Shown one piece after another: positions 1-64,000 of a DNA stretch of 64,000 nt; the first letter of the stretch is position 1; each line of letters begins with the position of its first letter. Under the pieces are notes generated by a model. The model did not search any database. It had not been told where the DNA came from and saw only the letters and a program-made list of their open reading frames with translations. Made by a program: the position numbers and the translations under genes. Origin of the DNA: an uncultured Verrucomicrobiae bacterium (GTDB lineage: Bacteria; Verrucomicrobiota; Verrucomicrobiia; Opitutales; JABDGR01); NCBI GenBank assembly GCA_963765205.1, contig CAVXVB010000002.1, forward strand, positions 160,001 through 224,000, written 5' to 3'.

Positions 1-21
1 CAGTGGGACATCCTGCATCAT

Positions 22-735
22 TCAGGACGGCATCAATTTCATTGGCGTAGTTTTCAATTTCCTCGCCATCACAATGCCAAACCCTGACTGCAATTGGAGG
101 TGCGATTGGAGAATGGCATTTTTGAGCGTATGGCCGGATACGTCAGCAACCACTCTCCGATGAATGTTGCCGTCGCGCTCTACCATTGCGAAAACTGGCG
201 TTTTCGAGGTGCCCCGTCCGCGCTTGTGCAATCCGGTTCCCGGACGGGGTTTCCCTCCAATGTAGGTTTCATCGCACTCCACCTTTCCTTTGAGCCGGGG
301 CGACGTTTCCGAGGTAATAGCAAATCTGACGCGGTGCATCAAGAACAGGGCCGACTTATAGCTAATCTGGCAATGCCGTTGAATTTCCAAGGCACTGACC
401 CCCTTTTTTGAGGTGCTAATGCGCCAGAAGGCATAACACCAGTGTTTAAGGGGCAAGCGGGAATCCTCAAAGACCGTGCCAATACGCACGCTGAATTGCT
501 CTTTGCAGACCCGGCAACGCCAAAGGAAACGGGAATTGCGGGTCTTGCCATCAGCACTCATCATCATTTTGGGGTTGGGAGCCTCGCAATGGGGGCAGCG
601 AGGGGTGTTTCCCCAACGTTGGGCCTCCATTAGCTCTACCGCTGCCGTCTCATCCGCACAGGCCATTGGCAGCAAATCCCTTATAAGAGACGAGCGTTCT
701 AGTTCTGGGTGTTGGTAGGTCGTTTTCATTATCAT
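22..735 (-). pseudogene. IS1595 (ISXO2-like) transposase, C-terminally truncated
   Basis: Zn ribbon CPHC..CRVC, FSVRIGTVFEDSRLPL, KKGVSALEIQR and VECDETYIGGK (first catalytic D). Similarity ends near LKNAI (~112), before the remaining catalytic residues. Confidence 0.85.
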
Positions 736-784
736 TACAATACTTCACGCACAGGCTTTTGTCAAGTGATTTTGAACAGATTTT

Positions 785-1051
785 TCAGGTATTTCTAAGC
801 TGGCTTTTAGTGCCAAATTGTCTCGACTTGCCCACTTTAATCCGTCCATAAGTTCCGACTGCATAGCCAAATAAAAAGAAAGAGAAATCTCCCATTACCA
901 CGGCGAAAATCTGCGCTTTTGACCAATGAGGAATTACGAAAATTACTCTCTCAAAGACCTTACTGCTCGTAAAGCTGTTTTGGATGGTTTCCTTATCGGG
1001 TATGGTGGCGGCGTGGTTGTTTGCACTCTGATAGCTTATGGCTTTGCACAT
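785..1051 (-). CDS. hypothetical protein (AT-rich, possible IS passenger)
   Basis: 88-aa ORF in the low-GC segment; no recognisable motif. Confidence 0.25.
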   Translation of the reverse strand: MCKAISYQSANNHAATIPDKETIQNSFTSSKVFERVIFVIPHWSKAQIFAVVMGDFSFFLFGYAVGTYGRIKVGKSRQFGTKSQLRNT

Positions 1052-1196
1052 TTTGATAACCGATGAGGAGGATTCAAAAAGCGGGCGGAATTAAATGCAG
1101 TAATTTCCGCGATTGAAAAAGAATATCCCGATCTAGCCTTGTGGGCACACCCTGCAAAAAAATGAGAATTTTACGCGAGATTTTAAGAATTAACTT

Positions 1197-1373
1197 ATGC
1201 AATCCAAACAAACCAAAGAAAAGACAGGCGAGCGCGACCCCTACGGCAAGCAAGACAAGCCGGGGCCAAGGCCGGAGACCCTTAAATTCGAGGGGCATTG
1301 GCATGATGCTGTCAAAATGGCCCTACACAAAAAGCGCCCGGCTGACGGCTGGCCTAAAATGCCGCGCAAGTAA
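1197..1373 (+). CDS. small basic hypothetical protein (58 aa), IS1595 passenger candidate
   Basis: Read manually: MQSKQTKEKTGERDPYGKQDKPGPRPETLKFEGHWHDAVKMALHKKRPADGWPKMPRK; ATG 1197, TAA 1371-1373; too short for the ORF track. Confidence 0.5.
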   Translation: MQSKQTKEKTGERDPYGKQDKPGPRPETLKFEGHWHDAVKMALHKKRPADGWPKMPRK

Positions 1374-1541
1374 TTCAGGGAAATTCAGGCTTTTTCAGGG
1401 ATATTCAACCCTTCCGCTATCTGTGCGTTAAATACATACTTCCGATAAGTTAATAGTGGGGCCGCGCCCGCAGCCCGCTGGGTTTGCACCGTAAAGCGGC
1501 GCGTCTAAAAGGCAATTGTAAAGCCCCGCGTGCCACCGGCC

Positions 1542-2705
1542 TCAAGGCCCCTGCCACGGTGCGCGGGTGGCGTGTTGGGGGAGGTATTTGGTTTTCAGCA
1601 GCCGCCAGGCCACCACCACAAACGCGGTCAGCGGCACGCCGAGAATAATGCCCAGCAAGCCGTGCAGCGCCTGCCCCCAGAAAAAAATCGAAACAATGAT
1701 AACCATCGGATGCAGGCCCGTGCGCTCTCCCATGATTTTCGGCGTGAGGTAATACGCCTCCACCACTTGCACGACCCCGATCACTGCGCCGGCTGCCGCC
1801 AGCAGCCCCCACCCGCCGTCCGGCTGGATATAGGCCACCGGCAAAATCACCGCCAGCCCGAGAATCACGCCGAGAAATGGCACCAGGTTGAGGAAACCGA
1901 AAAACAGCCCGAGCACAAAGCCGCCCTGCAAGCCGATGGCCATGAAACCGATTGCCTGCAATACGCCCATGATCAGCCCGATCAGCAGCCGACCATGGAA
2001 AAACGAAACCATGATCCCGGCAAATTCCCGGATCAAAAACACCACGTCCTCCCGCACCTTGGGTGGCAAAAAGGTCAGTTGCTCGCGGAAATCACGCGCG
2101 AAGTTGCGGTTCGATTCCAGCAAAAAAAACAAGTAAATCGGAATCACCGCCACGGCGGCGGAGAACTCGAAGAGCCGGCCCAGCGTGGACGGCGCGGACA
2201 ACAGCAGGGCGAGCACGCGCTGGTTCGCCTCGTTGACGCGGGCCAGCAGGTTCTGTTCATCAAGGTAATTCCGCACCATCTGGTAAACGTCCGGGTATTG
2301 GCGCAGGACGTTTTTCACGCGCGTGAAGGCGTGCCGGGCGGAATCCGGCCCGGCGTGCATCAAATCCACCAACTGGCTCATCAGCAGCGGCAGCACTAGC
2401 AAACCTAGGGCCAGGCACGCCGCCACCACTAAAAAATACAGCAGCAAAATCGCCCGCATTCGCGGCAGCTTGAGATTGTGTTCGAGGCTGTTGACCACCG
2501 GCCGCAGCAGCACGGCCAGGATGCCTGCGATGACCAGCGGCCAGATCACATGCCCGAACTCCGCCAGGAACAGCCGCAGCCCCCAGACTACGAGACACGC
2601 CACCGACAGCAAAAATAAACCGGCCAGTGCCGACACCGCCAGTGCCGTCAGGCGGCGCTGGCCGGGCGTGAGCCACGGGTGGTGGGGTGGGGGAAGGTCG
2701 TTCAT
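1542..2705 (-). CDS. AI-2E family transporter (PerM/YdiK-like)
   Basis: Multi-TM protein with LNLVPFLG, VVEAYYLTPKIMG and GLHPMVIIVSIFFWG motifs; start set at MNDLPPP. Confidence 0.9.
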   Translation of the reverse strand: MNDLPPPHHPWLTPGQRRLTALAVSALAGLFLLSVACLVVWGLRLFLAEFGHVIWPLVIAGILAVLLRPVVNSLEHNLKLPRMRAILLLYFLVVAACLALGLLVLPLLMSQLVDLMHAGPDSARHAFTRVKNVLRQYPDVYQMVRNYLDEQNLLARVNEANQRVLALLLSAPSTLGRLFEFSAAVAVIPIYLFFLLESNRNFARDFREQLTFLPPKVREDVVFLIREFAGIMVSFFHGRLLIGLIMGVLQAIGFMAIGLQGGFVLGLFFGFLNLVPFLGVILGLAVILPVAYIQPDGGWGLLAAAGAVIGVVQVVEAYYLTPKIMGERTGLHPMVIIVSIFFWGQALHGLLGIILGVPLTAFVVVAWRLLKTKYLPQHATRAPWQGP

Positions 2706-2727
2706 TCGGGTTGGTTTGGGCAATGGC

Positions 2728-3009
2728 TCAGTCCTCTTCGTCGCCCAGCCCCAGTTCCTTTTTGATTTCGGGGACTTGTTCCAGCTCGTCGAGCAATTCA
2801 TTCACGCTGAAATCGGCGACCACAAAATCGCCGTATTCAAACGTCGGCGTCAGCGCCTGCCCGCTGATCTCCACCATACGCAACATGGACGCTTTGCTTG
2901 CGGTCACATCGCGCACGTCGAGTTCAACCCCATGCTGGGAGAAAAACGCCATGGCCTCCCGGCACCACGGGCACCCGGGCTTGATGTAGAGAATGGGTTT
3001 ATGTTTCAT
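2728..3009 (-). CDS. glutaredoxin family protein
   Basis: LYIKPGCPWC active site and GQALTPT cis-Pro region; start MKHKP. Confidence 0.85.
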   Translation of the reverse strand: MKHKPILYIKPGCPWCREAMAFFSQHGVELDVRDVTASKASMLRMVEISGQALTPTFEYGDFVVADFSVNELLDELEQVPEIKKELGLGDEED

Positions 3010-3134
3010 GAGTGGCCTCCTTCTTCCCAATATCGCCCCATTCCCGGCGGCGTTCAATGGCAAATCCTCGCAAAAATATGTGCGTTGAGGGTTGAGGGAC
3101 GTGCAATTTTGGCCGATACTGAAAGTTTGTCTCC

Positions 3135-6008
3135 ATGAGCCTGGACTCCGCCCTCCCTCTCGCCGCCGCGCCGCCCGCCTGCATCCACATCAAGGGCGCG
3201 CGCGAGCACAACTTGCGCAACCTCGAACTGCGCCTGCCGCGCCAGAAGCTCATCGTCATCACCGGCGTCAGCGGCTCCGGCAAGTCCTCGCTCGCCTTCG
3301 ACACGATTTACGCCGAAGGCTATCGCAAATACATGGAGAGCCTCTCTGTGCGCGCGCGGCAGTTGCTCGACCAGTTGAAGCGGCCGGAGGTGGACTTCAT
3401 CACCGGGCTGCCGCCCGTCATCGCCATCGAGCAGCGCACTGGTGCGGGCGCCAACCCGCGCAGTACCGTCGCCACCGTCACGGAAATCGCCGATTTCGCG
3501 CGGCTGGCCTGGACGCTGGCCGGCGAGCAGCGCTGCCCGCTCGACGGCGGGGCTATTGAGCGCCGCACGCTCGATGATTGCGTGGCGCGAATTTTCCAGG
3601 AACCGGCCAACAGCAAGCTCGTGCTCCTCGCGCCGGGCGAGACGGCCAAGCCCGCGTTTTGGCGCGAGGAAATTCCGCGCCTGCGCCAGCGCGGCTTCAC
3701 CCGCGCGCGCGTCAACGGCGTGCTGCGCGAATTGCAGGAGCCGGATTTGCTGGATGGCCGCGCGCGCGAAATCACCCTCGATTTGGTCGTGGATCGCCTG
3801 GTCATCGAGCCGGCGCAGCGCAGCCGGCTGGCGGACTCTCTCGAACTCGCCTTCCGTGAAGGCCGCGACCGCGCGCTTGCGCTGGTGCAAAGGGCCGCCG
3901 GCGGCGCGTGGAAGGAAATTCCGCTGAGCCAGAAGCTCGCCTGCGCGGTGTGCGGCACGGTATATGAGCCGCTCACGCCGCGGTATTTTTCCTACAACCA
4001 TCCCGAAGGCGCGTGCGCGGAATGTGGCGGCTTGGGCCGCACGCTGCAATTCGTGCCCGAGCTGGTCGCGCCCGACCCGGAAAAAACCGTGCGGCACGGC
4101 GCGATCAAGCCCTGGCGCTTCGGCTCGAAGGCGATGATCATCAAGCGCAACGCCATCCTGTGCCAGCTCGCCGCCCAATTGCCCTTCGACCCCGAAGTGC
4201 CCTGGCGCGAATTGCCGGAGGCCGCGCGTCACGCCATTATGCACGGAGCGGGCGAGCGCCTGTTCTCCTTCAAGTTGCGCGCGGGTAATCACAAGCCCGA
4301 GGCGCTGCCTTTCGCCGGCGTGCTGGCCGACCTCGAAGAAACCCGCCGCAATTCATCGAGCGACGGCTTGCGCGCGCGGCTGATGGCGTTTCAGGTTTCC
4401 ACGCCGTGCCTCGCGTGCAAGGGCCGGCGGCTGAACCCGCGGGCGCGCGCGGTGCGCGTGCGGGGCCAAGGCTTCGATGACTTCATGGCGATGACCGTGG
4501 ACGCCGCGCTGCACTTTGCGGGCGAGACCCGCGCGGGCGCGACCGGCTTCACGGCGGCGGTGGACGAAGCCTGGCGCGGCCTCGAACACCGCATGCATTT
4601 CCTTGGCGAAGTCGGCCTGGGCTACCTGACGCTCGAACGCGAATACGGCACGCTCAGCGGCGGCGAGACCCAGCGCGCGCGCCTTGCCACCCAACTCGGC
4701 ACCGGCCTGGTCGGCGTCGCCTACGTGCTTGATGAGCCGAGCATCGGCCTGCATCCGCGCGACAACCGCGCCCTCGTGCGCCTGCTGCTCGACCTGCGCG
4801 ACCGTGGCAACGCCGTCCTCGTTGTCGAGCACGACGCGGATATGATGCGCGCCGCCGACCACCTTGTTGAACTCGGCCCCGGCGCGGGCGCGCAGGGTGG
4901 AAAAATTCTTTTCGAAGGCACGCCGGCGGAATGCCTGACGGCGCCCGCCTCGCGCACCGGGCCGTATCTTTCCGGCCGCGCAAAGTTGGAGAAAAGCTTG
5001 CCCGACCGCATCCCCGATGGCCGCTGGCTGACGGTGCGCGGCGCGACGGAGCACAACCTGCAAAACGTGGACGCGGCCTTTCCCCTGCAAACGTTCACGG
5101 TCGTGTGCGGTGTGTCCGGCTCCGGCAAAAGCACGCTCGTGAACGAAATCCTTGGCCACGCCGCGGCGTGGAAGCTCAATGGCGCGAAGACCATTCCCGG
5201 CCGCCATCGCGCGCTCGACGGCCTCGAAAACTTCCAATCCGTCGTGCGCGTGGACCAGGAGCCGATTGGCCGCAGCCCGCGTTCGAACCCGGCGACGTAT
5301 ACCAAGCTGTTCGATTTGCTGCGGGAGTTGTTTGCCCACTGCGCGCTGGCCAAGGTGCGTGGCTACAAGGCCAATCGTTTTTCCTTCAACGTGCGCGGCG
5401 GCCGCTGCGAGCGCTGCCAGGGCGACGGTGTCATCCGGCTCGACATGCAATTTTTGGAGGAGGTGCATGTCGAGTGCCCCGGCTGCCGCGGCCGGCGCTA
5501 CAACCGCGAGACCCTCGAAGTGCGCTTCAAGGGCCTCAACATTGCCGACACGCTCGACTTGACCGTGGCCGAGGCGCTGGCGTTTTTCCGCGCGCAGCCG
5601 CGTTTGGTGGACAAACTGCGCACGCTCGACGCCGTCGGCCTCGGCTACCTCAAGCTCGGCCAGCCCGCGACGACGCTCTCCGGCGGCGAAGCGCAGCGGC
5701 TGAAACTTTCGCTCGAACTGAGTAAGCGTCAGCAGGGCGGGACACTCTATTTGCTCGACGAGCCAACCACTGGACTGCACTGGGAGGATATCCAGCGCCT
5801 GCTCGATTTGCTGTTCCAATTACGTGAGGCGGGCAACACCATCGTCGTCATTGAGCACCACCTCGATGTGATCCGCCAAGCCGACTGGGTGTTGGAACTC
5901 GGGCCCGGCGGCGGCGCGGCGGGCGGACGTTTGATTTTCGCCGGGGCGCCCGCGGCCTTGGCGCGCGCGGACACGCCGACGGGCGTTTGCCTCAGGAACC
6001 CGGGGTGA
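3135..6008 (+). CDS. uvrA: excinuclease ABC subunit A
   Basis: Two ABC ATPase domains (GVSGSGKS twice, LSGGE signatures, LDEP), Zn fingers, IKGAREHNL start. Confidence 0.96.
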
Positions 6009-6831
6009 TGGCCGGGCCGCCTTCCGGGACGATCAGGCCCGACGGCTCGGCCAGAGTCGCCGCCTCGACGCGGCTGATATGAACGACCAGATACTTATAC
6101 AATGTCACCGGTTTGATGGGCACATCCGGGCGGGTCGGCGCCAGGCGTTCCGACAGGAGAAAACAGGAATAGGATCCCGCCCGCGCAATCGCGTCTTTCG
6201 TCACCACCGTCGCCGCCGTGACGGGCAGGAAGGTTCCCGGCACGGTGGGGTTGGCCACCCACTTTACTTCCGTGGAATCGTATAAATGCACGCTGAACCA
6301 AATCCCGTCCTGCGTTTCCATGCGGGCGAGGAAATAGATGATTTGGCCCAAGGGCAGCGAATAACCCAGCGGGTGGCCCGCCTTGTCCGCGTCGAGCACC
6401 ATCACATTGTCCGACCGGGTCTTTGCGCCCATGACGCACATCAATTCGACGGGCTTGAAATCCACCGCATTTTCCGGTTTCCATTGCGCTTCGGACAGGG
6501 AAAAGTCCGTCATGTCCGGTGGTGGCTTATAGATGGATTCCATCTCGCCCACCTCGACACTCAGCCATTCCTGGTGCATTTCCGCGGGCTTGTAGTCAGA
6601 GGCAAAATCAGCAAAGTCCATTGGGAGATTGGGCTTGTGCGGCCCCGGGGAAGCCGGGGCTGGCGCGGGCGATGGACTTGGGGCCGGCGTGGTGGTTGCA
6701 GTCGTGGCGGCAGTTGCCGCATCGTCAGCGGCGCGGGTGGGTGTTAATGCACTGGCCAGCGCGAGTGCGCCGAGGAAGCACCAAGTCGGGTGCTGGCGAA
6801 ACTTCCGTAATGGAGAAAAGGGAGATTTCAT
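5992..6831 (-). CDS. hypothetical secreted protein with Ala/Thr/Pro linker
   Basis: Signal-peptide-like N-terminus (..TRA-ADD), low-complexity linker, host-like codon usage. Confidence 0.6.
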
Positions 6832-6860
6832 GGCTGTTATTGCGGACGCAGAGCCGGCTG

Positions 6861-7421
6861 TCAGTTTTTCATCGAAAAATTGTTCTGGATGTAATCAATG
6901 TCCGCCTGGAGATCCTTCAGTTCCTCGGCCCAGTAATATTCGATCACCATGATGTTGTGGTGGTCGCTGTTGAAGATGAAAACCTTGATCCCGCCGGGGT
7001 AGGTGTCGAGAATCTTGCCCTTGAGGTGCATGCCGGTGCCCTTGAACTGGCCCCATTCATCAATCTTCGTTTTCGTCAGTGCGTTGATGGCGTAGCCGTC
7101 GAGGCCTTCAATCGTCGAGGCCAGCAATTTGACGGTGTCGGCGGTCTTGTCCACGATGTCAAAGGAAACGTAGCTCTGCTTTTTGTCCGGGCCGTTGAGG
7201 GTGAAGTGGCTTTCCGCCTTGTAGTCCGGGTCGTCCGTGGCCTCCTTCCACGCGGTGGGGTATTTGAGGGCAAAATTCGTGCGGTCAATGACTTTGAATT
7301 CGGCGGCAGCCGGGGCGTCGTCCGCGCGCGCCGTCGCCAGCAAAGCCAGCGCCGCCACCGCGGCGAATCGCCCGCGCGAGAGGAAACGTCGCAGCCCGGC
7401 AAAAAAGAAACAATTTTTCAT
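6861..7421 (-). CDS. hypothetical secreted protein (possible PsbP/Mog1-like fold)
   Basis: Signal peptide (ARA-DD); FALKYPTAW resembles the N-terminal strand of PsbP-like proteins. Confidence 0.6.
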   Translation of the reverse strand: MKNCFFFAGLRRFLSRGRFAAVAALALLATARADDAPAAAEFKVIDRTNFALKYPTAWKEATDDPDYKAESHFTLNGPDKKQSYVSFDIVDKTADTVKLLASTIEGLDGYAINALTKTKIDEWGQFKGTGMHLKGKILDTYPGGIKVFIFNSDHHNIMVIEYYWAEELKDLQADIDYIQNNFSMKN

Positions 7422-7553
7422 GGACGGGGAAAAGACGAAGGAGCGGGGCAGGGGAAAAGCTGCTAGCCCAGCTGATCAGGCTTCGTCAAGCCCCCGTATG
7501 ATTGCACAAAGACTGCCGCTGGCAACCATCATTTTTTCCATCCAACTTCTTAA

Positions 7554-8912
7554 TCACACTTCGGTCGCCTCGCCCGGCACGGGGTCAATCACGCGCGGGG
7601 CGTGGGGCGCACGGGCGAGTTCCCCGGCAAACCAGGCGCGCGCGGGCGGGTCGCCGTGGGTGATGACGACGGTGCGCGGACGGCGGGCTAACGCGTAGGC
7701 GAGCAGTTCCTCCCGCTCGGCGTGCGCGCTCAAGTCGAATCGCTCGACCCGCGCCCGCACGGGGGTGACGAACGGCAGGGTGTCAAAGGTGAATTTTTCG
7801 CCGGGTTTGGTGGCCAGCAGCTTGCCGCCGGGCGTTTCCGGGTCGCAATAGCCCGCGAAATAAATCGCGTTGCGCGGCTGCGCCAGCAGGCCCGCGGCAA
7901 ACGCATACGACGGCGTGTTCTCGACCATCATGCCGCTGCTCAACACATACAGGCCGCGCTGGCCGGGTTCGCGCCCCGGCCCAAGTTTCTGCCGCAGCGG
8001 CTGCACGTTCATCTCCTGCAGGATGCGGCGGCGAAAGCGGATGGTGGGGTTCGTTTTCGCCAGTTCGTCAAAATGGTTCACCAAGTCCAGCCCGAGGCCC
8101 GAGGCGAAAATCAGCGACTCCGGCAATTTCCGCGCGCGCCGCGCGGCGTGCAGCAGCGCGAGCACTTCCTGCATCCGCCCGAGCGCGAACACTGGCACCA
8201 GCGCCGTGCCGCCGCCCGCCAGGGTTTGCCCGAGCGCCTCGATGAACCGCGCCGCCTCGGAGTCCCGCGTCGTGCCCACTGCGCGCCCCCGCGCCCCCCG
8301 CGTGATCTCAGTGACGACGGTGTCAAACTTGTCCTCGGGAAAACGCGCCCCCGTCAGCGTCAATTGGTCGGCAAACAGCACGTCGCCGGTGAAAAATATC
8401 CGCTCCTTCCCGTAAACAACACGCAGGCCCGCCGCGCCCGCGACGTGGCCTGCCGGGAAAAAAGTAAGTTCGAGCCGGTGTCCTTTTTTGACCAGGGTGT
8501 GGGGCTTGGCGAACGGCACGGCCCGCAACCGGCCTTCGAGGCGCTCGACTTCGCCATAGGTGAACAGCGGCAGCTCGCTCAGGCCGAGTTCCTCGCGCTG
8601 GCGCAGCATCACCCCGCACGAATTGCGCAGCATCCGCGGCAGCAGCACCTGCGTCGGCGGCGTCACGAAAATCTGCGCGGAGGGCTGATAGCGCGCCAGC
8701 ACCGGCAACCCGCCGATATGGTCGAGGTGGCTGTGCGTGATGACGATGAAATCCAGCGAATCGTCGGCCAATTTTGCCAGCGCGGGCAGCGAACCGGCGC
8801 CGGCCTTTTTCGGGTGCATCCCGCAGTCGAACACGAAACGGAAGGGCCCGAGTTCGATGAGGAGGCAGTTCGAGCCAATGTCGCGCGCGGGATTGAGGTC
8901 GGTCAGTTGCAT
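7554..8912 (-). CDS. MBL-fold beta-CASP ribonuclease
   Basis: DCG, THSHLDH, AGHVAGA, FTGD, PVFALGRMQE, LSAHA and THGD motifs. Confidence 0.9.
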   Translation of the reverse strand: MQLTDLNPARDIGSNCLLIELGPFRFVFDCGMHPKKAGAGSLPALAKLADDSLDFIVITHSHLDHIGGLPVLARYQPSAQIFVTPPTQVLLPRMLRNSCGVMLRQREELGLSELPLFTYGEVERLEGRLRAVPFAKPHTLVKKGHRLELTFFPAGHVAGAAGLRVVYGKERIFFTGDVLFADQLTLTGARFPEDKFDTVVTEITRGARGRAVGTTRDSEAARFIEALGQTLAGGGTALVPVFALGRMQEVLALLHAARRARKLPESLIFASGLGLDLVNHFDELAKTNPTIRFRRRILQEMNVQPLRQKLGPGREPGQRGLYVLSSGMMVENTPSYAFAAGLLAQPRNAIYFAGYCDPETPGGKLLATKPGEKFTFDTLPFVTPVRARVERFDLSAHAEREELLAYALARRPRTVVITHGDPPARAWFAGELARAPHAPRVIDPVPGEATEV

Positions 8913-8949
8913 GGGTGGCGGGCATAAATTATTCGCAAAGGTTTTGTTT

Positions 8950-8975
8950 CGTAGCGCGGTGCTTCAGCCCGCGCT
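8950..8975 (+). repeat. REP-like palindrome
   Basis: GTAG followed by imperfect hairpin GCGCGG(T)GC-TTCA-GCCCGCGC; related copy at 48323-48347 on the minus strand. Confidence 0.5.
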
Positions 8976-9010
8976 GCTTGTCCTTATCAGTATTCGCGAG
9001 CATGGTCTAG

Positions 9011-9141
9011 GTTCTGTTTTAAAACTAAACCACAGATGGCACGGATAGCACGGATGGCTTTCATCCTAAGGGCTGCAGCCGTGATCTCTTTATCCGTGCT
9101 ATCCGTGTCATCCGTGGTGTCTTGGGGATTTAAAACACAGT
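9011..9141. repeat. MITE-like hairpin element with 9-nt tandem units (CACGGATAG-like)
   Basis: Arms 9030-9055 and 9092-9117 are inverted (24/26); outer imperfect IR TGTTTTAAA / TTTAAAACA. Confidence 0.7.
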
Positions 9142-9177
9142 TGCTGTGTTGAAAACATAAATGGCCGCGTTTGTCCA

Positions 9178-10028
9178 CTATCTGTGGAGGGCGTAGGCAA
9201 GGACACGCAGGGTGGCCTCTTTGAGTAATTGGGTTTCGGTGCGGCTGTTTAAGGCGCTGCCGAACTTGCGTTTGAGCGCGCTGAAGAAACTTTCCACCTG
9301 CCAGCGGCGGCCATAGCCGCGGGCCCGCAGGTGTTCCGGCGTCATGCGGGAACGCCACTGCCCCCCGAGGGTTCCGTCCGCCCGATGCACCACTGGCCGG
9401 ATCAGGCTTTCGGTGCCTTGGGCGTGTGCGCGGACAGGCACCCATTCGGCGTCGTCGCCGGCGTCGGCGTAGAGCCGCGCGGGCGCGGTGGCCGCAAAGG
9501 TTTGTTCCAGCAATGGCGCCGCGTGGCATTTGTCGTTGCGCGGCCCCCAGCCCACCACCAGCCCCACGGGCAGCAGGCTGCCGCACAACACGGCGGCGGA
9601 AACTTTCACGAACCGGTGCCGTGTTCGGCCAGTGCGGCTAAGGTCATGCGCGCTGGCCACCGTCTTTTCCAGCCCGGTGGCGTCCACCGCCGCGCTGACC
9701 CGCCGCCCCTGCCGCCGGGCGGCCGCCTTGGCCGCGCCGCCCAACTGGGCCAGGATGGCCGCCGCAATGGCCTGCACCTGCGCGCGGGCGCTGAACTTTT
9801 GCAGCGTGGTGTAATGCGGCAGTTTGTCCGTGAAGCCCAGCTGCTGGCGCAACACCTCGCTGGTGGCCAGCACCTCCAACACCCCGCGGTAGGTCGTCTT
9901 GAGGCAGGCCTTCAGGAGCAGGCCACTCATCAACTGGCGTTGGGTGAAGTCGTGGCGGCTCTTGGCCGCGCCGCAGGCATCGAGGTGGCGCGCCCCCAGC
10001 CGCATCGCCAGTTCCGTAAATCGCGCTA
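9178..10028 (-). pseudogene. IS5-superfamily (DDE_Tnp_1) transposase, 5'-truncated by adjacent IS
   Basis: SRHDFTQRQL, LPHYTTLQKF, AVDATG, YADAGDD and YGRRWQVESFFSALKR; the reading frame runs into the IS at 10029; candidate end GCTGTGTTGAAA at 9143. Confidence 0.8.
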
Positions 10029-10874
10029 GAGGCTGTCCGAAAAGTCTGATTTGGTCAAGTGATGGGCAGATGGGGTAGTGCGATCATGAGGCAGCCGAGG
10101 GTGGCGAAGGCGCAAAAGAGCGAGGCGTGTTTTTCCCAGCGGGTTAAAAGTCGGCGATGGTAGCCCAGCCAGGCGATGGTGCGTTCGACTTTCCAGCGGC
10201 GGCGGTAGCGGCGCAGAGGCCGGCCATCTTGGGTGACATTTTCAGGCAGGCGGTTTTGGCGGTGTGGGGCGATCATCTCGATGCCCAGTTCGGCGAGCGT
10301 TTCGTCCAGTTCGTCCACGTCGTAGGCTTTGTCGCCGATGAGCCGTTTGGGTTGGGCCACAGGTTCACCCAGTTCAAGGGTTTGTTGCACCAGGTCGTGC
10401 TCGGCCACCCCGGAGGCCTCCACCGACAGCGCCAAAGGAATCCCTTGTCCATCAACGATTACCTGCAGCTTGGTTCCTTTGCCCTTGGGGCTGAGGCCCA
10501 CTGCGTCACCCCCACCCTTGGCGGCGGCAAAGGTGGCGTCCACAAAGCACTCTTCCAAGTCGATGCGCCCCGCTTCCACCCGTTGGCGGATGACCTTGGC
10601 CAGCAGGGAGCGGAAGGCCCGCGACTGGCTCCAGCGTTGCCGGTAGTCATGCACGGTGGACTTGGGCGGAAAACTCCGCGGCAGGTATTCCCACTGAATC
10701 CCGGTGTGCAGCACGAACAACAAGGCCTCGAAGACCCGCCGGGCGTCGGCCCGCGGCCGCCCATACCGGCTGGTCTTGGGCCGTTCCAACACCGGCTTCA
10801 ATAACTCCCATTGTGCATCAGTTGTAAACATATTGTCCTATAAGCACAAACCTTGCCACTTTTCGGATAGACTC
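10029..10874 (-). mobile_element. IS5-family insertion sequence (846 bp)
   Basis: TIRs GAGGCTGTCCGAAAAGT / GAGTCTATCCGAAAAGT (15/17), TA on both flanks. Confidence 0.9.
10055..10831 (-). CDS. IS5-family transposase
   Basis: TDAQWELL, GRPR, TGIQWEYLP, FVDATF, IGDKAYD and RRWKVERT. Confidence 0.92.
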   Translation of the reverse strand: MFTTDAQWELLKPVLERPKTSRYGRPRADARRVFEALLFVLHTGIQWEYLPRSFPPKSTVHDYRQRWSQSRAFRSLLAKVIRQRVEAGRIDLEECFVDATFAAAKGGGDAVGLSPKGKGTKLQVIVDGQGIPLALSVEASGVAEHDLVQQTLELGEPVAQPKRLIGDKAYDVDELDETLAELGIEMIAPHRQNRLPENVTQDGRPLRRYRRRWKVERTIAWLGYHRRLLTRWEKHASLFCAFATLGCLMIALPHLPIT

Positions 10875-10876
10875 TA

Positions 10877-11058
10877 ATGCCAAATCCCCAGCCATGGATG
10901 TCCCTAATTCTCGCCTTTGTCCAGATATGGTTCACGGTAACCAGAAAGACCACGTTGTTTGACAGAGCCATTGAATGCTGAAGAAAGTTTCTAATCAGAC
11001 TGCCGAAGAGTTCACTTAATTGCTCTTGCAGTGTTGGTATTGTTTTGTCATCGCTCAT
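10877..11058 (-). pseudogene. AT-rich hypothetical gene truncated by IS5
   Basis: ORF MSDDKTIPTLQEQ.. runs into the IS TIR at 10874. Confidence 0.35.
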
Positions 11059-11188
11059 GTTCGTTCAATTAAAGGCATCCAGCCGTTTTTTTGCCAGTAA
11101 AATATTGGCAATGTAGCATCTGGAACCGAATGCTCAAATGCCATTGCAAGGCCTAGGTCATGGAAAGGCGGCTCCGTCGCCGACGTTC

Positions 11189-12220
11189 TCAGTCCCTTTC
11201 CCTAAATTCCCCCGCCCAGCCCGCGGCAAAATAAGTCAGGATGATGTCCGCGCCGGCGCGGCGGATGGCCAGCAGGGCTTCATCGCGCGCGGCGCGCCAG
11301 TCGAGCCAGCCGCGCTCGCCGGCGGCGAAAATCTGCGCGTATTCGCCTGAGACCTGGTAGGCCGCCACCGGCAGCCGCGAGTGCGCGCGCAAATCGGCGA
11401 TGATATCGAGGTAAAGCAGCGCCGGCTTGACCATGAGGATATCCGCGCCCTCGGCTTCGTCCAGCGCAGCCTCGCGCAACGCCTCGCGGCGGTTGGCGGG
11501 GTCCATCTGGTAGGTCGCCTTGCTCAGCGGCGGCTGGCCGGGCGCGCGCTTGCTGCCGACGGCGTCGCGAAACGGTCCATAATAGGCCGAGGCGTATTTC
11601 GCACAATAGGCCAGGATGCCGGTCGCCTCATGGCTGGCGGCGTCGAGCGCGCGGCGAATCGCTCCCACCCGCCCATCCATCATGTCCGACGGCGCGACGA
11701 AATCCACGCCCGCCCGCGCGTGCAACACCGCCATCTCGGCCAAAATCGCCACCGTGCGGTCGTTGTCCACCTCATCACCCCGCCGCGTCAGCACGCCGTC
11801 GTGCCCATGGGTCGTGTAGGGGTCGAGCGCGAGGTCCGCAAAAATCGGCAGCACCGGCGCGGCGGATTTGACCTCGCCCACCGCGCGTAGAACCAGCGAC
11901 CGCGGATTGAGCGCCTCGCGGCCCAGATCGTCCTTGCGCTTCGGATTCACTTTCGGAAACAGCGCCACGCCGCCCAAGCCGAGGTTGGCCAGCTCCCGGC
12001 AATGCGCGCCCAGGCCGCCCAAGGGAATCCGCGCCACCCCCGGCAGCGACGGAATCGGCTCCGGTTCCTTCCCCTCGCACACAAACACCGGCTGGATCAA
12101 CTGCGCCGGCACGAGGTGCGTCTCCCGCACCAAGGCGCGCAGGGCCGCCGTGCGACGCAGGCGGCGCGGCCGTTGCGGCAAATCGAGGCGAACCAAACCG
12201 GTTTTATCAGCCTTGGGCAT
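11189..12220 (-). CDS. hemB: porphobilinogen synthase
   Basis: RPRRLRR, DLALDPYTTHGHDG (Asp-rich, non-Zn type), APSDMMDGR, YGPFRDA, MVKPA and YQVSGEY. Confidence 0.97.
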   Translation of the reverse strand: MPKADKTGLVRLDLPQRPRRLRRTAALRALVRETHLVPAQLIQPVFVCEGKEPEPIPSLPGVARIPLGGLGAHCRELANLGLGGVALFPKVNPKRKDDLGREALNPRSLVLRAVGEVKSAAPVLPIFADLALDPYTTHGHDGVLTRRGDEVDNDRTVAILAEMAVLHARAGVDFVAPSDMMDGRVGAIRRALDAASHEATGILAYCAKYASAYYGPFRDAVGSKRAPGQPPLSKATYQMDPANRREALREAALDEAEGADILMVKPALLYLDIIADLRAHSRLPVAAYQVSGEYAQIFAAGERGWLDWRAARDEALLAIRRAGADIILTYFAAGWAGEFRERD

Positions 12221-12303
12221 CGGAACCGACAATCCTGCCAGAATCCGCCCCCCGGCGAAAGCCAGAAAAATCACCAAAATAATCTGCTTTGCCTGCTCCG
12301 TTT

Positions 12304-12345
12304 TTACTTCTTAATTCTTAAACCTTACTTCTTAATTCCTGATTC
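12304..12345 (+). repeat. heptamer tandem repeat (TTAMTTC-like x6) immediately 5' of cysS
   Basis: TTACTTC TTAATTC TTAAACC TTACTTC TTAATTC CTGATTC. Confidence 0.7.
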
Positions 12346-12350
12346 ACCCC

Positions 12351-13812
12351 ATGTCTCTGCGCCTCCACAACACCCTGACCCGCGCGGTCGAGCTTGTCGC
12401 GCCCACCGCGCCCGACGGCGTCTTCCGCCTGTATTGCTGCGGGCCGACGGTGTATGGCCCCGCGCATATTGGCAATTTCCGCACCTTCGTCGTGCAGGAC
12501 GTCCTCCGCCGTGCTATCGAAATCGAATGCGGCCCCGCCCGCGTGCTGCACGCCCGCAACCTCACTGACGTGGATGACAAAACTATCCGCGAGTCCCAGG
12601 CCGCCGGCCAGTCCCTCGCCGATTTCACGCGCGGCTGGACGGAAAAATTCCGCGCCGACGGCCTCGCCCTCAGTTTGCGGCCCGTCCATTTCGAGCCGGG
12701 CGCCATCGCCCATATCCCCGAACAAGTCGCCCTCATCGAAAAATTGCTCGCCCACGGCCACGCCTACCGCGCGGACGACGGCTCGGTGTATTTCAAAGTC
12801 TCGTCCTTTGCGCGCTATGGGCAGCTTTCGCACTTGAAGCTCGCAGAGTTGGAAACCCAGCACGCCAACAGCGCCGGCCAGCTCAATGAAGCCGACGAAT
12901 ACTCGCGCGAGCACGTCGCCGATTTCGCGCTCTGGAAGGCGCGCAAGCCCGAGGACGGCCCCAACTTCTGGCCCAGCCCCTGGGGCGAAGGTCGCCCCGG
13001 CTGGCACATTGAGTGCAGCGCGATGATCGAAAAAGTCTTCGACGGCGCGACCATTGACCTGCACGGCGGCGGCGTGGACCTGATGTTCCCGCACCACGAA
13101 AACGAAATCGCCCAATCCTGCTGCGCGCACGATGGCGACGCCAGTTACGCCTTCGTGCGCCACTGGTTCCACAGCGCGCACCTGCTTGTGGACGGGCGCA
13201 AGATGTCCAAAAGCCTCGGCAATCTCTACACGCTCGCCGACATCGAAAAAATGGGCTTTGCCCCCACCGTGCTGCGCTACGCGCTCCTCGCCGGCCACTA
13301 CCGCTCGCCCCTCAATTTCTCCAAGCACGGCCTCGAAGCCGCCGATAGCGCCGTCCACAAACTCGACAAAAACCTGCGCGCCCTCGCCGCGCGCGCGGCG
13401 GGCGACCCCGCGAAGGCGCCGGAACTCATTGCCCGCCTGAAAAAATCCGCGCCCGAAGCCCTCCGCTGGGGTCGCTACGCCACCGCCTGGACCGCGCTGT
13501 CAGACGACCTCAACGTCCCCGGCGCCCTCGGCGAAATTTTCAAAATCGAGCCAAAAACCGCCACGATTGAGCAGGCAATGGAAGACCTTGAAGGCTTCAT
13601 CAAAATCACCGTCGTCGCGCTCGGGCTGGACCTGCCCCTGCCCGAGATTCATGACTGCAGCCCCCGCCGAAATCACCGCCCTCGCCCAAGCCCGCTGGGA
13701 CGCCAAACAAGCCAAAAACTTCGCCCAAGCCGACGCCCTCCGCCAGCAAATCGAATCCCACGGCTGGAAAGTCCTCGACCGCAAGGACGGCTTCGGGCTG
13801 GAAAAGCTTTGA
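12351..13812 (+). CDS. cysS: cysteine--tRNA ligase (apparent frameshift near 13650)
   Basis: [41 protein letters not shown] and KMSKS; the anticodon-binding tail ([21 protein letters not shown]) is in the +1 frame and ends at 13812. Confidence 0.93.
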
Positions 13813-13873
13813 GCACACACCGTCGAATATACAATGTCTGGTCGCCACCAAAAGCTTCGGTTTGTGTACAGCC

Positions 13874-14903
13874 TAGAGCATTTTCGATTTAGATAGACGC
13901 ATATTGGGCATGACCAAAGAAGCCTTGGCAATGGGTGGAGGTGAAGGAGGCGAGGGCTGGAACCAAAGCGGTTTGGAGGTCCGTGAGGGTTCGTGCGGCG
14001 GCTTGCCGAAGATGGGCTTTGAGTTTGGCGAAGGCCTGTTCGATGGGGTTGAGATCGGGGCTATACGGCGGCAGATAGCGCACGCGGGCGCCGCGGGCGG
14101 CCAGCACCGCGGCGACGCTGGCCGTTTTGTGGGTGGCGAGGTTGTCGAGGATCACGGTGTCGCCCTCCCGCAATTCCGGGCCGAGCACTTGTTGGAGGTA
14201 GGCGGTGAACACGTCGGTGTCCACTGCGCCTTCGATCAGAAAAGGCGCAGTCACGGCGTCCACGCGCAACGCGGCGATAAAGGTGGAAGTGTGCCAGTGC
14301 CCGTGGGGCACGCGCCCGAGGCAACGCTGGCTGCGCGGGGCCCGCCCATACAGCCGCGCCATCTTGGTGTTCAAGCCGGTCTCGTCGATGAAGACCAACC
14401 GTCGGCTGTCCCAGCTGGGCTGATCCTGGCGCCACTGGTGCCGGGCCGCTTTAACGTCGGGTTCGATCTTGCTCGGCGGCGCGCGTCGTTTTTTTTATAG
14501 CTCAAGCCCAGCCGCTCCAGCCGGTGCCACAGCGCGTTGAGGCCCAGCCGCACGCCGAGTTGCTCGCGGCAGCGCGTTTGCAGTTGCGCCAGCGTCAGGT
14601 CGGGCTGCGCCGCGATCCACGCCCGCACCTTGCGCTCATGCTCCGCCAGCCGGGAGCGGCGGCAGCCGCCGATTTGTTTCGGCCGGCAGTGGCCCCGGCG
14701 GCGGTATTGGTTCCAGAAGCGTTCGGCGCTGCTGCGGCTGACCCCAAAACGGCGGCAGACCTCGCCCGTGCCTTCCCCGGCTTCGCGCGCCCGCACGATG
14801 CGCTGGCGCAAATCTTCCGAGAGTGGTTTCATGGTGGTGGCCTCCTTTTCCACCATTATACACCGCTTTCAGCAATACGTCTATTTAAATCGAAAATGCT
14901 CTA
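13874..14903 (-). mobile_element. IS630-family insertion sequence (copy A)
   Basis: 24-bp TIR GAGCATTTTCGATTTARATAGACG (1 mismatch); TA duplication inside CTAG on both flanks. Confidence 0.95.
13889..14832 (-). CDS. IS630 transposase, split into HTH and DDE ORFs at an A8 run
   Basis: MKPLSEDLRQRIV.. HTH; YKK/A8 junction near 14490; FIDETG, VILDN and LPPYSPDLNPIE. Confidence 0.88.
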
Positions 14904-15335
14904 GAAGGCAAGCTTGACGTACTTTACGGGAACAGAGAAAGTCTAGGAGACAAGGAACAAAGTCATCGTTATAATGCCAACCAATACGTCGGGTCTCGAC
15001 CATAGATATGGCATCCCTGGTAGTTAATCGGATGACGGAAATCGCCAAAAACACAAAATTTGATGACAAAATGGTTCCGGTAAAATGCTTACGGCGGGCC
15101 ATCAGAGAAGCCAAAGAAGAAATTTATGAGGCGCAGGGAATGAAAAATTGCACGCCTTTGGAAAAAGAGAAGTTTTTCTTTAACAAACCAACTGATTTTC
15201 TGCTTGGGTAACAGAGCAGTATAGCGCACTTTCAAAGAACAGCATTATTTGGCCAGAAGATATGCGTGCCGGAACTTTAGATTTTATTGAATCAGTGAGT
15301 CATCGAGCGGGCATTACCCATTGGAAAGGTTCGGC

Positions 15336-16211
15336 CTACTTTTTCTTCCCACTTTTCTTGGGCGGAGGGCGTTTGGCAGGGGATTTGGGCTTTTCCTCGT
15401 CCTCGTCGTCCTCATCTTTGTCTGCGTCCACGGTGTCTTCTTCTTCGTCGACCTTGTCCTCCGTGTCGGCTTCGTCGTCCTCGTCTTCGTCGTCGGCGAG
15501 GGCGTCGAGGTCTTCAGTGGCTTCCTCTTCCTTTTTCTCCTCTTCGTCATCCCACTTCATGGTTTCGTCTTCCTCGATTTTTTCATCTTCGATTTCGGGG
15601 AAATCCTCGGCGGCGGCCTCTTCGGTGGCGCCCTTTTCGGACTCCTCGTGCGTATGCTCCACGTCCTCGTCCACCTCGAAGCCCTTGGGGACGTATTCTA
15701 GGATGTCGGTGATTTCCTGGAAGGCGTGCAGCGCGCGGCCTTCGAGGAAGGCGTTGTGGTGGTCCTCGCGGATTTCCTCCTCGAGGTCCTCGACGGTCAG
15801 GTGTTTTTCCAAGTCAATGGCGTCGTTGAGGAACTTGACGCGCAGCTTGGTGATGTGGTCGAGGAAGTCCGCGTAGGGGCCTTTTTCCTCATCCACCTGG
15901 TCGGGCAGGGCAAAGAGTTTTTCGTCGGATTCAAGGAGCGACTCGTGCGCGCGGGAGAGCTTGACCTTGTTGTCGGGGAGGGTCTCCTTGATGGTGAAGG
16001 GGATAAATGCGGCGTCGAAGATGTCGGGCTGAAAGCCGTAGTCGCGCAGCGGGTCGAGCAGGTCGAGGATGTGGGCGAGCTGGCGCGGGTCAATGATGGA
16101 CAGGCCGTCCACGTCCCAGCGGACGCTGTCGCTGACTTCAGCGACCCACCAGTTGAGGTCGTCACCGAGGCGCACGATGCACCATTCGAGTTTAGGCAAG
16201 GGCTTTGGCAT
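15336..16211 (-). CDS. hypothetical protein with very acidic C-terminal tail
   Basis: Globular N-terminal region (WCIVRLGDDLNWWV, WDVDGLSIIDPRQ), ~95-aa D/E-rich tail ending in a Lys-rich tip; strong GC3 bias. Confidence 0.85.
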   Translation of the reverse strand: MPKPLPKLEWCIVRLGDDLNWWVAEVSDSVRWDVDGLSIIDPRQLAHILDLLDPLRDYGFQPDIFDAAFIPFTIKETLPDNKVKLSRAHESLLESDEKLFALPDQVDEEKGPYADFLDHITKLRVKFLNDAIDLEKHLTVEDLEEEIREDHHNAFLEGRALHAFQEITDILEYVPKGFEVDEDVEHTHEESEKGATEEAAAEDFPEIEDEKIEEDETMKWDDEEEKKEEEATEDLDALADDEDEDDEADTEDKVDEEEDTVDADKDEDDEDEEKPKSPAKRPPPKKSGKKK

Positions 16212-16399
16212 AAGAAGGCTTTGCCTTCCCCAAAAAGGCATCGCCCGGCATTTGTCAACCTATGTAATGAAATATATTTGAGGCGGGGGTGGGGGGTGGG
16301 AGGTGTCTGCCGGGCGGTGCGGGGACGGGAAACGGAGGGCTTTACCTTGGTGCGGAGATGATTGCCAAGCGCGGATGACGTCCATAAGGTGGGCGTTCC

Positions 16400-17458
16400 A
16401 TGGGTGTCATTTACGAAAAGATCTTCCGGCCCCGGCTGTTCAGCCACGACGCCGAGAAGTCCCACGAACAGGCGCTGGTGGCGCTGCAAACCCTCGCCAA
16501 GGCGGGGCCGCTGTGCTCCCTGCTGGCCTGGGCCAACCGCGTCCACGGCGCGCGGCCCATTGAACTGTTCGGCCTGAAGTTCCCCAACGCAGTCGGTCTG
16601 GCTGCCGGGTTCGATAAGAACGCCGTAGGCTGCCGCGCGGCGCCGGCGCTGGGCTTTGGTCATGTCGAGATCGGCACGGTCACGCTCCACGCGCAGCCCG
16701 GCAACGCCCGCCCACGGATGTTCCGCCTGCCGGAGCAGGAGGCCCTCATCAACCGCCTCGGTTTCCCCAACGATGGTTCGGAGGCCGTCGCGCAGCGCTT
16801 GGCGCGGTTTCCGTTGAAGCTGCGCCGCATCCCGCTGGGCGTCAATCTCGGCAAGTCGAAGAGCGTGCCCCTCGAACAGGCGGCCAACGATTACCTGGCC
16901 TCGTTCAACCTGCTGGCCGACCACGCGGACTATTTCGTCATCAACGTCTCCAGCCCGAACACGCCGGAATTGCGCCGGCTCCAGACGCAGGAATTTTTGC
17001 CGGGGCTGCTCAAGCTCATGCGCAAAAGCGCGCGCGACCGCGCCCGCAAGCTCGGCGCGCGCCCCGTGCCGCTGCTGCTCAAAATCGCGCCCGACCTGAC
17101 CTTCGCGGAGATTGACGAACTACTCGCCACCGTCGCCGAGCACGAGCTGGACGGCGTCATCGCCACCAACACCACGGTCGCGCGCCCCGGCATTGAGGGT
17201 GCCACCGAATCCGGGGGCCTCAGTGGCCGCCCGCTGCACGCGCGCGTCGTCGAGATCGTCCGCTTCATTTCCCTGGCGACGCAGGGCCGGCTGCCCATCA
17301 TCGGCTGCGGCGGCATCCTCGGCCCCGCCGACGCGCACCGGCTGATGGACAACGGCGCGGGGCTGGTCCAGCTCTACACCGGGCTGGTTTACCGCGGCCC
17401 GTTTTTCGCGCGCGACCTCGCCCACGCGCTGGCCTGGCGGCACAAGGAGTGGGTCTAA
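16400..17458 (+). CDS. pyrD: quinone-dependent dihydroorotate dehydrogenase
   Basis: GLAAGFDKN, EIGTVT, INRLGFPN, NVSSPNTP, KIAPD, ATNTT and GGLSG. Confidence 0.96.
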   Translation: MGVIYEKIFRPRLFSHDAEKSHEQALVALQTLAKAGPLCSLLAWANRVHGARPIELFGLKFPNAVGLAAGFDKNAVGCRAAPALGFGHVEIGTVTLHAQPGNARPRMFRLPEQEALINRLGFPNDGSEAVAQRLARFPLKLRRIPLGVNLGKSKSVPLEQAANDYLASFNLLADHADYFVINVSSPNTPELRRLQTQEFLPGLLKLMRKSARDRARKLGARPVPLLLKIAPDLTFAEIDELLATVAEHELDGVIATNTTVARPGIEGATESGGLSGRPLHARVVEIVRFISLATQGRLPIIGCGGILGPADAHRLMDNGAGLVQLYTGLVYRGPFFARDLAHALAWRHKEWV

Positions 17459-17460
17459 TT

Positions 17461-17542
17461 AATGGAAAATGGAAGATGGAAAATGGAAAAATAAATTTCC
17501 ACGAGTCCGGTTTTTTCCATTTTCCATCTTCCATTTTCCATT
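17461..17542. repeat. perfect 31-bp inverted repeat built of heptamers (AATGGAA)
   Basis: 17461-17491 is the exact reverse complement of 17512-17542; 20-nt loop; fills the pyrD-GT2 spacer. Confidence 0.9.
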
Positions 17543-17545
17543 CTC

Positions 17546-18274
17546 ATGGTTTCTTACTCCATCGTCATCCCCGCCTACAACGAGGAGGCGCATCTGCCGG
17601 GGACCTTGGCCGCCGTGCATACGGCGATGCGTGCGGTGCCCGAGCCGGGCGAGGTCGTGGTCGTGGACAACAACTCGACCGACCGCACCGCCGCGGTGGC
17701 GCGCGAGCAGGGCGCGCGCGTCGTCTTCGAACCGGTCAACCAGATTTCCCGCGCGCGCAACGCCGGGGCCAAGGCCGCGCAGGGCGCCTGGCTGGTGTTC
17801 CTCGATGCCGACACGCTGCTGCCCGCGGAGCTGCTCGCGCGGGCCATCGAAAATCTGCGCGCGGGGAAAATCGCCGGCGGCGGCGCGCTGATGGAAATGG
17901 ACGGGCCGATTGACCCGCGTTACCAGCGGGTCGTGGACGGGTGGACGTGGGTCTCGCGCAAACTGCAATGGGCGGCGGGCAGTTTTGTGTATTGCACGCG
18001 CGAGGGCTTCGACGCCGTGGGCGGCTTTTCGCTGAAGGTTTACGCCGGCGAGGAAGTGTTTTTCTCCCATGCTTACACGAAATGGGCGCGGCGGCAGGGG
18101 CGCACTTTTTGCATCGTGGAAAGCCCGCGCGTGCGCACCTCCGCGCGCAAGATGCAGTGGTATTCCCCCGCGCAAATGCTGGGCCTGCTCGGGGTGATGA
18201 TCGTCTGCCCGATGGCCGTCCGCAGCAAACGCCTCTGCGCGTTTTGGTATCGCCGGCCCAAGCCGGCGGCCTAA
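17546..18274 (+). CDS. family 2 glycosyltransferase
   Basis: SIVIPAYNEE, VVDNNSTD, ARNAGA, FLDAD and TSARK. Confidence 0.92.
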   Translation: MVSYSIVIPAYNEEAHLPGTLAAVHTAMRAVPEPGEVVVVDNNSTDRTAAVAREQGARVVFEPVNQISRARNAGAKAAQGAWLVFLDADTLLPAELLARAIENLRAGKIAGGGALMEMDGPIDPRYQRVVDGWTWVSRKLQWAAGSFVYCTREGFDAVGGFSLKVYAGEEVFFSHAYTKWARRQGRTFCIVESPRVRTSARKMQWYSPAQMLGLLGVMIVCPMAVRSKRLCAFWYRRPKPAA

Positions 18275-18308
18275 AGCGATGGAGACGCCTTTTCAACCCC
18301 AAATAAAA

Positions 18309-18390
18309 TTCACCGCCAAGGCGCAAAGAACGCAAAGGATGATTTTAGAATTACCGCCATTCTTTGCGTTCTTTGCGCCCTGGCGGTGAA
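18309..18390. repeat. 33-bp inverted repeat with 9-nt units (CGCAAAGAA); possible bidirectional terminator
   Basis: 18309-18341 vs 18358-18390, 31/33 match; lies between convergent GT2 and cysK. Confidence 0.85.
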
Positions 18391-18410
18391 CATCAGTTTG
18401 AAAACCGAAC

Positions 18411-19367
18411 TTAGCTCGCCGTGGCGGCGGCCATTTCGGTGCGGGCTTTTTCGGCCAGCGCGGTCGAGATGTAGCGTTCGCCGGCGCTCGCGGCCACGAC
18501 GACGATTTTCTTGCCCGCCGAGCTGGGGCGCTTGGCGACTTCCAGCGCGGCCCAAATCGTTGCGCCACTGGAGATGCCGACGCAGAGGCCTTCCTCGGTC
18601 GAGAGTTTCTGCGCCGTGGCAAAAGCGTCCTCGTTAGTCACCTGGATGGTTTCGTCAAGGATGGCGGTGTTGAGATTTTTCGGGATGAAGCCGGCGCCGA
18701 TGCCTTGGATTTTATGCGGGCCGGGCTTGCCCCCGGAAATCACCGCGCTGTTCGTCGGCTCGACGGCGATGGAATGCAGCTTGCGGCGCTGTTTGATGAC
18801 TTCGGAGACGCCGGTGATGGTGCCGCCGGTGCCGACGCCCGCGATGAAGATGTCCACCTGGCCCTCGGTGTCGCGCCAGATTTCCTCGGCGGTGGTGGCG
18901 CGGTGGATGGCGGGGTTGGCGGGGTTGTCGAATTGCTGCGGCATGAAGCCGTTCGCGCCGTGCTCGGCGAGGATTTGGTTCGCGCGCTCGATGGCGCCGC
19001 GCATTCCGGCCGAGCCGGGCGTTAGCACGATTTCCGCGCCCAACATGCGCAGCAGCACGCGGCGCTCCATGGACATCGTCTCGGGCATCGTCAAAATGAT
19101 CCGGTAGCCCTTTGCGGCGGCGACGAAAGCGAGGGCGATGCCGGTGTTGCCGGAAGTCGGCTCGATGATGACCATGCCGGGCTTGAGGCGGCCGTCTTTT
19201 TCGGCGGCTTCGATCATCGCGCGCCCGATGCGGTCCTTGACGGACGAGAGCGGGTTGAAGAACTCGCACTTGACGATGACTTCGCCCGGCAGCCCGGCGG
19301 AGAGTTTATTCAGGCGCACCAAAGGCGTGTTCCCGACGGTGGCGACGATGCTCGAGTAGATGTTCAT
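18411..19367 (-). CDS. cysK: cysteine synthase A
   Basis: SSVKDRIG (PLP Lys), [23 protein letters not shown] and HKIQGIGAG. Confidence 0.96.
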
Positions 19368-19598
19368 GGGGGGAAGAGTTTTTTAGTGTTTTGGTTTTTG
19401 GTTCTCTAGTTGGGCCGGCTTGTAGGTGCTTAGTTGAAAGGAGGATGGGAGAAAAGAATGAAGTGCAAAAAGTGGTTTGTTGGGTATCTTGGGTTAGATA
19501 CTCAAGATAAAAACCAAATGAACAGGGTTAACGCAAGCCAAAAGCGAAGATTATTATGTGTAGAATGGTGGCGCGATGGGCCGTTTGGTTGAATTAGT

Positions 19599-20642
19599 TT
19601 ACCGCGCCCCGAGCGATTCCCACACCTGTTTGGCTTTATCGGCGAGAGTTTGGCGGCAGGCGGCGACGGCCGCTTCGCGACTTTTGAGGTTTTCGTTGGC
19701 GATGGCGGCGAGGTCGTCGAGGTTGAAGAGAAAAACGTTTTCCAAGCCCGCCGCCGCCGGCTCGATGTTGCGGGGCACGGCGAGGTCAATCACGAAGAGC
19801 GGGACGCCGGCGCGCCGGGCGGTGGCTTCCGCGAGTTGCGCGCGTGTTATGATAGGTGTTTCGGTGGTGAGCGCGCCGAGCACGATGTCGGCTTGGGCGA
19901 GTTGTTCGGGCACGCGGTTGAGTTCCACGGCGACACATTCGTGTTTCATGGCGACCTCGAAGGCGTGCGCGAGGCTGCGACTGGCGATGGTCACGTCGCG
20001 CGCGCCGCGGGTGCGCAGCGCCTGTAGCACGCTCTGGCCGGCTTCGCCCGCGCCGATGAGCAGCACGCGGCTGTGGCCCAGCCCGCCAAACATGCGGGTG
20101 GCCAACTCGACGGCGACTGAGCCGATGCTGACCGCGCCGCGCCCGATGGCGGTGTTGGTCCGCGCCCACTTCGCCGCCTGGAAACTTTTTTGGAAGACGC
20201 GGTTGAGCACCGGCCCCGCCGCGCCGCGCTGGGTGGCGTCGGCATACGAATCCTTCACCTGCCCGAAAATTTCCGTCTCGCCGAGCATCTGCGAATCCAG
20301 GCCCGCGGCGACGCTGAAGGCGTGCTCGACCACGGCCGCGCTCTGTTTGAAAAACGTGTAGGGTTCGACTTCGCCCGGCTCGAGTTGGTGCAGGCGGCTA
20401 ATTTCCTCGAGCAGGCGCGCGCGCAACGCCGCAGCCTCGACCGCGTCTTTCGCCACGCCGTAAAGCTCAACGCGGTTGCAGGTATTGAGGACGAGGCACT
20501 CGGACAAGTTCATCTTCTCGCGCAGTAAGGCATAAATCGCCTCGAGGCGCTCCGGCGGCACGGACAACCGCTCGCGCACCGCCAGCGGTGCGGTGCGGTG
20601 CGTGCTGCCGAGCAGGAAGATGCCGGGGCCGGAGGAATCCAT
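19599..20642 (-). CDS. hemA: glutamyl-tRNA reductase
   Basis: HRTAPLAVRE, TCNRVELY, GLDSQMLGETEIFGQVK, IGAGEAG and DLAVPRNI; ATG overlaps the ccsA stop. Confidence 0.95.
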   Translation of the reverse strand: MDSSGPGIFLLGSTHRTAPLAVRERLSVPPERLEAIYALLREKMNLSECLVLNTCNRVELYGVAKDAVEAAALRARLLEEISRLHQLEPGEVEPYTFFKQSAAVVEHAFSVAAGLDSQMLGETEIFGQVKDSYADATQRGAAGPVLNRVFQKSFQAAKWARTNTAIGRGAVSIGSVAVELATRMFGGLGHSRVLLIGAGEAGQSVLQALRTRGARDVTIASRSLAHAFEVAMKHECVAVELNRVPEQLAQADIVLGALTTETPIITRAQLAEATARRAGVPLFVIDLAVPRNIEPAAAGLENVFLFNLDDLAAIANENLKSREAAVAACRQTLADKAKQVWESLGAR

Positions 20643-21505
20643 CAGTGGGAGGCGGTTGGGGTTGAGGACACGGCATTGTTCGCCGCGGGCGCGTTGTCCT
20701 GTTGGGCGCGCGAAACGGGCCACAAAGAAAAAATGGCGAGCGCAAACAGCCCGACGCAACACCACGCATACGAACGCGCGACAAGGCGGTTGCGCCAGCG
20801 CAGCCACGCGACCACGAGGTAGCCGGCCCAGACGCCGATGGTCACAATTAACTTGGCCGGGCCGACGCCGCCGGGTTCCTGGATCCAGTCGAGCACGCCG
20901 AGGGCAACGGCCACGCTCAAGGCCCACGCGCCGACGAGGAGCAATTGCCGGTTCAGCGCGTCCAATTCCGCCAGCGAGGGCAGCAGCCGGAAAATCCCGG
21001 TGAAACGCTTGCGCTCCAGCCCGTGCCGCTGGAGCAGATACATCAGCGCTGTGACCGCGAGCAGCCCAAACACGCCATAGCTGAAGACGGCGAGCGCGAC
21101 GTGAAATTCAATCCACGGGTTGCCCGCCCCGGCGACGCCCGCGGCCTGTGCCTGCGCGCTCGGCAGGAAGAGCGACCCAACGCCCAAGCCTGCCGCCAGC
21201 CCGGCGGCAAATAACCCGAGCAGCCGCAATTGCAGCGTCGCGCGCAAAATCAATTGCAGAAAAACGGTGACCCAGGCCAGCGACTGCACCAACTCGAAGG
21301 CGTTGCCCACCGGCAGCGAATGCGTCTCCAGGCCGCGCAGGTAAAGCCCGGTACTCTGGGCGAGGAACGCGGGGAGGATCAGTGCATAAAAAATGGGCCG
21401 GTCGTGCTCGCGCCCGCGCGCCGCCGCGGAGACCGCGTAGCCGAAACCGAGCAGATAAAGCACGGTTGCGGCATACAAGAAGGCAATGGGCGGGTTGTCA
21501 AACAT
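20642..21505 (-). CDS. ccsA: cytochrome c biogenesis CcsA/HemX-like membrane protein
   Basis: About 8 TM segments, WIEFHVAL and LPSLAELD motifs; coupled to hemA. Confidence 0.8.
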   Translation of the reverse strand: MFDNPPIAFLYAATVLYLLGFGYAVSAAARGREHDRPIFYALILPAFLAQSTGLYLRGLETHSLPVGNAFELVQSLAWVTVFLQLILRATLQLRLLGLFAAGLAAGLGVGSLFLPSAQAQAAGVAGAGNPWIEFHVALAVFSYGVFGLLAVTALMYLLQRHGLERKRFTGIFRLLPSLAELDALNRQLLLVGAWALSVAVALGVLDWIQEPGGVGPAKLIVTIGVWAGYLVVAWLRWRNRLVARSYAWCCVGLFALAIFSLWPVSRAQQDNAPAANNAVSSTPTASH

Positions 21506-21698
21506 GCGGCGGCAGGGTGGGGCAACCCGGCATCCTAGCGCGCGCCCGGGTCGCGCTCAAGGCGGAAGTGGCCCTGGGGTAGTTTCCAGCGCAAACCTGG
21601 TTGGTTGGGCCAGGCCGGCGATTCGTAAATATATTTCCTGTGGCGCTGTTTCCGTTGCTTTATCCCCAATTTGAGGTAAGATGCCTTCTCTTTTCCCC

Positions 21699-22622
21699 AT
21701 GAACATCAAATCATTCGCCCTGCTGGCGTTCGCCGTCAGCTTCCTAGTCGCCGCCAGTCCGCGCACCGCGGCCCAAACCGCGCCTGCGGCCACGCCAGCG
21801 TCGGCCGCCGCCGCTTCGTCTGATGTTAAGCCGCAATTGCAGGCCCTCGTCCAAAAGATCAACACGAAGTTGCAAGCAGGCGCCCATAGCGAAAGCGACC
21901 TGGCGCCGGAATTGAAGGAATTCGACGCCATTCTCGCGGCGCATAAGGGGGAAAAGTCCGACGACCTCGCCCAAGTCGCGTTCATGAAGGCGCAATTATA
22001 TCTGGAGGTCTTTGATCAGGCGGACAAGGCGCTGCCCATGCTTCAGCAGTTGGTGAAAGATTTCCCAGACACGGCCGTGGCCAAGCAAATTGCACCGGCC
22101 CTGCCCCAGCTCGCCGCCCAGATTGCAGCCGACGCGGGGGCGGCGGCCATCCGCGCCCAGCTCGCCGTGGGCACGGCGTTCCCGGATTTTTCCGTCAAGG
22201 ACCTCGCCGGCAAGCCGCTGTCCGTGGCCAATTACAAAGGCAAGGTCGTGCTGGTGGACTTCTGGGCCACCTGGTGCGGGCCGTGCGTGCAGGAGATGCC
22301 CAATGTCATCGCCGCCTATGGTAAATATCACGATAAGGGATTTGAGATTATCGGCGTCAGCCTGGACGATGACGCGGATAAGGGTCGCGACAAGCTCACC
22401 GCCTTCATCACGCAGAATAAAATGCCCTGGGTGCAGTATTACGACGGCAAGCACTGGCAAACCGACCTGGCGGTGAAATACGGCGTCCATCAGATCCCCA
22501 CCAGCTACCTGCTTGATGGCACGGGTAAAATTATCGCCCTATCGCCGCGTGGACCGGACCTGGCCCCGGCGATTGAAAAAGCCCTGGCCACGCTGGCCCC
22601 GGTGACCAAGCCCGCGAACTGA
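21699..22622 (+). CDS. TlpA-family thiol-disulfide oxidoreductase with helical N-terminal domain
   Basis: Signal peptide; KGKVVLVDFWATWCGPC, IIGVSLD and IPTSYLLD. Confidence 0.9.
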   Translation: MNIKSFALLAFAVSFLVAASPRTAAQTAPAATPASAAAASSDVKPQLQALVQKINTKLQAGAHSESDLAPELKEFDAILAAHKGEKSDDLAQVAFMKAQLYLEVFDQADKALPMLQQLVKDFPDTAVAKQIAPALPQLAAQIAADAGAAAIRAQLAVGTAFPDFSVKDLAGKPLSVANYKGKVVLVDFWATWCGPCVQEMPNVIAAYGKYHDKGFEIIGVSLDDDADKGRDKLTAFITQNKMPWVQYYDGKHWQTDLAVKYGVHQIPTSYLLDGTGKIIALSPRGPDLAPAIEKALATLAPVTKPAN

Positions 22623-22628
22623 GGCGGC

Positions 22629-23483
22629 TTATTTCCCACTCACGGCGTGTTCCTCGCCCCAGCGGAGTTTGTCGCGCAGGATGGCGAAGTGCGAATGGCC
22701 GGGTGGCTGGAGCAGCGCGAGCGTGCGTTCGTCGAGGGTGACTTCAAGGGGCCAGACCTCGCCACCTTGAAAGCAGGGCTGCCCATCGCAGGATACGACG
22801 GGGTGAGTGTCCTCGTCCAGGCCACGGACTTCGAGCCGGGTGTCTTCGGCGAAAATCACCGAGCGGTTGGTCAGTGTATGAGGGCAGATGGGCGTGAGGG
22901 CCAGCACGCGCGCGTGCGGATGGATGAGTGGGCCGCCGGCGGACAGGTTGTAGGCGGTCGAACCGGTCGGCGTCGCAAAAATCAGGCCGTCGGCATGGTA
23001 TTCGTTGACCACTTTGCCGTCGGACATGACCTCGAGCGAGATGAGGCGCGAGAGGCTGGGGTGCTTCAACACGATGTCGTTGAGCGCGAGCGCCGTGCGC
23101 CCGTCCCCCGTGCGCGCGCGCAGCAGGGTGCGGCGCGCGAGATGGTAGTCGCCCGCGAGCAGACGCGCGAAAATCACCGGGGCCTCCTGCACGGGAATGG
23201 TCGCCAAAAAACCCAGCTTGCCGCGGTTGATGCCGAAGACGGGAACTTGCGCCGCGACCGCCTCGCCCACCACGCTCAAAATCGTGCCGTCGCCGCCGAG
23301 CACGCAGCAGGCGTCCTGGTTTTTCAGGAAACCCGCGGGGATGGGAAATTGGTCCGTCAGGGCAACTTTAACTTTTTGGGCGCGCGCAATCTTCGCCAAC
23401 TCGGCGGCCAGTTCGGCCGCGCCGGGTTTGGCGCGGTTGACGACGAAGGCCAGGCGGCGCAGCGGCGGCGAAGAGGCGGGCAT
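22629..23483 (-). CDS. nadK: NAD(+) kinase
   Basis: LGGDGT, GKLGFL, ALND, DGLIFATPTGSTAYNLSAGGP and PICPH. Confidence 0.95.
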   Translation of the reverse strand: MPASSPPLRRLAFVVNRAKPGAAELAAELAKIARAQKVKVALTDQFPIPAGFLKNQDACCVLGGDGTILSVVGEAVAAQVPVFGINRGKLGFLATIPVQEAPVIFARLLAGDYHLARRTLLRARTGDGRTALALNDIVLKHPSLSRLISLEVMSDGKVVNEYHADGLIFATPTGSTAYNLSAGGPLIHPHARVLALTPICPHTLTNRSVIFAEDTRLEVRGLDEDTHPVVSCDGQPCFQGGEVWPLEVTLDERTLALLQPPGHSHFAILRDKLRWGEEHAVSGK

Positions 23484-23531
23484 AAGAAAATTCAATCCTA
23501 CCCGGATGGAAAAGGGAAGCGTGGAATGAGC

Positions 23532-23680
23532 GTGAATGGTGAAGTGTGAAGTGTGGAGTGTGAAGTGTGGAACTGGAGCGTCAGACAGCTTGGAAGTTTG
23601 ACGGTGAACAAGCTTTAATAGTTCAGAGAGAACCGCTTACTCGGTGGTTTCAACTTCACACTTCACACTCCACATTTCAC
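23532..23680. repeat. inverted heptamer arrays (GTGAAGT x~6 / ACTTCAC x4) with ~80-nt spacer
   Basis: 23532-23573 and 23653-23680; the right arm contains the TlyA stop codon. Confidence 0.85.
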
Positions 23681-24471
23681 GCTTTTTTCTCCAGCCCCAC
23701 CAAAAACTCCACGTTGCCGTCGCCGCCGCGCAGGGGTGACTCCAGTTCGCCGAAAATTGTGGCGCCGGGCAGTTCGGTTAGGCAGAATGATTGGATATTT
23801 GTTAATATTCGTTGATGAATGGCGGGGTCGCGGATGATGCCGCGCCCCGCGGAGGCCTCGCTTTTCGTCGCCTCAAACTGCGGCTTGACCAGCGCGACCA
23901 GCCGGCCGCCGGGCCGCACCCGCGCCCACGCGGCGGGCAGCACTTTGGTGAGCGAAATGAACGATACGTCCACCACCACCAAGTCGTAAACCGCGCGGGG
24001 CAACGGGATGTTTTCCAAATGCCGTGCGTTGATTTTTTCCAGGCTGGTCACGCGCGGGTCGGCGCGCAATTTGGCGTGCAACTGCCCGTGGCCGACTTCC
24101 ACGCACGTCACATCCATGGCGCCGCGCTGCAGCAGGCAGTCGGTGAACCCGCCGGTCGAAGCGCCAATATCCAGTGCGTGCAGGCCGGTCACCTCGAGCG
24201 CAAACTGGGACAAAAAGGCCGCCAGTTTTTCACCGCCCCGGCTAACGAAAGGCGGCGGCTGGGCAACCGTAAGTGAAGCGTCGGCTGGCAAAAGCTGCCC
24301 CGGCTTGGCCACCATGGTGTCGGGGCCGCGGCGTACTTGGCCGGCAAGGATCAAGGCTTGCGCTTTGGTTCGGGAATCGGCCAATCCGCGATCAACCAAG
24401 AGTTGGTCAGCCCGACGGCGGTTTGGCCTGGGTTGGGAGATGCTTTTGCCTGCGGAACTCAATTTTGGCAA
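23677..24471 (-). CDS. tlyA: TlyA-family rRNA methyltransferase
   Basis: S4 domain, [35 protein letters not shown] and GNVEFL. Confidence 0.93.
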
Positions 24472-24536
24472 TATAAGTGTTCAAAAAGTCACCTAAAAAA
24501 GGTGAAAATTTCGAAAAAAAAGTTAAGCGAAAAACG

Positions 24537-24577
24537 TTGACGTGGGGTATAGTAGAGAATTATGGGTCATTGTGGGG
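24537..24577 (+). promoter_or_regulatory. dcw promoter region with MraZ-box-like repeats
   Basis: TTGACG (-35-like) at 24537; GTGGG/GTAGA/ATGGG/GTGGG at 24542/24552/24562/24572 (10-bp period). Confidence 0.65.
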
Positions 24578-24605
24578 CAAATAGTAGCCCCTTTTGCCGC
24601 TCCTT

Positions 24606-25097
24606 ATGCCTCCGCCCAACAACGAGACTCCTGTCGACCCGGTTGTCGGCTCTTTCGTAGGCACGTATCGACATACGCTCGATGCGAAGGGTCGCCTGAC
24701 AATTCCGGCCCGCTGGCGCTTCGAAGGCGACCAGGAAACGAGGACGTTCCTGGCTTTGCCCAACCCGGACGGAAGCATTACTGTCTATCCGCCGGAAATG
24801 ACGGCGCGGGTGCGGACGCTGATCCGGGCCAGCGGCGGTCCCATGGGCAACCCGAAGGAAACCGACGCGCTCGGCAAAATCATGGCCAGCGGAGATCAAT
24901 TCGGCTGTGACGCGCAGGGGCGGATTGTCCTGGCCGAGAAACTCCGCAAATACGCCGGGCTGACCAAGGAGGTCGTGCTGGTCGGCCGCTTGGAGACCTT
25001 TTCCCTGTGGGCGCCGGAACTGTGCCCGGTGCCGCCGGAAATCACGCGCGAAACCCTCGCGCTGGATCCCGCCATCGTCAAAAGCCTCGGACTGTAG
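24606..25097 (+). CDS. mraZ: division/cell wall cluster transcriptional regulator MraZ
   Basis: FVGTYRHTLDAKGRLTIP, DAQGRIVL and VVLVG..FSLW; first gene of the dcw cluster. Confidence 0.93.
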   Translation: MPPPNNETPVDPVVGSFVGTYRHTLDAKGRLTIPARWRFEGDQETRTFLALPNPDGSITVYPPEMTARVRTLIRASGGPMGNPKETDALGKIMASGDQFGCDAQGRIVLAEKLRKYAGLTKEVVLVGRLETFSLWAPELCPVPPEITRETLALDPAIVKSLGL

Positions 25098-25175
25098 GCG
25101 CGCGGCGCCCCGCTGTGCTTGGGCCATCATTTCCCCACTATACACCAAATTTCCCAAACCTAAACCAAAAAAACC

Positions 25176-25379
25176 ATGAGCCACTCGCGACATGACTTCG
25201 CCCATCGCTTCCTGCAGCGCCCATTGCGCGGCGATGCGGAGCCTTGGCAATATGTGGGCGTTTCCGTGCCCACGCGCGCCTTGTTCGACCCGGCCTCCAG
25301 CCGGATGCGCCACCGTCCTTCCCTCAAAGTCAATGCCGCCGGCTGGCGGACGCTGCTCAATGTATTGCGGATTAGATAG
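25176..25379 (+). CDS. small hypothetical protein (67 aa) between mraZ and rsmH
   Basis: ATG preceded by an A-rich leader; MSHSRHDFAHRFLQRPLRGDAEPWQYVGVSVPTRALF.. Confidence 0.45.
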   Translation: MSHSRHDFAHRFLQRPLRGDAEPWQYVGVSVPTRALFDPASSRMRHRPSLKVNAAGWRTLLNVLRIR

Positions 25380-26398
25380 CGCCGTGCGCTCGCGCAAGGA
25401 GGAACCGGGTTCGGCGGCGCCGAACGCCGGCTCGCTTGGGCTGCCTGCCACGGGCGAGCCGGTCTTCAGCCATACGCCCGTACTAGTGGCCGAGGTGCTG
25501 TCCCTGCTCCAGCAAAATCAGGCGGAAGGTTCGCCAAATTATTTAGATTGTACCTTTGGAGGTGGCGGGCACACAAAGGCACTCCTGGAATCCGACCCCA
25601 TGGCGCACGTCACGGCCCTCGACCGCGATCCCGCCGCGCAAGTACGGGCGGCGGTGCTTGCCACGCAATTCCCAGGTCGGCTGGAATTTCACGATATGCC
25701 TTTTTCCCGGATGGATGAACTGAACGAAACCAGATACGCCGGGGTCCTGATTCGACCTCGGCGTGTCGTCTTTCCAACTAGACGAGGCGGCGCGCGGGTT
25801 TTCCTTCCGCTACGCCGGCCCGGCGGATATGCGCCTCGACCCGCGGTCGGGGATTCCCGCGGCCCAATTTCTCGAAGAGGCCACCCGGGAGGAACTCGTT
25901 GCCGCCGTGCGCAACGCCGGCGAAGAGCCGCGCTGGCGGCGGGTCGTCGAGGCCATCCTGCGTTCGCGCGGCACCGGTCTGCTGGCGCGCACGGACACCC
26001 TGGCGGGCGTGGTGGCTGCCGCAGTGGGCGGCCCACCGACCCGGCTCCACCCCGCCACCCGCACCTTTCAGGGCCTGCGCATCACGTTGAACACCGAACT
26101 GGACGAGTTGGCGGCGGCCCTGCCCAAAGCGGTGGAACGGCTGGCGCCAGGTGGCGTGCTTGCCATCATCAGCTTTCACTCCCTCGAGGACCGTATCGCC
26201 AAGCGATTCCTCAACCGCCTCTGCGGCCGCGCCGAGCACGAGCACGATGCCACGCCGGCGCAACTGCGCACGGCCCGCGCGGAGCTGCTCACCCGCCGCC
26301 CCCTGGCGGCGGGCGAGGCGGAAGCAGCCGCAAACCCCCGCAGCCGGTCGGCCCGCTTGCGCGCGGCGCGGATGCTGCGCGCCACCCTGCGCGGCTAA
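25360..26398 (+). CDS. rsmH: 16S rRNA m4C1402 methyltransferase (frameshift near 25750; start uncertain)
   Basis: [18 protein letters not shown]; removing one base at ~25750 restores [28 protein letters not shown] and NPRSRSA. Confidence 0.92.
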
Positions 26399-26475
26399 AC
26401 CCGATTTTTTGAGGCTTCCAATATCACAATAAGACATCAAGAAACTTTATTATTTAACCTAAATTATCCAATCCC

Positions 26476-26875
26476 ATGCGCGAAAATACCTCCTGCTGGC
26501 TCCGGGCCCTGACCGCCGCCTTGTTTCTATTGCTGCTGGCCGGCGCGGCCGGCGCGGCGCTGACCATTGTGCGCCTTCGCGAGGAAGTCAGCCATCTGGC
26601 CGCGGCGACCACCCAACTGCAGGCCACCGCGGGCGAGACCACTCGGCTGCTCCAGGAAATGGGCGCCGCGGTGGCGGCAGCCCAACAGCCCGAGGTGCTC
26701 CGCGCGCGTCGTCGGCAACCGGCTCGCTCCGATGAGCGAAAAGCAAATTGTCTGGGTCCGCGCCACGGGCACCACCGCCCACCCCGAGGCGGCCACGCCA
26801 CCGCCCGCGCCGACGCTTTCCTTTCCCCGCATAGCCACACTTGAACCGGCCACCGGGCCGGGAGTTTTACGATGA
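26476..26875 (+). CDS. ftsL: FtsL-like cell division protein (frameshift near 26705)
   Basis: Between rsmH and ftsI; one TM plus coiled coil; the +1 frame continues to a TGA overlapping the ftsI ATG. Confidence 0.6.
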
Positions 26876-28693
26876 GTCGCGCCTTTGTCTCCCCTTATCG
26901 CCTCGGCACGATGACGTTCGTCATCGTGGCGGGCTTTGCCACGGTGTTTGGCCGGCTGGTGGACTTGCATGTGCTGCAGCGGCCCAAGCTGCTCGAGGTG
27001 GCAAAGCACGAGCGCGAAAAGGTGGACCTGCTCTACTCGCGCCGCGGCGACATTGTGGACCGGCTGGACAACCCGTTGGCGACATCTCGCACGGTGATGG
27101 AAGTTGGCGTGGACCCTTCGGTGGTTGAATTATCCGACCAGGCCAGGGCGAAGTGGCCTGCGCTGGCGCAGCTCCTCGGCGTGCCGGAGGCGGACCTCGA
27201 AAAGGCCTTCACCACCCAGTTCCAAGAGGTGAACTCGGACGAGGGAACGGAGCACCAGGCCATTCGTTGGAAGGTATTGAATCCCGGCCTCGAACCATCG
27301 GCTTATGAGCAGGTGCAGGCGCTGAAAATCAAAGGGGTTTACGGCAACCTCAAATACGATCGCATTTACCCGGACGGCCAGCTGGCCGCGCATGTGCTGG
27401 GCTATTTGGACAAGGATGGCGCGCCCCAATCCGGCATCGAGGCGGCCATGAATTTTTATCTCCGCGGTCAGGACGGCTGGCGGGAAACCGAGCAAGACGG
27501 CCACCACCGCGAGTTGGAACAATACAGCCGCGAGGTCAAACCCGCGGATGGCCTCAAGGTCGAGCTGACCATTGATTTGCGCCTCCAAGATTACGCGGAG
27601 CAGGAGGTGGACCGCCTGGTCAAGCAATACCAACCGCTGGGCGTGACCATCATCATGAGCGAGCCATCCTCGGGCGAAATTCTCGCGCTGGCCAATTACC
27701 CGACCTACGACCCGAACCATTATAGTGACTACCCGCTGGTGAATCTCAAAAACCGCGCGCTCAGCGATGTTTACGAACCCGGCTCGACCTTTAAGATCGT
27801 GACCGCCGCGGCGGCGCTTAATGAAGGCGTCGGTCCAACCCTCGGACACCTTTGACTGCTCGAAGGCGACTATTGATGTGAACGGCCGCACGCTCACGCT
27901 GCCCCACGATGATGAGCCGAATGGCATCCTGACGGTTGATCAAATTGTGGCGCGCTCCTCCAACCGCGGTGCGGCGAACATCGGCGTGTTGCTGGGTCCG
28001 ACGCGGCTGCACGACTACGCGGCTGCCTTTGGTTTCGGCCAGACGACGAACTTCGGCCTGGCGGGCGAATCGCGCGGGGAGTTGCACTCCATCCGGGATT
28101 TCGACCTCGACAAATTGTTGATTACCCGCGTGCCGATGGGACAAGGGGTGGACGCCACCGCGCTGCAAGTCCACCAGGCTATGTCGGTCGTGGCCAACCA
28201 CGGGGTGCTGATGGAACCGCACATTGTCCGTAGGATCATGGACGCCAATAAAGCGACCGTGGTGGAATTCGACCCTAAAGCGGTGCGGCGCGTTATCACC
28301 AACAACACGGCGGATACGCTCAACACCATGCTTTGCGAGGTGGTCAAGGAAGGCACCGCGACGCGCGCGAGCCTGGGTGATATCACCGTGGCGGGCAAAA
28401 CTGGCACGACGCAGAAACTCGTGGATGGCAAGTATTCGACCGACCACCACGTATCAACCTTTTCCGGCTACCTGCCCGCCGAGCTGCCGCGCCTGGTCAT
28501 CACCGTGATTGTGGATGACGCGAAAATGAAAGGCAACGCGACCGCCTATGGCGGCATCGTTTCCGCCGCGGCCTTCAAGCAGTTGGCCACGGACGCTGTG
28601 AATTACCTGGGCATCCAGCCCTACACCCAGCCCGGCGCCGGGCGCAATAACCTTGTCGCAATGAAAGGAGACAATCTTGATTGGTTTCGCTGA
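26872..28693 (+). CDS. ftsI: peptidoglycan transpeptidase FtsI/PBP3 (frameshift near 27830)
   Basis: RGDIVDR, RIYPDG, GIE, EPGSTFK (SxxK); SSN and KTGT in the +1 frame. Confidence 0.92.
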
Positions 28694-30275
28694 TCTGGAG
28701 AACAGACTCGGTGCCAGCCCCTTCCTGCTGGCCGCGCGACTCGCGGCCCGGGCGGAGAGCGAACGCCGCGGTCGCGCCTGCATGGACCACACGCTGAAAC
28801 ATTTGCTCGCCGGCACCACGGTGCTGGCCTGGCGCGGCGATGCCGACCGCACCGTCACCAGCCTGGTGACGGACAGCCGCCGGGTGGTGCCGGGCGCGCT
28901 CTTTTTCGCGCTCGAAGGCACGCGGGTTAACGGCGCGGACTTTGTCGAGGAGGCGGTGGGCCGCGGCGCGGTCGCCGTGGTGTCCGCGCGCGCGCCCTCG
29001 AAGCATTTGCCCGTCGTGTGGGCGCAAGTGCTCAATGTGCGCGTGGCCATGGCTGAAATCGCGCGGCGCTTTTACCGCAACCCGGACGAGGACATGTTCA
29101 TCACTGGCGTCACCGGCACCAACGGCAAGACGACAGTTTCGATGATGGCGCAATTCCTGTTGCGCGAGCCGGACGCGCTCTGCGGCCTGATCGGCACGGT
29201 GCGTTATGAAGTCGGCCCCCGCACGCTGCCCTCCTACAAAACGACGCCGGAGTCGGTGGATCTGTTCGCGCTGTTCGATCAGATGCGCGAGGCGGGTTGC
29301 ACGGCCTGCGCGATGGAAGTCAGCTCCCACGCGCTGGCGCAGGCGCGCGTGCATGGGGTGCGCTTTGACGCGGTGGGCTTCACGAATTTGACGCAGGACC
29401 ACCTCGACTACCACGAGACGCTGGATAATTATTTCAACGCGAAGGCGCAATTGTTCACGGGTGAGAGCGGCCACCAGGCGGGCGTGGCCGTAATTAATGT
29501 GGACGACCCGTATGGCCGCGTGCTCGTCGAGCGTCTGCCAGCGGGGGTCGAGGCGGTGACTTACGGATTCTCCGCGTCGGCCAGCCTGCGTGCGGTCAAC
29601 GTGGTGCTTTCGCCCGGCGGCAGCCAGTGCGAAGTCGAGTGGGCGGGCGGGCGGGCGCGCCTCCACCTCGGCCTGCCGGGCCGCTATAATATATTGAATG
29701 CCTTGTGCGCCCTCGGACTGGCCCGCGCGGCGGGGCGCGATTTGAATTTGCTCGTGCCGCGGCTGGCGCGCTTCCCGGGCGTGCCGGGCCGCATGGAAAA
29801 AATCGAGGCCGGCCAACCCTTCCAAGTCTTGGTGGATTATGCACACACGGACGACGCCCTCAGCCACGCGCTCACCATGTTGCGCGACGTGTGCGCCGGG
29901 CGTTTGCTCGTCGTCTTCGGCTGCGGCGGCAACCGCGACCGGGCCAAGCGCCCGCGCATGATGGCGGCCGTCCAGCGCTGGGCCGATTTTGCCTGGGCCA
30001 CCGCTGACAACCCGCGCAAAGAGCCGCTGGCGCAGATTTTCACCGACATGCGCGCGGGCGTCACCGCGCCGACCCGCGTGCGCTTCGTGGACGACCGCCG
30101 CCGCGCCATCGCACTCGCGCTCGAGGATGCCAAGCCCGGCGACTGCGTGCTCATCGCCGGCAAGGGCCATGAGACTTACCAGGAATTTGCCGACACCGTC
30201 GTGCCGTTCGACGACCGCCAGGCCGCCCGTGAATTGCTCAACTGGCGCTACGGCGCGCCTCCCGCCCGCTCGTGA
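28677..30275 (+). CDS. murE: UDP-MurNAc-tripeptide synthetase (meso-DAP type)
   Basis: GVTGTNGKTT, TTPE, MEVSSH, TNLTQDHLDYH, DYAHT, DNPR and AGKGHE; AAGGAG 6 nt before TTG 28677 (alternative start 28782). Confidence 0.95.
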   Translation: MIGFADLENRLGASPFLLAARLAARAESERRGRACMDHTLKHLLAGTTVLAWRGDADRTVTSLVTDSRRVVPGALFFALEGTRVNGADFVEEAVGRGAVAVVSARAPSKHLPVVWAQVLNVRVAMAEIARRFYRNPDEDMFITGVTGTNGKTTVSMMAQFLLREPDALCGLIGTVRYEVGPRTLPSYKTTPESVDLFALFDQMREAGCTACAMEVSSHALAQARVHGVRFDAVGFTNLTQDHLDYHETLDNYFNAKAQLFTGESGHQAGVAVINVDDPYGRVLVERLPAGVEAVTYGFSASASLRAVNVVLSPGGSQCEVEWAGGRARLHLGLPGRYNILNALCALGLARAAGRDLNLLVPRLARFPGVPGRMEKIEAGQPFQVLVDYAHTDDALSHALTMLRDVCAGRLLVVFGCGGNRDRAKRPRMMAAVQRWADFAWATADNPRKEPLAQIFTDMRAGVTAPTRVRFVDDRRRAIALALEDAKPGDCVLIAGKGHETYQEFADTVVPFDDRQAARELLNWRYGAPPARS

Positions 30276-30301
30276 AACTGATGCCGACCTTCGCTCGCGC
30301 C

Positions 30302-31711
30302 ATGCCCCTCTATAACCCAGCCGATCTGGCCGCCTGGACCGGCGGCGCGTGGCGCGGCCCCCTTCCGGGGCCGGCGCTGGGCCCGCTCGTCGCCGACACG
30401 CGGCGGCTGCGTCCGGGGGAAATTTTTGTCGCGCTGCGCACCGCGAAACGCGACGGCCACGATTTTCTGGAAGCCGCGCGCGCGGCGGGCGCGGGTGGGG
30501 CCCTCGTCGCGCGGGTGGATGAAAAAATTAAGTTTCCGCAGTTGCTGGTGGCTGACCCGGCGGCGGCGTGGCGCGCGGTGGCCGCCGCGCACCGGAAGAA
30601 TTTCCCCGCCCCGATTGTGGGCGTGACGGGCAGCGCGGGCAAAACTTCGACCAAAGAATTATTGCGCGGCCTGCTCGGCCCCGCCGTCCACGCCACGCAG
30701 GCCAATGAAAACAATTTGTTCGGCGTGCCGCTGACGCTCTGCGGGCTGGATCCGGTCGCCCATCGCTTCGGCGTCATCGAAGCCGGCATCAGCGAACGCG
30801 GCGAGATGGCGGAACTCGCGAAGATGATCCAACCCGACATCGCGGTCATCACGCTCGTGGCGGCGGCGCATTTGGAAAAACTCGGCTCCATCGAAGGCGT
30901 CGCGCATGAAAAGGCGCGGCTGGCGCAGGCCGTGCGCCCCGGCGGTTGGGTGGTGATGCCCGCGTCGTGCCTCGAGTATTACGTTTTTCGGCGTCTCCCC
31001 GTGCAAGCCGCGGTGGTGGCGCCAGCGGACGGTCCGGCCCCGGTCGGCCCGTCCGCACGGCTTTTTCTGTATCGCACGGAATTCCAGCCACGCACGGGCT
31101 GGCGGCTCGAAGTGTTCGAAACCGGTGGCGATGCGCAGTCGTGGAATTTGCCGCCGGCGATGACGCCCGGCTTGGCGGCCAATGCGGCACTGGCGGTGGT
31201 GACGGCGCATTTGCTCGGCGTGGCCGACGAGAAGATGCAGGCCGCGCTGGCGGCCTGGCAGCCGGCGCCGTTGCGCGGAGAATGGCTGCACCACGGCCAA
31301 AATATTTATCTGGCCGACTGCTACAATGCCAATCCCGCATCGCTGGCGGACGCGCTCGCGGGCTTCGCATTGCGCGCGCCGGCGGATCTCCCGCGACTGT
31401 ATGTCCTCGGCAGCATGGCCGAACTGGGACCGAACGCGCCCGCGCTGCACCGTATGGCGCTGGCCGGCCTGCGCCTGCGTGCACAAGATCGCGCGCTGCT
31501 CCTCGGCCCCCACGCGGAGGATTACCGCACGGCGCTGCTGGCCACCGGCCACGCGGTGGGGCAAATCGGCGTCGGATCACTAGAAGAAGCGGAGGCCGAG
31601 GTCACGAACTTTTCCGGTGCCGTGTTTTTGAAAGGCAGCCGCGCCTATGCGCTGGAGCAGTTGTTGCCGCAATCATTGCGCGAGGGCAGGGAGGCCCACG
31701 TCCCATGCTGA
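30302..31711 (+). CDS. murF: UDP-MurNAc-tripeptide--D-Ala-D-Ala ligase
   Basis: DTR, DGHDF, GVTGSAGKTSTKE, NNLFGVP, DCYNANP and LKGSR. Confidence 0.93.
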   Translation: MPLYNPADLAAWTGGAWRGPLPGPALGPLVADTRRLRPGEIFVALRTAKRDGHDFLEAARAAGAGGALVARVDEKIKFPQLLVADPAAAWRAVAAAHRKNFPAPIVGVTGSAGKTSTKELLRGLLGPAVHATQANENNLFGVPLTLCGLDPVAHRFGVIEAGISERGEMAELAKMIQPDIAVITLVAAAHLEKLGSIEGVAHEKARLAQAVRPGGWVVMPASCLEYYVFRRLPVQAAVVAPADGPAPVGPSARLFLYRTEFQPRTGWRLEVFETGGDAQSWNLPPAMTPGLAANAALAVVTAHLLGVADEKMQAALAAWQPAPLRGEWLHHGQNIYLADCYNANPASLADALAGFALRAPADLPRLYVLGSMAELGPNAPALHRMALAGLRLRAQDRALLLGPHAEDYRTALLATGHAVGQIGVGSLEEAEAEVTNFSGAVFLKGSRAYALEQLLPQSLREGREAHVPC

Positions 31712-32808
31712 CCTGGCTGGCCGATTACGAAAAATACTGGGGGCCGCTGCGCCTGTTCCGCTACGAGACTTTTCGCGGCCTGGGCGGCGCGGCCACGGCC
31801 TTGCTCCTGGGCTTCATTTTTGCGCCGTGGATGTTCGCAAAGTTGCGCTCACTCAAAGCCAGCCAGGCCTTCCGGCAGGCGGACGAGCTGGGCGTGCTCA
31901 CCGCGCGCCACAATGCCAAATCGGGCACGCCGACGATGGGCGGACTGCTAATTTACGCGGTGGTGACGGCCAGCGTGCTGCTCTGGGCGCGGCTGAATCT
32001 TTACGTCATGGTTTGCCTGCTGGTGTTCAGCGGGTTGGCAGCCATTGGTTTTGCGGATGATTATTTAAAAGTAACCAAAAAGAACAGCAAAGGGTTGTCC
32101 AGCCGCTGGAAGCTCGCCGGGCAGGCCGTGTTGACTTTGGTTGCGATTGCGCTGCTGTTTTCCAACTCGGACACGAACCATGCCATGAGCGAATTGCGCG
32201 CGCCATTTCTGAAGTCGCCGTTGATTCCGGATATGCCACTGTGGTTTGTCGCGCCGTTTTTCTTCCTGGTGATGGCCGGTTCAAGCAACGCCATCAACCT
32301 GACTGATGGAATGGACGGTCTGGCCATCGGCTGCACGATCACGGTCGCGCTGGTTTACGCCATTTTCGCCTATTGCGCGGGTAACGTGCGCATCGCCGAC
32401 TATCTTAACATCGCCTATGTGCCCGGCGTGGGTGAGCTGGCCATCGTGTGCGCGGCGCTGGTGGGCGGCGGGCTGGCGTTTCTTTGGCACAACGCGCCGC
32501 CGGCCTCGGTGTTCATGGGCGACACCGGCTCGCTGGCGCTGGGCGGCATCATCGGCGCGGTGGCCTTCATGACCCAGCAGCCGCTCACCCTGGTCATCGT
32601 CGGCGGGATCTTCGTGATGGAGGCCGGGTCGGTGCTGTTGCAAGTGGCTTCCTACAAATTGCGCGGTGGCAAGCGCATCTTTCTGATGTCCCCGCTGCAC
32701 CATCATTTTGAAATGCTCGGCTGGCCGGAATCGAAGCTCGTCATCCGCTTTTGGATTTTATCCGTGCTGTTCGCGCTGGCCGGTTTGGGCACGTTGAAAC
32801 TGCGCTAA
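31705..32808 (+). CDS. mraY: phospho-MurNAc-pentapeptide transferase
   Basis: GTPTMGG, GFADD, NAINLTDGMDGL, FMGDTGSL and PLHHHFE. Confidence 0.96.
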   Translation: MLTWLADYEKYWGPLRLFRYETFRGLGGAATALLLGFIFAPWMFAKLRSLKASQAFRQADELGVLTARHNAKSGTPTMGGLLIYAVVTASVLLWARLNLYVMVCLLVFSGLAAIGFADDYLKVTKKNSKGLSSRWKLAGQAVLTLVAIALLFSNSDTNHAMSELRAPFLKSPLIPDMPLWFVAPFFFLVMAGSSNAINLTDGMDGLAIGCTITVALVYAIFAYCAGNVRIADYLNIAYVPGVGELAIVCAALVGGGLAFLWHNAPPASVFMGDTGSLALGGIIGAVAFMTQQPLTLVIVGGIFVMEAGSVLLQVASYKLRGGKRIFLMSPLHHHFEMLGWPESKLVIRFWILSVLFALAGLGTLKLR

Positions 32809-32828
32809 AAACTGTTTTATCATTCGCC

Positions 32829-34142
32829 ATGACTCTCCCCGCCGCCATCGCTTCCGCCGCGCGCCGCCCTGTGGCCGTGCTCGGTTTTGGCGTCAGCGGC
32901 CAGGCGGCGGCGGCGCTGCTGCGGCAATGCGGCTGCGGGGTCGAGGCTTACGACGAGAAACCCGTCCCCGGCGTGCGTGGTGAATTCGGCCCGACCGAGG
33001 CCAAGCGCCATGATCTTGTGATCTATAGCCCCGGCTTTCGGCAGGAGCATCCGTGGCTGGTGGCGGCGCGCGAGGCAGGCTGCCAGTGCCTCGGCGAAAT
33101 GGATTTTGCGTCGTTGTTCTGGCAGGGCCGGCTCATCGCCGTTACCGGCACCAACGGCAAAACGACGCTGACCGAATTTCTTGCGACCGCCCTGCGCCGC
33201 CAGGGTCTGTCCGCCGTGCCCGCCGGCAACATCGGTCATCCTCTGTCGCGGCTCGACGATCTGGACGCGACCCAGGACCGCGTCGCGGTGTGCGAAGTCA
33301 GCTCGTTCCAGGCCGAAGGTTTGCAATACCTGCGTCCGCACGCGGTGTTGTGGACAAATTTTGACGAGGACCATCTCGACCGCTATGTGGATTTGCGGGC
33401 CTACTTCGAGGCGAAATGGAATTTAGTTGAGCGGCTGGCGCAGCCGCGCCTGATTATTGGCGAGAGCGTGGCGCGGATGGTGGAGAAATTTGGGCATAAG
33501 CTGCCGGGCCACGCGGTGGTGGTAACCCGCGCAGGTGCCATGCATCTGGTCCCGTCCGGCTCGGTGTTCGACAGCTACCCACAGAGTGAAAATTACCTTG
33601 TCGCGCTGGCGTATTGGGAATTGGAGGGCTACCCGATCAAAGTTTTGGAGGAGACGGCGCAATCGTTTTCCACGCGCCGGCACCGGCTCGCGCGCGTTGC
33701 GGAGTGGGAAGGCGTGGCGTATTGGAACGACTCGAAGGGCACGAATTTTCACGCCACGCTCGCGGCGCTCGAGACTTTTCCCCATTCGGTGGTGTGGATC
33801 GGAGGCGGCAAGTCCAAGGGGGGCGACATCGAGGGTTTTGCCGAGCGGGCGGCGGCGCGCGTGCGCGAGGCGTTCCTCATCGGCGAGACGGCGGGGGTGC
33901 TGGCGGCGGGGCTGCACCAACGCGGCGTGGCCGCGGCGCAATGCGAGAACCTGCGCGAGGCTGTGCGGAAAGCCCACGAAGCCGGCCGGCAAAGCACCCC
34001 GGCGCAGGTGTTGTTCAGCCCGGGCTTTTCCAGTTTCGACATGTTCCACGACTATGCCGAGCGCGGCCTCGCCTTCGAGCAGGCGGTTTTGGGTTTGAAG
34101 GCCGCGCGGCCCGGCGTTATACCGGAAGCGGCCCCGGCCTGA
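32829..34142 (+). CDS. murD: UDP-MurNAc-L-Ala--D-Glu ligase
   Basis: GFGVSG, SPG, TGTNGKTT, EVSSFQ, DHLDRY, NDSKGTN and FSPGFSSFD. Confidence 0.95.
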   Translation: MTLPAAIASAARRPVAVLGFGVSGQAAAALLRQCGCGVEAYDEKPVPGVRGEFGPTEAKRHDLVIYSPGFRQEHPWLVAAREAGCQCLGEMDFASLFWQGRLIAVTGTNGKTTLTEFLATALRRQGLSAVPAGNIGHPLSRLDDLDATQDRVAVCEVSSFQAEGLQYLRPHAVLWTNFDEDHLDRYVDLRAYFEAKWNLVERLAQPRLIIGESVARMVEKFGHKLPGHAVVVTRAGAMHLVPSGSVFDSYPQSENYLVALAYWELEGYPIKVLEETAQSFSTRRHRLARVAEWEGVAYWNDSKGTNFHATLAALETFPHSVVWIGGGKSKGGDIEGFAERAAARVREAFLIGETAGVLAAGLHQRGVAAAQCENLREAVRKAHEAGRQSTPAQVLFSPGFSSFDMFHDYAERGLAFEQAVLGLKAARPGVIPEAAPA

Positions 34143-34208
34143 CTCCGGGGCCACGCACCCACCACCACCCACCTATCCAATAATTGTTTTAAATCCTAGG
34201 AAATAATT

Positions 34209-35255
34209 ATGAATACGCAACACAAGAAGCTCCTGGCCCTCGCCGCGGTCGTGGCGCTGCACGTCGGCGTCATCGCGCTCATGCTCGCGCAGCATGGCTG
34301 CAAGTCCGGCGCGCAAAACAGCAGCGCGCCCGCGCCCGTCACGCCGGCCCCGGCCGCGGCGCCGGCGCCCAGCCCCGTCGCGACCGGTGACACCGGATTT
34401 TATCCACCGACCCAGCCGGCGCCTGAACCCGCGCCCGCCCCGCTCCCCGCCCCCTTGCCGGTGGCCCAGTTCACCGAGCCGCTCGCCAATATCACGGCCA
34501 CCCCGGCCCCTGCGCCGGCACCCGCGCCCACTGTCACTTGGAAAGTGGCCAGCGGAGACACACTAACTTCCATCGCCCGCAGAAATAGCGTCACTGTGGA
34601 CGAGTTGGTTGCGGCCAATGCGCCGAAAGTAACCAAGGCATCTCTCTTGACTCCAGGTCAGGTGCTGACCGTGCCGACCCACACCATCGCACCCGCGACC
34701 ACCGCCCCGGTGGCCGCCACCGATGCCGATGCGCGCACTTATAAAGTGGTTGCGGGAGACTCGCTTTCCAAGATCGCCAGCCGCAACGGTACCACGGTCA
34801 AGGCGTTGAAAGATCTCAATGGATTGACTTCAGACTCCATCCGCGAGGGTGCCGTGTTGAAGCTGCCTGCTGCTGCATCTGGCGCGGCCGCCAGCCCGAG
34901 CTCGGCGAGCTCTCCTGTTTCTGCCTCTACCGATGCCGGCGGAGGGACTTATGTCGTCCAGAGCGGCGATACCCTGGGTAAAATCGCCGTGAAAGTAGGC
35001 GCCAAAACTGCGGAGTTGATGACGCTCAATGGCTTCACGGACGCGACGGCACGGAACCTCCGACCCGGGCAAACCTTGAAGTTGCCCGCCTCCGCGCACG
35101 CGCCTGACGCCGCCTCCACCACGGTCGCGCCGGTGACACCCGCGACCGTCACGCCGACGACCATCATCACGCCTTCCACCTCGCCAGTGCCGGTGACCGC
35201 GTTCCCGGCCCCGTCAGGCGCGACCTCGCCACCCGTCACCCCCATCAATCCTTGA
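34209..35255 (+). CDS. LysM-repeat protein (N-terminal anchor, three LysM domains, Pro/Ala/Thr linkers)
   Basis: KVASGDTLTSIA, KVVAGDSLSKIA and VVQSGDTLGKIA. Confidence 0.9.
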   Translation: MNTQHKKLLALAAVVALHVGVIALMLAQHGCKSGAQNSSAPAPVTPAPAAAPAPSPVATGDTGFYPPTQPAPEPAPAPLPAPLPVAQFTEPLANITATPAPAPAPAPTVTWKVASGDTLTSIARRNSVTVDELVAANAPKVTKASLLTPGQVLTVPTHTIAPATTAPVAATDADARTYKVVAGDSLSKIASRNGTTVKALKDLNGLTSDSIREGAVLKLPAAASGAAASPSSASSPVSASTDAGGGTYVVQSGDTLGKIAVKVGAKTAELMTLNGFTDATARNLRPGQTLKLPASAHAPDAASTTVAPVTPATVTPTTIITPSTSPVPVTAFPAPSGATSPPVTPINP

Positions 35256-35277
35256 ACCGCACCCTTCTTCTTCAACC

Positions 35278-36441
35278 ATGAGTGCTCCTGCCATGTCCCT
35301 TCCCCGTCCACGCATCCGCTGGCCCAGCGCGGGTGCAATCATCTTCGCTTGCGCGCTCGCCTTGACGCTGCTTGGGCTGGTGGTACTCAGCAGTGCGGGC
35401 CAGGAGGCGAGCAAGGAGGCCCTCACCGACCCTCTGTTTTATTTCAAACGGCAAGTCTTGTGGTGCGGAATGGCGATGATCCCGCTGGTGCTGATGGCGT
35501 GGACTCCGCTCGAATACCTGCGGCGCTACAGTTGGATTATTGGCTTGGCGGCGGTACTCGTGCTTCTGGCGGTGCTCAGTTCACATGTGGGTGTCGTCCA
35601 CAAAGGCGCGCGGCGCTGGCTGGAATTCCACGGCCTGCGCCTGCAACCCTCCGACTTTGGCAAGCTGGCGCTGGTGATTTGCCTGGCGAGCTATCTGGCG
35701 GCCAACCAGCGCCACATTGCGAGTTTTTGGCGAGGGTTTGTGCTCCCCATGGGTATCGTGGGCGTATTCTGTGCGCTCATCATCCGCGAGCCGGACTTCG
35801 GCACAACAGCGCTCTGCGGGCTGGTGGGTTTTGTGCTGTTGTATCTGGCCGGTGCGCGGCTGCGGTTCTTGATTCCCTCGCTGCTGGCCAGCGGGGTGCT
35901 CTTTTCTGCGATGGTGTATTTTGACCCGGTGCGCTTCAAGCGTATCTTGTCCTTCATGCACATGGATGACCCGGCCACGCAGGCGGACGGAGCGTATCAA
36001 CTCTATCAAGGCATCGTCGGGTTTGGTTCGGGCGGGCTAACAGGCGTTGGGCTGGGACAGGGCCGTCAGCAACTCGCGTTTTTACCCGAGGCGCATACGG
36101 ACTTTGTGCTCGCTGTCGTGGGTGAGGAACTGGGCCTGGTGGCGACGATGGGCGTAGCCCTGGTTTTTCTGGTTATTTTCCTCGTGAGCCTGCGGGCGCT
36201 GCGGCGCGCGCCAAATCTTTACGAATTTACCCTGGCCGGTGGCGCACTATTGTTGCTTACGGGCCAGGCGCTCATCAACATGGGCGTGGTCACGGGTCTG
36301 CTGCCGACGAAGGGCATGTCGCTGCCATTCCTCAGCTACGGCGGCACGAACCTCATGCTGATGTTTGCGCTGGTGGGCCTGTTGATGAACTGCTTCCGGC
36401 GATGGGAGCGCCCGGTTTTACCCCGGGCGAGTGAACTATGA
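35278..36441 (+). CDS. ftsW: SEDS peptidoglycan polymerase FtsW
   Basis: GARRW, LQPSDFGK, EPDFGT, LPEAHTDF, GEELG and LPFLSYGG. Confidence 0.95.
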   Translation: MSAPAMSLPRPRIRWPSAGAIIFACALALTLLGLVVLSSAGQEASKEALTDPLFYFKRQVLWCGMAMIPLVLMAWTPLEYLRRYSWIIGLAAVLVLLAVLSSHVGVVHKGARRWLEFHGLRLQPSDFGKLALVICLASYLAANQRHIASFWRGFVLPMGIVGVFCALIIREPDFGTTALCGLVGFVLLYLAGARLRFLIPSLLASGVLFSAMVYFDPVRFKRILSFMHMDDPATQADGAYQLYQGIVGFGSGGLTGVGLGQGRQQLAFLPEAHTDFVLAVVGEELGLVATMGVALVFLVIFLVSLRALRRAPNLYEFTLAGGALLLLTGQALINMGVVTGLLPTKGMSLPFLSYGGTNLMLMFALVGLLMNCFRRWERPVLPRASEL

Positions 36442-37565
36442 GTACCTTTGCGATTTCCTGCGGCGGTACTGGCGGCCATTTGTCGCCGGGCATCGCGCTG
36501 GCCGAACGGCTGGCCGCGCAAGGCCACCGCCTGACTCTACTGATCAGCAAGAAGGAGGTGGATTCGCGCCTCATTCGCAAATACCCGCAGATGGAAACCG
36601 TCACCGCACCCGGTGCGGGGTTTGGAATGGCGCCGGCGACGCTGGCGAAATTCGCGGTGTCGCAAACGGCCAGTTTTTTGTTCGCGCTGAATTTTTTGCG
36701 GCAAAACCGGCCGGATGTGATTGTGGGCTTCGGCGGATTTATGACAGCGGGCATCACGCTGGCCGGCTATTTTCGCGGCATCCCGGTCGTGCTGCATGAG
36801 TCAAATCGCAAGCCCGGGCGGTCGGTGCGGCTACTGAGCGGTTTTGCCCGGCGCATCTATCTGCCGCCCGGCGTCCAGTTGCGTGGCCTGCCGCCGCAAA
36901 CGCTAAGACATTGCGGCTTCCCGGTGCGGCAGGAAATCCGCGCGTTGCCGCGCGAGGTTGCGCGCCTCCGCCTGGCGCTGCCCTTGGACGGCAAGGTGCT
37001 GCTGGTCTTGGGCGGCAGCCAGGGCGCCCGGACGCTCAATAATTGGCTGTCGAATAATTTCGGGAAATTGGCTGCGCGCGGCATCAGCGTCGTGTGCGTG
37101 ACGGGGCCGGGCAAAGGCAGCGAGGGCCAGATCGAATGTGCCGACCCGCAGGGCAAACGCCGTGTGGCGCGCCTGCTGCCCTTTTGCGACGACATGGCGG
37201 CGCTGCTCTCGTGCGCCGACCTCGCCGTCTCGCGCGCGGGGGCGGGGAGTCTGGCGGAATTCATCCGTTGCCGCCTGCCGGCCATCCTGGTGCCCTATCC
37301 CTACGCCGCGGACAACCACCAATGGGAGAACGCCCGTTACTTCGAGCGCCAGGGCGGCGGCCTCGCCATGGATCAGGCCGAAATGGAACGCCTGGCTGAC
37401 GAGGTGCTCGAACTCATTTTCAACGATTTTCTGCTGGAATCCTTCCGCCGCAACCTCGAACGCATGGAGCATTCCAATTCGCTCGACGTATTGCTGCATG
37501 ACCTCCAGGACCTGGCCGCCCAAAGCCGCCAATTCGCCGCCGAGGAAATGCCCGCCACGGTCTGA
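36438..37565 (+). CDS. murG: lipid II GlcNAc transferase
   Basis: GGTGGH, GFGG, HESN, GGSQGA, SRAGA and HQWENA. Confidence 0.95.
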   Translation: MSTFAISCGGTGGHLSPGIALAERLAAQGHRLTLLISKKEVDSRLIRKYPQMETVTAPGAGFGMAPATLAKFAVSQTASFLFALNFLRQNRPDVIVGFGGFMTAGITLAGYFRGIPVVLHESNRKPGRSVRLLSGFARRIYLPPGVQLRGLPPQTLRHCGFPVRQEIRALPREVARLRLALPLDGKVLLVLGGSQGARTLNNWLSNNFGKLAARGISVVCVTGPGKGSEGQIECADPQGKRRVARLLPFCDDMAALLSCADLAVSRAGAGSLAEFIRCRLPAILVPYPYAADNHQWENARYFERQGGGLAMDQAEMERLADEVLELIFNDFLLESFRRNLERMEHSNSLDVLLHDLQDLAAQSRQFAAEEMPATV

Positions 37566-37597
37566 TTCCACCCACCTTGGCCTCCATCCATGCGACC

Positions 37598-39925
37598 ATG
37601 AGCGACTCCCGCGAAAGCGTTTTCTTCCTCGGCCTCGGCGGCATGGGCATGGCGCCCCTGGCCCTCTATCTCGACGAGGCGGGCTGCCGTGTGCGTGGCT
37701 GCGACGACCATTGGCGCGAACCGGTCCGCCGCCTGCTCGAGCAACGTGGCATCGCCGCCATTGCGTGCGAGGAATTGCCTTCGGATATTTCGCGGGTGGT
37801 TTATTCCAGCGCCATCGCAACCGGGCATCCGCTCTTGTGTGCGGCACGTATCCGCGGCCTGGGTATCTTGCGCCGTGGTGAAATGCTGGCCGAAATGGTG
37901 CGCGGACGCCGGCTCATTGCCGTGGTTGGCAGCCACGGGAAGACGACCACCACCGCGCTGCTCATCCACGCCCTGCGGGCCGCCGGCCACGATTTCGGCT
38001 ACCTGCTTGGCGCGCTCTTCGCCGACCCCGCCACGCCGCCCGCCCGCCACGCCACCGCGCCCTGGGTCGCCGCCGAAGTGGATGAAAGCGACGGCACCAT
38101 TGACCATTTTGCGCCCGAAATCACCGTGGCGGTGAATTTCGATTGGGATCATGCCGACCGCTACCGCACCGAGGCCGAACTTGAGGCGACTTTCATCAAT
38201 CTTTTTCGCCGCACGCGCCAACTCGTGCTTTTGCCGCAATGGGATGCACGTCTGCGCCGCTTGGCCGAAACGGCCGGCACGCCCTTCCGCACGTTCGGGC
38301 CGGAAGGGGATTTTTCTGTCCGAGCCAGTGGTGACGATGGCGCGCGCCAGCGCCTGGCCTTGAATGGCGCCTTTGTGAAGTCAGTGGTCGAGGTTCCGCT
38401 AGGTGGTGAGTTCAACGCCGCAAACGCCGCCGCCGCCCTCGCCGCCGCGCACACGGCGTTTGGAAGCATTGCGGAGGAGCCGTTTGGCGGCTATCGCGGC
38501 GTGTCCCGCCGCCAGGACGTGCTGTTGCGCCGCCCAGGGTTGTCCGTTTACGCCGATTACGCGCACCATCCGACGGAAATTGCCGCACTGCTGCGCAATC
38601 TGCGCGCGCATTCGCCGGGCCGCCTGCTGGTCGTGTTTCAGCCGCACCGCTATACGCGCACGAAACAATTCGCGGCGGATTTCGCCGCGGCGCTGGGCGC
38701 GGGCGACCACGTGTTCCTCCTGCCGGTTTACGCCGCCAGCGAGCCGCCGCTGCCGGAAGGCGACTCCGCCGCCATCCTCGCCGCCGCACCGACCGGCGAG
38801 AATAAATTTTCCCTGCACGATTCTTTCAACGATTTGGAACGCACCCTTCGGGCTGCGCTTGCGAAACATTCTGAAGAGATCACGCTGGCCTTGGTGGGCG
38901 CGGGGGACATTGACGAGTTCGCCACGGCATTCGTCCGCCGATTGGAAGATAAATCCTCTCCGCCGCCCGCTTCCGTGATTAATCAAAAGAGCACCCTCGA
39001 TTGGTTTGACACACTATGTGCGCGCCTAAGTCCAGACACTCTGGCGCAGCGCGATGAGCCGCTCGCCGACAAAACCACGCTTGGGGTGGGTGGCCCGGCC
39101 CATTATTATGCCGAGCCGGCCACGATCGAAGACCTCGCGCAGTTGCTTCGTGCCGCCCGGGCCGCAGGCGTGCAGGTGTTTTGCCTGGGGCGTGGCTCAA
39201 ATTTAATTGTCACTGACACCGGTTATCCCGGTCTGGTGCTGCGGCTGAATCATGCGGAATGGAAGAAACTTCGTTTGGAAAGCCCGGATCGGATTTTCGC
39301 GGGCGCCGGCGTGCGGCTCAAGGAATTATGCGGCTTTGCGGCGCGGCATGGCCTCGCGGGGTTGGAATTTCTCGAAGGCATTCCCGGTTCGGTCGGCGGG
39401 GCGCTGCGGATGAACGCCGGCGCGATGGGGGGGTGGATTTTTGACCTCATTGCCGAGGTGGAATATGTCACTGCGGCCGGTGAAACACGGCGGGCTCCGC
39501 GCCATGAATTTCACCCTGGCTACCGCCAATGCCCCGAATTGCTCGACGCGGTCGCCATTGGCGCGGTGTTTCACGCGCCTGGGGGTGGCCCGCCGGAGGA
39601 GATCCGCCGCCGGATGGAGACTTTTGCGCTCAAGCGCAAAGCCACCCAGCCGCGGGAGCGCAGCGCGGGCTGCCTGTTCAAAAATCCTCCCGGCGGCCAC
39701 GCGGGCAAGCTGATTGACGAAATGGGCCTCAAGGGCCGGCGCGTCGGCGCCATCGAAGTCTCGATCGTTCACGCGAATTTCATTATCAATCATGGCGGCG
39801 GCACGGCGGCGGAAGCATTGGCGCTGGCGCGCCAGGTTCGGGGCGAAGTGTTTGCGCGCAGTGGCATCAAGCTCGAACCCGAGGTGCTGCTACTCGGGGC
39901 CAATTGGGAGGAAGTGCTGCAATGA
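37598..39925 (+). CDS. murC: bifunctional MurC-MurB fusion
   Basis: MurC motifs GLGGMGM, GSHGKTTTT, EVDESD, DYAHHPTE, FQPHRYTR; MurB motifs GVGGPA, GRGSN, IPGSVGG..MNAGA, SAGCLFKNP, HANF, LEPE. Confidence 0.95.
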   Translation: MSDSRESVFFLGLGGMGMAPLALYLDEAGCRVRGCDDHWREPVRRLLEQRGIAAIACEELPSDISRVVYSSAIATGHPLLCAARIRGLGILRRGEMLAEMVRGRRLIAVVGSHGKTTTTALLIHALRAAGHDFGYLLGALFADPATPPARHATAPWVAAEVDESDGTIDHFAPEITVAVNFDWDHADRYRTEAELEATFINLFRRTRQLVLLPQWDARLRRLAETAGTPFRTFGPEGDFSVRASGDDGARQRLALNGAFVKSVVEVPLGGEFNAANAAAALAAAHTAFGSIAEEPFGGYRGVSRRQDVLLRRPGLSVYADYAHHPTEIAALLRNLRAHSPGRLLVVFQPHRYTRTKQFAADFAAALGAGDHVFLLPVYAASEPPLPEGDSAAILAAAPTGENKFSLHDSFNDLERTLRAALAKHSEEITLALVGAGDIDEFATAFVRRLEDKSSPPPASVINQKSTLDWFDTLCARLSPDTLAQRDEPLADKTTLGVGGPAHYYAEPATIEDLAQLLRAARAAGVQVFCLGRGSNLIVTDTGYPGLVLRLNHAEWKKLRLESPDRIFAGAGVRLKELCGFAARHGLAGLEFLEGIPGSVGGALRMNAGAMGGWIFDLIAEVEYVTAAGETRRAPRHEFHPGYRQCPELLDAVAIGAVFHAPGGGPPEEIRRRMETFALKRKATQPRERSAGCLFKNPPGGHAGKLIDEMGLKGRRVGAIEVSIVHANFIINHGGGTAAEALALARQVRGEVFARSGIKLEPEVLLLGANWEEVLQ

Positions 39926-40866
39926 ATCCTCCTGACCAGACGACGGTGGCCGTGCTCGGCGGCAGCAATTCCGCCGAACGTGCGGTTTCGCTCGTCACGG
40001 CGCAGGCCATCGCTGGCGCGCTGAAAGAGGAGGGTTTTGCCGTGGAATTTTTTGATCTGCCCGGCTGTGTGTTGCCGGACGCGTTGGATCCGGCGCGACA
40101 CGTCGTTTTTCCCGCGCTGCATGGCGGCTGGGGTGAAAACGGCGGTGTGCAAGCCGCGCTCGAATCACACGGCTTCGCTTACGCGGGCTGCGGGCCTTAT
40201 GCCAGCCGCTTGTGCATGGACAAGGTGGAGGCCAAGCGCGTCCTCGCCGCCGCCGGGCTGCCAGTGTTGCCGCACGTTATCTTCACGGGGGAGCGACCAT
40301 CCGCCGCCTCGTCGCTTATGACCAAATTGGGTCCGGACATTATCATCAAGCCCATCGCTGAAGGCAGCAGTGTCGGCTTGCGCCGCGCGGCTAATCGCCG
40401 CGAGCTGGAGGCGGCGCTCGAGGGGTTAAGCCCCGGCCGGTGGATGGCGGAGCCGTGGGTGCGCGGGCGCGAAGTGTCCGTCGGCGTGCTGGCGGGCCGG
40501 GCGCTGGGGTTGGTGGAAATCCGGCCCAAGGACGGCGCATCCTACGATTTCGAGCACAAATACACCGCCGGAATGACGGAATACTTTTTCCCCGCGCCGC
40601 TGGATGCCGCGCTTGCGGAACAAATCCAGTTGGCTGCGGCCGGTGCATTTGCGGCGTGCGGCTGCCGGGATTTTGCGCGCGTGGACTTCATGTTGCCGCC
40701 GGAAGGCGGCTGCGTGATTTTGGAAATCAACACCATGCCCGGCTGCACGCCCACCAGTTTGCTGCCCAAGAGCGCCTCGTGCTGTGGCTATACTTTCCCG
40801 ATACTTATCCGGGCCATGCTTGACCCCGCCTTGGGCCGTTTTGCCGCCGTGGCGGCCGCACTATGA
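39922..40866 (+). CDS. ddl: D-alanine--D-alanine ligase
   Basis: GGSNSAERAVSL, LHGGWGENG, CMDK, EGSSVG, YDFEHKY and EINTMPG. Confidence 0.95.
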   Translation: MNPPDQTTVAVLGGSNSAERAVSLVTAQAIAGALKEEGFAVEFFDLPGCVLPDALDPARHVVFPALHGGWGENGGVQAALESHGFAYAGCGPYASRLCMDKVEAKRVLAAAGLPVLPHVIFTGERPSAASSLMTKLGPDIIIKPIAEGSSVGLRRAANRRELEAALEGLSPGRWMAEPWVRGREVSVGVLAGRALGLVEIRPKDGASYDFEHKYTAGMTEYFFPAPLDAALAEQIQLAAAGAFAACGCRDFARVDFMLPPEGGCVILEINTMPGCTPTSLLPKSASCCGYTFPILIRAMLDPALGRFAAVAAAL

Positions 40867-41807
40867 AAAAATCCCTCACTGCTGCGGAAGGCTTGCGCAC
40901 CTGGCAGGACATCGGCCAGCATGCCACCCACCGCGCTCTCTCGCCTGTGGCGCGGCGCAACCGCCTCATCCACTGGATCGGCTCCGGCCTGATGTTTGCG
41001 TTCGCCACGTTGATGTTATTACTCGGCGCCTGGGCCTTGCGTGGCTCGACGGCCGTGCCCGCGCGCACCCGTGCCAGCCAGCCTTTCGCCGCGCTCGGCC
41101 AATTCGAGTTTAAGACAGACGGGGTGCTGACCCAGGATTGGGCGATGAATTTCCTCCACTTGCAGCCGGGTGATTCATTGGAGAAGGTGGACGTGTTTGC
41201 ACTGCGCGCGCGTTTGCTGTCGTTGCTCCAAGTGCGCGATGCAACGGTCGAGCGCGTGTTGCCGGGCACCTTGCGCGTCAGTGTTGTGGAGCGCAAACCC
41301 TGGCTGCGGGTGGCCACCGATGACGGACAGGGCGGCTACAAGCTTTACCTCGTGGCGCGCGACGGCACCGTGTTCGCCGGCCAGGACTTTCCCGAGCAAA
41401 TCCTCAACCAACTGCCCTGGATGTCCGGACTGGCCTTGCACCGGGCGAAGGACGGCGGCTTCCAGCCGGTGCCGGGCATGGACGAGGTTTCCGATTTGCT
41501 CTTTGCCGCGCGTGCGCACGTGCCCACAATCGCCGCGCAATGGACCGTCGTGGATTTGAGCCAGTTCGATCCGCGCCCGACGACGCCGCTCCATGGATCG
41601 GTCATTAAAATCCAATCGGGCAATTTGGGCACCCTGACTTTTGCCCCTGCCGATTTTGAAACGCAAATCCACCGGCTGAGTTTCGTGGCTGATCAACTCG
41701 CAGCGAAGCCGATGCTTTTGCACGGTCTTGACTTCTCTCTGTCCAACCAGGTGATTGTACAACCCGTTGTGCCCCCGCCGCCGCTGGCTGCCAGCAGTCT
41801 GCATTAA
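40863..41807 (+). CDS. ftsQ: FtsQ/DivIB-type POTRA protein
   Basis: One TM, VRDATVERVLPGTLRVSVVERKP; between ddl and ftsA. Confidence 0.85.
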   Translation: MKKSLTAAEGLRTWQDIGQHATHRALSPVARRNRLIHWIGSGLMFAFATLMLLLGAWALRGSTAVPARTRASQPFAALGQFEFKTDGVLTQDWAMNFLHLQPGDSLEKVDVFALRARLLSLLQVRDATVERVLPGTLRVSVVERKPWLRVATDDGQGGYKLYLVARDGTVFAGQDFPEQILNQLPWMSGLALHRAKDGGFQPVPGMDEVSDLLFAARAHVPTIAAQWTVVDLSQFDPRPTTPLHGSVIKIQSGNLGTLTFAPADFETQIHRLSFVADQLAAKPMLLHGLDFSLSNQVIVQPVVPPPPLAASSLH

Positions 41808-41828
41808 ATCCCTTTGTTTTTCTTCCCG

Positions 41829-43046
41829 ATGAGCAAATCCCAAATCGTTGCCGCGCTCGACATCGGCACCTCCAAGGCCGTGGTGCTGGTGGGCGAAATT
41901 TTTCGCGGCGACCGGCTGAACATCCTCGGCGTGGGGCAGGCATCATCGCTCGGCGTGCGCAAGGGGGACATCCTGGATTTCATGGCCGCGTGCAATTGCG
42001 CGCACGCCGCATTGCTGGGGGCCGAGCAAAATGCTCGCGCGCAGGCCGAGGTGGCGTTCCTCGCGCAATCCGGCGCGCACCTCGATGGTTTCGCGCAGCA
42101 TGCCGAAGTGGCCGTCAGCGCGGCGGACAACCGGGTGCGCCCGATTGACGTGCAGCGGTTGCTGGCCGAGGCGCGCAAGAAGGAGCTGCCTCCCGGCCGC
42201 CTTGCCATCCACCACATCCGCAATTCCTTCAAGCTCGACGGCCGCCCGGTCGGCGATCCCATCGGTCAGTTGGGCGAAAAACTGGAACTGGGTTTTTGGA
42301 CGGTTACGGGTGACGAATCGCACCTCAGCAACGCCATCCATCTGGTCAACGGCTACAACGGCCTCGAAGTGAAGGACATCATCGTATCGAGCGTTGCCGC
42401 GGCCAACGTCGTCACGCCCGAGATGGATAAAAAAATCGGCGCCCTCGTGCTCGACATTGGCGCGGGCATCACCGATTACGCGCTCTACCGTGACGGCCAC
42501 ATTGTCAAAACCGGCGTCATCCCCATCGGCGGCGACCATTTGACCAACGACCTGAGCCTCGGCCTGCGCATCAGCCGCAAACACGCGGAACGAGTGAAGT
42601 TGAGTTTCGGCCAAGCCGAGGTGGACGCGCAGGCCCGCGCGGAAAAAGTCTGGATGGTCGGCGACAAGAGCGTGGGCGACCGCTATATCCCGCGCCTGGC
42701 CATCTGCCAGATTCTCGAAGCGCGCGTCGAAGAACTTTTTTCCATCGTCAAAAAACACCTTGGCTCGCTCTTGACGCCGGAGGATGTGGCCGGGGGCGTG
42801 ATCCTCACTGGCGGCACCTCGCGCCTGCCCGCCATCGAGCGCGTGGCCGAGCGCGTTCTCGGACTGCCCACCCGCCGCCCCGCCGAGCCCGCGTGGCTGA
42901 CGGAGTCGCTGCGCGGCCCGGAATACAGCGTGGCCGTGGGCCTGCTGCTCTTTGCGCTCAACGCGCCCCAACGCGAAAACCCTAAATCAGCCGCGCACGG
43001 TGGCGACGGGCTGATGAGTCAGATGGCGCGCTGGTTCGGCACCTGA
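41829..43046 (+). CDS. ftsA: cell division protein FtsA
   Basis: ALDIGTSK, LDIGAGITD, IGGDHLTNDL, AERVK and LTGGTS; amphipathic C-terminus. Confidence 0.95.
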   Translation: MSKSQIVAALDIGTSKAVVLVGEIFRGDRLNILGVGQASSLGVRKGDILDFMAACNCAHAALLGAEQNARAQAEVAFLAQSGAHLDGFAQHAEVAVSAADNRVRPIDVQRLLAEARKKELPPGRLAIHHIRNSFKLDGRPVGDPIGQLGEKLELGFWTVTGDESHLSNAIHLVNGYNGLEVKDIIVSSVAAANVVTPEMDKKIGALVLDIGAGITDYALYRDGHIVKTGVIPIGGDHLTNDLSLGLRISRKHAERVKLSFGQAEVDAQARAEKVWMVGDKSVGDRYIPRLAICQILEARVEELFSIVKKHLGSLLTPEDVAGGVILTGGTSRLPAIERVAERVLGLPTRRPAEPAWLTESLRGPEYSVAVGLLLFALNAPQRENPKSAAHGGDGLMSQMARWFGT

Positions 43047-43074
43047 TTATTTTCCTCCGCAACCTCCCTCCTCT

Positions 43075-44382
43075 ATGAACACCTCCGCCCATACGTCCTC
43101 CAGCGCCGACCAAATCCTGTCCGGCCAGATGCCGGAGGACGGCGTGCGCGTGAAAATCGTCGGCGTTGGCGGCGCGGGCACCAACGCGGTGGACCGGCTG
43201 CAGCTCGACCATGTCGGCCTGCGGCTGCGCATCGCCGCGCTGAACACTGACGCGCAGGCGCTCAATTCCTCGCCCGCGCCGGAAAAATTGCTCATTGGAC
43301 GCGGGCTGACGCGCGGTGTGGGCACGGGCGGCGAGGCGGACGTCGGCCGCGCGGCCGCCGAGGCCGACCGCGAGCGCATCACCAAAATTTTCCAGGGCAT
43401 GGACCTGGTGTTTATCGTGGCCGGGCTGGGCGGGGGCACGGGCAGCGGCGCGGCGCCGGTCATCGCGCAAATCGCCACGCAGGCGGGCGCGCTGGTCGTC
43501 GCCTTCGTCATGCTGCCGTTCACCAACGAGGGCGGCCGCCGCCGCCAACTCGCCGACCAGGCCCTCGCCGAATTGCGCCAGACCTGCGACGCCGTCATCC
43601 CGCTGCCCAACGATCTGCTCCTGCAACACCTGCCCGACGACGCCACGGTGCTCGACGCCTTCGGCCAGGCCGACGCGTGGATTGGCCGCGCCATCCGCTC
43701 CATCTCCGCGATTTTGTTCCACACCGGCCTCATCAACCTCGACTTCGCCACGCTGCGGCGCACCTTCACGCCCCGCGGCGGCAAGACGCTCTTTGGCCTC
43801 GGCCACGGTTCCGGCGAGAATTGCGTGGCCGAGGCGTTGCACGACCTCATGCTCTGCCCGCTGCTGCACACGCCCGAGTTGTCGCGCCGGGCGGACCGGC
43901 TGCTGGTTAACATCGTCGGCGGCCCCGAGCTGAGCCTGGCGCGCGTCAATGAAATCGTTGCCGTCATCGCCGAAAAATTCGGCAGCCGCGAGCAGACTGT
44001 TCTCGGTGCGGTGATTGACGAGCGCTTGATCGGGAAACTGGAAATTTGCGTCATCGGCATGACGGAAGTGCGGGCCAAAGGCTCGTCGCTGGCCTCGCTG
44101 CGCACCGCCCCACCCGGCCTGCGGGCCGACGCGCCCGCCCCGGCCCCGAACCAGGCCCCGGCGATTTTCGCCCGGCCCCCGGCCGCCGCCGTGGCCGCGC
44201 CGCCCGTGCATGAATCCAAGCTGCGCGGGCACAAGGACGGCGGCGCGCCGCAAAACGAATTTCACTTTGTCGGCGAGGACGAGCAGCGAGGCTATTTCGA
44301 CCAGACCGAGCGCAACTTCTTTGAAGGCGAAGACCTCGACGTGCCCGCCTATTTGCGGCGGGGGATTAAAATTCAGTTGTGA
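43075..44382 (+). CDS. ftsZ: cell division protein FtsZ
   Basis: GVGGAGTN, NTDAQ, GLGGGTGSG, PFTNEG, GLINLDF and C-terminal DLDVPAYLR. Confidence 0.95.
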   Translation: MNTSAHTSSSADQILSGQMPEDGVRVKIVGVGGAGTNAVDRLQLDHVGLRLRIAALNTDAQALNSSPAPEKLLIGRGLTRGVGTGGEADVGRAAAEADRERITKIFQGMDLVFIVAGLGGGTGSGAAPVIAQIATQAGALVVAFVMLPFTNEGGRRRQLADQALAELRQTCDAVIPLPNDLLLQHLPDDATVLDAFGQADAWIGRAIRSISAILFHTGLINLDFATLRRTFTPRGGKTLFGLGHGSGENCVAEALHDLMLCPLLHTPELSRRADRLLVNIVGGPELSLARVNEIVAVIAEKFGSREQTVLGAVIDERLIGKLEICVIGMTEVRAKGSSLASLRTAPPGLRADAPAPAPNQAPAIFARPPAAAVAAPPVHESKLRGHKDGGAPQNEFHFVGEDEQRGYFDQTERNFFEGEDLDVPAYLRRGIKIQL

Positions 44383-44385
44383 GGC

Positions 44386-45435
44386 TCACTTCACCAGCAG
44401 CGTCGCCAGCCCCAAGAACAGGCCCATGCTGGCCACGTTGGTCGCGGTGGTGAGGAAAATGCTTGAGGCGGTGACGGGGTCGGCGCCGAATCGCTTAAGG
44501 ATCAGGGGCACAACCGCGCCGCAGACACCGCTGATCACGCAACTGCCGACCATGGAGAGGAACACCACGAGGCCGAGCATGGGGGCGGTGGACAAATGAT
44601 GGACGGAGGCGACCCCATACATGGCCAGCCCCGCGACCAACCCGATGAGCGTGCCATTCATCAAACCGAGCAGGCCTTCTTTGATGACCTGCGCCTTGAT
44701 CTTGCCTGTTTTCAGATCACCCAGGATCATTCCGCGCAGGGTGATCGCCAGCGCCTGGCTGCCGGCGTTGCCCGACTGGTCGGCCAGCACTGGCAGAAAA
44801 ATGGTGAGAATCAGCAGCCGGTCAATGGTGCCTTGGAACAAACCGACCACGGCGGCGGCGGCAAAGGAGGTAAGCAGGTTGACCTGCAGCCAGGGCAGCC
44901 GGAGCCGCAGGCTTTTTAACCAGGGCGTGGAGGAACGGACTTCCTTTTCAACGCCCACCATCGCGCCGGGCTGGGCGGTCAACTCGAACGATCTTTTCTG
45001 TTCCGCGACGACGCGCTCGTAGAGATTCTTCGTTTCCTGATGCAGCAGGCGCACTTCGAGCAGGTTATGAACCCGGAGCAACACCTCGGCCAGGTCGAAC
45101 GGTTTGCTGACGAAATCTTTCGCCCCGGCTTTCAGCGCGCGCAGTTTATGCTCCGGTTGGGCCGTCAGCACGATGACCGGCAGATAGCTGTCCTTTTCGA
45201 TTTCCTTCAACTGTTCCATTACCTGGAATCCGTCCAGGCTGGGCATCTGCAAATCGAGCAGGATCAAGTCATAATGGTGTTGGCGGTGCAGCGCGCCGAC
45301 TTGGCCCGAGTCCATTGTGGTCGTGATGGCATCATAGCCGGCCCCGCGCAGCATCTGCTCGAGCAGTGCGACATTGGCCTGTTGATCGTCAACAATCAGG
45401 ATTTTGCCGTGCAGGATGTCCGCTGAACTGATCAT
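44386..45435 (-). CDS. response-regulator receiver domain fused to MgtE-type integral membrane domain
   Basis: N-terminal REC (LIVDD, LLDLQMP, LTA, SKPF), coiled linker, then RLPWL..GNAGSQ..TLRG..G+DP..LTTAT 5-TM MgtE pattern; single uninterrupted ORF. Confidence 0.88.
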   Translation of the reverse strand: MISSADILHGKILIVDDQQANVALLEQMLRGAGYDAITTTMDSGQVGALHRQHHYDLILLDLQMPSLDGFQVMEQLKEIEKDSYLPVIVLTAQPEHKLRALKAGAKDFVSKPFDLAEVLLRVHNLLEVRLLHQETKNLYERVVAEQKRSFELTAQPGAMVGVEKEVRSSTPWLKSLRLRLPWLQVNLLTSFAAAAVVGLFQGTIDRLLILTIFLPVLADQSGNAGSQALAITLRGMILGDLKTGKIKAQVIKEGLLGLMNGTLIGLVAGLAMYGVASVHHLSTAPMLGLVVFLSMVGSCVISGVCGAVVPLILKRFGADPVTASSIFLTTATNVASMGLFLGLATLLVK

Positions 45436-45450
45436 GGCCTGGGTCCTGTG

Positions 45451-48000
45451 TTAGACAATCGAGCCATGGGTTTTTTCGGCAAATTCCAGGGCGTCGTTCA
45501 AGGTTTCACTGAATTCCCGGACCTTAATGGGTTTGGTGAGGTAGCGAAAGAATCCGACCTCGAGGCCCACTTCAATGTCGCGCAACATCGCGTTGGCGCT
45601 GATGGCCACGACAGGGATGTGGGCCGTCGCCTGGTCTTCGCGCAGGATTTTCAAGGCGTCAATCCCGCTGATGCCGGGCAGGTTGATGTCCATCAGGATC
45701 ACGTCGGGCTGGCTGGCGCGGGCCAGCTCGATGCCGAGGGTGCCGTTCACCGCCGTCAACAGCTTGATGTCTGCGCGCTGCGCGATGAGTTGCTCGACGA
45801 GCATCATGTTCGCCGGGTTGTCCTCGATATAGAGCACGGTGTGCATGCGCGCGTCAATCAGGCCGTGCGGTTGCGCGCCAGTGGCTGGCTCGGTCCTTTC
45901 CAGGACCAGGGTGGGCGCCGCGGTCGAGAGCAGTTCAATCCAGAACACGCTGCCCGCTCCGACGGTGCTTTCCACGCCGAGGACGCCATCCATCAGTTCG
46001 GCCAGTTGTTTGGTGACCACCAAGCCGATGCCGGTGCCCGCGACGCCGCCGGCCTCCTGGCCGAGGCGGTTGAACGGCTGGAAGAGCTGCGCAAGTTTTT
46101 CCGGCGCCAGGCCCGCGCCGGTGTCCCGGACGCTGATGCGCGTTCGATCCGGGACGATCGTGGCGCAGTCCACGACCACCGTGCCTTTCTCCTTATTGTA
46201 TTTGATCGCGTTGGAGAGCAGGTTGATGACAATTTGCTTCAAACGCGTGCGGTCGGCCCAGACAAAACTGGGCTGGTCGAACCGGGGAAAAGTCATATGA
46301 ATCCCGCGCTGTTGCGCCTGCGGCTCCATCATGGCCTGGCATTCGGACATGACGTCGGTGAGCGACACCGGCTCCAGCGACAGGGAGACTTTGCCGGACT
46401 CGATGACCGCGAGGTCCAGGATTTCGTTGATCAGTTTGAGCAGATGCCAGCCCGCCTGGAGGATCTGGGCGATACGCGCTGTCTGGACGGGCGTGGGCAA
46501 CGGTGTCGCCGTCTCCATCAATTGCGCGAAGCCGAGGATTGCATTGAGCGGGCTGCGCAGTTCATGGCTCATGCTCGAGAGGAACCCCGATTTGGCGAGG
46601 TTGGCCTTTTCCGCGGTGGACTTGGCGCTCTCCAGCTCGACGTTGGATTCCTGCAAGGCCTGCTCGAAGCGCTTGCGCTCCGTCACGTCGCGTGCGGCGG
46701 CGAACACGCCTTGCAGTCGCCGGTCGCGGTCATAGAAGGTGGTCGCGTTGTAAGACACCACGGTTTCCTTGTCATCGCGTGCGCGCGCGGTGAGTTCGTA
46801 GTCGGTGACCTTTTTCTCGTTTAGCACCAGCTTGATGGCGGCTTCGGCCCGCTCCGGGTCGGTGAAATAGTTTTTGAACGGCGCGCCGATCAATTCGTCG
46901 CGCGTGCAGCCGGTGAGCGCCTCCATCTGCTTGTTGACGTCGGTGATGATGCCGAGGGGGTCGGTGGTCATCAGCGCGTCAATGTTGGATTCGATGAGGG
47001 AGCGGGTGTAGAACTGCTGGTCGCGCAAGCGCTGATCCAGCTTCTTCTGCTCTTCTTCGACCTGTTTGCGCGCGGTGTTATCCGTGCCAATCAACAGGTA
47101 GCCGATGATGCCGCCCTCATCTCCGCGCAACGCCGTGACCGACACGACGGCGGGAAAGCGGCTGCCGTCCTTGCGGATGTAGGTCAATTCGTAGATGTCC
47201 TCGATCCCGCGCGAGGCCTTGAAAACCAGCGCCTCGAAGCCCGGCATGATGGTGGTCGCCAGTTCGACGCTCAACGTTTTGGCCCGCGCAATGAGTTCCT
47301 GCGAATCGGAAATATCGGCCGGCGTGATTTTGTTCAGCACTTCCGCCGCGGTGTAGCCGAGCATGCGTTCGGCGCCGACATTGAACAACTGGATGACGCC
47401 CTTTTCATCCGTGGCGATGCTCGAGAAATTGGCGCTGTTGAAGATGGCGCTCTGCAAGGCCCCGGCCTCGAGCAGCGCCTCTTCCGCGCGCTTGCGGGCG
47501 CTGTTGTCGGTGCCGATCAGCAAATAGCCGATGATGCCGCCCCGCTCGTCGCGCAGCGCCGTGACCGACACGACGGCGGGAAAGCGGCTGCCGTCCTTGC
47601 GGATGTAGGTCAATTCGTAAATGTCCTCGATGCCGCGCGAGGCTTTAAACACCAGAGCTTCGAAGCCTGGTGCAATCGTGGTCCCCAGTTCAAGGCTCAA
47701 GGCGGCGGCGCGCGCGATGACTTCCTGCGGGTCGGAAATGTCCGCGGGCGTGATTTTGTTCATCACGTCTGCGGCCGTGTAGCCCAGCATGCGCTCGGCG
47801 CCGACATTGAAAATCTGAATAACGCCCTTTTCATCGGTGGCGATGCTCGAGAAATTGGCGCTGTTGAGAATTGCGTTCTGCAAGGCTCCCGTCTTTAGCA
47901 CCGCCTCCTGGCGGCGGACTTCCGTGATGACCTCCACCGTGCCGTCGGCCAGATGTTCGACTTCCGGGGTAAATAATACGGGAATTTTCGTGCGGTTCAT
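45451..48000 (-). CDS. cytoplasmic hybrid histidine kinase (3 PAS, HisKA, HATPase, REC)
   Basis: SHELRSPL, NLLSNAIKY, DTGAG, GTGIGL; C-terminal REC LYIEDN..MDINLP..TKP; no TM segment. Confidence 0.95.
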   Translation of the reverse strand: MNRTKIPVLFTPEVEHLADGTVEVITEVRRQEAVLKTGALQNAILNSANFSSIATDEKGVIQIFNVGAERMLGYTAADVMNKITPADISDPQEVIARAAALSLELGTTIAPGFEALVFKASRGIEDIYELTYIRKDGSRFPAVVSVTALRDERGGIIGYLLIGTDNSARKRAEEALLEAGALQSAIFNSANFSSIATDEKGVIQLFNVGAERMLGYTAAEVLNKITPADISDSQELIARAKTLSVELATTIMPGFEALVFKASRGIEDIYELTYIRKDGSRFPAVVSVTALRGDEGGIIGYLLIGTDNTARKQVEEEQKKLDQRLRDQQFYTRSLIESNIDALMTTDPLGIITDVNKQMEALTGCTRDELIGAPFKNYFTDPERAEAAIKLVLNEKKVTDYELTARARDDKETVVSYNATTFYDRDRRLQGVFAAARDVTERKRFEQALQESNVELESAKSTAEKANLAKSGFLSSMSHELRSPLNAILGFAQLMETATPLPTPVQTARIAQILQAGWHLLKLINEILDLAVIESGKVSLSLEPVSLTDVMSECQAMMEPQAQQRGIHMTFPRFDQPSFVWADRTRLKQIVINLLSNAIKYNKEKGTVVVDCATIVPDRTRISVRDTGAGLAPEKLAQLFQPFNRLGQEAGGVAGTGIGLVVTKQLAELMDGVLGVESTVGAGSVFWIELLSTAAPTLVLERTEPATGAQPHGLIDARMHTVLYIEDNPANMMLVEQLIAQRADIKLLTAVNGTLGIELARASQPDVILMDINLPGISGIDALKILREDQATAHIPVVAISANAMLRDIEVGLEVGFFRYLTKPIKVREFSETLNDALEFAEKTHGSIV

Positions 48001-48287
48001 GGTGGATGGTTTTCTACGAGTGGAGCGGTCGGACGCAAATTTGGGGCAGGCTGGCAACGGCGAACCGATGTACAACCCGCCCAAGCAAACCGTATTTTAC
48101 GGCACAGGTTGACAATGCCCGAAAACGCCCGCGCGGGCTATGGGGTGTAACCCTTCTTAAGCGCAGCTCTGCCGAGGGATTCTCTGCTCGCGGCGGATCC
48201 CCTCAGCCGCGAGTCGCGCGATGGTCTGGCCGCCGGAAAACGCAAGAACGAAGCATCAATTATTACTCGCCAGATCCAGACGCAGTT

Positions 48288-48347
48288 TCGTAGCGCCGCG
48301 GTTCGCTCGAATCGCAAAGAAGCGCTGGCTGAAGCTCAGTGCTACGA
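48288..48347. repeat. inverted pair of REP-like units
   Basis: TCGTAGC...GCTACGA ends; the minus-strand unit TCGTAGCACTGAGCTTCAGCCAGCG resembles 8949-8973. Confidence 0.5.
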
Positions 48348-48434
48348 TACAAGCAATTTTTCAAAACAAACCACCGTGGCACCCTTTGGAGAAGATGCCA
48401 TTCATAATCCGCCGGGCGGTCCCGCCACCGTGAT

Positions 48435-49832
48435 TTAGGTCAGGGACAATTTGCCGGTGCTGTCACCGAGCTGGTCATCCGAGGCGCCCACATGGTCGAG
48501 CATGGAGAGCCAGAGGTTGTTGATGGGCGCGCCTGCGGCATCCATGTGGCGGCCGGTCTTGATGGCATTACCGCCGGCTTTGCCAAGCAGGATCAGCGGC
48601 AGGTCATCGTGGTTGTGGCGGTTGCCGTCACTGATGGCGCCACCGTAGGAGATGAGCGAGTTGTCGAGCAGCGAGCCGTTGCCTTCCTTGATCGAGTCCA
48701 GCTTGTCCAGCATATAAACGAACTGCTGCAAGTGGTAAGCATTGATTTTTTGCAGCAGCGCCATTTTTTCCGGGCTGCCCATGTGGTGGGAGGTGCCGTG
48801 GTGCGGAACATTGGCGCCGCCCCAGGGGTAGGACTGGTTGCTGCCTTCGTCGGCGAAGGGGAAGGTCACGATACGGGTGAGGTCGGCCTGGAAAGCCAGC
48901 ACCATCATGTCAATCATCAGTTTGATATGCGTGGGGTATTCGGTGCTCGAAGTGGAAATGCCCACCTTTTGTTCCAGACTCGAATCGTAGGCCGTCGCGG
49001 GCCGCACCGCGCCGGCCGGCAGGGGAGGGGGCGGTTCGTTGGCGGCACGTTGGAGACGGACTTCAATTTCCCGGACAGAGGTCAAATACTGGTCGAGTTT
49101 ATCCCGGTCCGTGGCGGTGAGGCCTTTTTGGACGTTGTTGGCGTCATTAAGGACGAAGTCCAGAATGCTTTTGCTGTCTTTTTCGCGCAAGGCCTTGGCT
49201 TCGGGTGTTTCGCCCGGATTGCCGTTGGAGAAAAGGCGGTCAAAGACGGACTGGGGGTCCACGTCCTTGGCCAGCGGGGTGGTGGGATTGCGCCAGGCGA
49301 GATTATGCTCGTAAGCCTTGAGATAGTTGTTGTCTGTCGCCGCCTTTTTGCCGTCCTCGATCCCGATTTCCAGCGAGGGAAACTTGGTGAAATGGCCGAT
49401 TTTTTGCGCGGCAATCTGGTCGGCGGAAACGCCGAGATGCATGGGCACCGGCGGCTTCCACGGATGCACACCTGTCAGGTAAGCGGCATTGCCGCGGGCA
49501 TGGTCGCCGCCCCCTTCGCCGTAGGCGTTGGCCTTGTCGCAGACGAGGTTGCTGATGACCAGCATGCGGTCGCGGTAAGCCTTCATGACGCTGAGGGTGG
49601 GCGTAAGTTCATAATCCGCGCCCAAGGTGGCGGGGGTCCAGTTCTGCATGTCAATGCCGTTAGGGACGTAGATCCAGGCCAGGCGCTTGGGGCCCGCGGC
49701 GGCCTTGGCGACGGCGGTGTCGGAGATGGCGGCAAAGGAGCGGCAGGGCAGGAGGGATTCGAGAAAGGGCAGCGCCATGGCGGTGCCCAGCCCACGCAAT
49801 ACTTTCCGACGGCTGATGGTGTGTGTGATCAT
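48435..49832 (-). CDS. DUF1552 domain protein
   Basis: ISRRKVLRGLG..LPFLES (Tat-like), YVPNG, SADQIAA, SLEIG, FDRLF, SILD, DLTR, HHGTSHH, EGNGSLLDN and GNRHNH. Confidence 0.92.
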   Translation of the reverse strand: MITHTISRRKVLRGLGTAMALPFLESLLPCRSFAAISDTAVAKAAAGPKRLAWIYVPNGIDMQNWTPATLGADYELTPTLSVMKAYRDRMLVISNLVCDKANAYGEGGGDHARGNAAYLTGVHPWKPPVPMHLGVSADQIAAQKIGHFTKFPSLEIGIEDGKKAATDNNYLKAYEHNLAWRNPTTPLAKDVDPQSVFDRLFSNGNPGETPEAKALREKDSKSILDFVLNDANNVQKGLTATDRDKLDQYLTSVREIEVRLQRAANEPPPPLPAGAVRPATAYDSSLEQKVGISTSSTEYPTHIKLMIDMMVLAFQADLTRIVTFPFADEGSNQSYPWGGANVPHHGTSHHMGSPEKMALLQKINAYHLQQFVYMLDKLDSIKEGNGSLLDNSLISYGGAISDGNRHNHDDLPLILLGKAGGNAIKTGRHMDAAGAPINNLWLSMLDHVGASDDQLGDSTGKLSLT

Positions 49833-52755
49833 GATTGGTTGTCTCCGGTTGATGATTTTTCTCCTGGTGGATTGCCGCGTCTTTGAAGGAAGGCATCGCT
49901 GTGGACGATGGCATGAATCAACGCGGAAAATTTATCACCGTTCTTGTGCATGGTCGAGACGATATCGTTGGTGGTGCGGACGTCAAACGGCTCGACATTG
50001 CGCCCGAGGGCGTAGGTCAGCATTTTGGTGGCCAGGCAGCGGCAAAACTGATCTTTGGAGGCCAGCAGGGTTTGTTCCAATTCCTTGGCGCCGTTAAAAG
50101 TGGTTCCATCGGGCAGGTGGCCGGAGGCGTCAATGGGATCATTATTGATGTCCTTGGTGCGCCAGGCGCCCGTGACATCAAAGTTTTCGAGGCTGAAGCC
50201 AATGGCATCCATGCGCTCATGGCAGGAGGCGCACACGGGATTGGTCCGATGTTGCTCCATTTGCTGGCGCAGCGTGCCCTTGAGTTGTTTTTCGTCGTCG
50301 AGGGCGGGAACGTTAGGGGGGGGCGGGGGGGGGCGGAGTCCAGTAGGTTCTCCAGCACCCATTTGCCGCGCTGCACCGGGGAGGTGCGCGTGTTGTAGGA
50401 CGTGATGGCGAGGATGCTGGCCTGGGTGATCAGGCCGCCGCGCGGGGAGTTTTTCGGGAAGGTAACCCGTTGGAACGCATCGGTGAAATTGCCCTCCAGG
50501 CCGTAGAGCTTGGCCAGTGGCGCGTTGACAAAGCTGTAATCGGCATCAATGAAATCAAGCACGCTGCGGTCTTCATCCTTGATGCTGGAGAAAAACATCT
50601 GTGTTTCCGTCAGCATCGCCGTCTTTAGTTCAGGGGTGAAATTGGGAAATTTATCGGAGTCGGGATTGACGTCCTCCACTTTGCGCAATTGCAGCCACTG
50701 ACCGGCAAAATTGTTCACGAGGGCCTCGGCCTTCGGATCCTTGAGCATGCGCGTGACCTGCTCGTCAAGATGGGCATGCAACTGGCCTTTGGCGGCCAGG
50801 GCGAACAACTCGTCGTCGGGCATGGTGCTCCACAGGAAATAGGACAGACGGGAGGCCAGCTCGTAGTCGTTGAGGGTGTGAATGTTATTCGGCTCGCCCG
50901 GCTGCGGGTCTTGCTCAATGCGGAACAGGAAATTGGGGTTGAGCAGCACCGCTTGCAGCGCAACAGTCACGCTTTTTTCAAAAGGACGGTCGGGGGTGTC
51001 CACGGAAGTAAAGAGGCCCATGAATTTGTTCACCTCGTCATCGGTGGCGGGCCGGCGGTAGGCGCGGGTGACAAAGTTGCGGATGATTTTTTCCGCCGCC
51101 TGGGTCCTGGTCAAAGTATTGGAGGGGTGCGCGACCATCACGCTCTGGTAGCTCTTGGGCATGCGCTCGGGCATCTCGGTGGCGTTGGTGAACTGGGGGC
51201 CTTCCACTTTGAGGCTAAGGACGCCGAGGATGGTCGCGCCGGGGACGACGGGCGTGGGCCCCGGGGGGGGGCCTCCACGACGGCCAGCACCCGCGCCGGC
51301 AAAATTTCGACCGGCGGTGCCCCGGGCACCGGCTGGAGCAGCCGATGAGGCGGCGGCGGGCGCAGCAGCCGGAGCGGCACTGGCCGCAGCATCGCTGCCA
51401 CCGGCAGAGGCGGCGGGATCGGCAGCGGCAATGGCACCGGCAGGAGCGGAGGACGAGATGGAAGCAGGCGCGGCGGAGGGTGTAGGAGCCGTTTGGTCAG
51501 CGGCCGGACTGGCCGCACTGGGGCTGGGATTAGCCGCAGCAGTTGCAGCCGCCGTCACGGCGGCATTGTAATCATCAAGTGTGGCACCATTGCGGAAAGC
51601 CAAAGTTATGCTATGCGGGCCAGCCGTGACGTGAATTTTCGGCGAGGCAACTTCCTGCGGGGCGTTCGCTACGGCCGAGACCTTCAGGGAATACCGGTCG
51701 GGATTCTGATCTGCTCCTTGGATGTTGGCATCAACCACCGGTATATTGCCATCAAGGTAGAAGAGAACATTAGCGGTAGGCCCGGCGTTGCCACGGCCTC
51801 CGCCGTTGCCGCCACCCGCGTAGCCCTTTAGACTAAAAATGTAATCGCCCTCCACGGGAAAATTGTAATTCACATAAATGTAGCCGGATCGTTGGAAAAC
51901 GCGGCCGAGTACCACGGGTGGGCCACCTCGGCCGCCGCGCCCGGCACCGGCATTCTGACCGGCATTCTGGCTGGCCGCAGCCAACGCCGCCGCTGCGGGC
52001 ACGGGCGGAGCCGCCGGGGCCGGATTGGTTTTGGGAATGTCCCCTTCGAGGGCTGTGGCGTCAAATACTTTGCTCGGGGGCGGCACCGTCGGGTCGGTGA
52101 ACACGGCGGCATCCAAGGATACCTCGGCGGCTTTGATATATTTCTCGAACAGCACGGGTGCAATGTTCAGCGCGTCACCATTGTTGTCGAAACCATCGCC
52201 GGCGTCATCCGCCGGGAAGCTGTCCGCGGGATGCAGGTCAATGGCGAGCAAATCGCGGACGGTATTGTCGTATTCGACGCGGTTGAGGCGGTGGATGGTG
52301 ACGCGGCCCGGGTCAATGGGTCCGCTGGCATAATAGCTGGTTGTGTATTTATCCATCCAGGCGACGACCGTGTGATACTCGTCTTCCGTGGGCCGCTTCT
52401 CTTCCTTGGGCGGCATTTTGCGGGTGTTAAGCATCTCCATCGCCTTCGCGATGGTGGGGACGCCTTTGGCCAGCGAGGCATCATCGTGGAACGTATCCAA
52501 GCGCACATCCCCTTCGGTGTCATCGGGGCCATGGCATTCGTAACAATGCGCGGCCAGAAAGGGCTGAACAGTCTGCTGGAATTCCGCAAAAGTGGGGATC
52601 GCGGGTTGCGGCGGCGGGGTCTGCGCCAGCTTGGGATTCGAGCACGCCAGCAGCACCAAGGCGGTAAGACTCGAGGCAATGCTGATCCGTTGGAAGGGCC
52701 GTTGGGAAAAGCCGGCCGGTTCCTTTGCTTGGTGGGGTTTACCAAGGTGAAACAT
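49829..52755 (-). CDS. DUF1592/1587/1588/1595/1585 planctomycete-type cytochrome c protein (frameshift in G-runs at ~50320)
   Basis: CYECH, HRLNRVEYDNT, GFDNNG, RAYRRP, ELASRLSYFLWS, FAGQWL, TSPVQRGKW; then PPPPNVP, CASCH and YALGR in another frame. Confidence 0.9.
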
Positions 52756-53021
52756 AAATATCGCGACAGGGTTAACTAGGGGGCATAGGCTGGCAAACCA
52801 TTAATGCAAATATTCAGATAGTTTACAAGCCTGATTGTGGTTGCTAATAGGCGTCATCCAGCCGACTAAAAAAAGCAAAAAATTTTCGACTACACCAGCG
52901 CCTTAGGCCCAACTGGTTCTGCTTCGAAAATATCTTGCGTTTCTTATCTGGCAGGATTGCGATATAGCCCACAACGGCTTCAACCCCAATAAACGGGAAC
53001 AGTTTCAGTTCTTTCCACCCC

Positions 53022-55127
53022 ATGAAACATTATCTCCTCGCGGTTTTTTTGGCCGCCCCCATCGCTCTCTACCCCGTCCGGGCCTCCGCCCAGACTCCCA
53101 TCGCCCCTACCCCGGTCGAACCGTCTTCGGCTCTGCAAGGCGAAGCCATTCCTGTGCCCGGCCAGCCCGCCCCGGCCGGTCGCCGGGGTGGTGGTGGCCC
53201 GACGGCGGCCGCCACCCATAGTTTCACGGCCGACGAATTGGCGCAATTGCATGCCAAGCTGGATGAATTGAACGCCGCCATCAAGGCGCTCAAGGATGCC
53301 AAAGCCGATGATGATTTGGTGGTGGATGCCGAATCCTGCGGCTGGATTGTTGAAACCGCCTTGCGCGTCCCGAATAACTTTGGGGCCGATACCCCTGCAA
53401 CTGCCAACCCTTTCAGCAAGTGCATCGCCAGTCTTGATGCGGGCCTGCGCCGCGCCCAGCAGATTAAGGATGGCACGGCGGTGTGGCCCAAAATCACTGG
53501 CTCGGTCAAACGGGCCTATCGCTCGGTGGTGGATGGCACAGCCCAGCCGTATGAATTGTCCATCCCGGCCTCTTATGACCCGGCCAAACCCATCGCACTT
53601 TACGTTTACCTCCACGGCATGAGCCATTATGTCCCTGATTTGGGTTGGGATTGGACCGGGGGCAACGACCAGCCTGGCAGTCGGGGCGGCAGCAATAACT
53701 ACATCAGCATGAACGTCTTCGGACGGGGCAACAACTCCTTCCGCTGGGCCGGAGAAACGGATGTCATGGAAGCCATCGCCTCCGTGCGCAAGCGCTACAA
53801 TATTGACCCGGACCGCATTGTGCTGGCCGGTTTTTCGATGGGAGGCGCGGGTTCCTGGCAAATTGGCCTGCATAACCCGGATATGTTCTGCGGGCTGGAG
53901 ATTGACGCCGGCGTCATCGGCAACCGCCTGAACCTGGATGGCCTGACCCCCGCGCAAAAAGCCGCGACGGCCACCTACGGCATTATGATTCCGCACGCCG
54001 TCAACGTGGTGGACGTTCCCCTCGTGGGCTATGCCGGGCAAAACGACGCCCAACTGGCCTCCTCGAAGAGCATCTCCGCGCAGCTCGTGCGCGAGGGTTA
54101 CCACATGCAGGAGGTTTCCCCGCTTTATTCTGTGGGCACGGACATCTTCACAGTCTGGCTGGCTTCGCCCGGCCAGGGCCATTCGCACGCCGCCCACGAC
54201 AATGTGCAGGACACCCTGGGCATAATTAATAATTTCACCAACGCCAACATGGTGCGCGGGCGCGTCAACCCGGACCACATTCGCTTCGTCACCTACACCC
54301 TGCGCTACAACCACGATTTTTGGCTCACCGTGGACGCGTTGCAACAGCAGTTTGACCAGGCTCGGGTGGATGCCACGCGCGATGCCGCCAAGGCCAATTA
54401 TACGATCACGACGCAAAACATCTCGCGCCTCGTGCTCAACGAAACCGCGGCGGCCAAACAAATTACCATTGATGGCGATACCCTCGCGGTGACGTTTGCG
54501 CCCAGCATTACCCTCGCGCGCAATGCCGCCGGCCACTGGCAAACTGCCAGCGCCACCGCCGACACGGGCCTGCGCAAGCAGCACGACCTGCAAGGCCCCG
54601 TCAACGACGCGTTTTTTGACTCATTCCTCTGCGTGACGCCCACCGGCACTCCCTTCAACGCCATTGCCGACGAACGCGGTAAACAGGAGCTGACCCGTTT
54701 CTCGGCGGCCTTCACGCGCGACTATTGCGGACTCGCCCGCACCAAGGCCGACACGGACATCACCGCCGACGACATCGCCAACAGCAACCTCGTCCTCTTC
54801 GGCGATCCCGCCAGCAATAAAATCCTCGCGAAAATCGCCGATAAACTCCCCATCAAATGGACCAAGGACAGTATTATCGTCGGCGACCAAACCTACAGCG
54901 CCGCCGACCACGTTCCTGTCCTCATTTATCCCAATCCCCTCAATCCGAAGCACTACATCGTGCTCAACACCGGCCTCATTGCCGGCGGTGGGGGTGGCGG
55001 CGGCGCACAAGGCTACGGCGACTTTGCCATCCTTCAAGTCTCCCAAGACGCCAACGGCCGCATCACCGATAAAGTTGCCCAGGACGGCGTCTTCGACGAA
55101 TCCTGGAAACTGCCGTCGAAGATGTAA
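53022..55127 (+). CDS. secreted alpha/beta hydrolase (peptidase S9/esterase-like)
   Basis: Signal peptide; YRSVVDGTAQPY, VYLHG, GETDVMEA, IDPDRIVLAGFSMGG (nucleophile elbow). Confidence 0.85.
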   Translation: MKHYLLAVFLAAPIALYPVRASAQTPIAPTPVEPSSALQGEAIPVPGQPAPAGRRGGGGPTAAATHSFTADELAQLHAKLDELNAAIKALKDAKADDDLVVDAESCGWIVETALRVPNNFGADTPATANPFSKCIASLDAGLRRAQQIKDGTAVWPKITGSVKRAYRSVVDGTAQPYELSIPASYDPAKPIALYVYLHGMSHYVPDLGWDWTGGNDQPGSRGGSNNYISMNVFGRGNNSFRWAGETDVMEAIASVRKRYNIDPDRIVLAGFSMGGAGSWQIGLHNPDMFCGLEIDAGVIGNRLNLDGLTPAQKAATATYGIMIPHAVNVVDVPLVGYAGQNDAQLASSKSISAQLVREGYHMQEVSPLYSVGTDIFTVWLASPGQGHSHAAHDNVQDTLGIINNFTNANMVRGRVNPDHIRFVTYTLRYNHDFWLTVDALQQQFDQARVDATRDAAKANYTITTQNISRLVLNETAAAKQITIDGDTLAVTFAPSITLARNAAGHWQTASATADTGLRKQHDLQGPVNDAFFDSFLCVTPTGTPFNAIADERGKQELTRFSAAFTRDYCGLARTKADTDITADDIANSNLVLFGDPASNKILAKIADKLPIKWTKDSIIVGDQTYSAADHVPVLIYPNPLNPKHYIVLNTGLIAGGGGGGGAQGYGDFAILQVSQDANGRITDKVAQDGVFDESWKLPSKM

Positions 55128-55209
55128 TGACAGGAAAGGTGGCACCACTCCATCGCGGCCGCCCGTCATTTACTGCGAAAGCGAAGACGGGTTCCCCTAA
55201 CGTCAACCT

Positions 55210-55851
55210 ATGCCATTCCGATACAGAATTTGGCGCACGACCCGAGTCTTTTTCGGGTTGGGCGTTTTGCTGGCCGGTGGCGGCGCGCCATTGTCGGCCG
55301 CGCCCCCTTCCGCCACGACCCCGCCGGTTGCGAATCAGCCGGCCGCAGCCCCCCCCGCAGCGCCCACACCCGCGGCCAAGCCGCCCGCCGCGACCCAGCC
55401 TGGGGTGTCGCTGTCAGCCACTCCGCCGCCTGCGACTACTTCGTCCGCCCCCTCTCCACCTGCCATGCCTCCGCCCGCCGCAGCCGGCAGCCGGGTGCCA
55501 TATTCGGAATTTGCGGATTTGCAATATTTTCTGTTAAAGGACACGAACACGGTCGTGATTGAATTTTTCGATGGCAGCGGCATCACGGTTGTCGACATCC
55601 AGTGCGAAATGCAGCCGAACGCATCCGCGCCGGTTCTCCAGGTCCGCATTTTGGGCAACAAAGTTGGCCCGGAATCGAAAAAGTTTGTCTGGGATACTGA
55701 TGGCAACGCCGTTTACTACTTTGATGTCGGCGCGGTGGACAAATCAAAGTTACGCGTGGTTTACGATGACGACCAAGGCCCGCACGACGTTCCTGCGGCG
55801 GGCATTATTGACCAGCCCTTCGAACCCGAACATCCGACCTCCACCAAGTGA
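55210..55851 (+). CDS. hypothetical secreted protein with Pro/Ala-rich linker
   Basis: Signal-like N-terminus, ~65-aa P/A/T linker, small beta-rich C-terminal domain. Confidence 0.65.
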   Translation: MPFRYRIWRTTRVFFGLGVLLAGGGAPLSAAPPSATTPPVANQPAAAPPAAPTPAAKPPAATQPGVSLSATPPPATTSSAPSPPAMPPPAAAGSRVPYSEFADLQYFLLKDTNTVVIEFFDGSGITVVDIQCEMQPNASAPVLQVRILGNKVGPESKKFVWDTDGNAVYYFDVGAVDKSKLRVVYDDDQGPHDVPAAGIIDQPFEPEHPTSTK

Positions 55852-56057
55852 GGCCCTGGGTCGTGGATTTTCCTTCGCCCTCACGATTTTAGCAAGTAGT
55901 TGGTCGGTTTGAATTTACAATGCAACCTTTGAGCTGCCAGGTAGTTGGTTTTGCGCCACCCTACGGCCATCACGAGGGAAGCCGGGATGGCTGACCAGGT
56001 TTGGGAAGTTATGGAAGTTGTTGCGTTTCCAGACCCAAAGAGTGTAGAGAAAGCGTT

Positions 56058-56279
56058 ATGAGTGACAAGCCAAGCGACCTGTTTGATTATGTTTTGGGAG
56101 AACGTGCGGTTAATCATGCCCAGAAAAGCGCTTCTTTCACTCTGGCACTCCTGGCCATGGCGCTTACTGCGCTGGTGTTGATTTTTCTGCCGTCCTGGCC
56201 CGCAGTAGCCGGAGTTATGTCCATGAATGGAATGGTGGCGGTTGTTTGTTTAGCATTGGCAAAAGAAACGCGGAAATGA
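56058..56279 (+). CDS. small hypothetical membrane protein (2 TM)
   Basis: MSDKPSDLFDYVLGERA.. followed by two hydrophobic segments. Confidence 0.5.
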   Translation: MSDKPSDLFDYVLGERAVNHAQKSASFTLALLAMALTALVLIFLPSWPAVAGVMSMNGMVAVVCLALAKETRK

Positions 56280-56461
56280 GCGGCAAGTTCGTGGGTTCGG
56301 CAAGACCAACAACCGCAAACCCCGGGTAAATTGGATGACTTGGTTTCAAACTGACTCACTACCTTTACTCTTGAGTTTTAGACCGCCACCGGGAAACATT
56401 CCGTTGGCTTAACCAGCATCTCGTTTGAGACCCGCTGGTAAAGTTTACCCCTGTATTACCC

Positions 56462-57670
56462 ATGAAAATACTACCCCTTGCCCTATCCTTTTCGGCTCTC
56501 TTAGTTGCCCCGCTCGCCGGCTTTGCCGCCGACGCCACGGCCACTCCTGCGGATGCCACCCCGTCGGCGGTCAGTGCGCCCGCTGCGGTCTCTACAACTT
56601 CTGCGGCCTCCGCGGCCGCAACCCCGGCCGCCAGCGGTGCAGCCCCGCGCGCGGGCGGCCCGCGGGGTCGCGGCGCACCGGCCGCAGCCCCGGTGGCTTT
56701 TACGGGGACGCCGGCCACGGGCGCGATCTGGATGCCGTCGCCGAACCCCAATGCCATTGGCAAGTATCCCTATGGACCGGACTCGGTGGTGCATGACGGT
56801 GTGCCGCAGGGGACGTTCGATAAATATGTCAACACGAGTAAAATCGTCTATCCGGGGGTCATGCGCCGCGTGTGGGTTTATGTGCCCGCGCAATACGACC
56901 CGAAGGTGCCCGCATGCCTGATGGTGGTGCAGGACGGGGTTATGCAGTATGCGGGGCGCGTGGCGGACCGCACGATGGGCATCACGCCGGAATATTGCGT
57001 GCCCACGGTGATTGACAACCTGACCGCCCGCCATGAATTGCCCGTCATTATTTCCGTGTTCATTGACTCGGGCAGCACAACCCTGGGGGACACGGGCCGG
57101 CCCGTGAAGCAGAACCGCAGCATCGAATACGACACGGTTTCCGACGCCTATTACCAATTCATCAGCCAGGAGATTTTGCCCGATATCGAAAAGAAATACA
57201 ACATCCGCAAAGACCCCGCGGGCCGGGCCATCATCGGCATCAGCTCCGGCGCGATCTGCGCGTTCAACGTCGCCTGGAACCACCCGGACCAATTCGGCAA
57301 GGTGCTCAGCGACGTGGGCAGCTTCACCAACATTCGTGGGGGGGACGTTTTCCCGAGCCTCGTACAGGCCGCCGACAAGAAGCCCATCAAAGTGTTTATG
57401 TCGGATGGGACGAACGACCAGCGCCGCCCGACCGATCCGACGCGCGACTGGTATTTGCAAAACAAGCTGATGTATGAGGCCCTGCGCGACAAGGGCTACG
57501 AGGTGCGCTACGTGCTCGGCGAAAATGTCCACGGCAGCGACCTCGGCGGGCCGATTTTTCCGGACTCCGTGCGTTGGCTCTGGAGCGACCAGTTGCCGAA
57601 GGCTGCGATCCCGGTGGCCCAACCAGCGGCCGGCAGTGCGACTACAGCGGCGGTCGCGCCGGCCAAGTAG
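56462..57670 (+). CDS. secreted esterase (enterochelin-esterase/Fes-like alpha/beta hydrolase)
   Basis: VWVYVPAQY, VVQDG, NRSIEYD, GISSGA, GSFTNI and VRWLW. Confidence 0.88.
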   Translation: MKILPLALSFSALLVAPLAGFAADATATPADATPSAVSAPAAVSTTSAASAAATPAASGAAPRAGGPRGRGAPAAAPVAFTGTPATGAIWMPSPNPNAIGKYPYGPDSVVHDGVPQGTFDKYVNTSKIVYPGVMRRVWVYVPAQYDPKVPACLMVVQDGVMQYAGRVADRTMGITPEYCVPTVIDNLTARHELPVIISVFIDSGSTTLGDTGRPVKQNRSIEYDTVSDAYYQFISQEILPDIEKKYNIRKDPAGRAIIGISSGAICAFNVAWNHPDQFGKVLSDVGSFTNIRGGDVFPSLVQAADKKPIKVFMSDGTNDQRRPTDPTRDWYLQNKLMYEALRDKGYEVRYVLGENVHGSDLGGPIFPDSVRWLWSDQLPKAAIPVAQPAAGSATTAAVAPAK

Positions 57671-57713
57671 GTTGGCGGAAATATTGGCGGGACGCTTCCT
57701 TCAGAGCGCGGGC

Positions 57714-58719
57714 TAGAGCATTTTCAAAAATAGTGTAGCCATTTTTAGAAAGGTGTGTTATATTGCGGGCGCATGAAAACCATCTCGCTGGATTTACGGG
57801 AACGCATCCTGGCCGCGTATGACGCGGACGAGGGCACGCGGGAGGAGGTGGCTTGGCGCTTCCGGGTTTCCCTGGGGCTGGTCAAGAAGCTGCTCCAGCA
57901 GCGCCGCCGCCTCGGCGACCTGCGCCCCCAGCGCCACCGCAGCGGGCGCAAGCCGCGCCTGCGCGAACAACACCGTCAGCGCCTGCGCCGGCTGGTCGCC
58001 GAGAAGCCTGACCGCACCTTGCGCGAATTGCGGGAGGCGTTGGGCCTGGACTGCGCGCTGCCGACGATTCATTATGCCCTGGCCACGCTGGGCCTGACCT
58101 ATAAAAAAAACGCTGCGCGCCGCCGAGCAAGACCGGCCCGACCTCGCCCGGCGGCGGCGGCGCTGGCGGCGCCGGCAAGGCGGCTGGGACCCCGCGCGGC
58201 TCGTTTTCCTCGATGAAGCCGGCGGCCAAAACCAATATGACGCGCCTGCGCGGCCGCGCCCCCCGCGGCCAGCGGCTGCGGGCCAAATGTCCGCACGGGC
58301 ACTGGCGCACCACCACGATGCTCTCCTCCATCCGGCTGGACGGTTCGACCGCCTGCCTGACCATCGAGGCGGCCACCGACACGGACGTCTTCCGCGCCTA
58401 TGTGCGCGCAGTGCTTGCGCCCACCCTGCGCCCCGGCGATGTGGTGATCATGGACAACCTCAGCCCGCACAAAAACGACCACACCCGCACGCTGATCCGC
58501 GCCGCCGGCGCGAGCATCGAGTTCCTGCCCGCCTACTCGCCCGACCTCAACCCCATCGAAATGATGTGGAGCAAAGTCAAATCCCTGCTGCGCGCCGCCG
58601 AGGCCCGCACCGCGCCCGAACTGCTCACCGCCATCGGCGCGGCCCTGCGCCAGGTCACCGCCCAGGATGCCGCCCATTGGTTGGCCCATTGTGGCTACAG
58701 CTTTATCTAAAATGCTCTA
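57714..58719 (+). mobile_element. IS630-family insertion sequence (copy B)
   Basis: TIR GAGCATTTT..TGTAGCCA at both ends, TA on both flanks. Confidence 0.92.
57773..58710 (+). CDS. IS630 transposase, split at an A8 run (~58105) with a further indel near 58220
   Basis: MKTISLDLRERI HTH; YKK; LVFLDE; VIMDN; LPAYSPDLNPIE. Confidence 0.85.
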
Positions 58720-58729
58720 AAGCACCGCG

Positions 58730-59422
58730 CTAGGGATTGATCTCCAACCCGCCAGCATTTTTGGCGTCGCCCAGGATTTCCAAATGGACATTTCGCAGTC
58801 GAGTGCCGGCGACGAGGCCGATTTCGTTGCTTCCGTTGGTGTCGAGCGGGCCGCGAATTTCGCCCGTGTAATCGCCGAAGGTAAAGGTGATGTTTTCCGC
58901 GGTGGCCACCAGGGAAAACGGGATCCACTGGTGCAAGGGCGACGGCGGTAGCTGGGCCAGGTGAACAATGCCCATTTGTGCCAGCCCGCCGAGGAGCCGC
59001 CGCTTGTCGCGCAGCAAGCGCGAGTCCACTTGATACCGGTGCAAGCCGTCAACCTGTCGGAGAAACAAGCCCAACCCATCCGGGCGATCCGTGGGGAATT
59101 TCTCCGTCGGCGATGGTCCGTCGAGCCAAACTTCGCCATTCAACATAAATGATTTGTTCTCCGTCTGATTCAGTTTGATGATCAAATCCTTGGGCGCGAC
59201 GTAAACGCCCGCCTCCGGGCTGACGGGCTGGGGCGTAATGGAGGGCTGGTTTCCTTTCACTGGCCCGATGGCCGGCGGCGGCGGGGTGGCGGGCAGGTTG
59301 CTGGGCCGGGGAAGAAGCTCGAAGGGCCAGTTTGCGTCACCGACGGCACGCAAGTTGGGAGCGGCCAGCGCCGTCCCGGCACCCATCACGAACACAAGCA
59401 AGAAGGCGGATTGGCGGGGCAT
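58730..59422 (-). CDS. hypothetical secreted protein
   Basis: Signal peptide (ALA-AP), Pro-rich linker, beta-rich domain. Confidence 0.6.
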   Translation of the reverse strand: MPRQSAFLLVFVMGAGTALAAPNLRAVGDANWPFELLPRPSNLPATPPPPAIGPVKGNQPSITPQPVSPEAGVYVAPKDLIIKLNQTENKSFMLNGEVWLDGPSPTEKFPTDRPDGLGLFLRQVDGLHRYQVDSRLLRDKRRLLGGLAQMGIVHLAQLPPSPLHQWIPFSLVATAENITFTFGDYTGEIRGPLDTNGSNEIGLVAGTRLRNVHLEILGDAKNAGGLEINP

Positions 59423-59512
59423 GGCAAAAATCCTTCCATCTTCCAAAAGGTGGCGACGCAAATTTACTTTTCAGCGGCCCAAAACGCAAGGCAAAGAGCT
59501 CGGGCACAGCCT

Positions 59513-62179
59513 TCACTGAGTGGCCAAGGCCGGCGGCGGGGGCGCGGCCTGGCTCACCGTGTGCATTTGCCGGGGGGCCTCGATGGCTTGTTTGACGTTC
59601 AATATTGAATCATGCGAGCCGGTAAACATATCCGAGGGAAATTTGTAATGGTCGAGGATGCGGCGGAGGATGCCAGGGCCGTCGTAGGTGTTGTAGGCCA
59701 GGCCGGCGATGTATTGGAGGCGCAGGTTGCGGTCTTCATTGATTTGCGCGCCCGCGAGCCAGTCGCCCAAATCCACCGCGCGGCCGGCATAGGTGCCGAG
59801 CAAATCCAGCAAGCTGGGGAAGCCCGCTTCGGCGAGCGATTGCTTCACCGCCGCATAAGGCGCGCTGTCCAGCCGGGCCTGTAGTTCGTCCACGTTGATT
59901 TTGGTCGGCTCGACCTGGGCGAAGAGGACGGCGTCGTAGCCGTCGCCGGTCACGTCATTGCTCCAGAGAACGCCGTTGGGAAAGACTTTGAAAAACGTGC
60001 CGAGGACGCTTTTGGCGGAGGTGTCGTTGCTCTCGTAAAACGGAATCCACAGGCTCATCACGCCGCCGGGGTTGAGATGCTCCTTGCACATGGTGTAATA
60101 CTCGACGGTGTTGAGCGCCGCGCAGCCCTTGACCCACGGGTCAATCGGGTCCGAGGTGATGACGTCAAATTTCTCTTTGGTGGTGCGGATGAAGTGGCGG
60201 CCGTCGTCGTAAACGACCGTGACGGTTTTGTCGCCCACCGGCGTGTGGACGATGCGCGGGTTCACGTTCTTGACATTGTCGGCGATGCCGTAGTTTTCCT
60301 TGGTGAACATGGGCGTGACGTATTTGGGCACCAGCGGTTCGATGTCGCAAATCGTGATATTCTTCACGCTTGGGTGCAGCAGGAACGTCCCCGCCGTCAC
60401 GCCGGCGCCGCAGGCCACCACCAGCACGTTTTCCGGCGGTTTGACGGTCGTCAGGGCGGAAATATGACCCAACATCCGTTGCAGGCGCATGTCGCGGGGC
60501 GCGTTTGAGGCCTGCACTTTGCCCGCGGAATGAAAGCTGCGGACGCCGGCCGTGGTCATGGTCACCGCCACGGTGCCGTTGAGGCCTTCGCCCGTGTAGG
60601 TGCAGAAAATGCTCGAAGACCCATCATTCTGCGGCACATCGGCCTCCGGCGTAATGTCCGGCTCCATTTCGCCTTGGTAGGTCGCGACGAAGCGTCCATA
60701 GGCCATGGTGCCCCAGTTGGCGGGGCTGACGGTGTAGCCCAGCAGCGGCGCGGCCACCAGCGTCAGCACCAGTAACACAGCTGCGCCGAGGGCCGGAATC
60801 CGGGCCCGTCCTTGTGCGTCCGCCGGCGTCCATGGTTTAAAGCGCGCGAGCGCCAGGGGTGCGAGGGAGACGAAGGTGGAGAGCGCGGCAAAGCCGATCA
60901 GCAGCCGCTGCGAGGTTTGCGTGCCCCACAGTGGCACGGCCGCGATGCTAAAGAACAGCGCACCGGCAATCGCGCCGACGGTATTCGCCGCGTAAACGCC
61001 GCCGACGAGTCGGCCCGGGTCCTGCCCCGGCGCGGCCACGGCCGCCAGCGCCAGCGGAAAACTCGCGCCCCATAGCATCGCCGCGGGCAATATCGTCCAC
61101 ATGGTCATCACCAAATCCAGTTGAAATATATACCAGGCGCCATCCAGATGTTCGGACGTGGCCTTCAGGCTGCCCGCCAGCGACGGGTCAATCGGCCAGT
61201 GCGGTAGCGAATGGGAGATGTTGAACGAGGCCCACGCCACGCCCGCGATCAGCAGCATCTGGCACACGCCCAGTGCGACGCGTGGGGGCATCCGCGAACG
61301 CGCCGCAAACGAACCCAGGCTGCTCCCGATGCCCAGCCCGAACAGGAACACCGCCAGGATGATGGAAAAGGTGTAAACCGTCCCGCCCAGGATTAAAGAC
61401 AGTAAGCGCGTCCAAATCACCTCGGCCCCCAGCGCGGTCAGGCCCGACAGGCCGATGCTCGTGTAAATGGCCCAGCCGCCGGGCGCGGTGGGCGCGCGGC
61501 CCTTGGATAATGGTTCGGGCGGGGGTTGCACATTGTCGCTGGCCAGCGCGAAGGCCAGCAGGGCGACGATGACGTTGATGGCGGCCGCCACGCAGGTCGC
61601 CGTCACCATGTCATGCACGCGCAGCAAATAAAAGCCCGCCAGTAGGCAGCCGAAGACCGCGCCGGCAATGTTCCCGCCGTAGAAAAAGCCCAGCCACGAC
61701 ACACCGGTGGGGGTCGTTTCCACCCAGCGGGCAATGGCCGGCAGCGTCGCGCCCATCAGCAACGTCGGTGGCACCAGGCACACCGCAGCCACCAGCCCGC
61801 GCGCCACGATGTTCCAATAATCATGCCCGGCCGAGTGGTCGGAGTAAAAGGCCCCGATGGCCGGCACCAGCCACAATTCGAGCAGGCCCATCAGGCCGAC
61901 GCCCAATTCGAGGCATGCGTAAACGCGTAAGGGGTGCCGCCCGCGCCGCACCAGCCGCGACAGGGCGAGGCTCCCGAGGCACATGCCGCCCATAAAGCTG
62001 CCCAGCAGCAGGCCCAGCGAAATTGTGGTCAGCCCAATCACCAGTTGCAGCATCTGATACCAGACGATTTCGTAAATCAGCGCGGCGCACCCGCTGCCGA
62101 TGAATAAAATCAGCATGAGCGGCAGGTAGCGGCTGGTGGTGGACGAGGTGGAGGGGTTGGTCGAGGAGGGGGCGGACAT
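59513..62179 (-). CDS. fused multi-TM / spermidine-synthase-like SAM-dependent protein
   Basis: SGCAALIYEIVW, PTLLMGATLP, EVIWTRLL, YAANTVGA; C-terminal ACGAGVT, CDIEP, DDGRHF, FDVITSDP. Confidence 0.88.
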   Translation of the reverse strand: MSAPSSTNPSTSSTTSRYLPLMLILFIGSGCAALIYEIVWYQMLQLVIGLTTISLGLLLGSFMGGMCLGSLALSRLVRRGRHPLRVYACLELGVGLMGLLELWLVPAIGAFYSDHSAGHDYWNIVARGLVAAVCLVPPTLLMGATLPAIARWVETTPTGVSWLGFFYGGNIAGAVFGCLLAGFYLLRVHDMVTATCVAAAINVIVALLAFALASDNVQPPPEPLSKGRAPTAPGGWAIYTSIGLSGLTALGAEVIWTRLLSLILGGTVYTFSIILAVFLFGLGIGSSLGSFAARSRMPPRVALGVCQMLLIAGVAWASFNISHSLPHWPIDPSLAGSLKATSEHLDGAWYIFQLDLVMTMWTILPAAMLWGASFPLALAAVAAPGQDPGRLVGGVYAANTVGAIAGALFFSIAAVPLWGTQTSQRLLIGFAALSTFVSLAPLALARFKPWTPADAQGRARIPALGAAVLLVLTLVAAPLLGYTVSPANWGTMAYGRFVATYQGEMEPDITPEADVPQNDGSSSIFCTYTGEGLNGTVAVTMTTAGVRSFHSAGKVQASNAPRDMRLQRMLGHISALTTVKPPENVLVVACGAGVTAGTFLLHPSVKNITICDIEPLVPKYVTPMFTKENYGIADNVKNVNPRIVHTPVGDKTVTVVYDDGRHFIRTTKEKFDVITSDPIDPWVKGCAALNTVEYYTMCKEHLNPGGVMSLWIPFYESNDTSAKSVLGTFFKVFPNGVLWSNDVTGDGYDAVLFAQVEPTKINVDELQARLDSAPYAAVKQSLAEAGFPSLLDLLGTYAGRAVDLGDWLAGAQINEDRNLRLQYIAGLAYNTYDGPGILRRILDHYKFPSDMFTGSHDSILNVKQAIEAPRQMHTVSQAAPPPPALATQ

Positions 62180-62308
62180 GGGGTAGGGCGGCGATTAAGC
62201 CGGAAGAGTGGGGTGGGAGCCAAGTAAAAACAACCGGCGTTGGGGAGATCGGACTGGACTGTTCAAGCTAAGCCCTTGGAGGGAAGCAATTTGGTTAAAT
62301 AAACAACA

Positions 62309-62333
62309 GCCTGCTTTCATTCGGAAAGCAGGC
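62309..62333. other. 10-bp perfect hairpin upstream of methyltransferase
   Basis: GCCTGCTTTC-ATTCG-GAAAGCAGGC. Confidence 0.45.
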
Positions 62334-62437
62334 CGCTCGACTTTTAGAAACCAACCCAACGCCAATAAGTCGCGCGGAATGTGGGCGACGGGTCCGTCTT
62401 GCAGTCCTCGGATTTATCCATTATCGCTTTGAAATCG

Positions 62438-63826
62438 ATGGCCACGCAAACAATCTTCCCCCCGGTGGCGCACCTTGGCCGTGGAACCCATGAGTTCCCG
62501 GTTGCGGTCGATGTCCCCAAGGCCCAGCGGGAGGACAACAAGCTAAAGCCAGCGGATCGGATTGCGCACCAATGGTATCGTTTTGTGTTGTCTTTTCCGC
62601 CTCATTTGGTTCGGGACTATGCGGCCAAATTTGAACTCAATAGCCGTCATCGCGTCTTAGACCCTTTTTGTGGAACCGGGACAACCCCGGTCGAGTGCAA
62701 AAAACTCGGCATCAAGTCGGTTGGGTTGGAGGCGAATCCTGTGGCTTCATTCGCCAGCCGCACCAAGGTCAATTGGCAGGTGGATTCAGCCGGGCTGATG
62801 GATCACGCTGAATCCGTAATCTCAGAAACTCAGGAACGCCTGAATAATGAAGGTATCGAAGAGATGACCGATTTGCCGCTTTTTATCAACGGAAAGAACC
62901 ATGTCCATGCTTTGCGGACAATAAGCGAGGAGGGTAACAAACTTCTTTTGGAAAATAGCATCAGCCCTTTGCCGCTACACAAGACGCTCGTATTGCTGGA
63001 AGTCCTAGCCGAACGCAACGACGCGCGTTTTTGCGACCACGAACGACTCGCCTTGGCTTCGGCGTTGGTCAATGACATCAGTAATCTCCATTTTGGCCCG
63101 GAGGTAGGGGTCGGCCCGTCCAAAGTCGACGCACCCGTGCTTTCGCTTTGGTTGGAGAACGTCCGCAATATGGCCGACGACCTTCGCCAGTTGAAAGGGC
63201 TAACACCTCGGGAGTCGATCATCCATGAGGCAGACGCGCGAGACCTAGCTGGCACACTGGCACCCAACTCGATTGACGCCGTTATCACCTCGCCGCCTTA
63301 CCCCAACGAAAAAGACTATACTCGCACCACCCGCCTTGAATCGGTGCTTTTGGGCTTCATCCATTCCAAGAAAGATTTGCAGGCCCTTAAACAAAAGCTG
63401 GTGCGATCGAATACCCGAGGTGTTTATCAGGCCGATGATGACGACCTTTTGGTGTCAGGACACTTGGAAATACAACGAATCTCCGCAGCCATTGAGAGCC
63501 GGCGCATCGAGTTGGGCAAAACTTCGGGATTTGAAAGGCTCTATGCGCGGGTCACCAAGCTCTATTTCGGCGGCATGGCCCGGCACTTGGCGGATTTGCG
63601 CAAGGTGCTTCGACCGGGTGCCCAGCTTGCCTACGTCGTGGGCGATCAAGCTTCTTACCTGCGCGTGATGATCCGAACCGGTCAATTGTTGGCTGACATC
63701 GCGGACTCACTCGGCTACGAAGTGATCAGCCTGGACCTCTTCCGCACCAGGCTGGCGACGGCCACCCGCGAGCAATTGCGCGAAGAAGTGGTCGTTCTCC
63801 GCTGGCCCGGCTCCAAAAAATCCTAA
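62438..63826 (+). CDS. amino-DNA methyltransferase, probably N4-cytosine, alpha-type motif order
   Basis: HQWYRF, VLDPFCGTGTT (motif I), then ITSPPY (motif IV); lower GC than host. Confidence 0.9.
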   Translation: MATQTIFPPVAHLGRGTHEFPVAVDVPKAQREDNKLKPADRIAHQWYRFVLSFPPHLVRDYAAKFELNSRHRVLDPFCGTGTTPVECKKLGIKSVGLEANPVASFASRTKVNWQVDSAGLMDHAESVISETQERLNNEGIEEMTDLPLFINGKNHVHALRTISEEGNKLLLENSISPLPLHKTLVLLEVLAERNDARFCDHERLALASALVNDISNLHFGPEVGVGPSKVDAPVLSLWLENVRNMADDLRQLKGLTPRESIIHEADARDLAGTLAPNSIDAVITSPPYPNEKDYTRTTRLESVLLGFIHSKKDLQALKQKLVRSNTRGVYQADDDDLLVSGHLEIQRISAAIESRRIELGKTSGFERLYARVTKLYFGGMARHLADLRKVLRPGAQLAYVVGDQASYLRVMIRTGQLLADIADSLGYEVISLDLFRTRLATATREQLREEVVVLRWPGSKKS

Positions 63827-63832
63827 TCCGCC

Positions 63833-64000
63833 ATGAAGCTCAAGAACCGATACGCCGCCATCATTGAGCGCATTTTCACCTCCAAATTTAAGGTGGGTCT
63901 GCGGGAGGTGGACTTTGCCCGTGAGGAAATTGAGACTGTGGCGCGCCATCTTCGCATCAAGCTACCCAAGAACCTTGGCGACCTGGTTTACAGCTTTCGC
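63833..64000 (+). CDS. probable restriction endonuclease (partial, runs off window)
   Basis: Read manually: MKLKNRYAAIIERIFTSKFKVGLREVDFAREEIETVARHLRIKLPKNLGDLVYSFR; starts 6 nt after the MTase stop; function inferred from context. Confidence 0.6.
   Translation, partial: MKLKNRYAAIIERIFTSKFKVGLREVDFAREEIETVARHLRIKLPKNLGDLVYSFR

Follow-up and report, generated by a model that had tools for sequence, protein, structure and literature searches.

On the minus strand of the window (the whole stretch of 64 kb of DNA that was analysed), a gene encoding a hybrid histidine kinase is followed, after a gap of 15 nt, by a gene in which a response-regulator receiver domain is fused to an MgtE membrane domain:

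45451 to 48000, minus strand: soluble hybrid histidine kinase of 849 aa, with the Pfam domains PAS-PAS-PAS-HisKA-HATPase_c-REC
44386 to 45435, minus strand: receiver-MgtE fusion gene (P0001) of 349 aa, an intact single ORF

A preliminary description of this DNA had reported a soluble PAS-PAS-PAS hybrid kinase 15 nt before one uninterrupted REC-MgtE ORF, and both the coordinates and the Pfam domains agree with this. In the fusion protein, Response_reg matches residues 12-122 (95.5 bits, cut-off 30.2) and MgtE (PF01769) matches residues 214-342 (84.2 bits, cut-off 27.6). The residues (D16, D17, D61, T91 and K111) of the receiver, which the description had called intact, and the MgtE motifs (RLPWL, GNAGSQ and GADP) that it had listed are all present. 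It had also noted that the N and CBS domains are missing, and indeed the domain scan of the fusion protein yielded no match to MgtE_N (PF03448) or CBS (PF00571), while TIGR00400 scored 84 bits, under its cut-off of 233. Between 44100 and 48500 there is no sigma-70 promoter-like site, terminator-like matches are not above chance level, and no RNA data set is listed as containing the 64-kb window. A functional tie between the cassette and ftsZ was rejected, as the DNA common to relatives ends at the cassette borders. The neighbouring DUF1592 gene is broken at a G-rich run, and frame errors are possible in the assembly.

An unusual fusion could be an assembly chimera, or a recent event whose membrane half is decaying. 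The split DUF1592 gene hints at the former, and some copies of the fusion are truncated, namely one in Gallionella and three of the four found in Ferrovum myxofaciens on contigs of more than 2.5 Mb. Against this explanation, a Logan contig (run X1) matches positions 44565-45529 with 0 differences and runs through the REC/TM junction as well as the intergenic gap; run X1 may be the source sample, so this contig tests the assembly and not independent occurrence. Nor is the fusion a singleton. The REC+MgtE architecture is found in all 120 of the listed matches, which represent at least 120 clusters at 90% identity, and the retrieved fusion loci belong to at least eight named phyla. In the phylogenetic tree, a branch with SH 99 separates the fusions from 19 canonical N-CBS-MgtE sisters. 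The membrane half is under purifying selection: two close D219/N333 pairs (residues explained below) have a TM dN/dS of 0.040 and 0.009, and six G/D pairs have 0.055-0.069, which is similar to close canonical pairs; the ratio is well below 1 in every listed fusion pair. The shared architecture, its presence in at least eight phyla, purifying selection and the separately assembled contig across the junction thus exclude an assembly artefact. Chimerism and decay are refuted for the family by its clusters, its low TM dN/dS and this contig, and we assign them hardly any probability here.

A search for longer fused forms covered 4,919 candidates with lengths of 612-2000 aa, and its seven matches were all CBS-type MgtE. 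In a profile search of 50%-identity representatives, P0129 was the sole full-length representative among the best 150; the same search returned P0130, a different fusion that involves another MgtE subfamily. As the cluster of P0130 has no other member, its contig is 1.8 kb long and the 80 loci kept from the metagenome scan include no second copy, it was not counted as an independent second origin.

The kinase is composed of the following parts:

47041 to 47892, minus strand: PAS1 and PAS2, tandem duplicates that are 84% identical and lack His, Cys and Trp
46663 to 47022, minus strand: PAS3, of another PAS type, with a conserved Cys365
45931 to 46596, minus strand: kinase core, with the codon of phospho-His479 at 46564-46566
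45499 to 45837, minus strand: C-terminal receiver domain of the kinase

Its ATG at 48000 agrees with the start sites of relatives. Pfam places HisKA at residues 469-536, HATPase_c at 583-690 and REC at 722-834, and the Pfam matches include no transmembrane or extracellular domain. No solved relative of PAS1 and PAS2 was found by sequence. Cys365 of PAS3 is kept in 41 of 44 aligned copies, and phospho-His479 in 79 of 79 copies of the kinase clade.

Gene neighbourhoods bear on the earlier proposal that a PAS signal is linked to the MgtE output. Of 30 fusion loci, 21 have a kinase of this clade upstream, as do 53 of 60 loci where the same receiver clade carries other outputs, so that the role of the kinase clade as conserved partner of the fusion is supported by gene context. 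The link to one particular PAS signal fared less well: PAS1-type kinases are upstream in only 11 of the 30 fusion loci (some contigs end early), and in other places the outputs driven by the same kinase/receiver pair are cyclase, GGDEF, HD-GYP, phosphatase and DUF1003. Fusions often stand in tandem with same-clade receivers that carry second-messenger outputs. The cassette in the window has no such sibling regulator, and the host genome has no further receiver of the fusion's clade at 45% identity or more.

The cytoplasmic half of the fusion consists of two features:

45070 to 45402, minus strand: receiver domain, with the phospho-acceptor D61 at 45253-45255
44953 to 45069, minus strand: coiled-coil linker, a helix of the receiver-adenylate-cyclase type spliced into the MgtE plug helix

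Among the listed 120 matches, D16, D17 and D61 are conserved in 120/120, T91 in 119/120 and K111 in 118/120. The splice lies near residues 149-150, towards the C-terminus of the plug helix. The C-terminal plug segment is common to the fusion and the canonical sister MgtEs. In Thermus MgtE, the plug helix seals the pore, and the gate is formed by L263-N424 (PMC4241985, PMC5882242, PMC8104411). Residue M159, which is invariant in the fusion family, probably corresponds to L263, in a plug register aligned manually to Thermus. The linker is 48, 62, 69 or 76 residues long in 140 of 140 fusions, lengths that differ by multiples of seven, and five further complete fusions have 48 or 76 residues. AlphaFold predicts an unbroken helix over residues 115-154. 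An ESMFold2 homodimer scored 0.59 (best control 0.00) and passed the mark for this score, which 20 of 30 solved pairs and 1 of 23 single chains attain; contact agreement is at least 93% and the partner pLDDT at least 78. The pass may reflect solved dimers of MgtE and of receivers. With that same reservation, the model is compatible with a homodimer around a central pore and has an unbroken coiled coil from the receiver to the pore, and its contacts involve residues 94-120, 218-220, 329 and 333 and run along 124-162. The plug-helix splice, the heptad-quantised linker and the dimer model support the view that the receiver is mechanically coupled to the gate of MgtE. To this extent, the earlier idea that REC would take over the gating role of CBS is supported; the pore that would be gated is, however, not canonical, as N333 and D219 show:

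44395 to 44925, minus strand: five-helix MgtE membrane domain, which aligns to 2YVX/4U9N across the whole domain
44779 to 44781, minus strand: D219, a new acidic residue in TM2 at the position of Thermus G325
44437 to 44439, minus strand: N333 in TM5, in place of the Mg2+-filter residue Thermus D432

The preliminary description had identified the five-TM MgtE domain by its motifs and overlooked these two changes. The Thermus kink glycines G325, G328 and G435 are here D219, G222 and S336; Ser at 435 also occurs in the canonical sister clade, but Asp at 325 does not. The pore-lining residues P215, Q220, N223, Q227 and D319 are invariant or near-invariant in the family. The TM5 filter Asp is present in 55/55 canonical sisters but in only 46/139 fusions. 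Exactly one of the sites 219 and 333 is Asp in 114/139 fusions, both are in 5/139 and neither is in 20/139; the members without either pore acid persist, mostly in a single clade, and 41/139 have the canonical TM5 Asp without D219. In Thermus MgtE, D432N and D432A abolish Mg2+ transport, and G325A nearly abolishes complementation (PMC4241985, PMC5882242). Since the fusion has Asn for D432 and Asp for G325, Mg2+ conduction should not be assumed. Correlated change at 219 and 333 gave a Pagel LR of 58, whereas none of 48 control column pairs exceeded 16.8, in a test that is biased upward because the control columns, unlike the two test columns, were used in building the tree. An independent-pairs test on well-supported branches, with only three pairs, gave no support for coupling. 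A single origin of the filter swap is rejected (AU p <1e-4 for the full length, ~0.02 for TM only). The two sites appear to compensate each other.

These patterns also bear on what the membrane domain is for. It might merely dimerise and anchor a CheY-like receiver whose target is a partner protein, in which case the pore would be irrelevant. The kinase is soluble, most members lack the filter Asp, and DUF1003, presumably another membrane domain, also occurs as a fusion partner of this receiver clade, all of which would suit an anchor; an anchor has no need, however, of heptad-quantised linkers, of (near-)invariant P215, Q220, N223, Q227 and D319, or of coupled 219/333 changes, and we regard this explanation as improbable.

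Alternatively, the MgtE dimer could be a non-conducting sensor, for a bound ion, for pH or for voltage, that tunes the gain or loss of the receiver phosphate through the coiled coil. The fusion would then serve sibling regulators (cyclase, GGDEF, HD-GYP) on a shared kinase as a phosphate sink under membrane control. This would accommodate the lack of transport by Thermus D432N (PMC4241985), the 20/139 members without a pore acid, the frequent tandems with second-messenger receivers and the heptad phasing, which is compatible with both signalling directions. In Pseudomonas aeruginosa, MgtE regulates beyond transport (PMC13209247 and bioRxiv 10.1101/2025.05.26.656215). On the other hand, with no sibling regulator in the window and no other clade receiver at 45% or more in the genome, the sink would here be limited to the kinase's own receiver, 41/139 members have the TM5 Asp and no D219, and the two sites appear to compensate. 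We consider a sensor rather unlikely, though it is the strongest competing explanation.

The fusion is the sole MgtE-domain gene in the host genome (92% complete), in which CorA was not found. It could thus be an ordinary, largely ungated Mg2+ importer with the receiver as a passenger, particularly as MgtE often occurs without its N and CBS domains (bioRxiv 10.1101/2025.05.26.656215). However, the filter Asp is missing, the receiver's catalytic residues are near-invariant, an MgtA-type ATPase is found in the host (above the cut-off) and in two of four cassette-bearing relatives tested, and CorA is present in four of five fusion-bearing genomes tested, which makes a passenger receiver very improbable. 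In Sideroxydans sp. CL21, RNA-seq reads are present for the orthologue SidCL21_979 (matched by length and intergenic gaps); its expression is low (log2CPM 3.9 versus 7.1 and 6.4 for CBS-type mgtE) and unchanged between two conditions.

The explanation that we prefer, at about even odds, is a cation pore that is gated by phosphorylation and has its filter relocated, and not a housekeeping Mg2+ importer. The transcription of the CL21 orthologue and the MgtA-type ATPase of the host speak for it; the low expression of that orthologue, the truncated Ferrovum copies, the members without a pore acid and the Thermus mutants speak against it. The kinase would phosphorylate D61, either straight from His479 or by way of its own receiver plus an HPt whose gene lies elsewhere. 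The receivers would pair by alpha4-beta5-alpha5 and shift the coiled coil, which in turn would move the ends of the plug by which the cytoplasmic gate is sealed, with phosphorylation supplanting Mg2+/ATP binding as the gating signal. Cations would pass a filter that has lost its carboxylate in TM5 (D432 to N) and gained one in TM2 (G325 to D), with a selectivity probably unlike that of classical MgtE. Such a protein would serve as a fast, signal-driven effector of ion flux or membrane potential and not as the cell's Mg2+ supply, and the kinase would probably control the opening or closing of a membrane channel with gene expression left unaltered. The full proposal, of a natural channel gated directly by two-component phosphorylation, with a receiver-cyclase helix grafted into the plug, a filter carboxylate repeatedly moved between TM5 and TM2, and new filter chemistry, is more tentative, and we hold it at somewhat less than even.

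If the receiver is indeed wired to a channel gate, bacteria of many phyla would convert a His-Asp phosphorelay directly, without transcription, into ion flux or an altered membrane potential, and the 349-aa kinase-gated pore would be a compact part for synthetic biology. The family makes it testable whether plug-helix movement alone gates an MgtE pore, and whether the D432 filter can relocate, given that natural G/D, D/N, D/D and G/N variants exist; Sideroxydans sp. CL21 is a cultured carrier.

The known outputs of response regulators are mostly DNA-binding, enzymatic or protein-binding. Reviews of such output domains list receiver-transporter fusions, so a passing mention of a receiver-MgtE fusion may exist. 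A full-text literature search, judged by titles and the beginnings of abstracts, returned no description of a receiver-MgtE fusion or receiver-gated channel, and the PMC12442390 supplements contain no match. The accessible text of an MgtE survey of 27,742 genomes (bioRxiv 10.1101/2025.05.26.656215) names no receiver-fused class; its TM-only, TM-TM and 'mini-N' subclasses resemble the fusion in being without N and CBS domains.

The closest characterized relative of the membrane half is the MgtE Mg2+ channel of Thermus thermophilus (PDB 2YVX, 2ZY9, 4U9L, 4U9N, 8H5E). The fusion shares its five-helix membrane domain, the plug-helix end, the equivalents of P321, G328, N329, Q333 and D418 and, in the predicted homodimer, TM2/TM5 at the interface. 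It differs in that the receiver and coiled coil stand where the N/CBS domains are, in D432 to N, G325 to D and A317 to T, and in the absence of the plug acids E258/D259, which are also missing in the canonical sister clade (manual register). The Foldseek matches listed are receiver structures only, and include WspR (3i5a, 3bre) and PleD (1w25), which like the fusion have a receiver with an extended alpha5. In receiver-adenylate cyclases of the same clade, the linker is near-identical up to the splice. Yet in WspR, PleD and these cyclases the effector is an enzyme, whereas in the fusion it is a putative membrane pore.

The receiver-MgtE fusion is encoded with a hybrid kinase beside an ordinary cell-division cluster:

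35278-44382, plus strand: ordinary cell-division cluster (ftsW, murG, murC-murB fusion, ddl, ftsQ, ftsA, ftsZ), named from translations, only ftsZ by Pfam
44386-45435, minus strand: receiver-MgtE ORF, 349 aa; receiver 12-122, MgtE (PF01769) 214-342
45451-48000, minus strand: soluble hybrid kinase, 849 aa; three PAS domains, HisKA, HATPase_c, REC

The kinase is followed after 15 nt by the fusion, on the same strand, and a Pfam domain scan found neither a CBS nor an N domain in the fusion ORF, in agreement with the preliminary description of an uninterrupted receiver-MgtE frame behind a PAS-PAS-PAS hybrid kinase. The fusion stop lies 3 nt from that of the convergent ftsZ, and no terminator-like site was found in this gap. 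The junction is also crossed by a Logan contig of sequencing run X1, which covers 44565-45529 with 0 differences; as X1 may be the source sample, this checks the assembly only. Upstream, a DUF1592/PSCyt-type gene (49829-52755, minus strand), which precedes a DUF1552 gene (48435-49832), lies in two frames with DUF1588 in both pieces and a break near a G-rich run at ~50318-50335, either an assembly error or a real frameshift.

The possibility of a singleton with a decaying transmembrane half, raised in the preliminary description, is contradicted by an architecture count and by selection on the membrane half. Among the matches listed in a homologue search, both domains occur in 120 of 120 proteins (query plus 119, 65-85% identical), a family of at least that size. 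Nei-Gojobori dN/dS of the membrane half is 0.009-0.069 in close fusion pairs: 0.040 and 0.009 for two that share the window protein's filter type, and 0.055-0.069 for six whose filter is canonical. Compared with its three nearest named relatives, the window gives 0.16-0.32, with dS probably an underestimate. Ferrovum myxofaciens can probably do without the gene, since three of four variants there, on contigs >2.5 Mb, are truncated.

The closest named relatives are Opitutales MAGs. Thirty distinct fusion loci carry the labels Verrucomicrobiota, Pseudomonadota, Thermodesulfobacteriota, Myxococcota, Nitrospirota, Bacteroidota, Ignavibacteriota, Blackallbacteria, Sericytochromatia and, for one short contig, Actinomycetota; these are MAG labels and may include mis-binning. 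Four close relatives hold the cassette in differing flanks, sharing with the window only the DNA at ~44383-47959. In a tree built on the linker plus membrane part of 139 fusions and 19 of the 55 canonical sisters, with one truncated copy left out, the fusions form one side of an SH 99 branch. In three myxococcal copies the same membrane part is joined to another receiver (35% identity), suggesting that the receiver was swapped while the architecture was kept. In the locus pair L003/L005, dS is 1.20 in the receiver, far above 0.35 in the membrane domain, which suggests that receivers were exchanged between cassette paralogues. A Gallionella MAG has two receiver-MgtE paralogues in tandem (L012:1966-4277), the first cut off in TM5. 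A separate fusion, P0130, with another MgtE subfamily, a short junction and the filter Asp kept, is a singleton on a 1.8-kb contig.

The proposed tie to this kinase held in part. A kinase of the same clade (core identity at least 55%) lies upstream in 21 of 30 loci, two of the other nine being contigs that end just upstream; however, only 11 of the 21 carry PAS1-type repeats, and the same pair drives other outputs. Because the same kinase and receiver clades are paired in 53 of 60 loci with other outputs (in the examples scanned, adenylate cyclase, GGDEF, HD-GYP, SpoIIE, PAS, kinase and DUF1003), the MgtE pore is one of the exchangeable outputs of a modular cassette. Kinase His479 is invariant (79/79), and HPt domains are encoded elsewhere in the host genome. 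The PAS1/PAS2 type (47041-47892, minus strand) is often 80-93% identical across phyla, varies in copies per kinase, and yielded neither a solved relative nor an obvious cofactor residue. DUF1003 on the same receiver clade adjoins receiver-MgtE at L003:794-1762, L005:9151-10152 and L019:3394-4347, and is a second unusual output, probably membrane-bound.

The fusion and its canonical N-CBS-TM sisters (membrane part 56-67% identical) have the end of the plug helix in common, and the helix ahead of it resembles the linker of same-clade receiver-adenylate cyclases; the fusion likely arose by recombination of a receiver-cyclase gene with mgtE within the plug. In Thermus MgtE, plug 246-263 closes the pore at its cytoplasmic side, with L263-N424 as the gate, and losing the plug contacts unlocks it (excerpts of PMC4241985, PMC5882242, PMC8104411). 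Spacings from the receiver K-P to the M-V-G motif, 48 (46 rows), 62 (4), 69 (2) and 76 (88), differ by multiples of seven in every row, and five more complete fusions have 48 or 76; given only three or so independent events, the chance of this is ~(1/7)^3. AlphaFold2 predicts a single helix at 115-154 (pLDDT 75, pTM 0.41; 152-169 below 50). The homodimer model scored 0.59 against 0.00 for the best control (contact agreement at least 93%, pLDDT at least 78), past a mark reached by 20 of 30 solved pairs and by 1 of 23 single chains, although this may reflect likeness to solved structures. Its predicted interface comprises the receiver alpha4-beta5-alpha5 face, heptad contacts at 124-162 and the pore helices, including 218-220 and 333, which contacts 215 of the opposite subunit.

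Aligned to Thermus structures, with numbering cross-checked against the papers, N333 of the fusion corresponds to D432 and D219 to G325. Thermus D432A and D432N lack Mg2+ transport activity, the P321 and L324 carbonyls lining that site (excerpts of PMC4241985), and G325A nearly abolishes complementation (excerpt of PMC8104411). The main rival reading, which we consider rather improbable, is a putative membrane sensor that does not conduct and that modulates phosphorylation of the receiver. Canonical sisters have G/D at the two sites in 55 of 55, and a later scan found the TM5 Asp in 17 more. The 139 complete fusions comprise D/N 70, G/D 34, G/N 16, S/D 7, D/D 5, D/S 3, A/N 3 and Y/N 1, exactly one Asp falling on the two sites in 114. 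A correlated-evolution test (135 rows, omitting three receiver-swapped and two truncated copies) gave LR 58, or 49.5 on a membrane-only tree, against at most 16.8 for 48 control pairs whose columns took part in building the tree; in the model the no-Asp state is quickly left and the two-Asp state seldom entered. With 41 thinned rows, the hypothesis that the derived state arose once is rejected (p <1e-4 full length, ~0.02 membrane only), on poorly resolved trees. Against filter coupling, 13 G/N rows fall within one clade that persists with no pore acid, and the only 3 independent pairs on starred branches gave no support for it. TM2 of the fusions is also altered at Thermus 314, 317 and 332, with P321, N329, Q333 and D418 kept. 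We read the pore as having a filter altered under selection rather than by decay.

The fusion is the sole MgtE domain in the 92%-complete host genome, in which no CorA was found and an MgtA-type ATPase exceeds the cut-off; of five other genomes with a fusion, four have CorA. P0295, a D/N member, comes from Sideroxydans sp. CL21. In an RNA-seq supplement (PMC7784907), SidCL21_979, annotated as adenylate cyclase, is 1143 nt long, with 23 nt separating it from a preceding kinase and 36 nt from the gene that follows. The fusion of locus L353 has the same length and gaps, and its C-terminal part shares 95% identity with P0295. Identification of SidCL21_979 as the P0295-type fusion is based on its length and gaps rather than on sequence; expression is low (218-274 reads in monoculture, 92-133 in co-culture; log2CPM 3.93 and 3.97).

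Our best reading, on which we are evenly divided, is a candidate cation pore, gated by phosphorylation and with its filter relocated. We found no description of a receiver-MgtE fusion in the literature searched, subscription output-domain reviews aside, and a term search of the accessible text of a 2025 MgtE classification preprint returned no receiver-fused class. The fusion is a member of the MgtE fold family but lacks three features that define MgtE as a Mg2+-gated Mg2+ channel.
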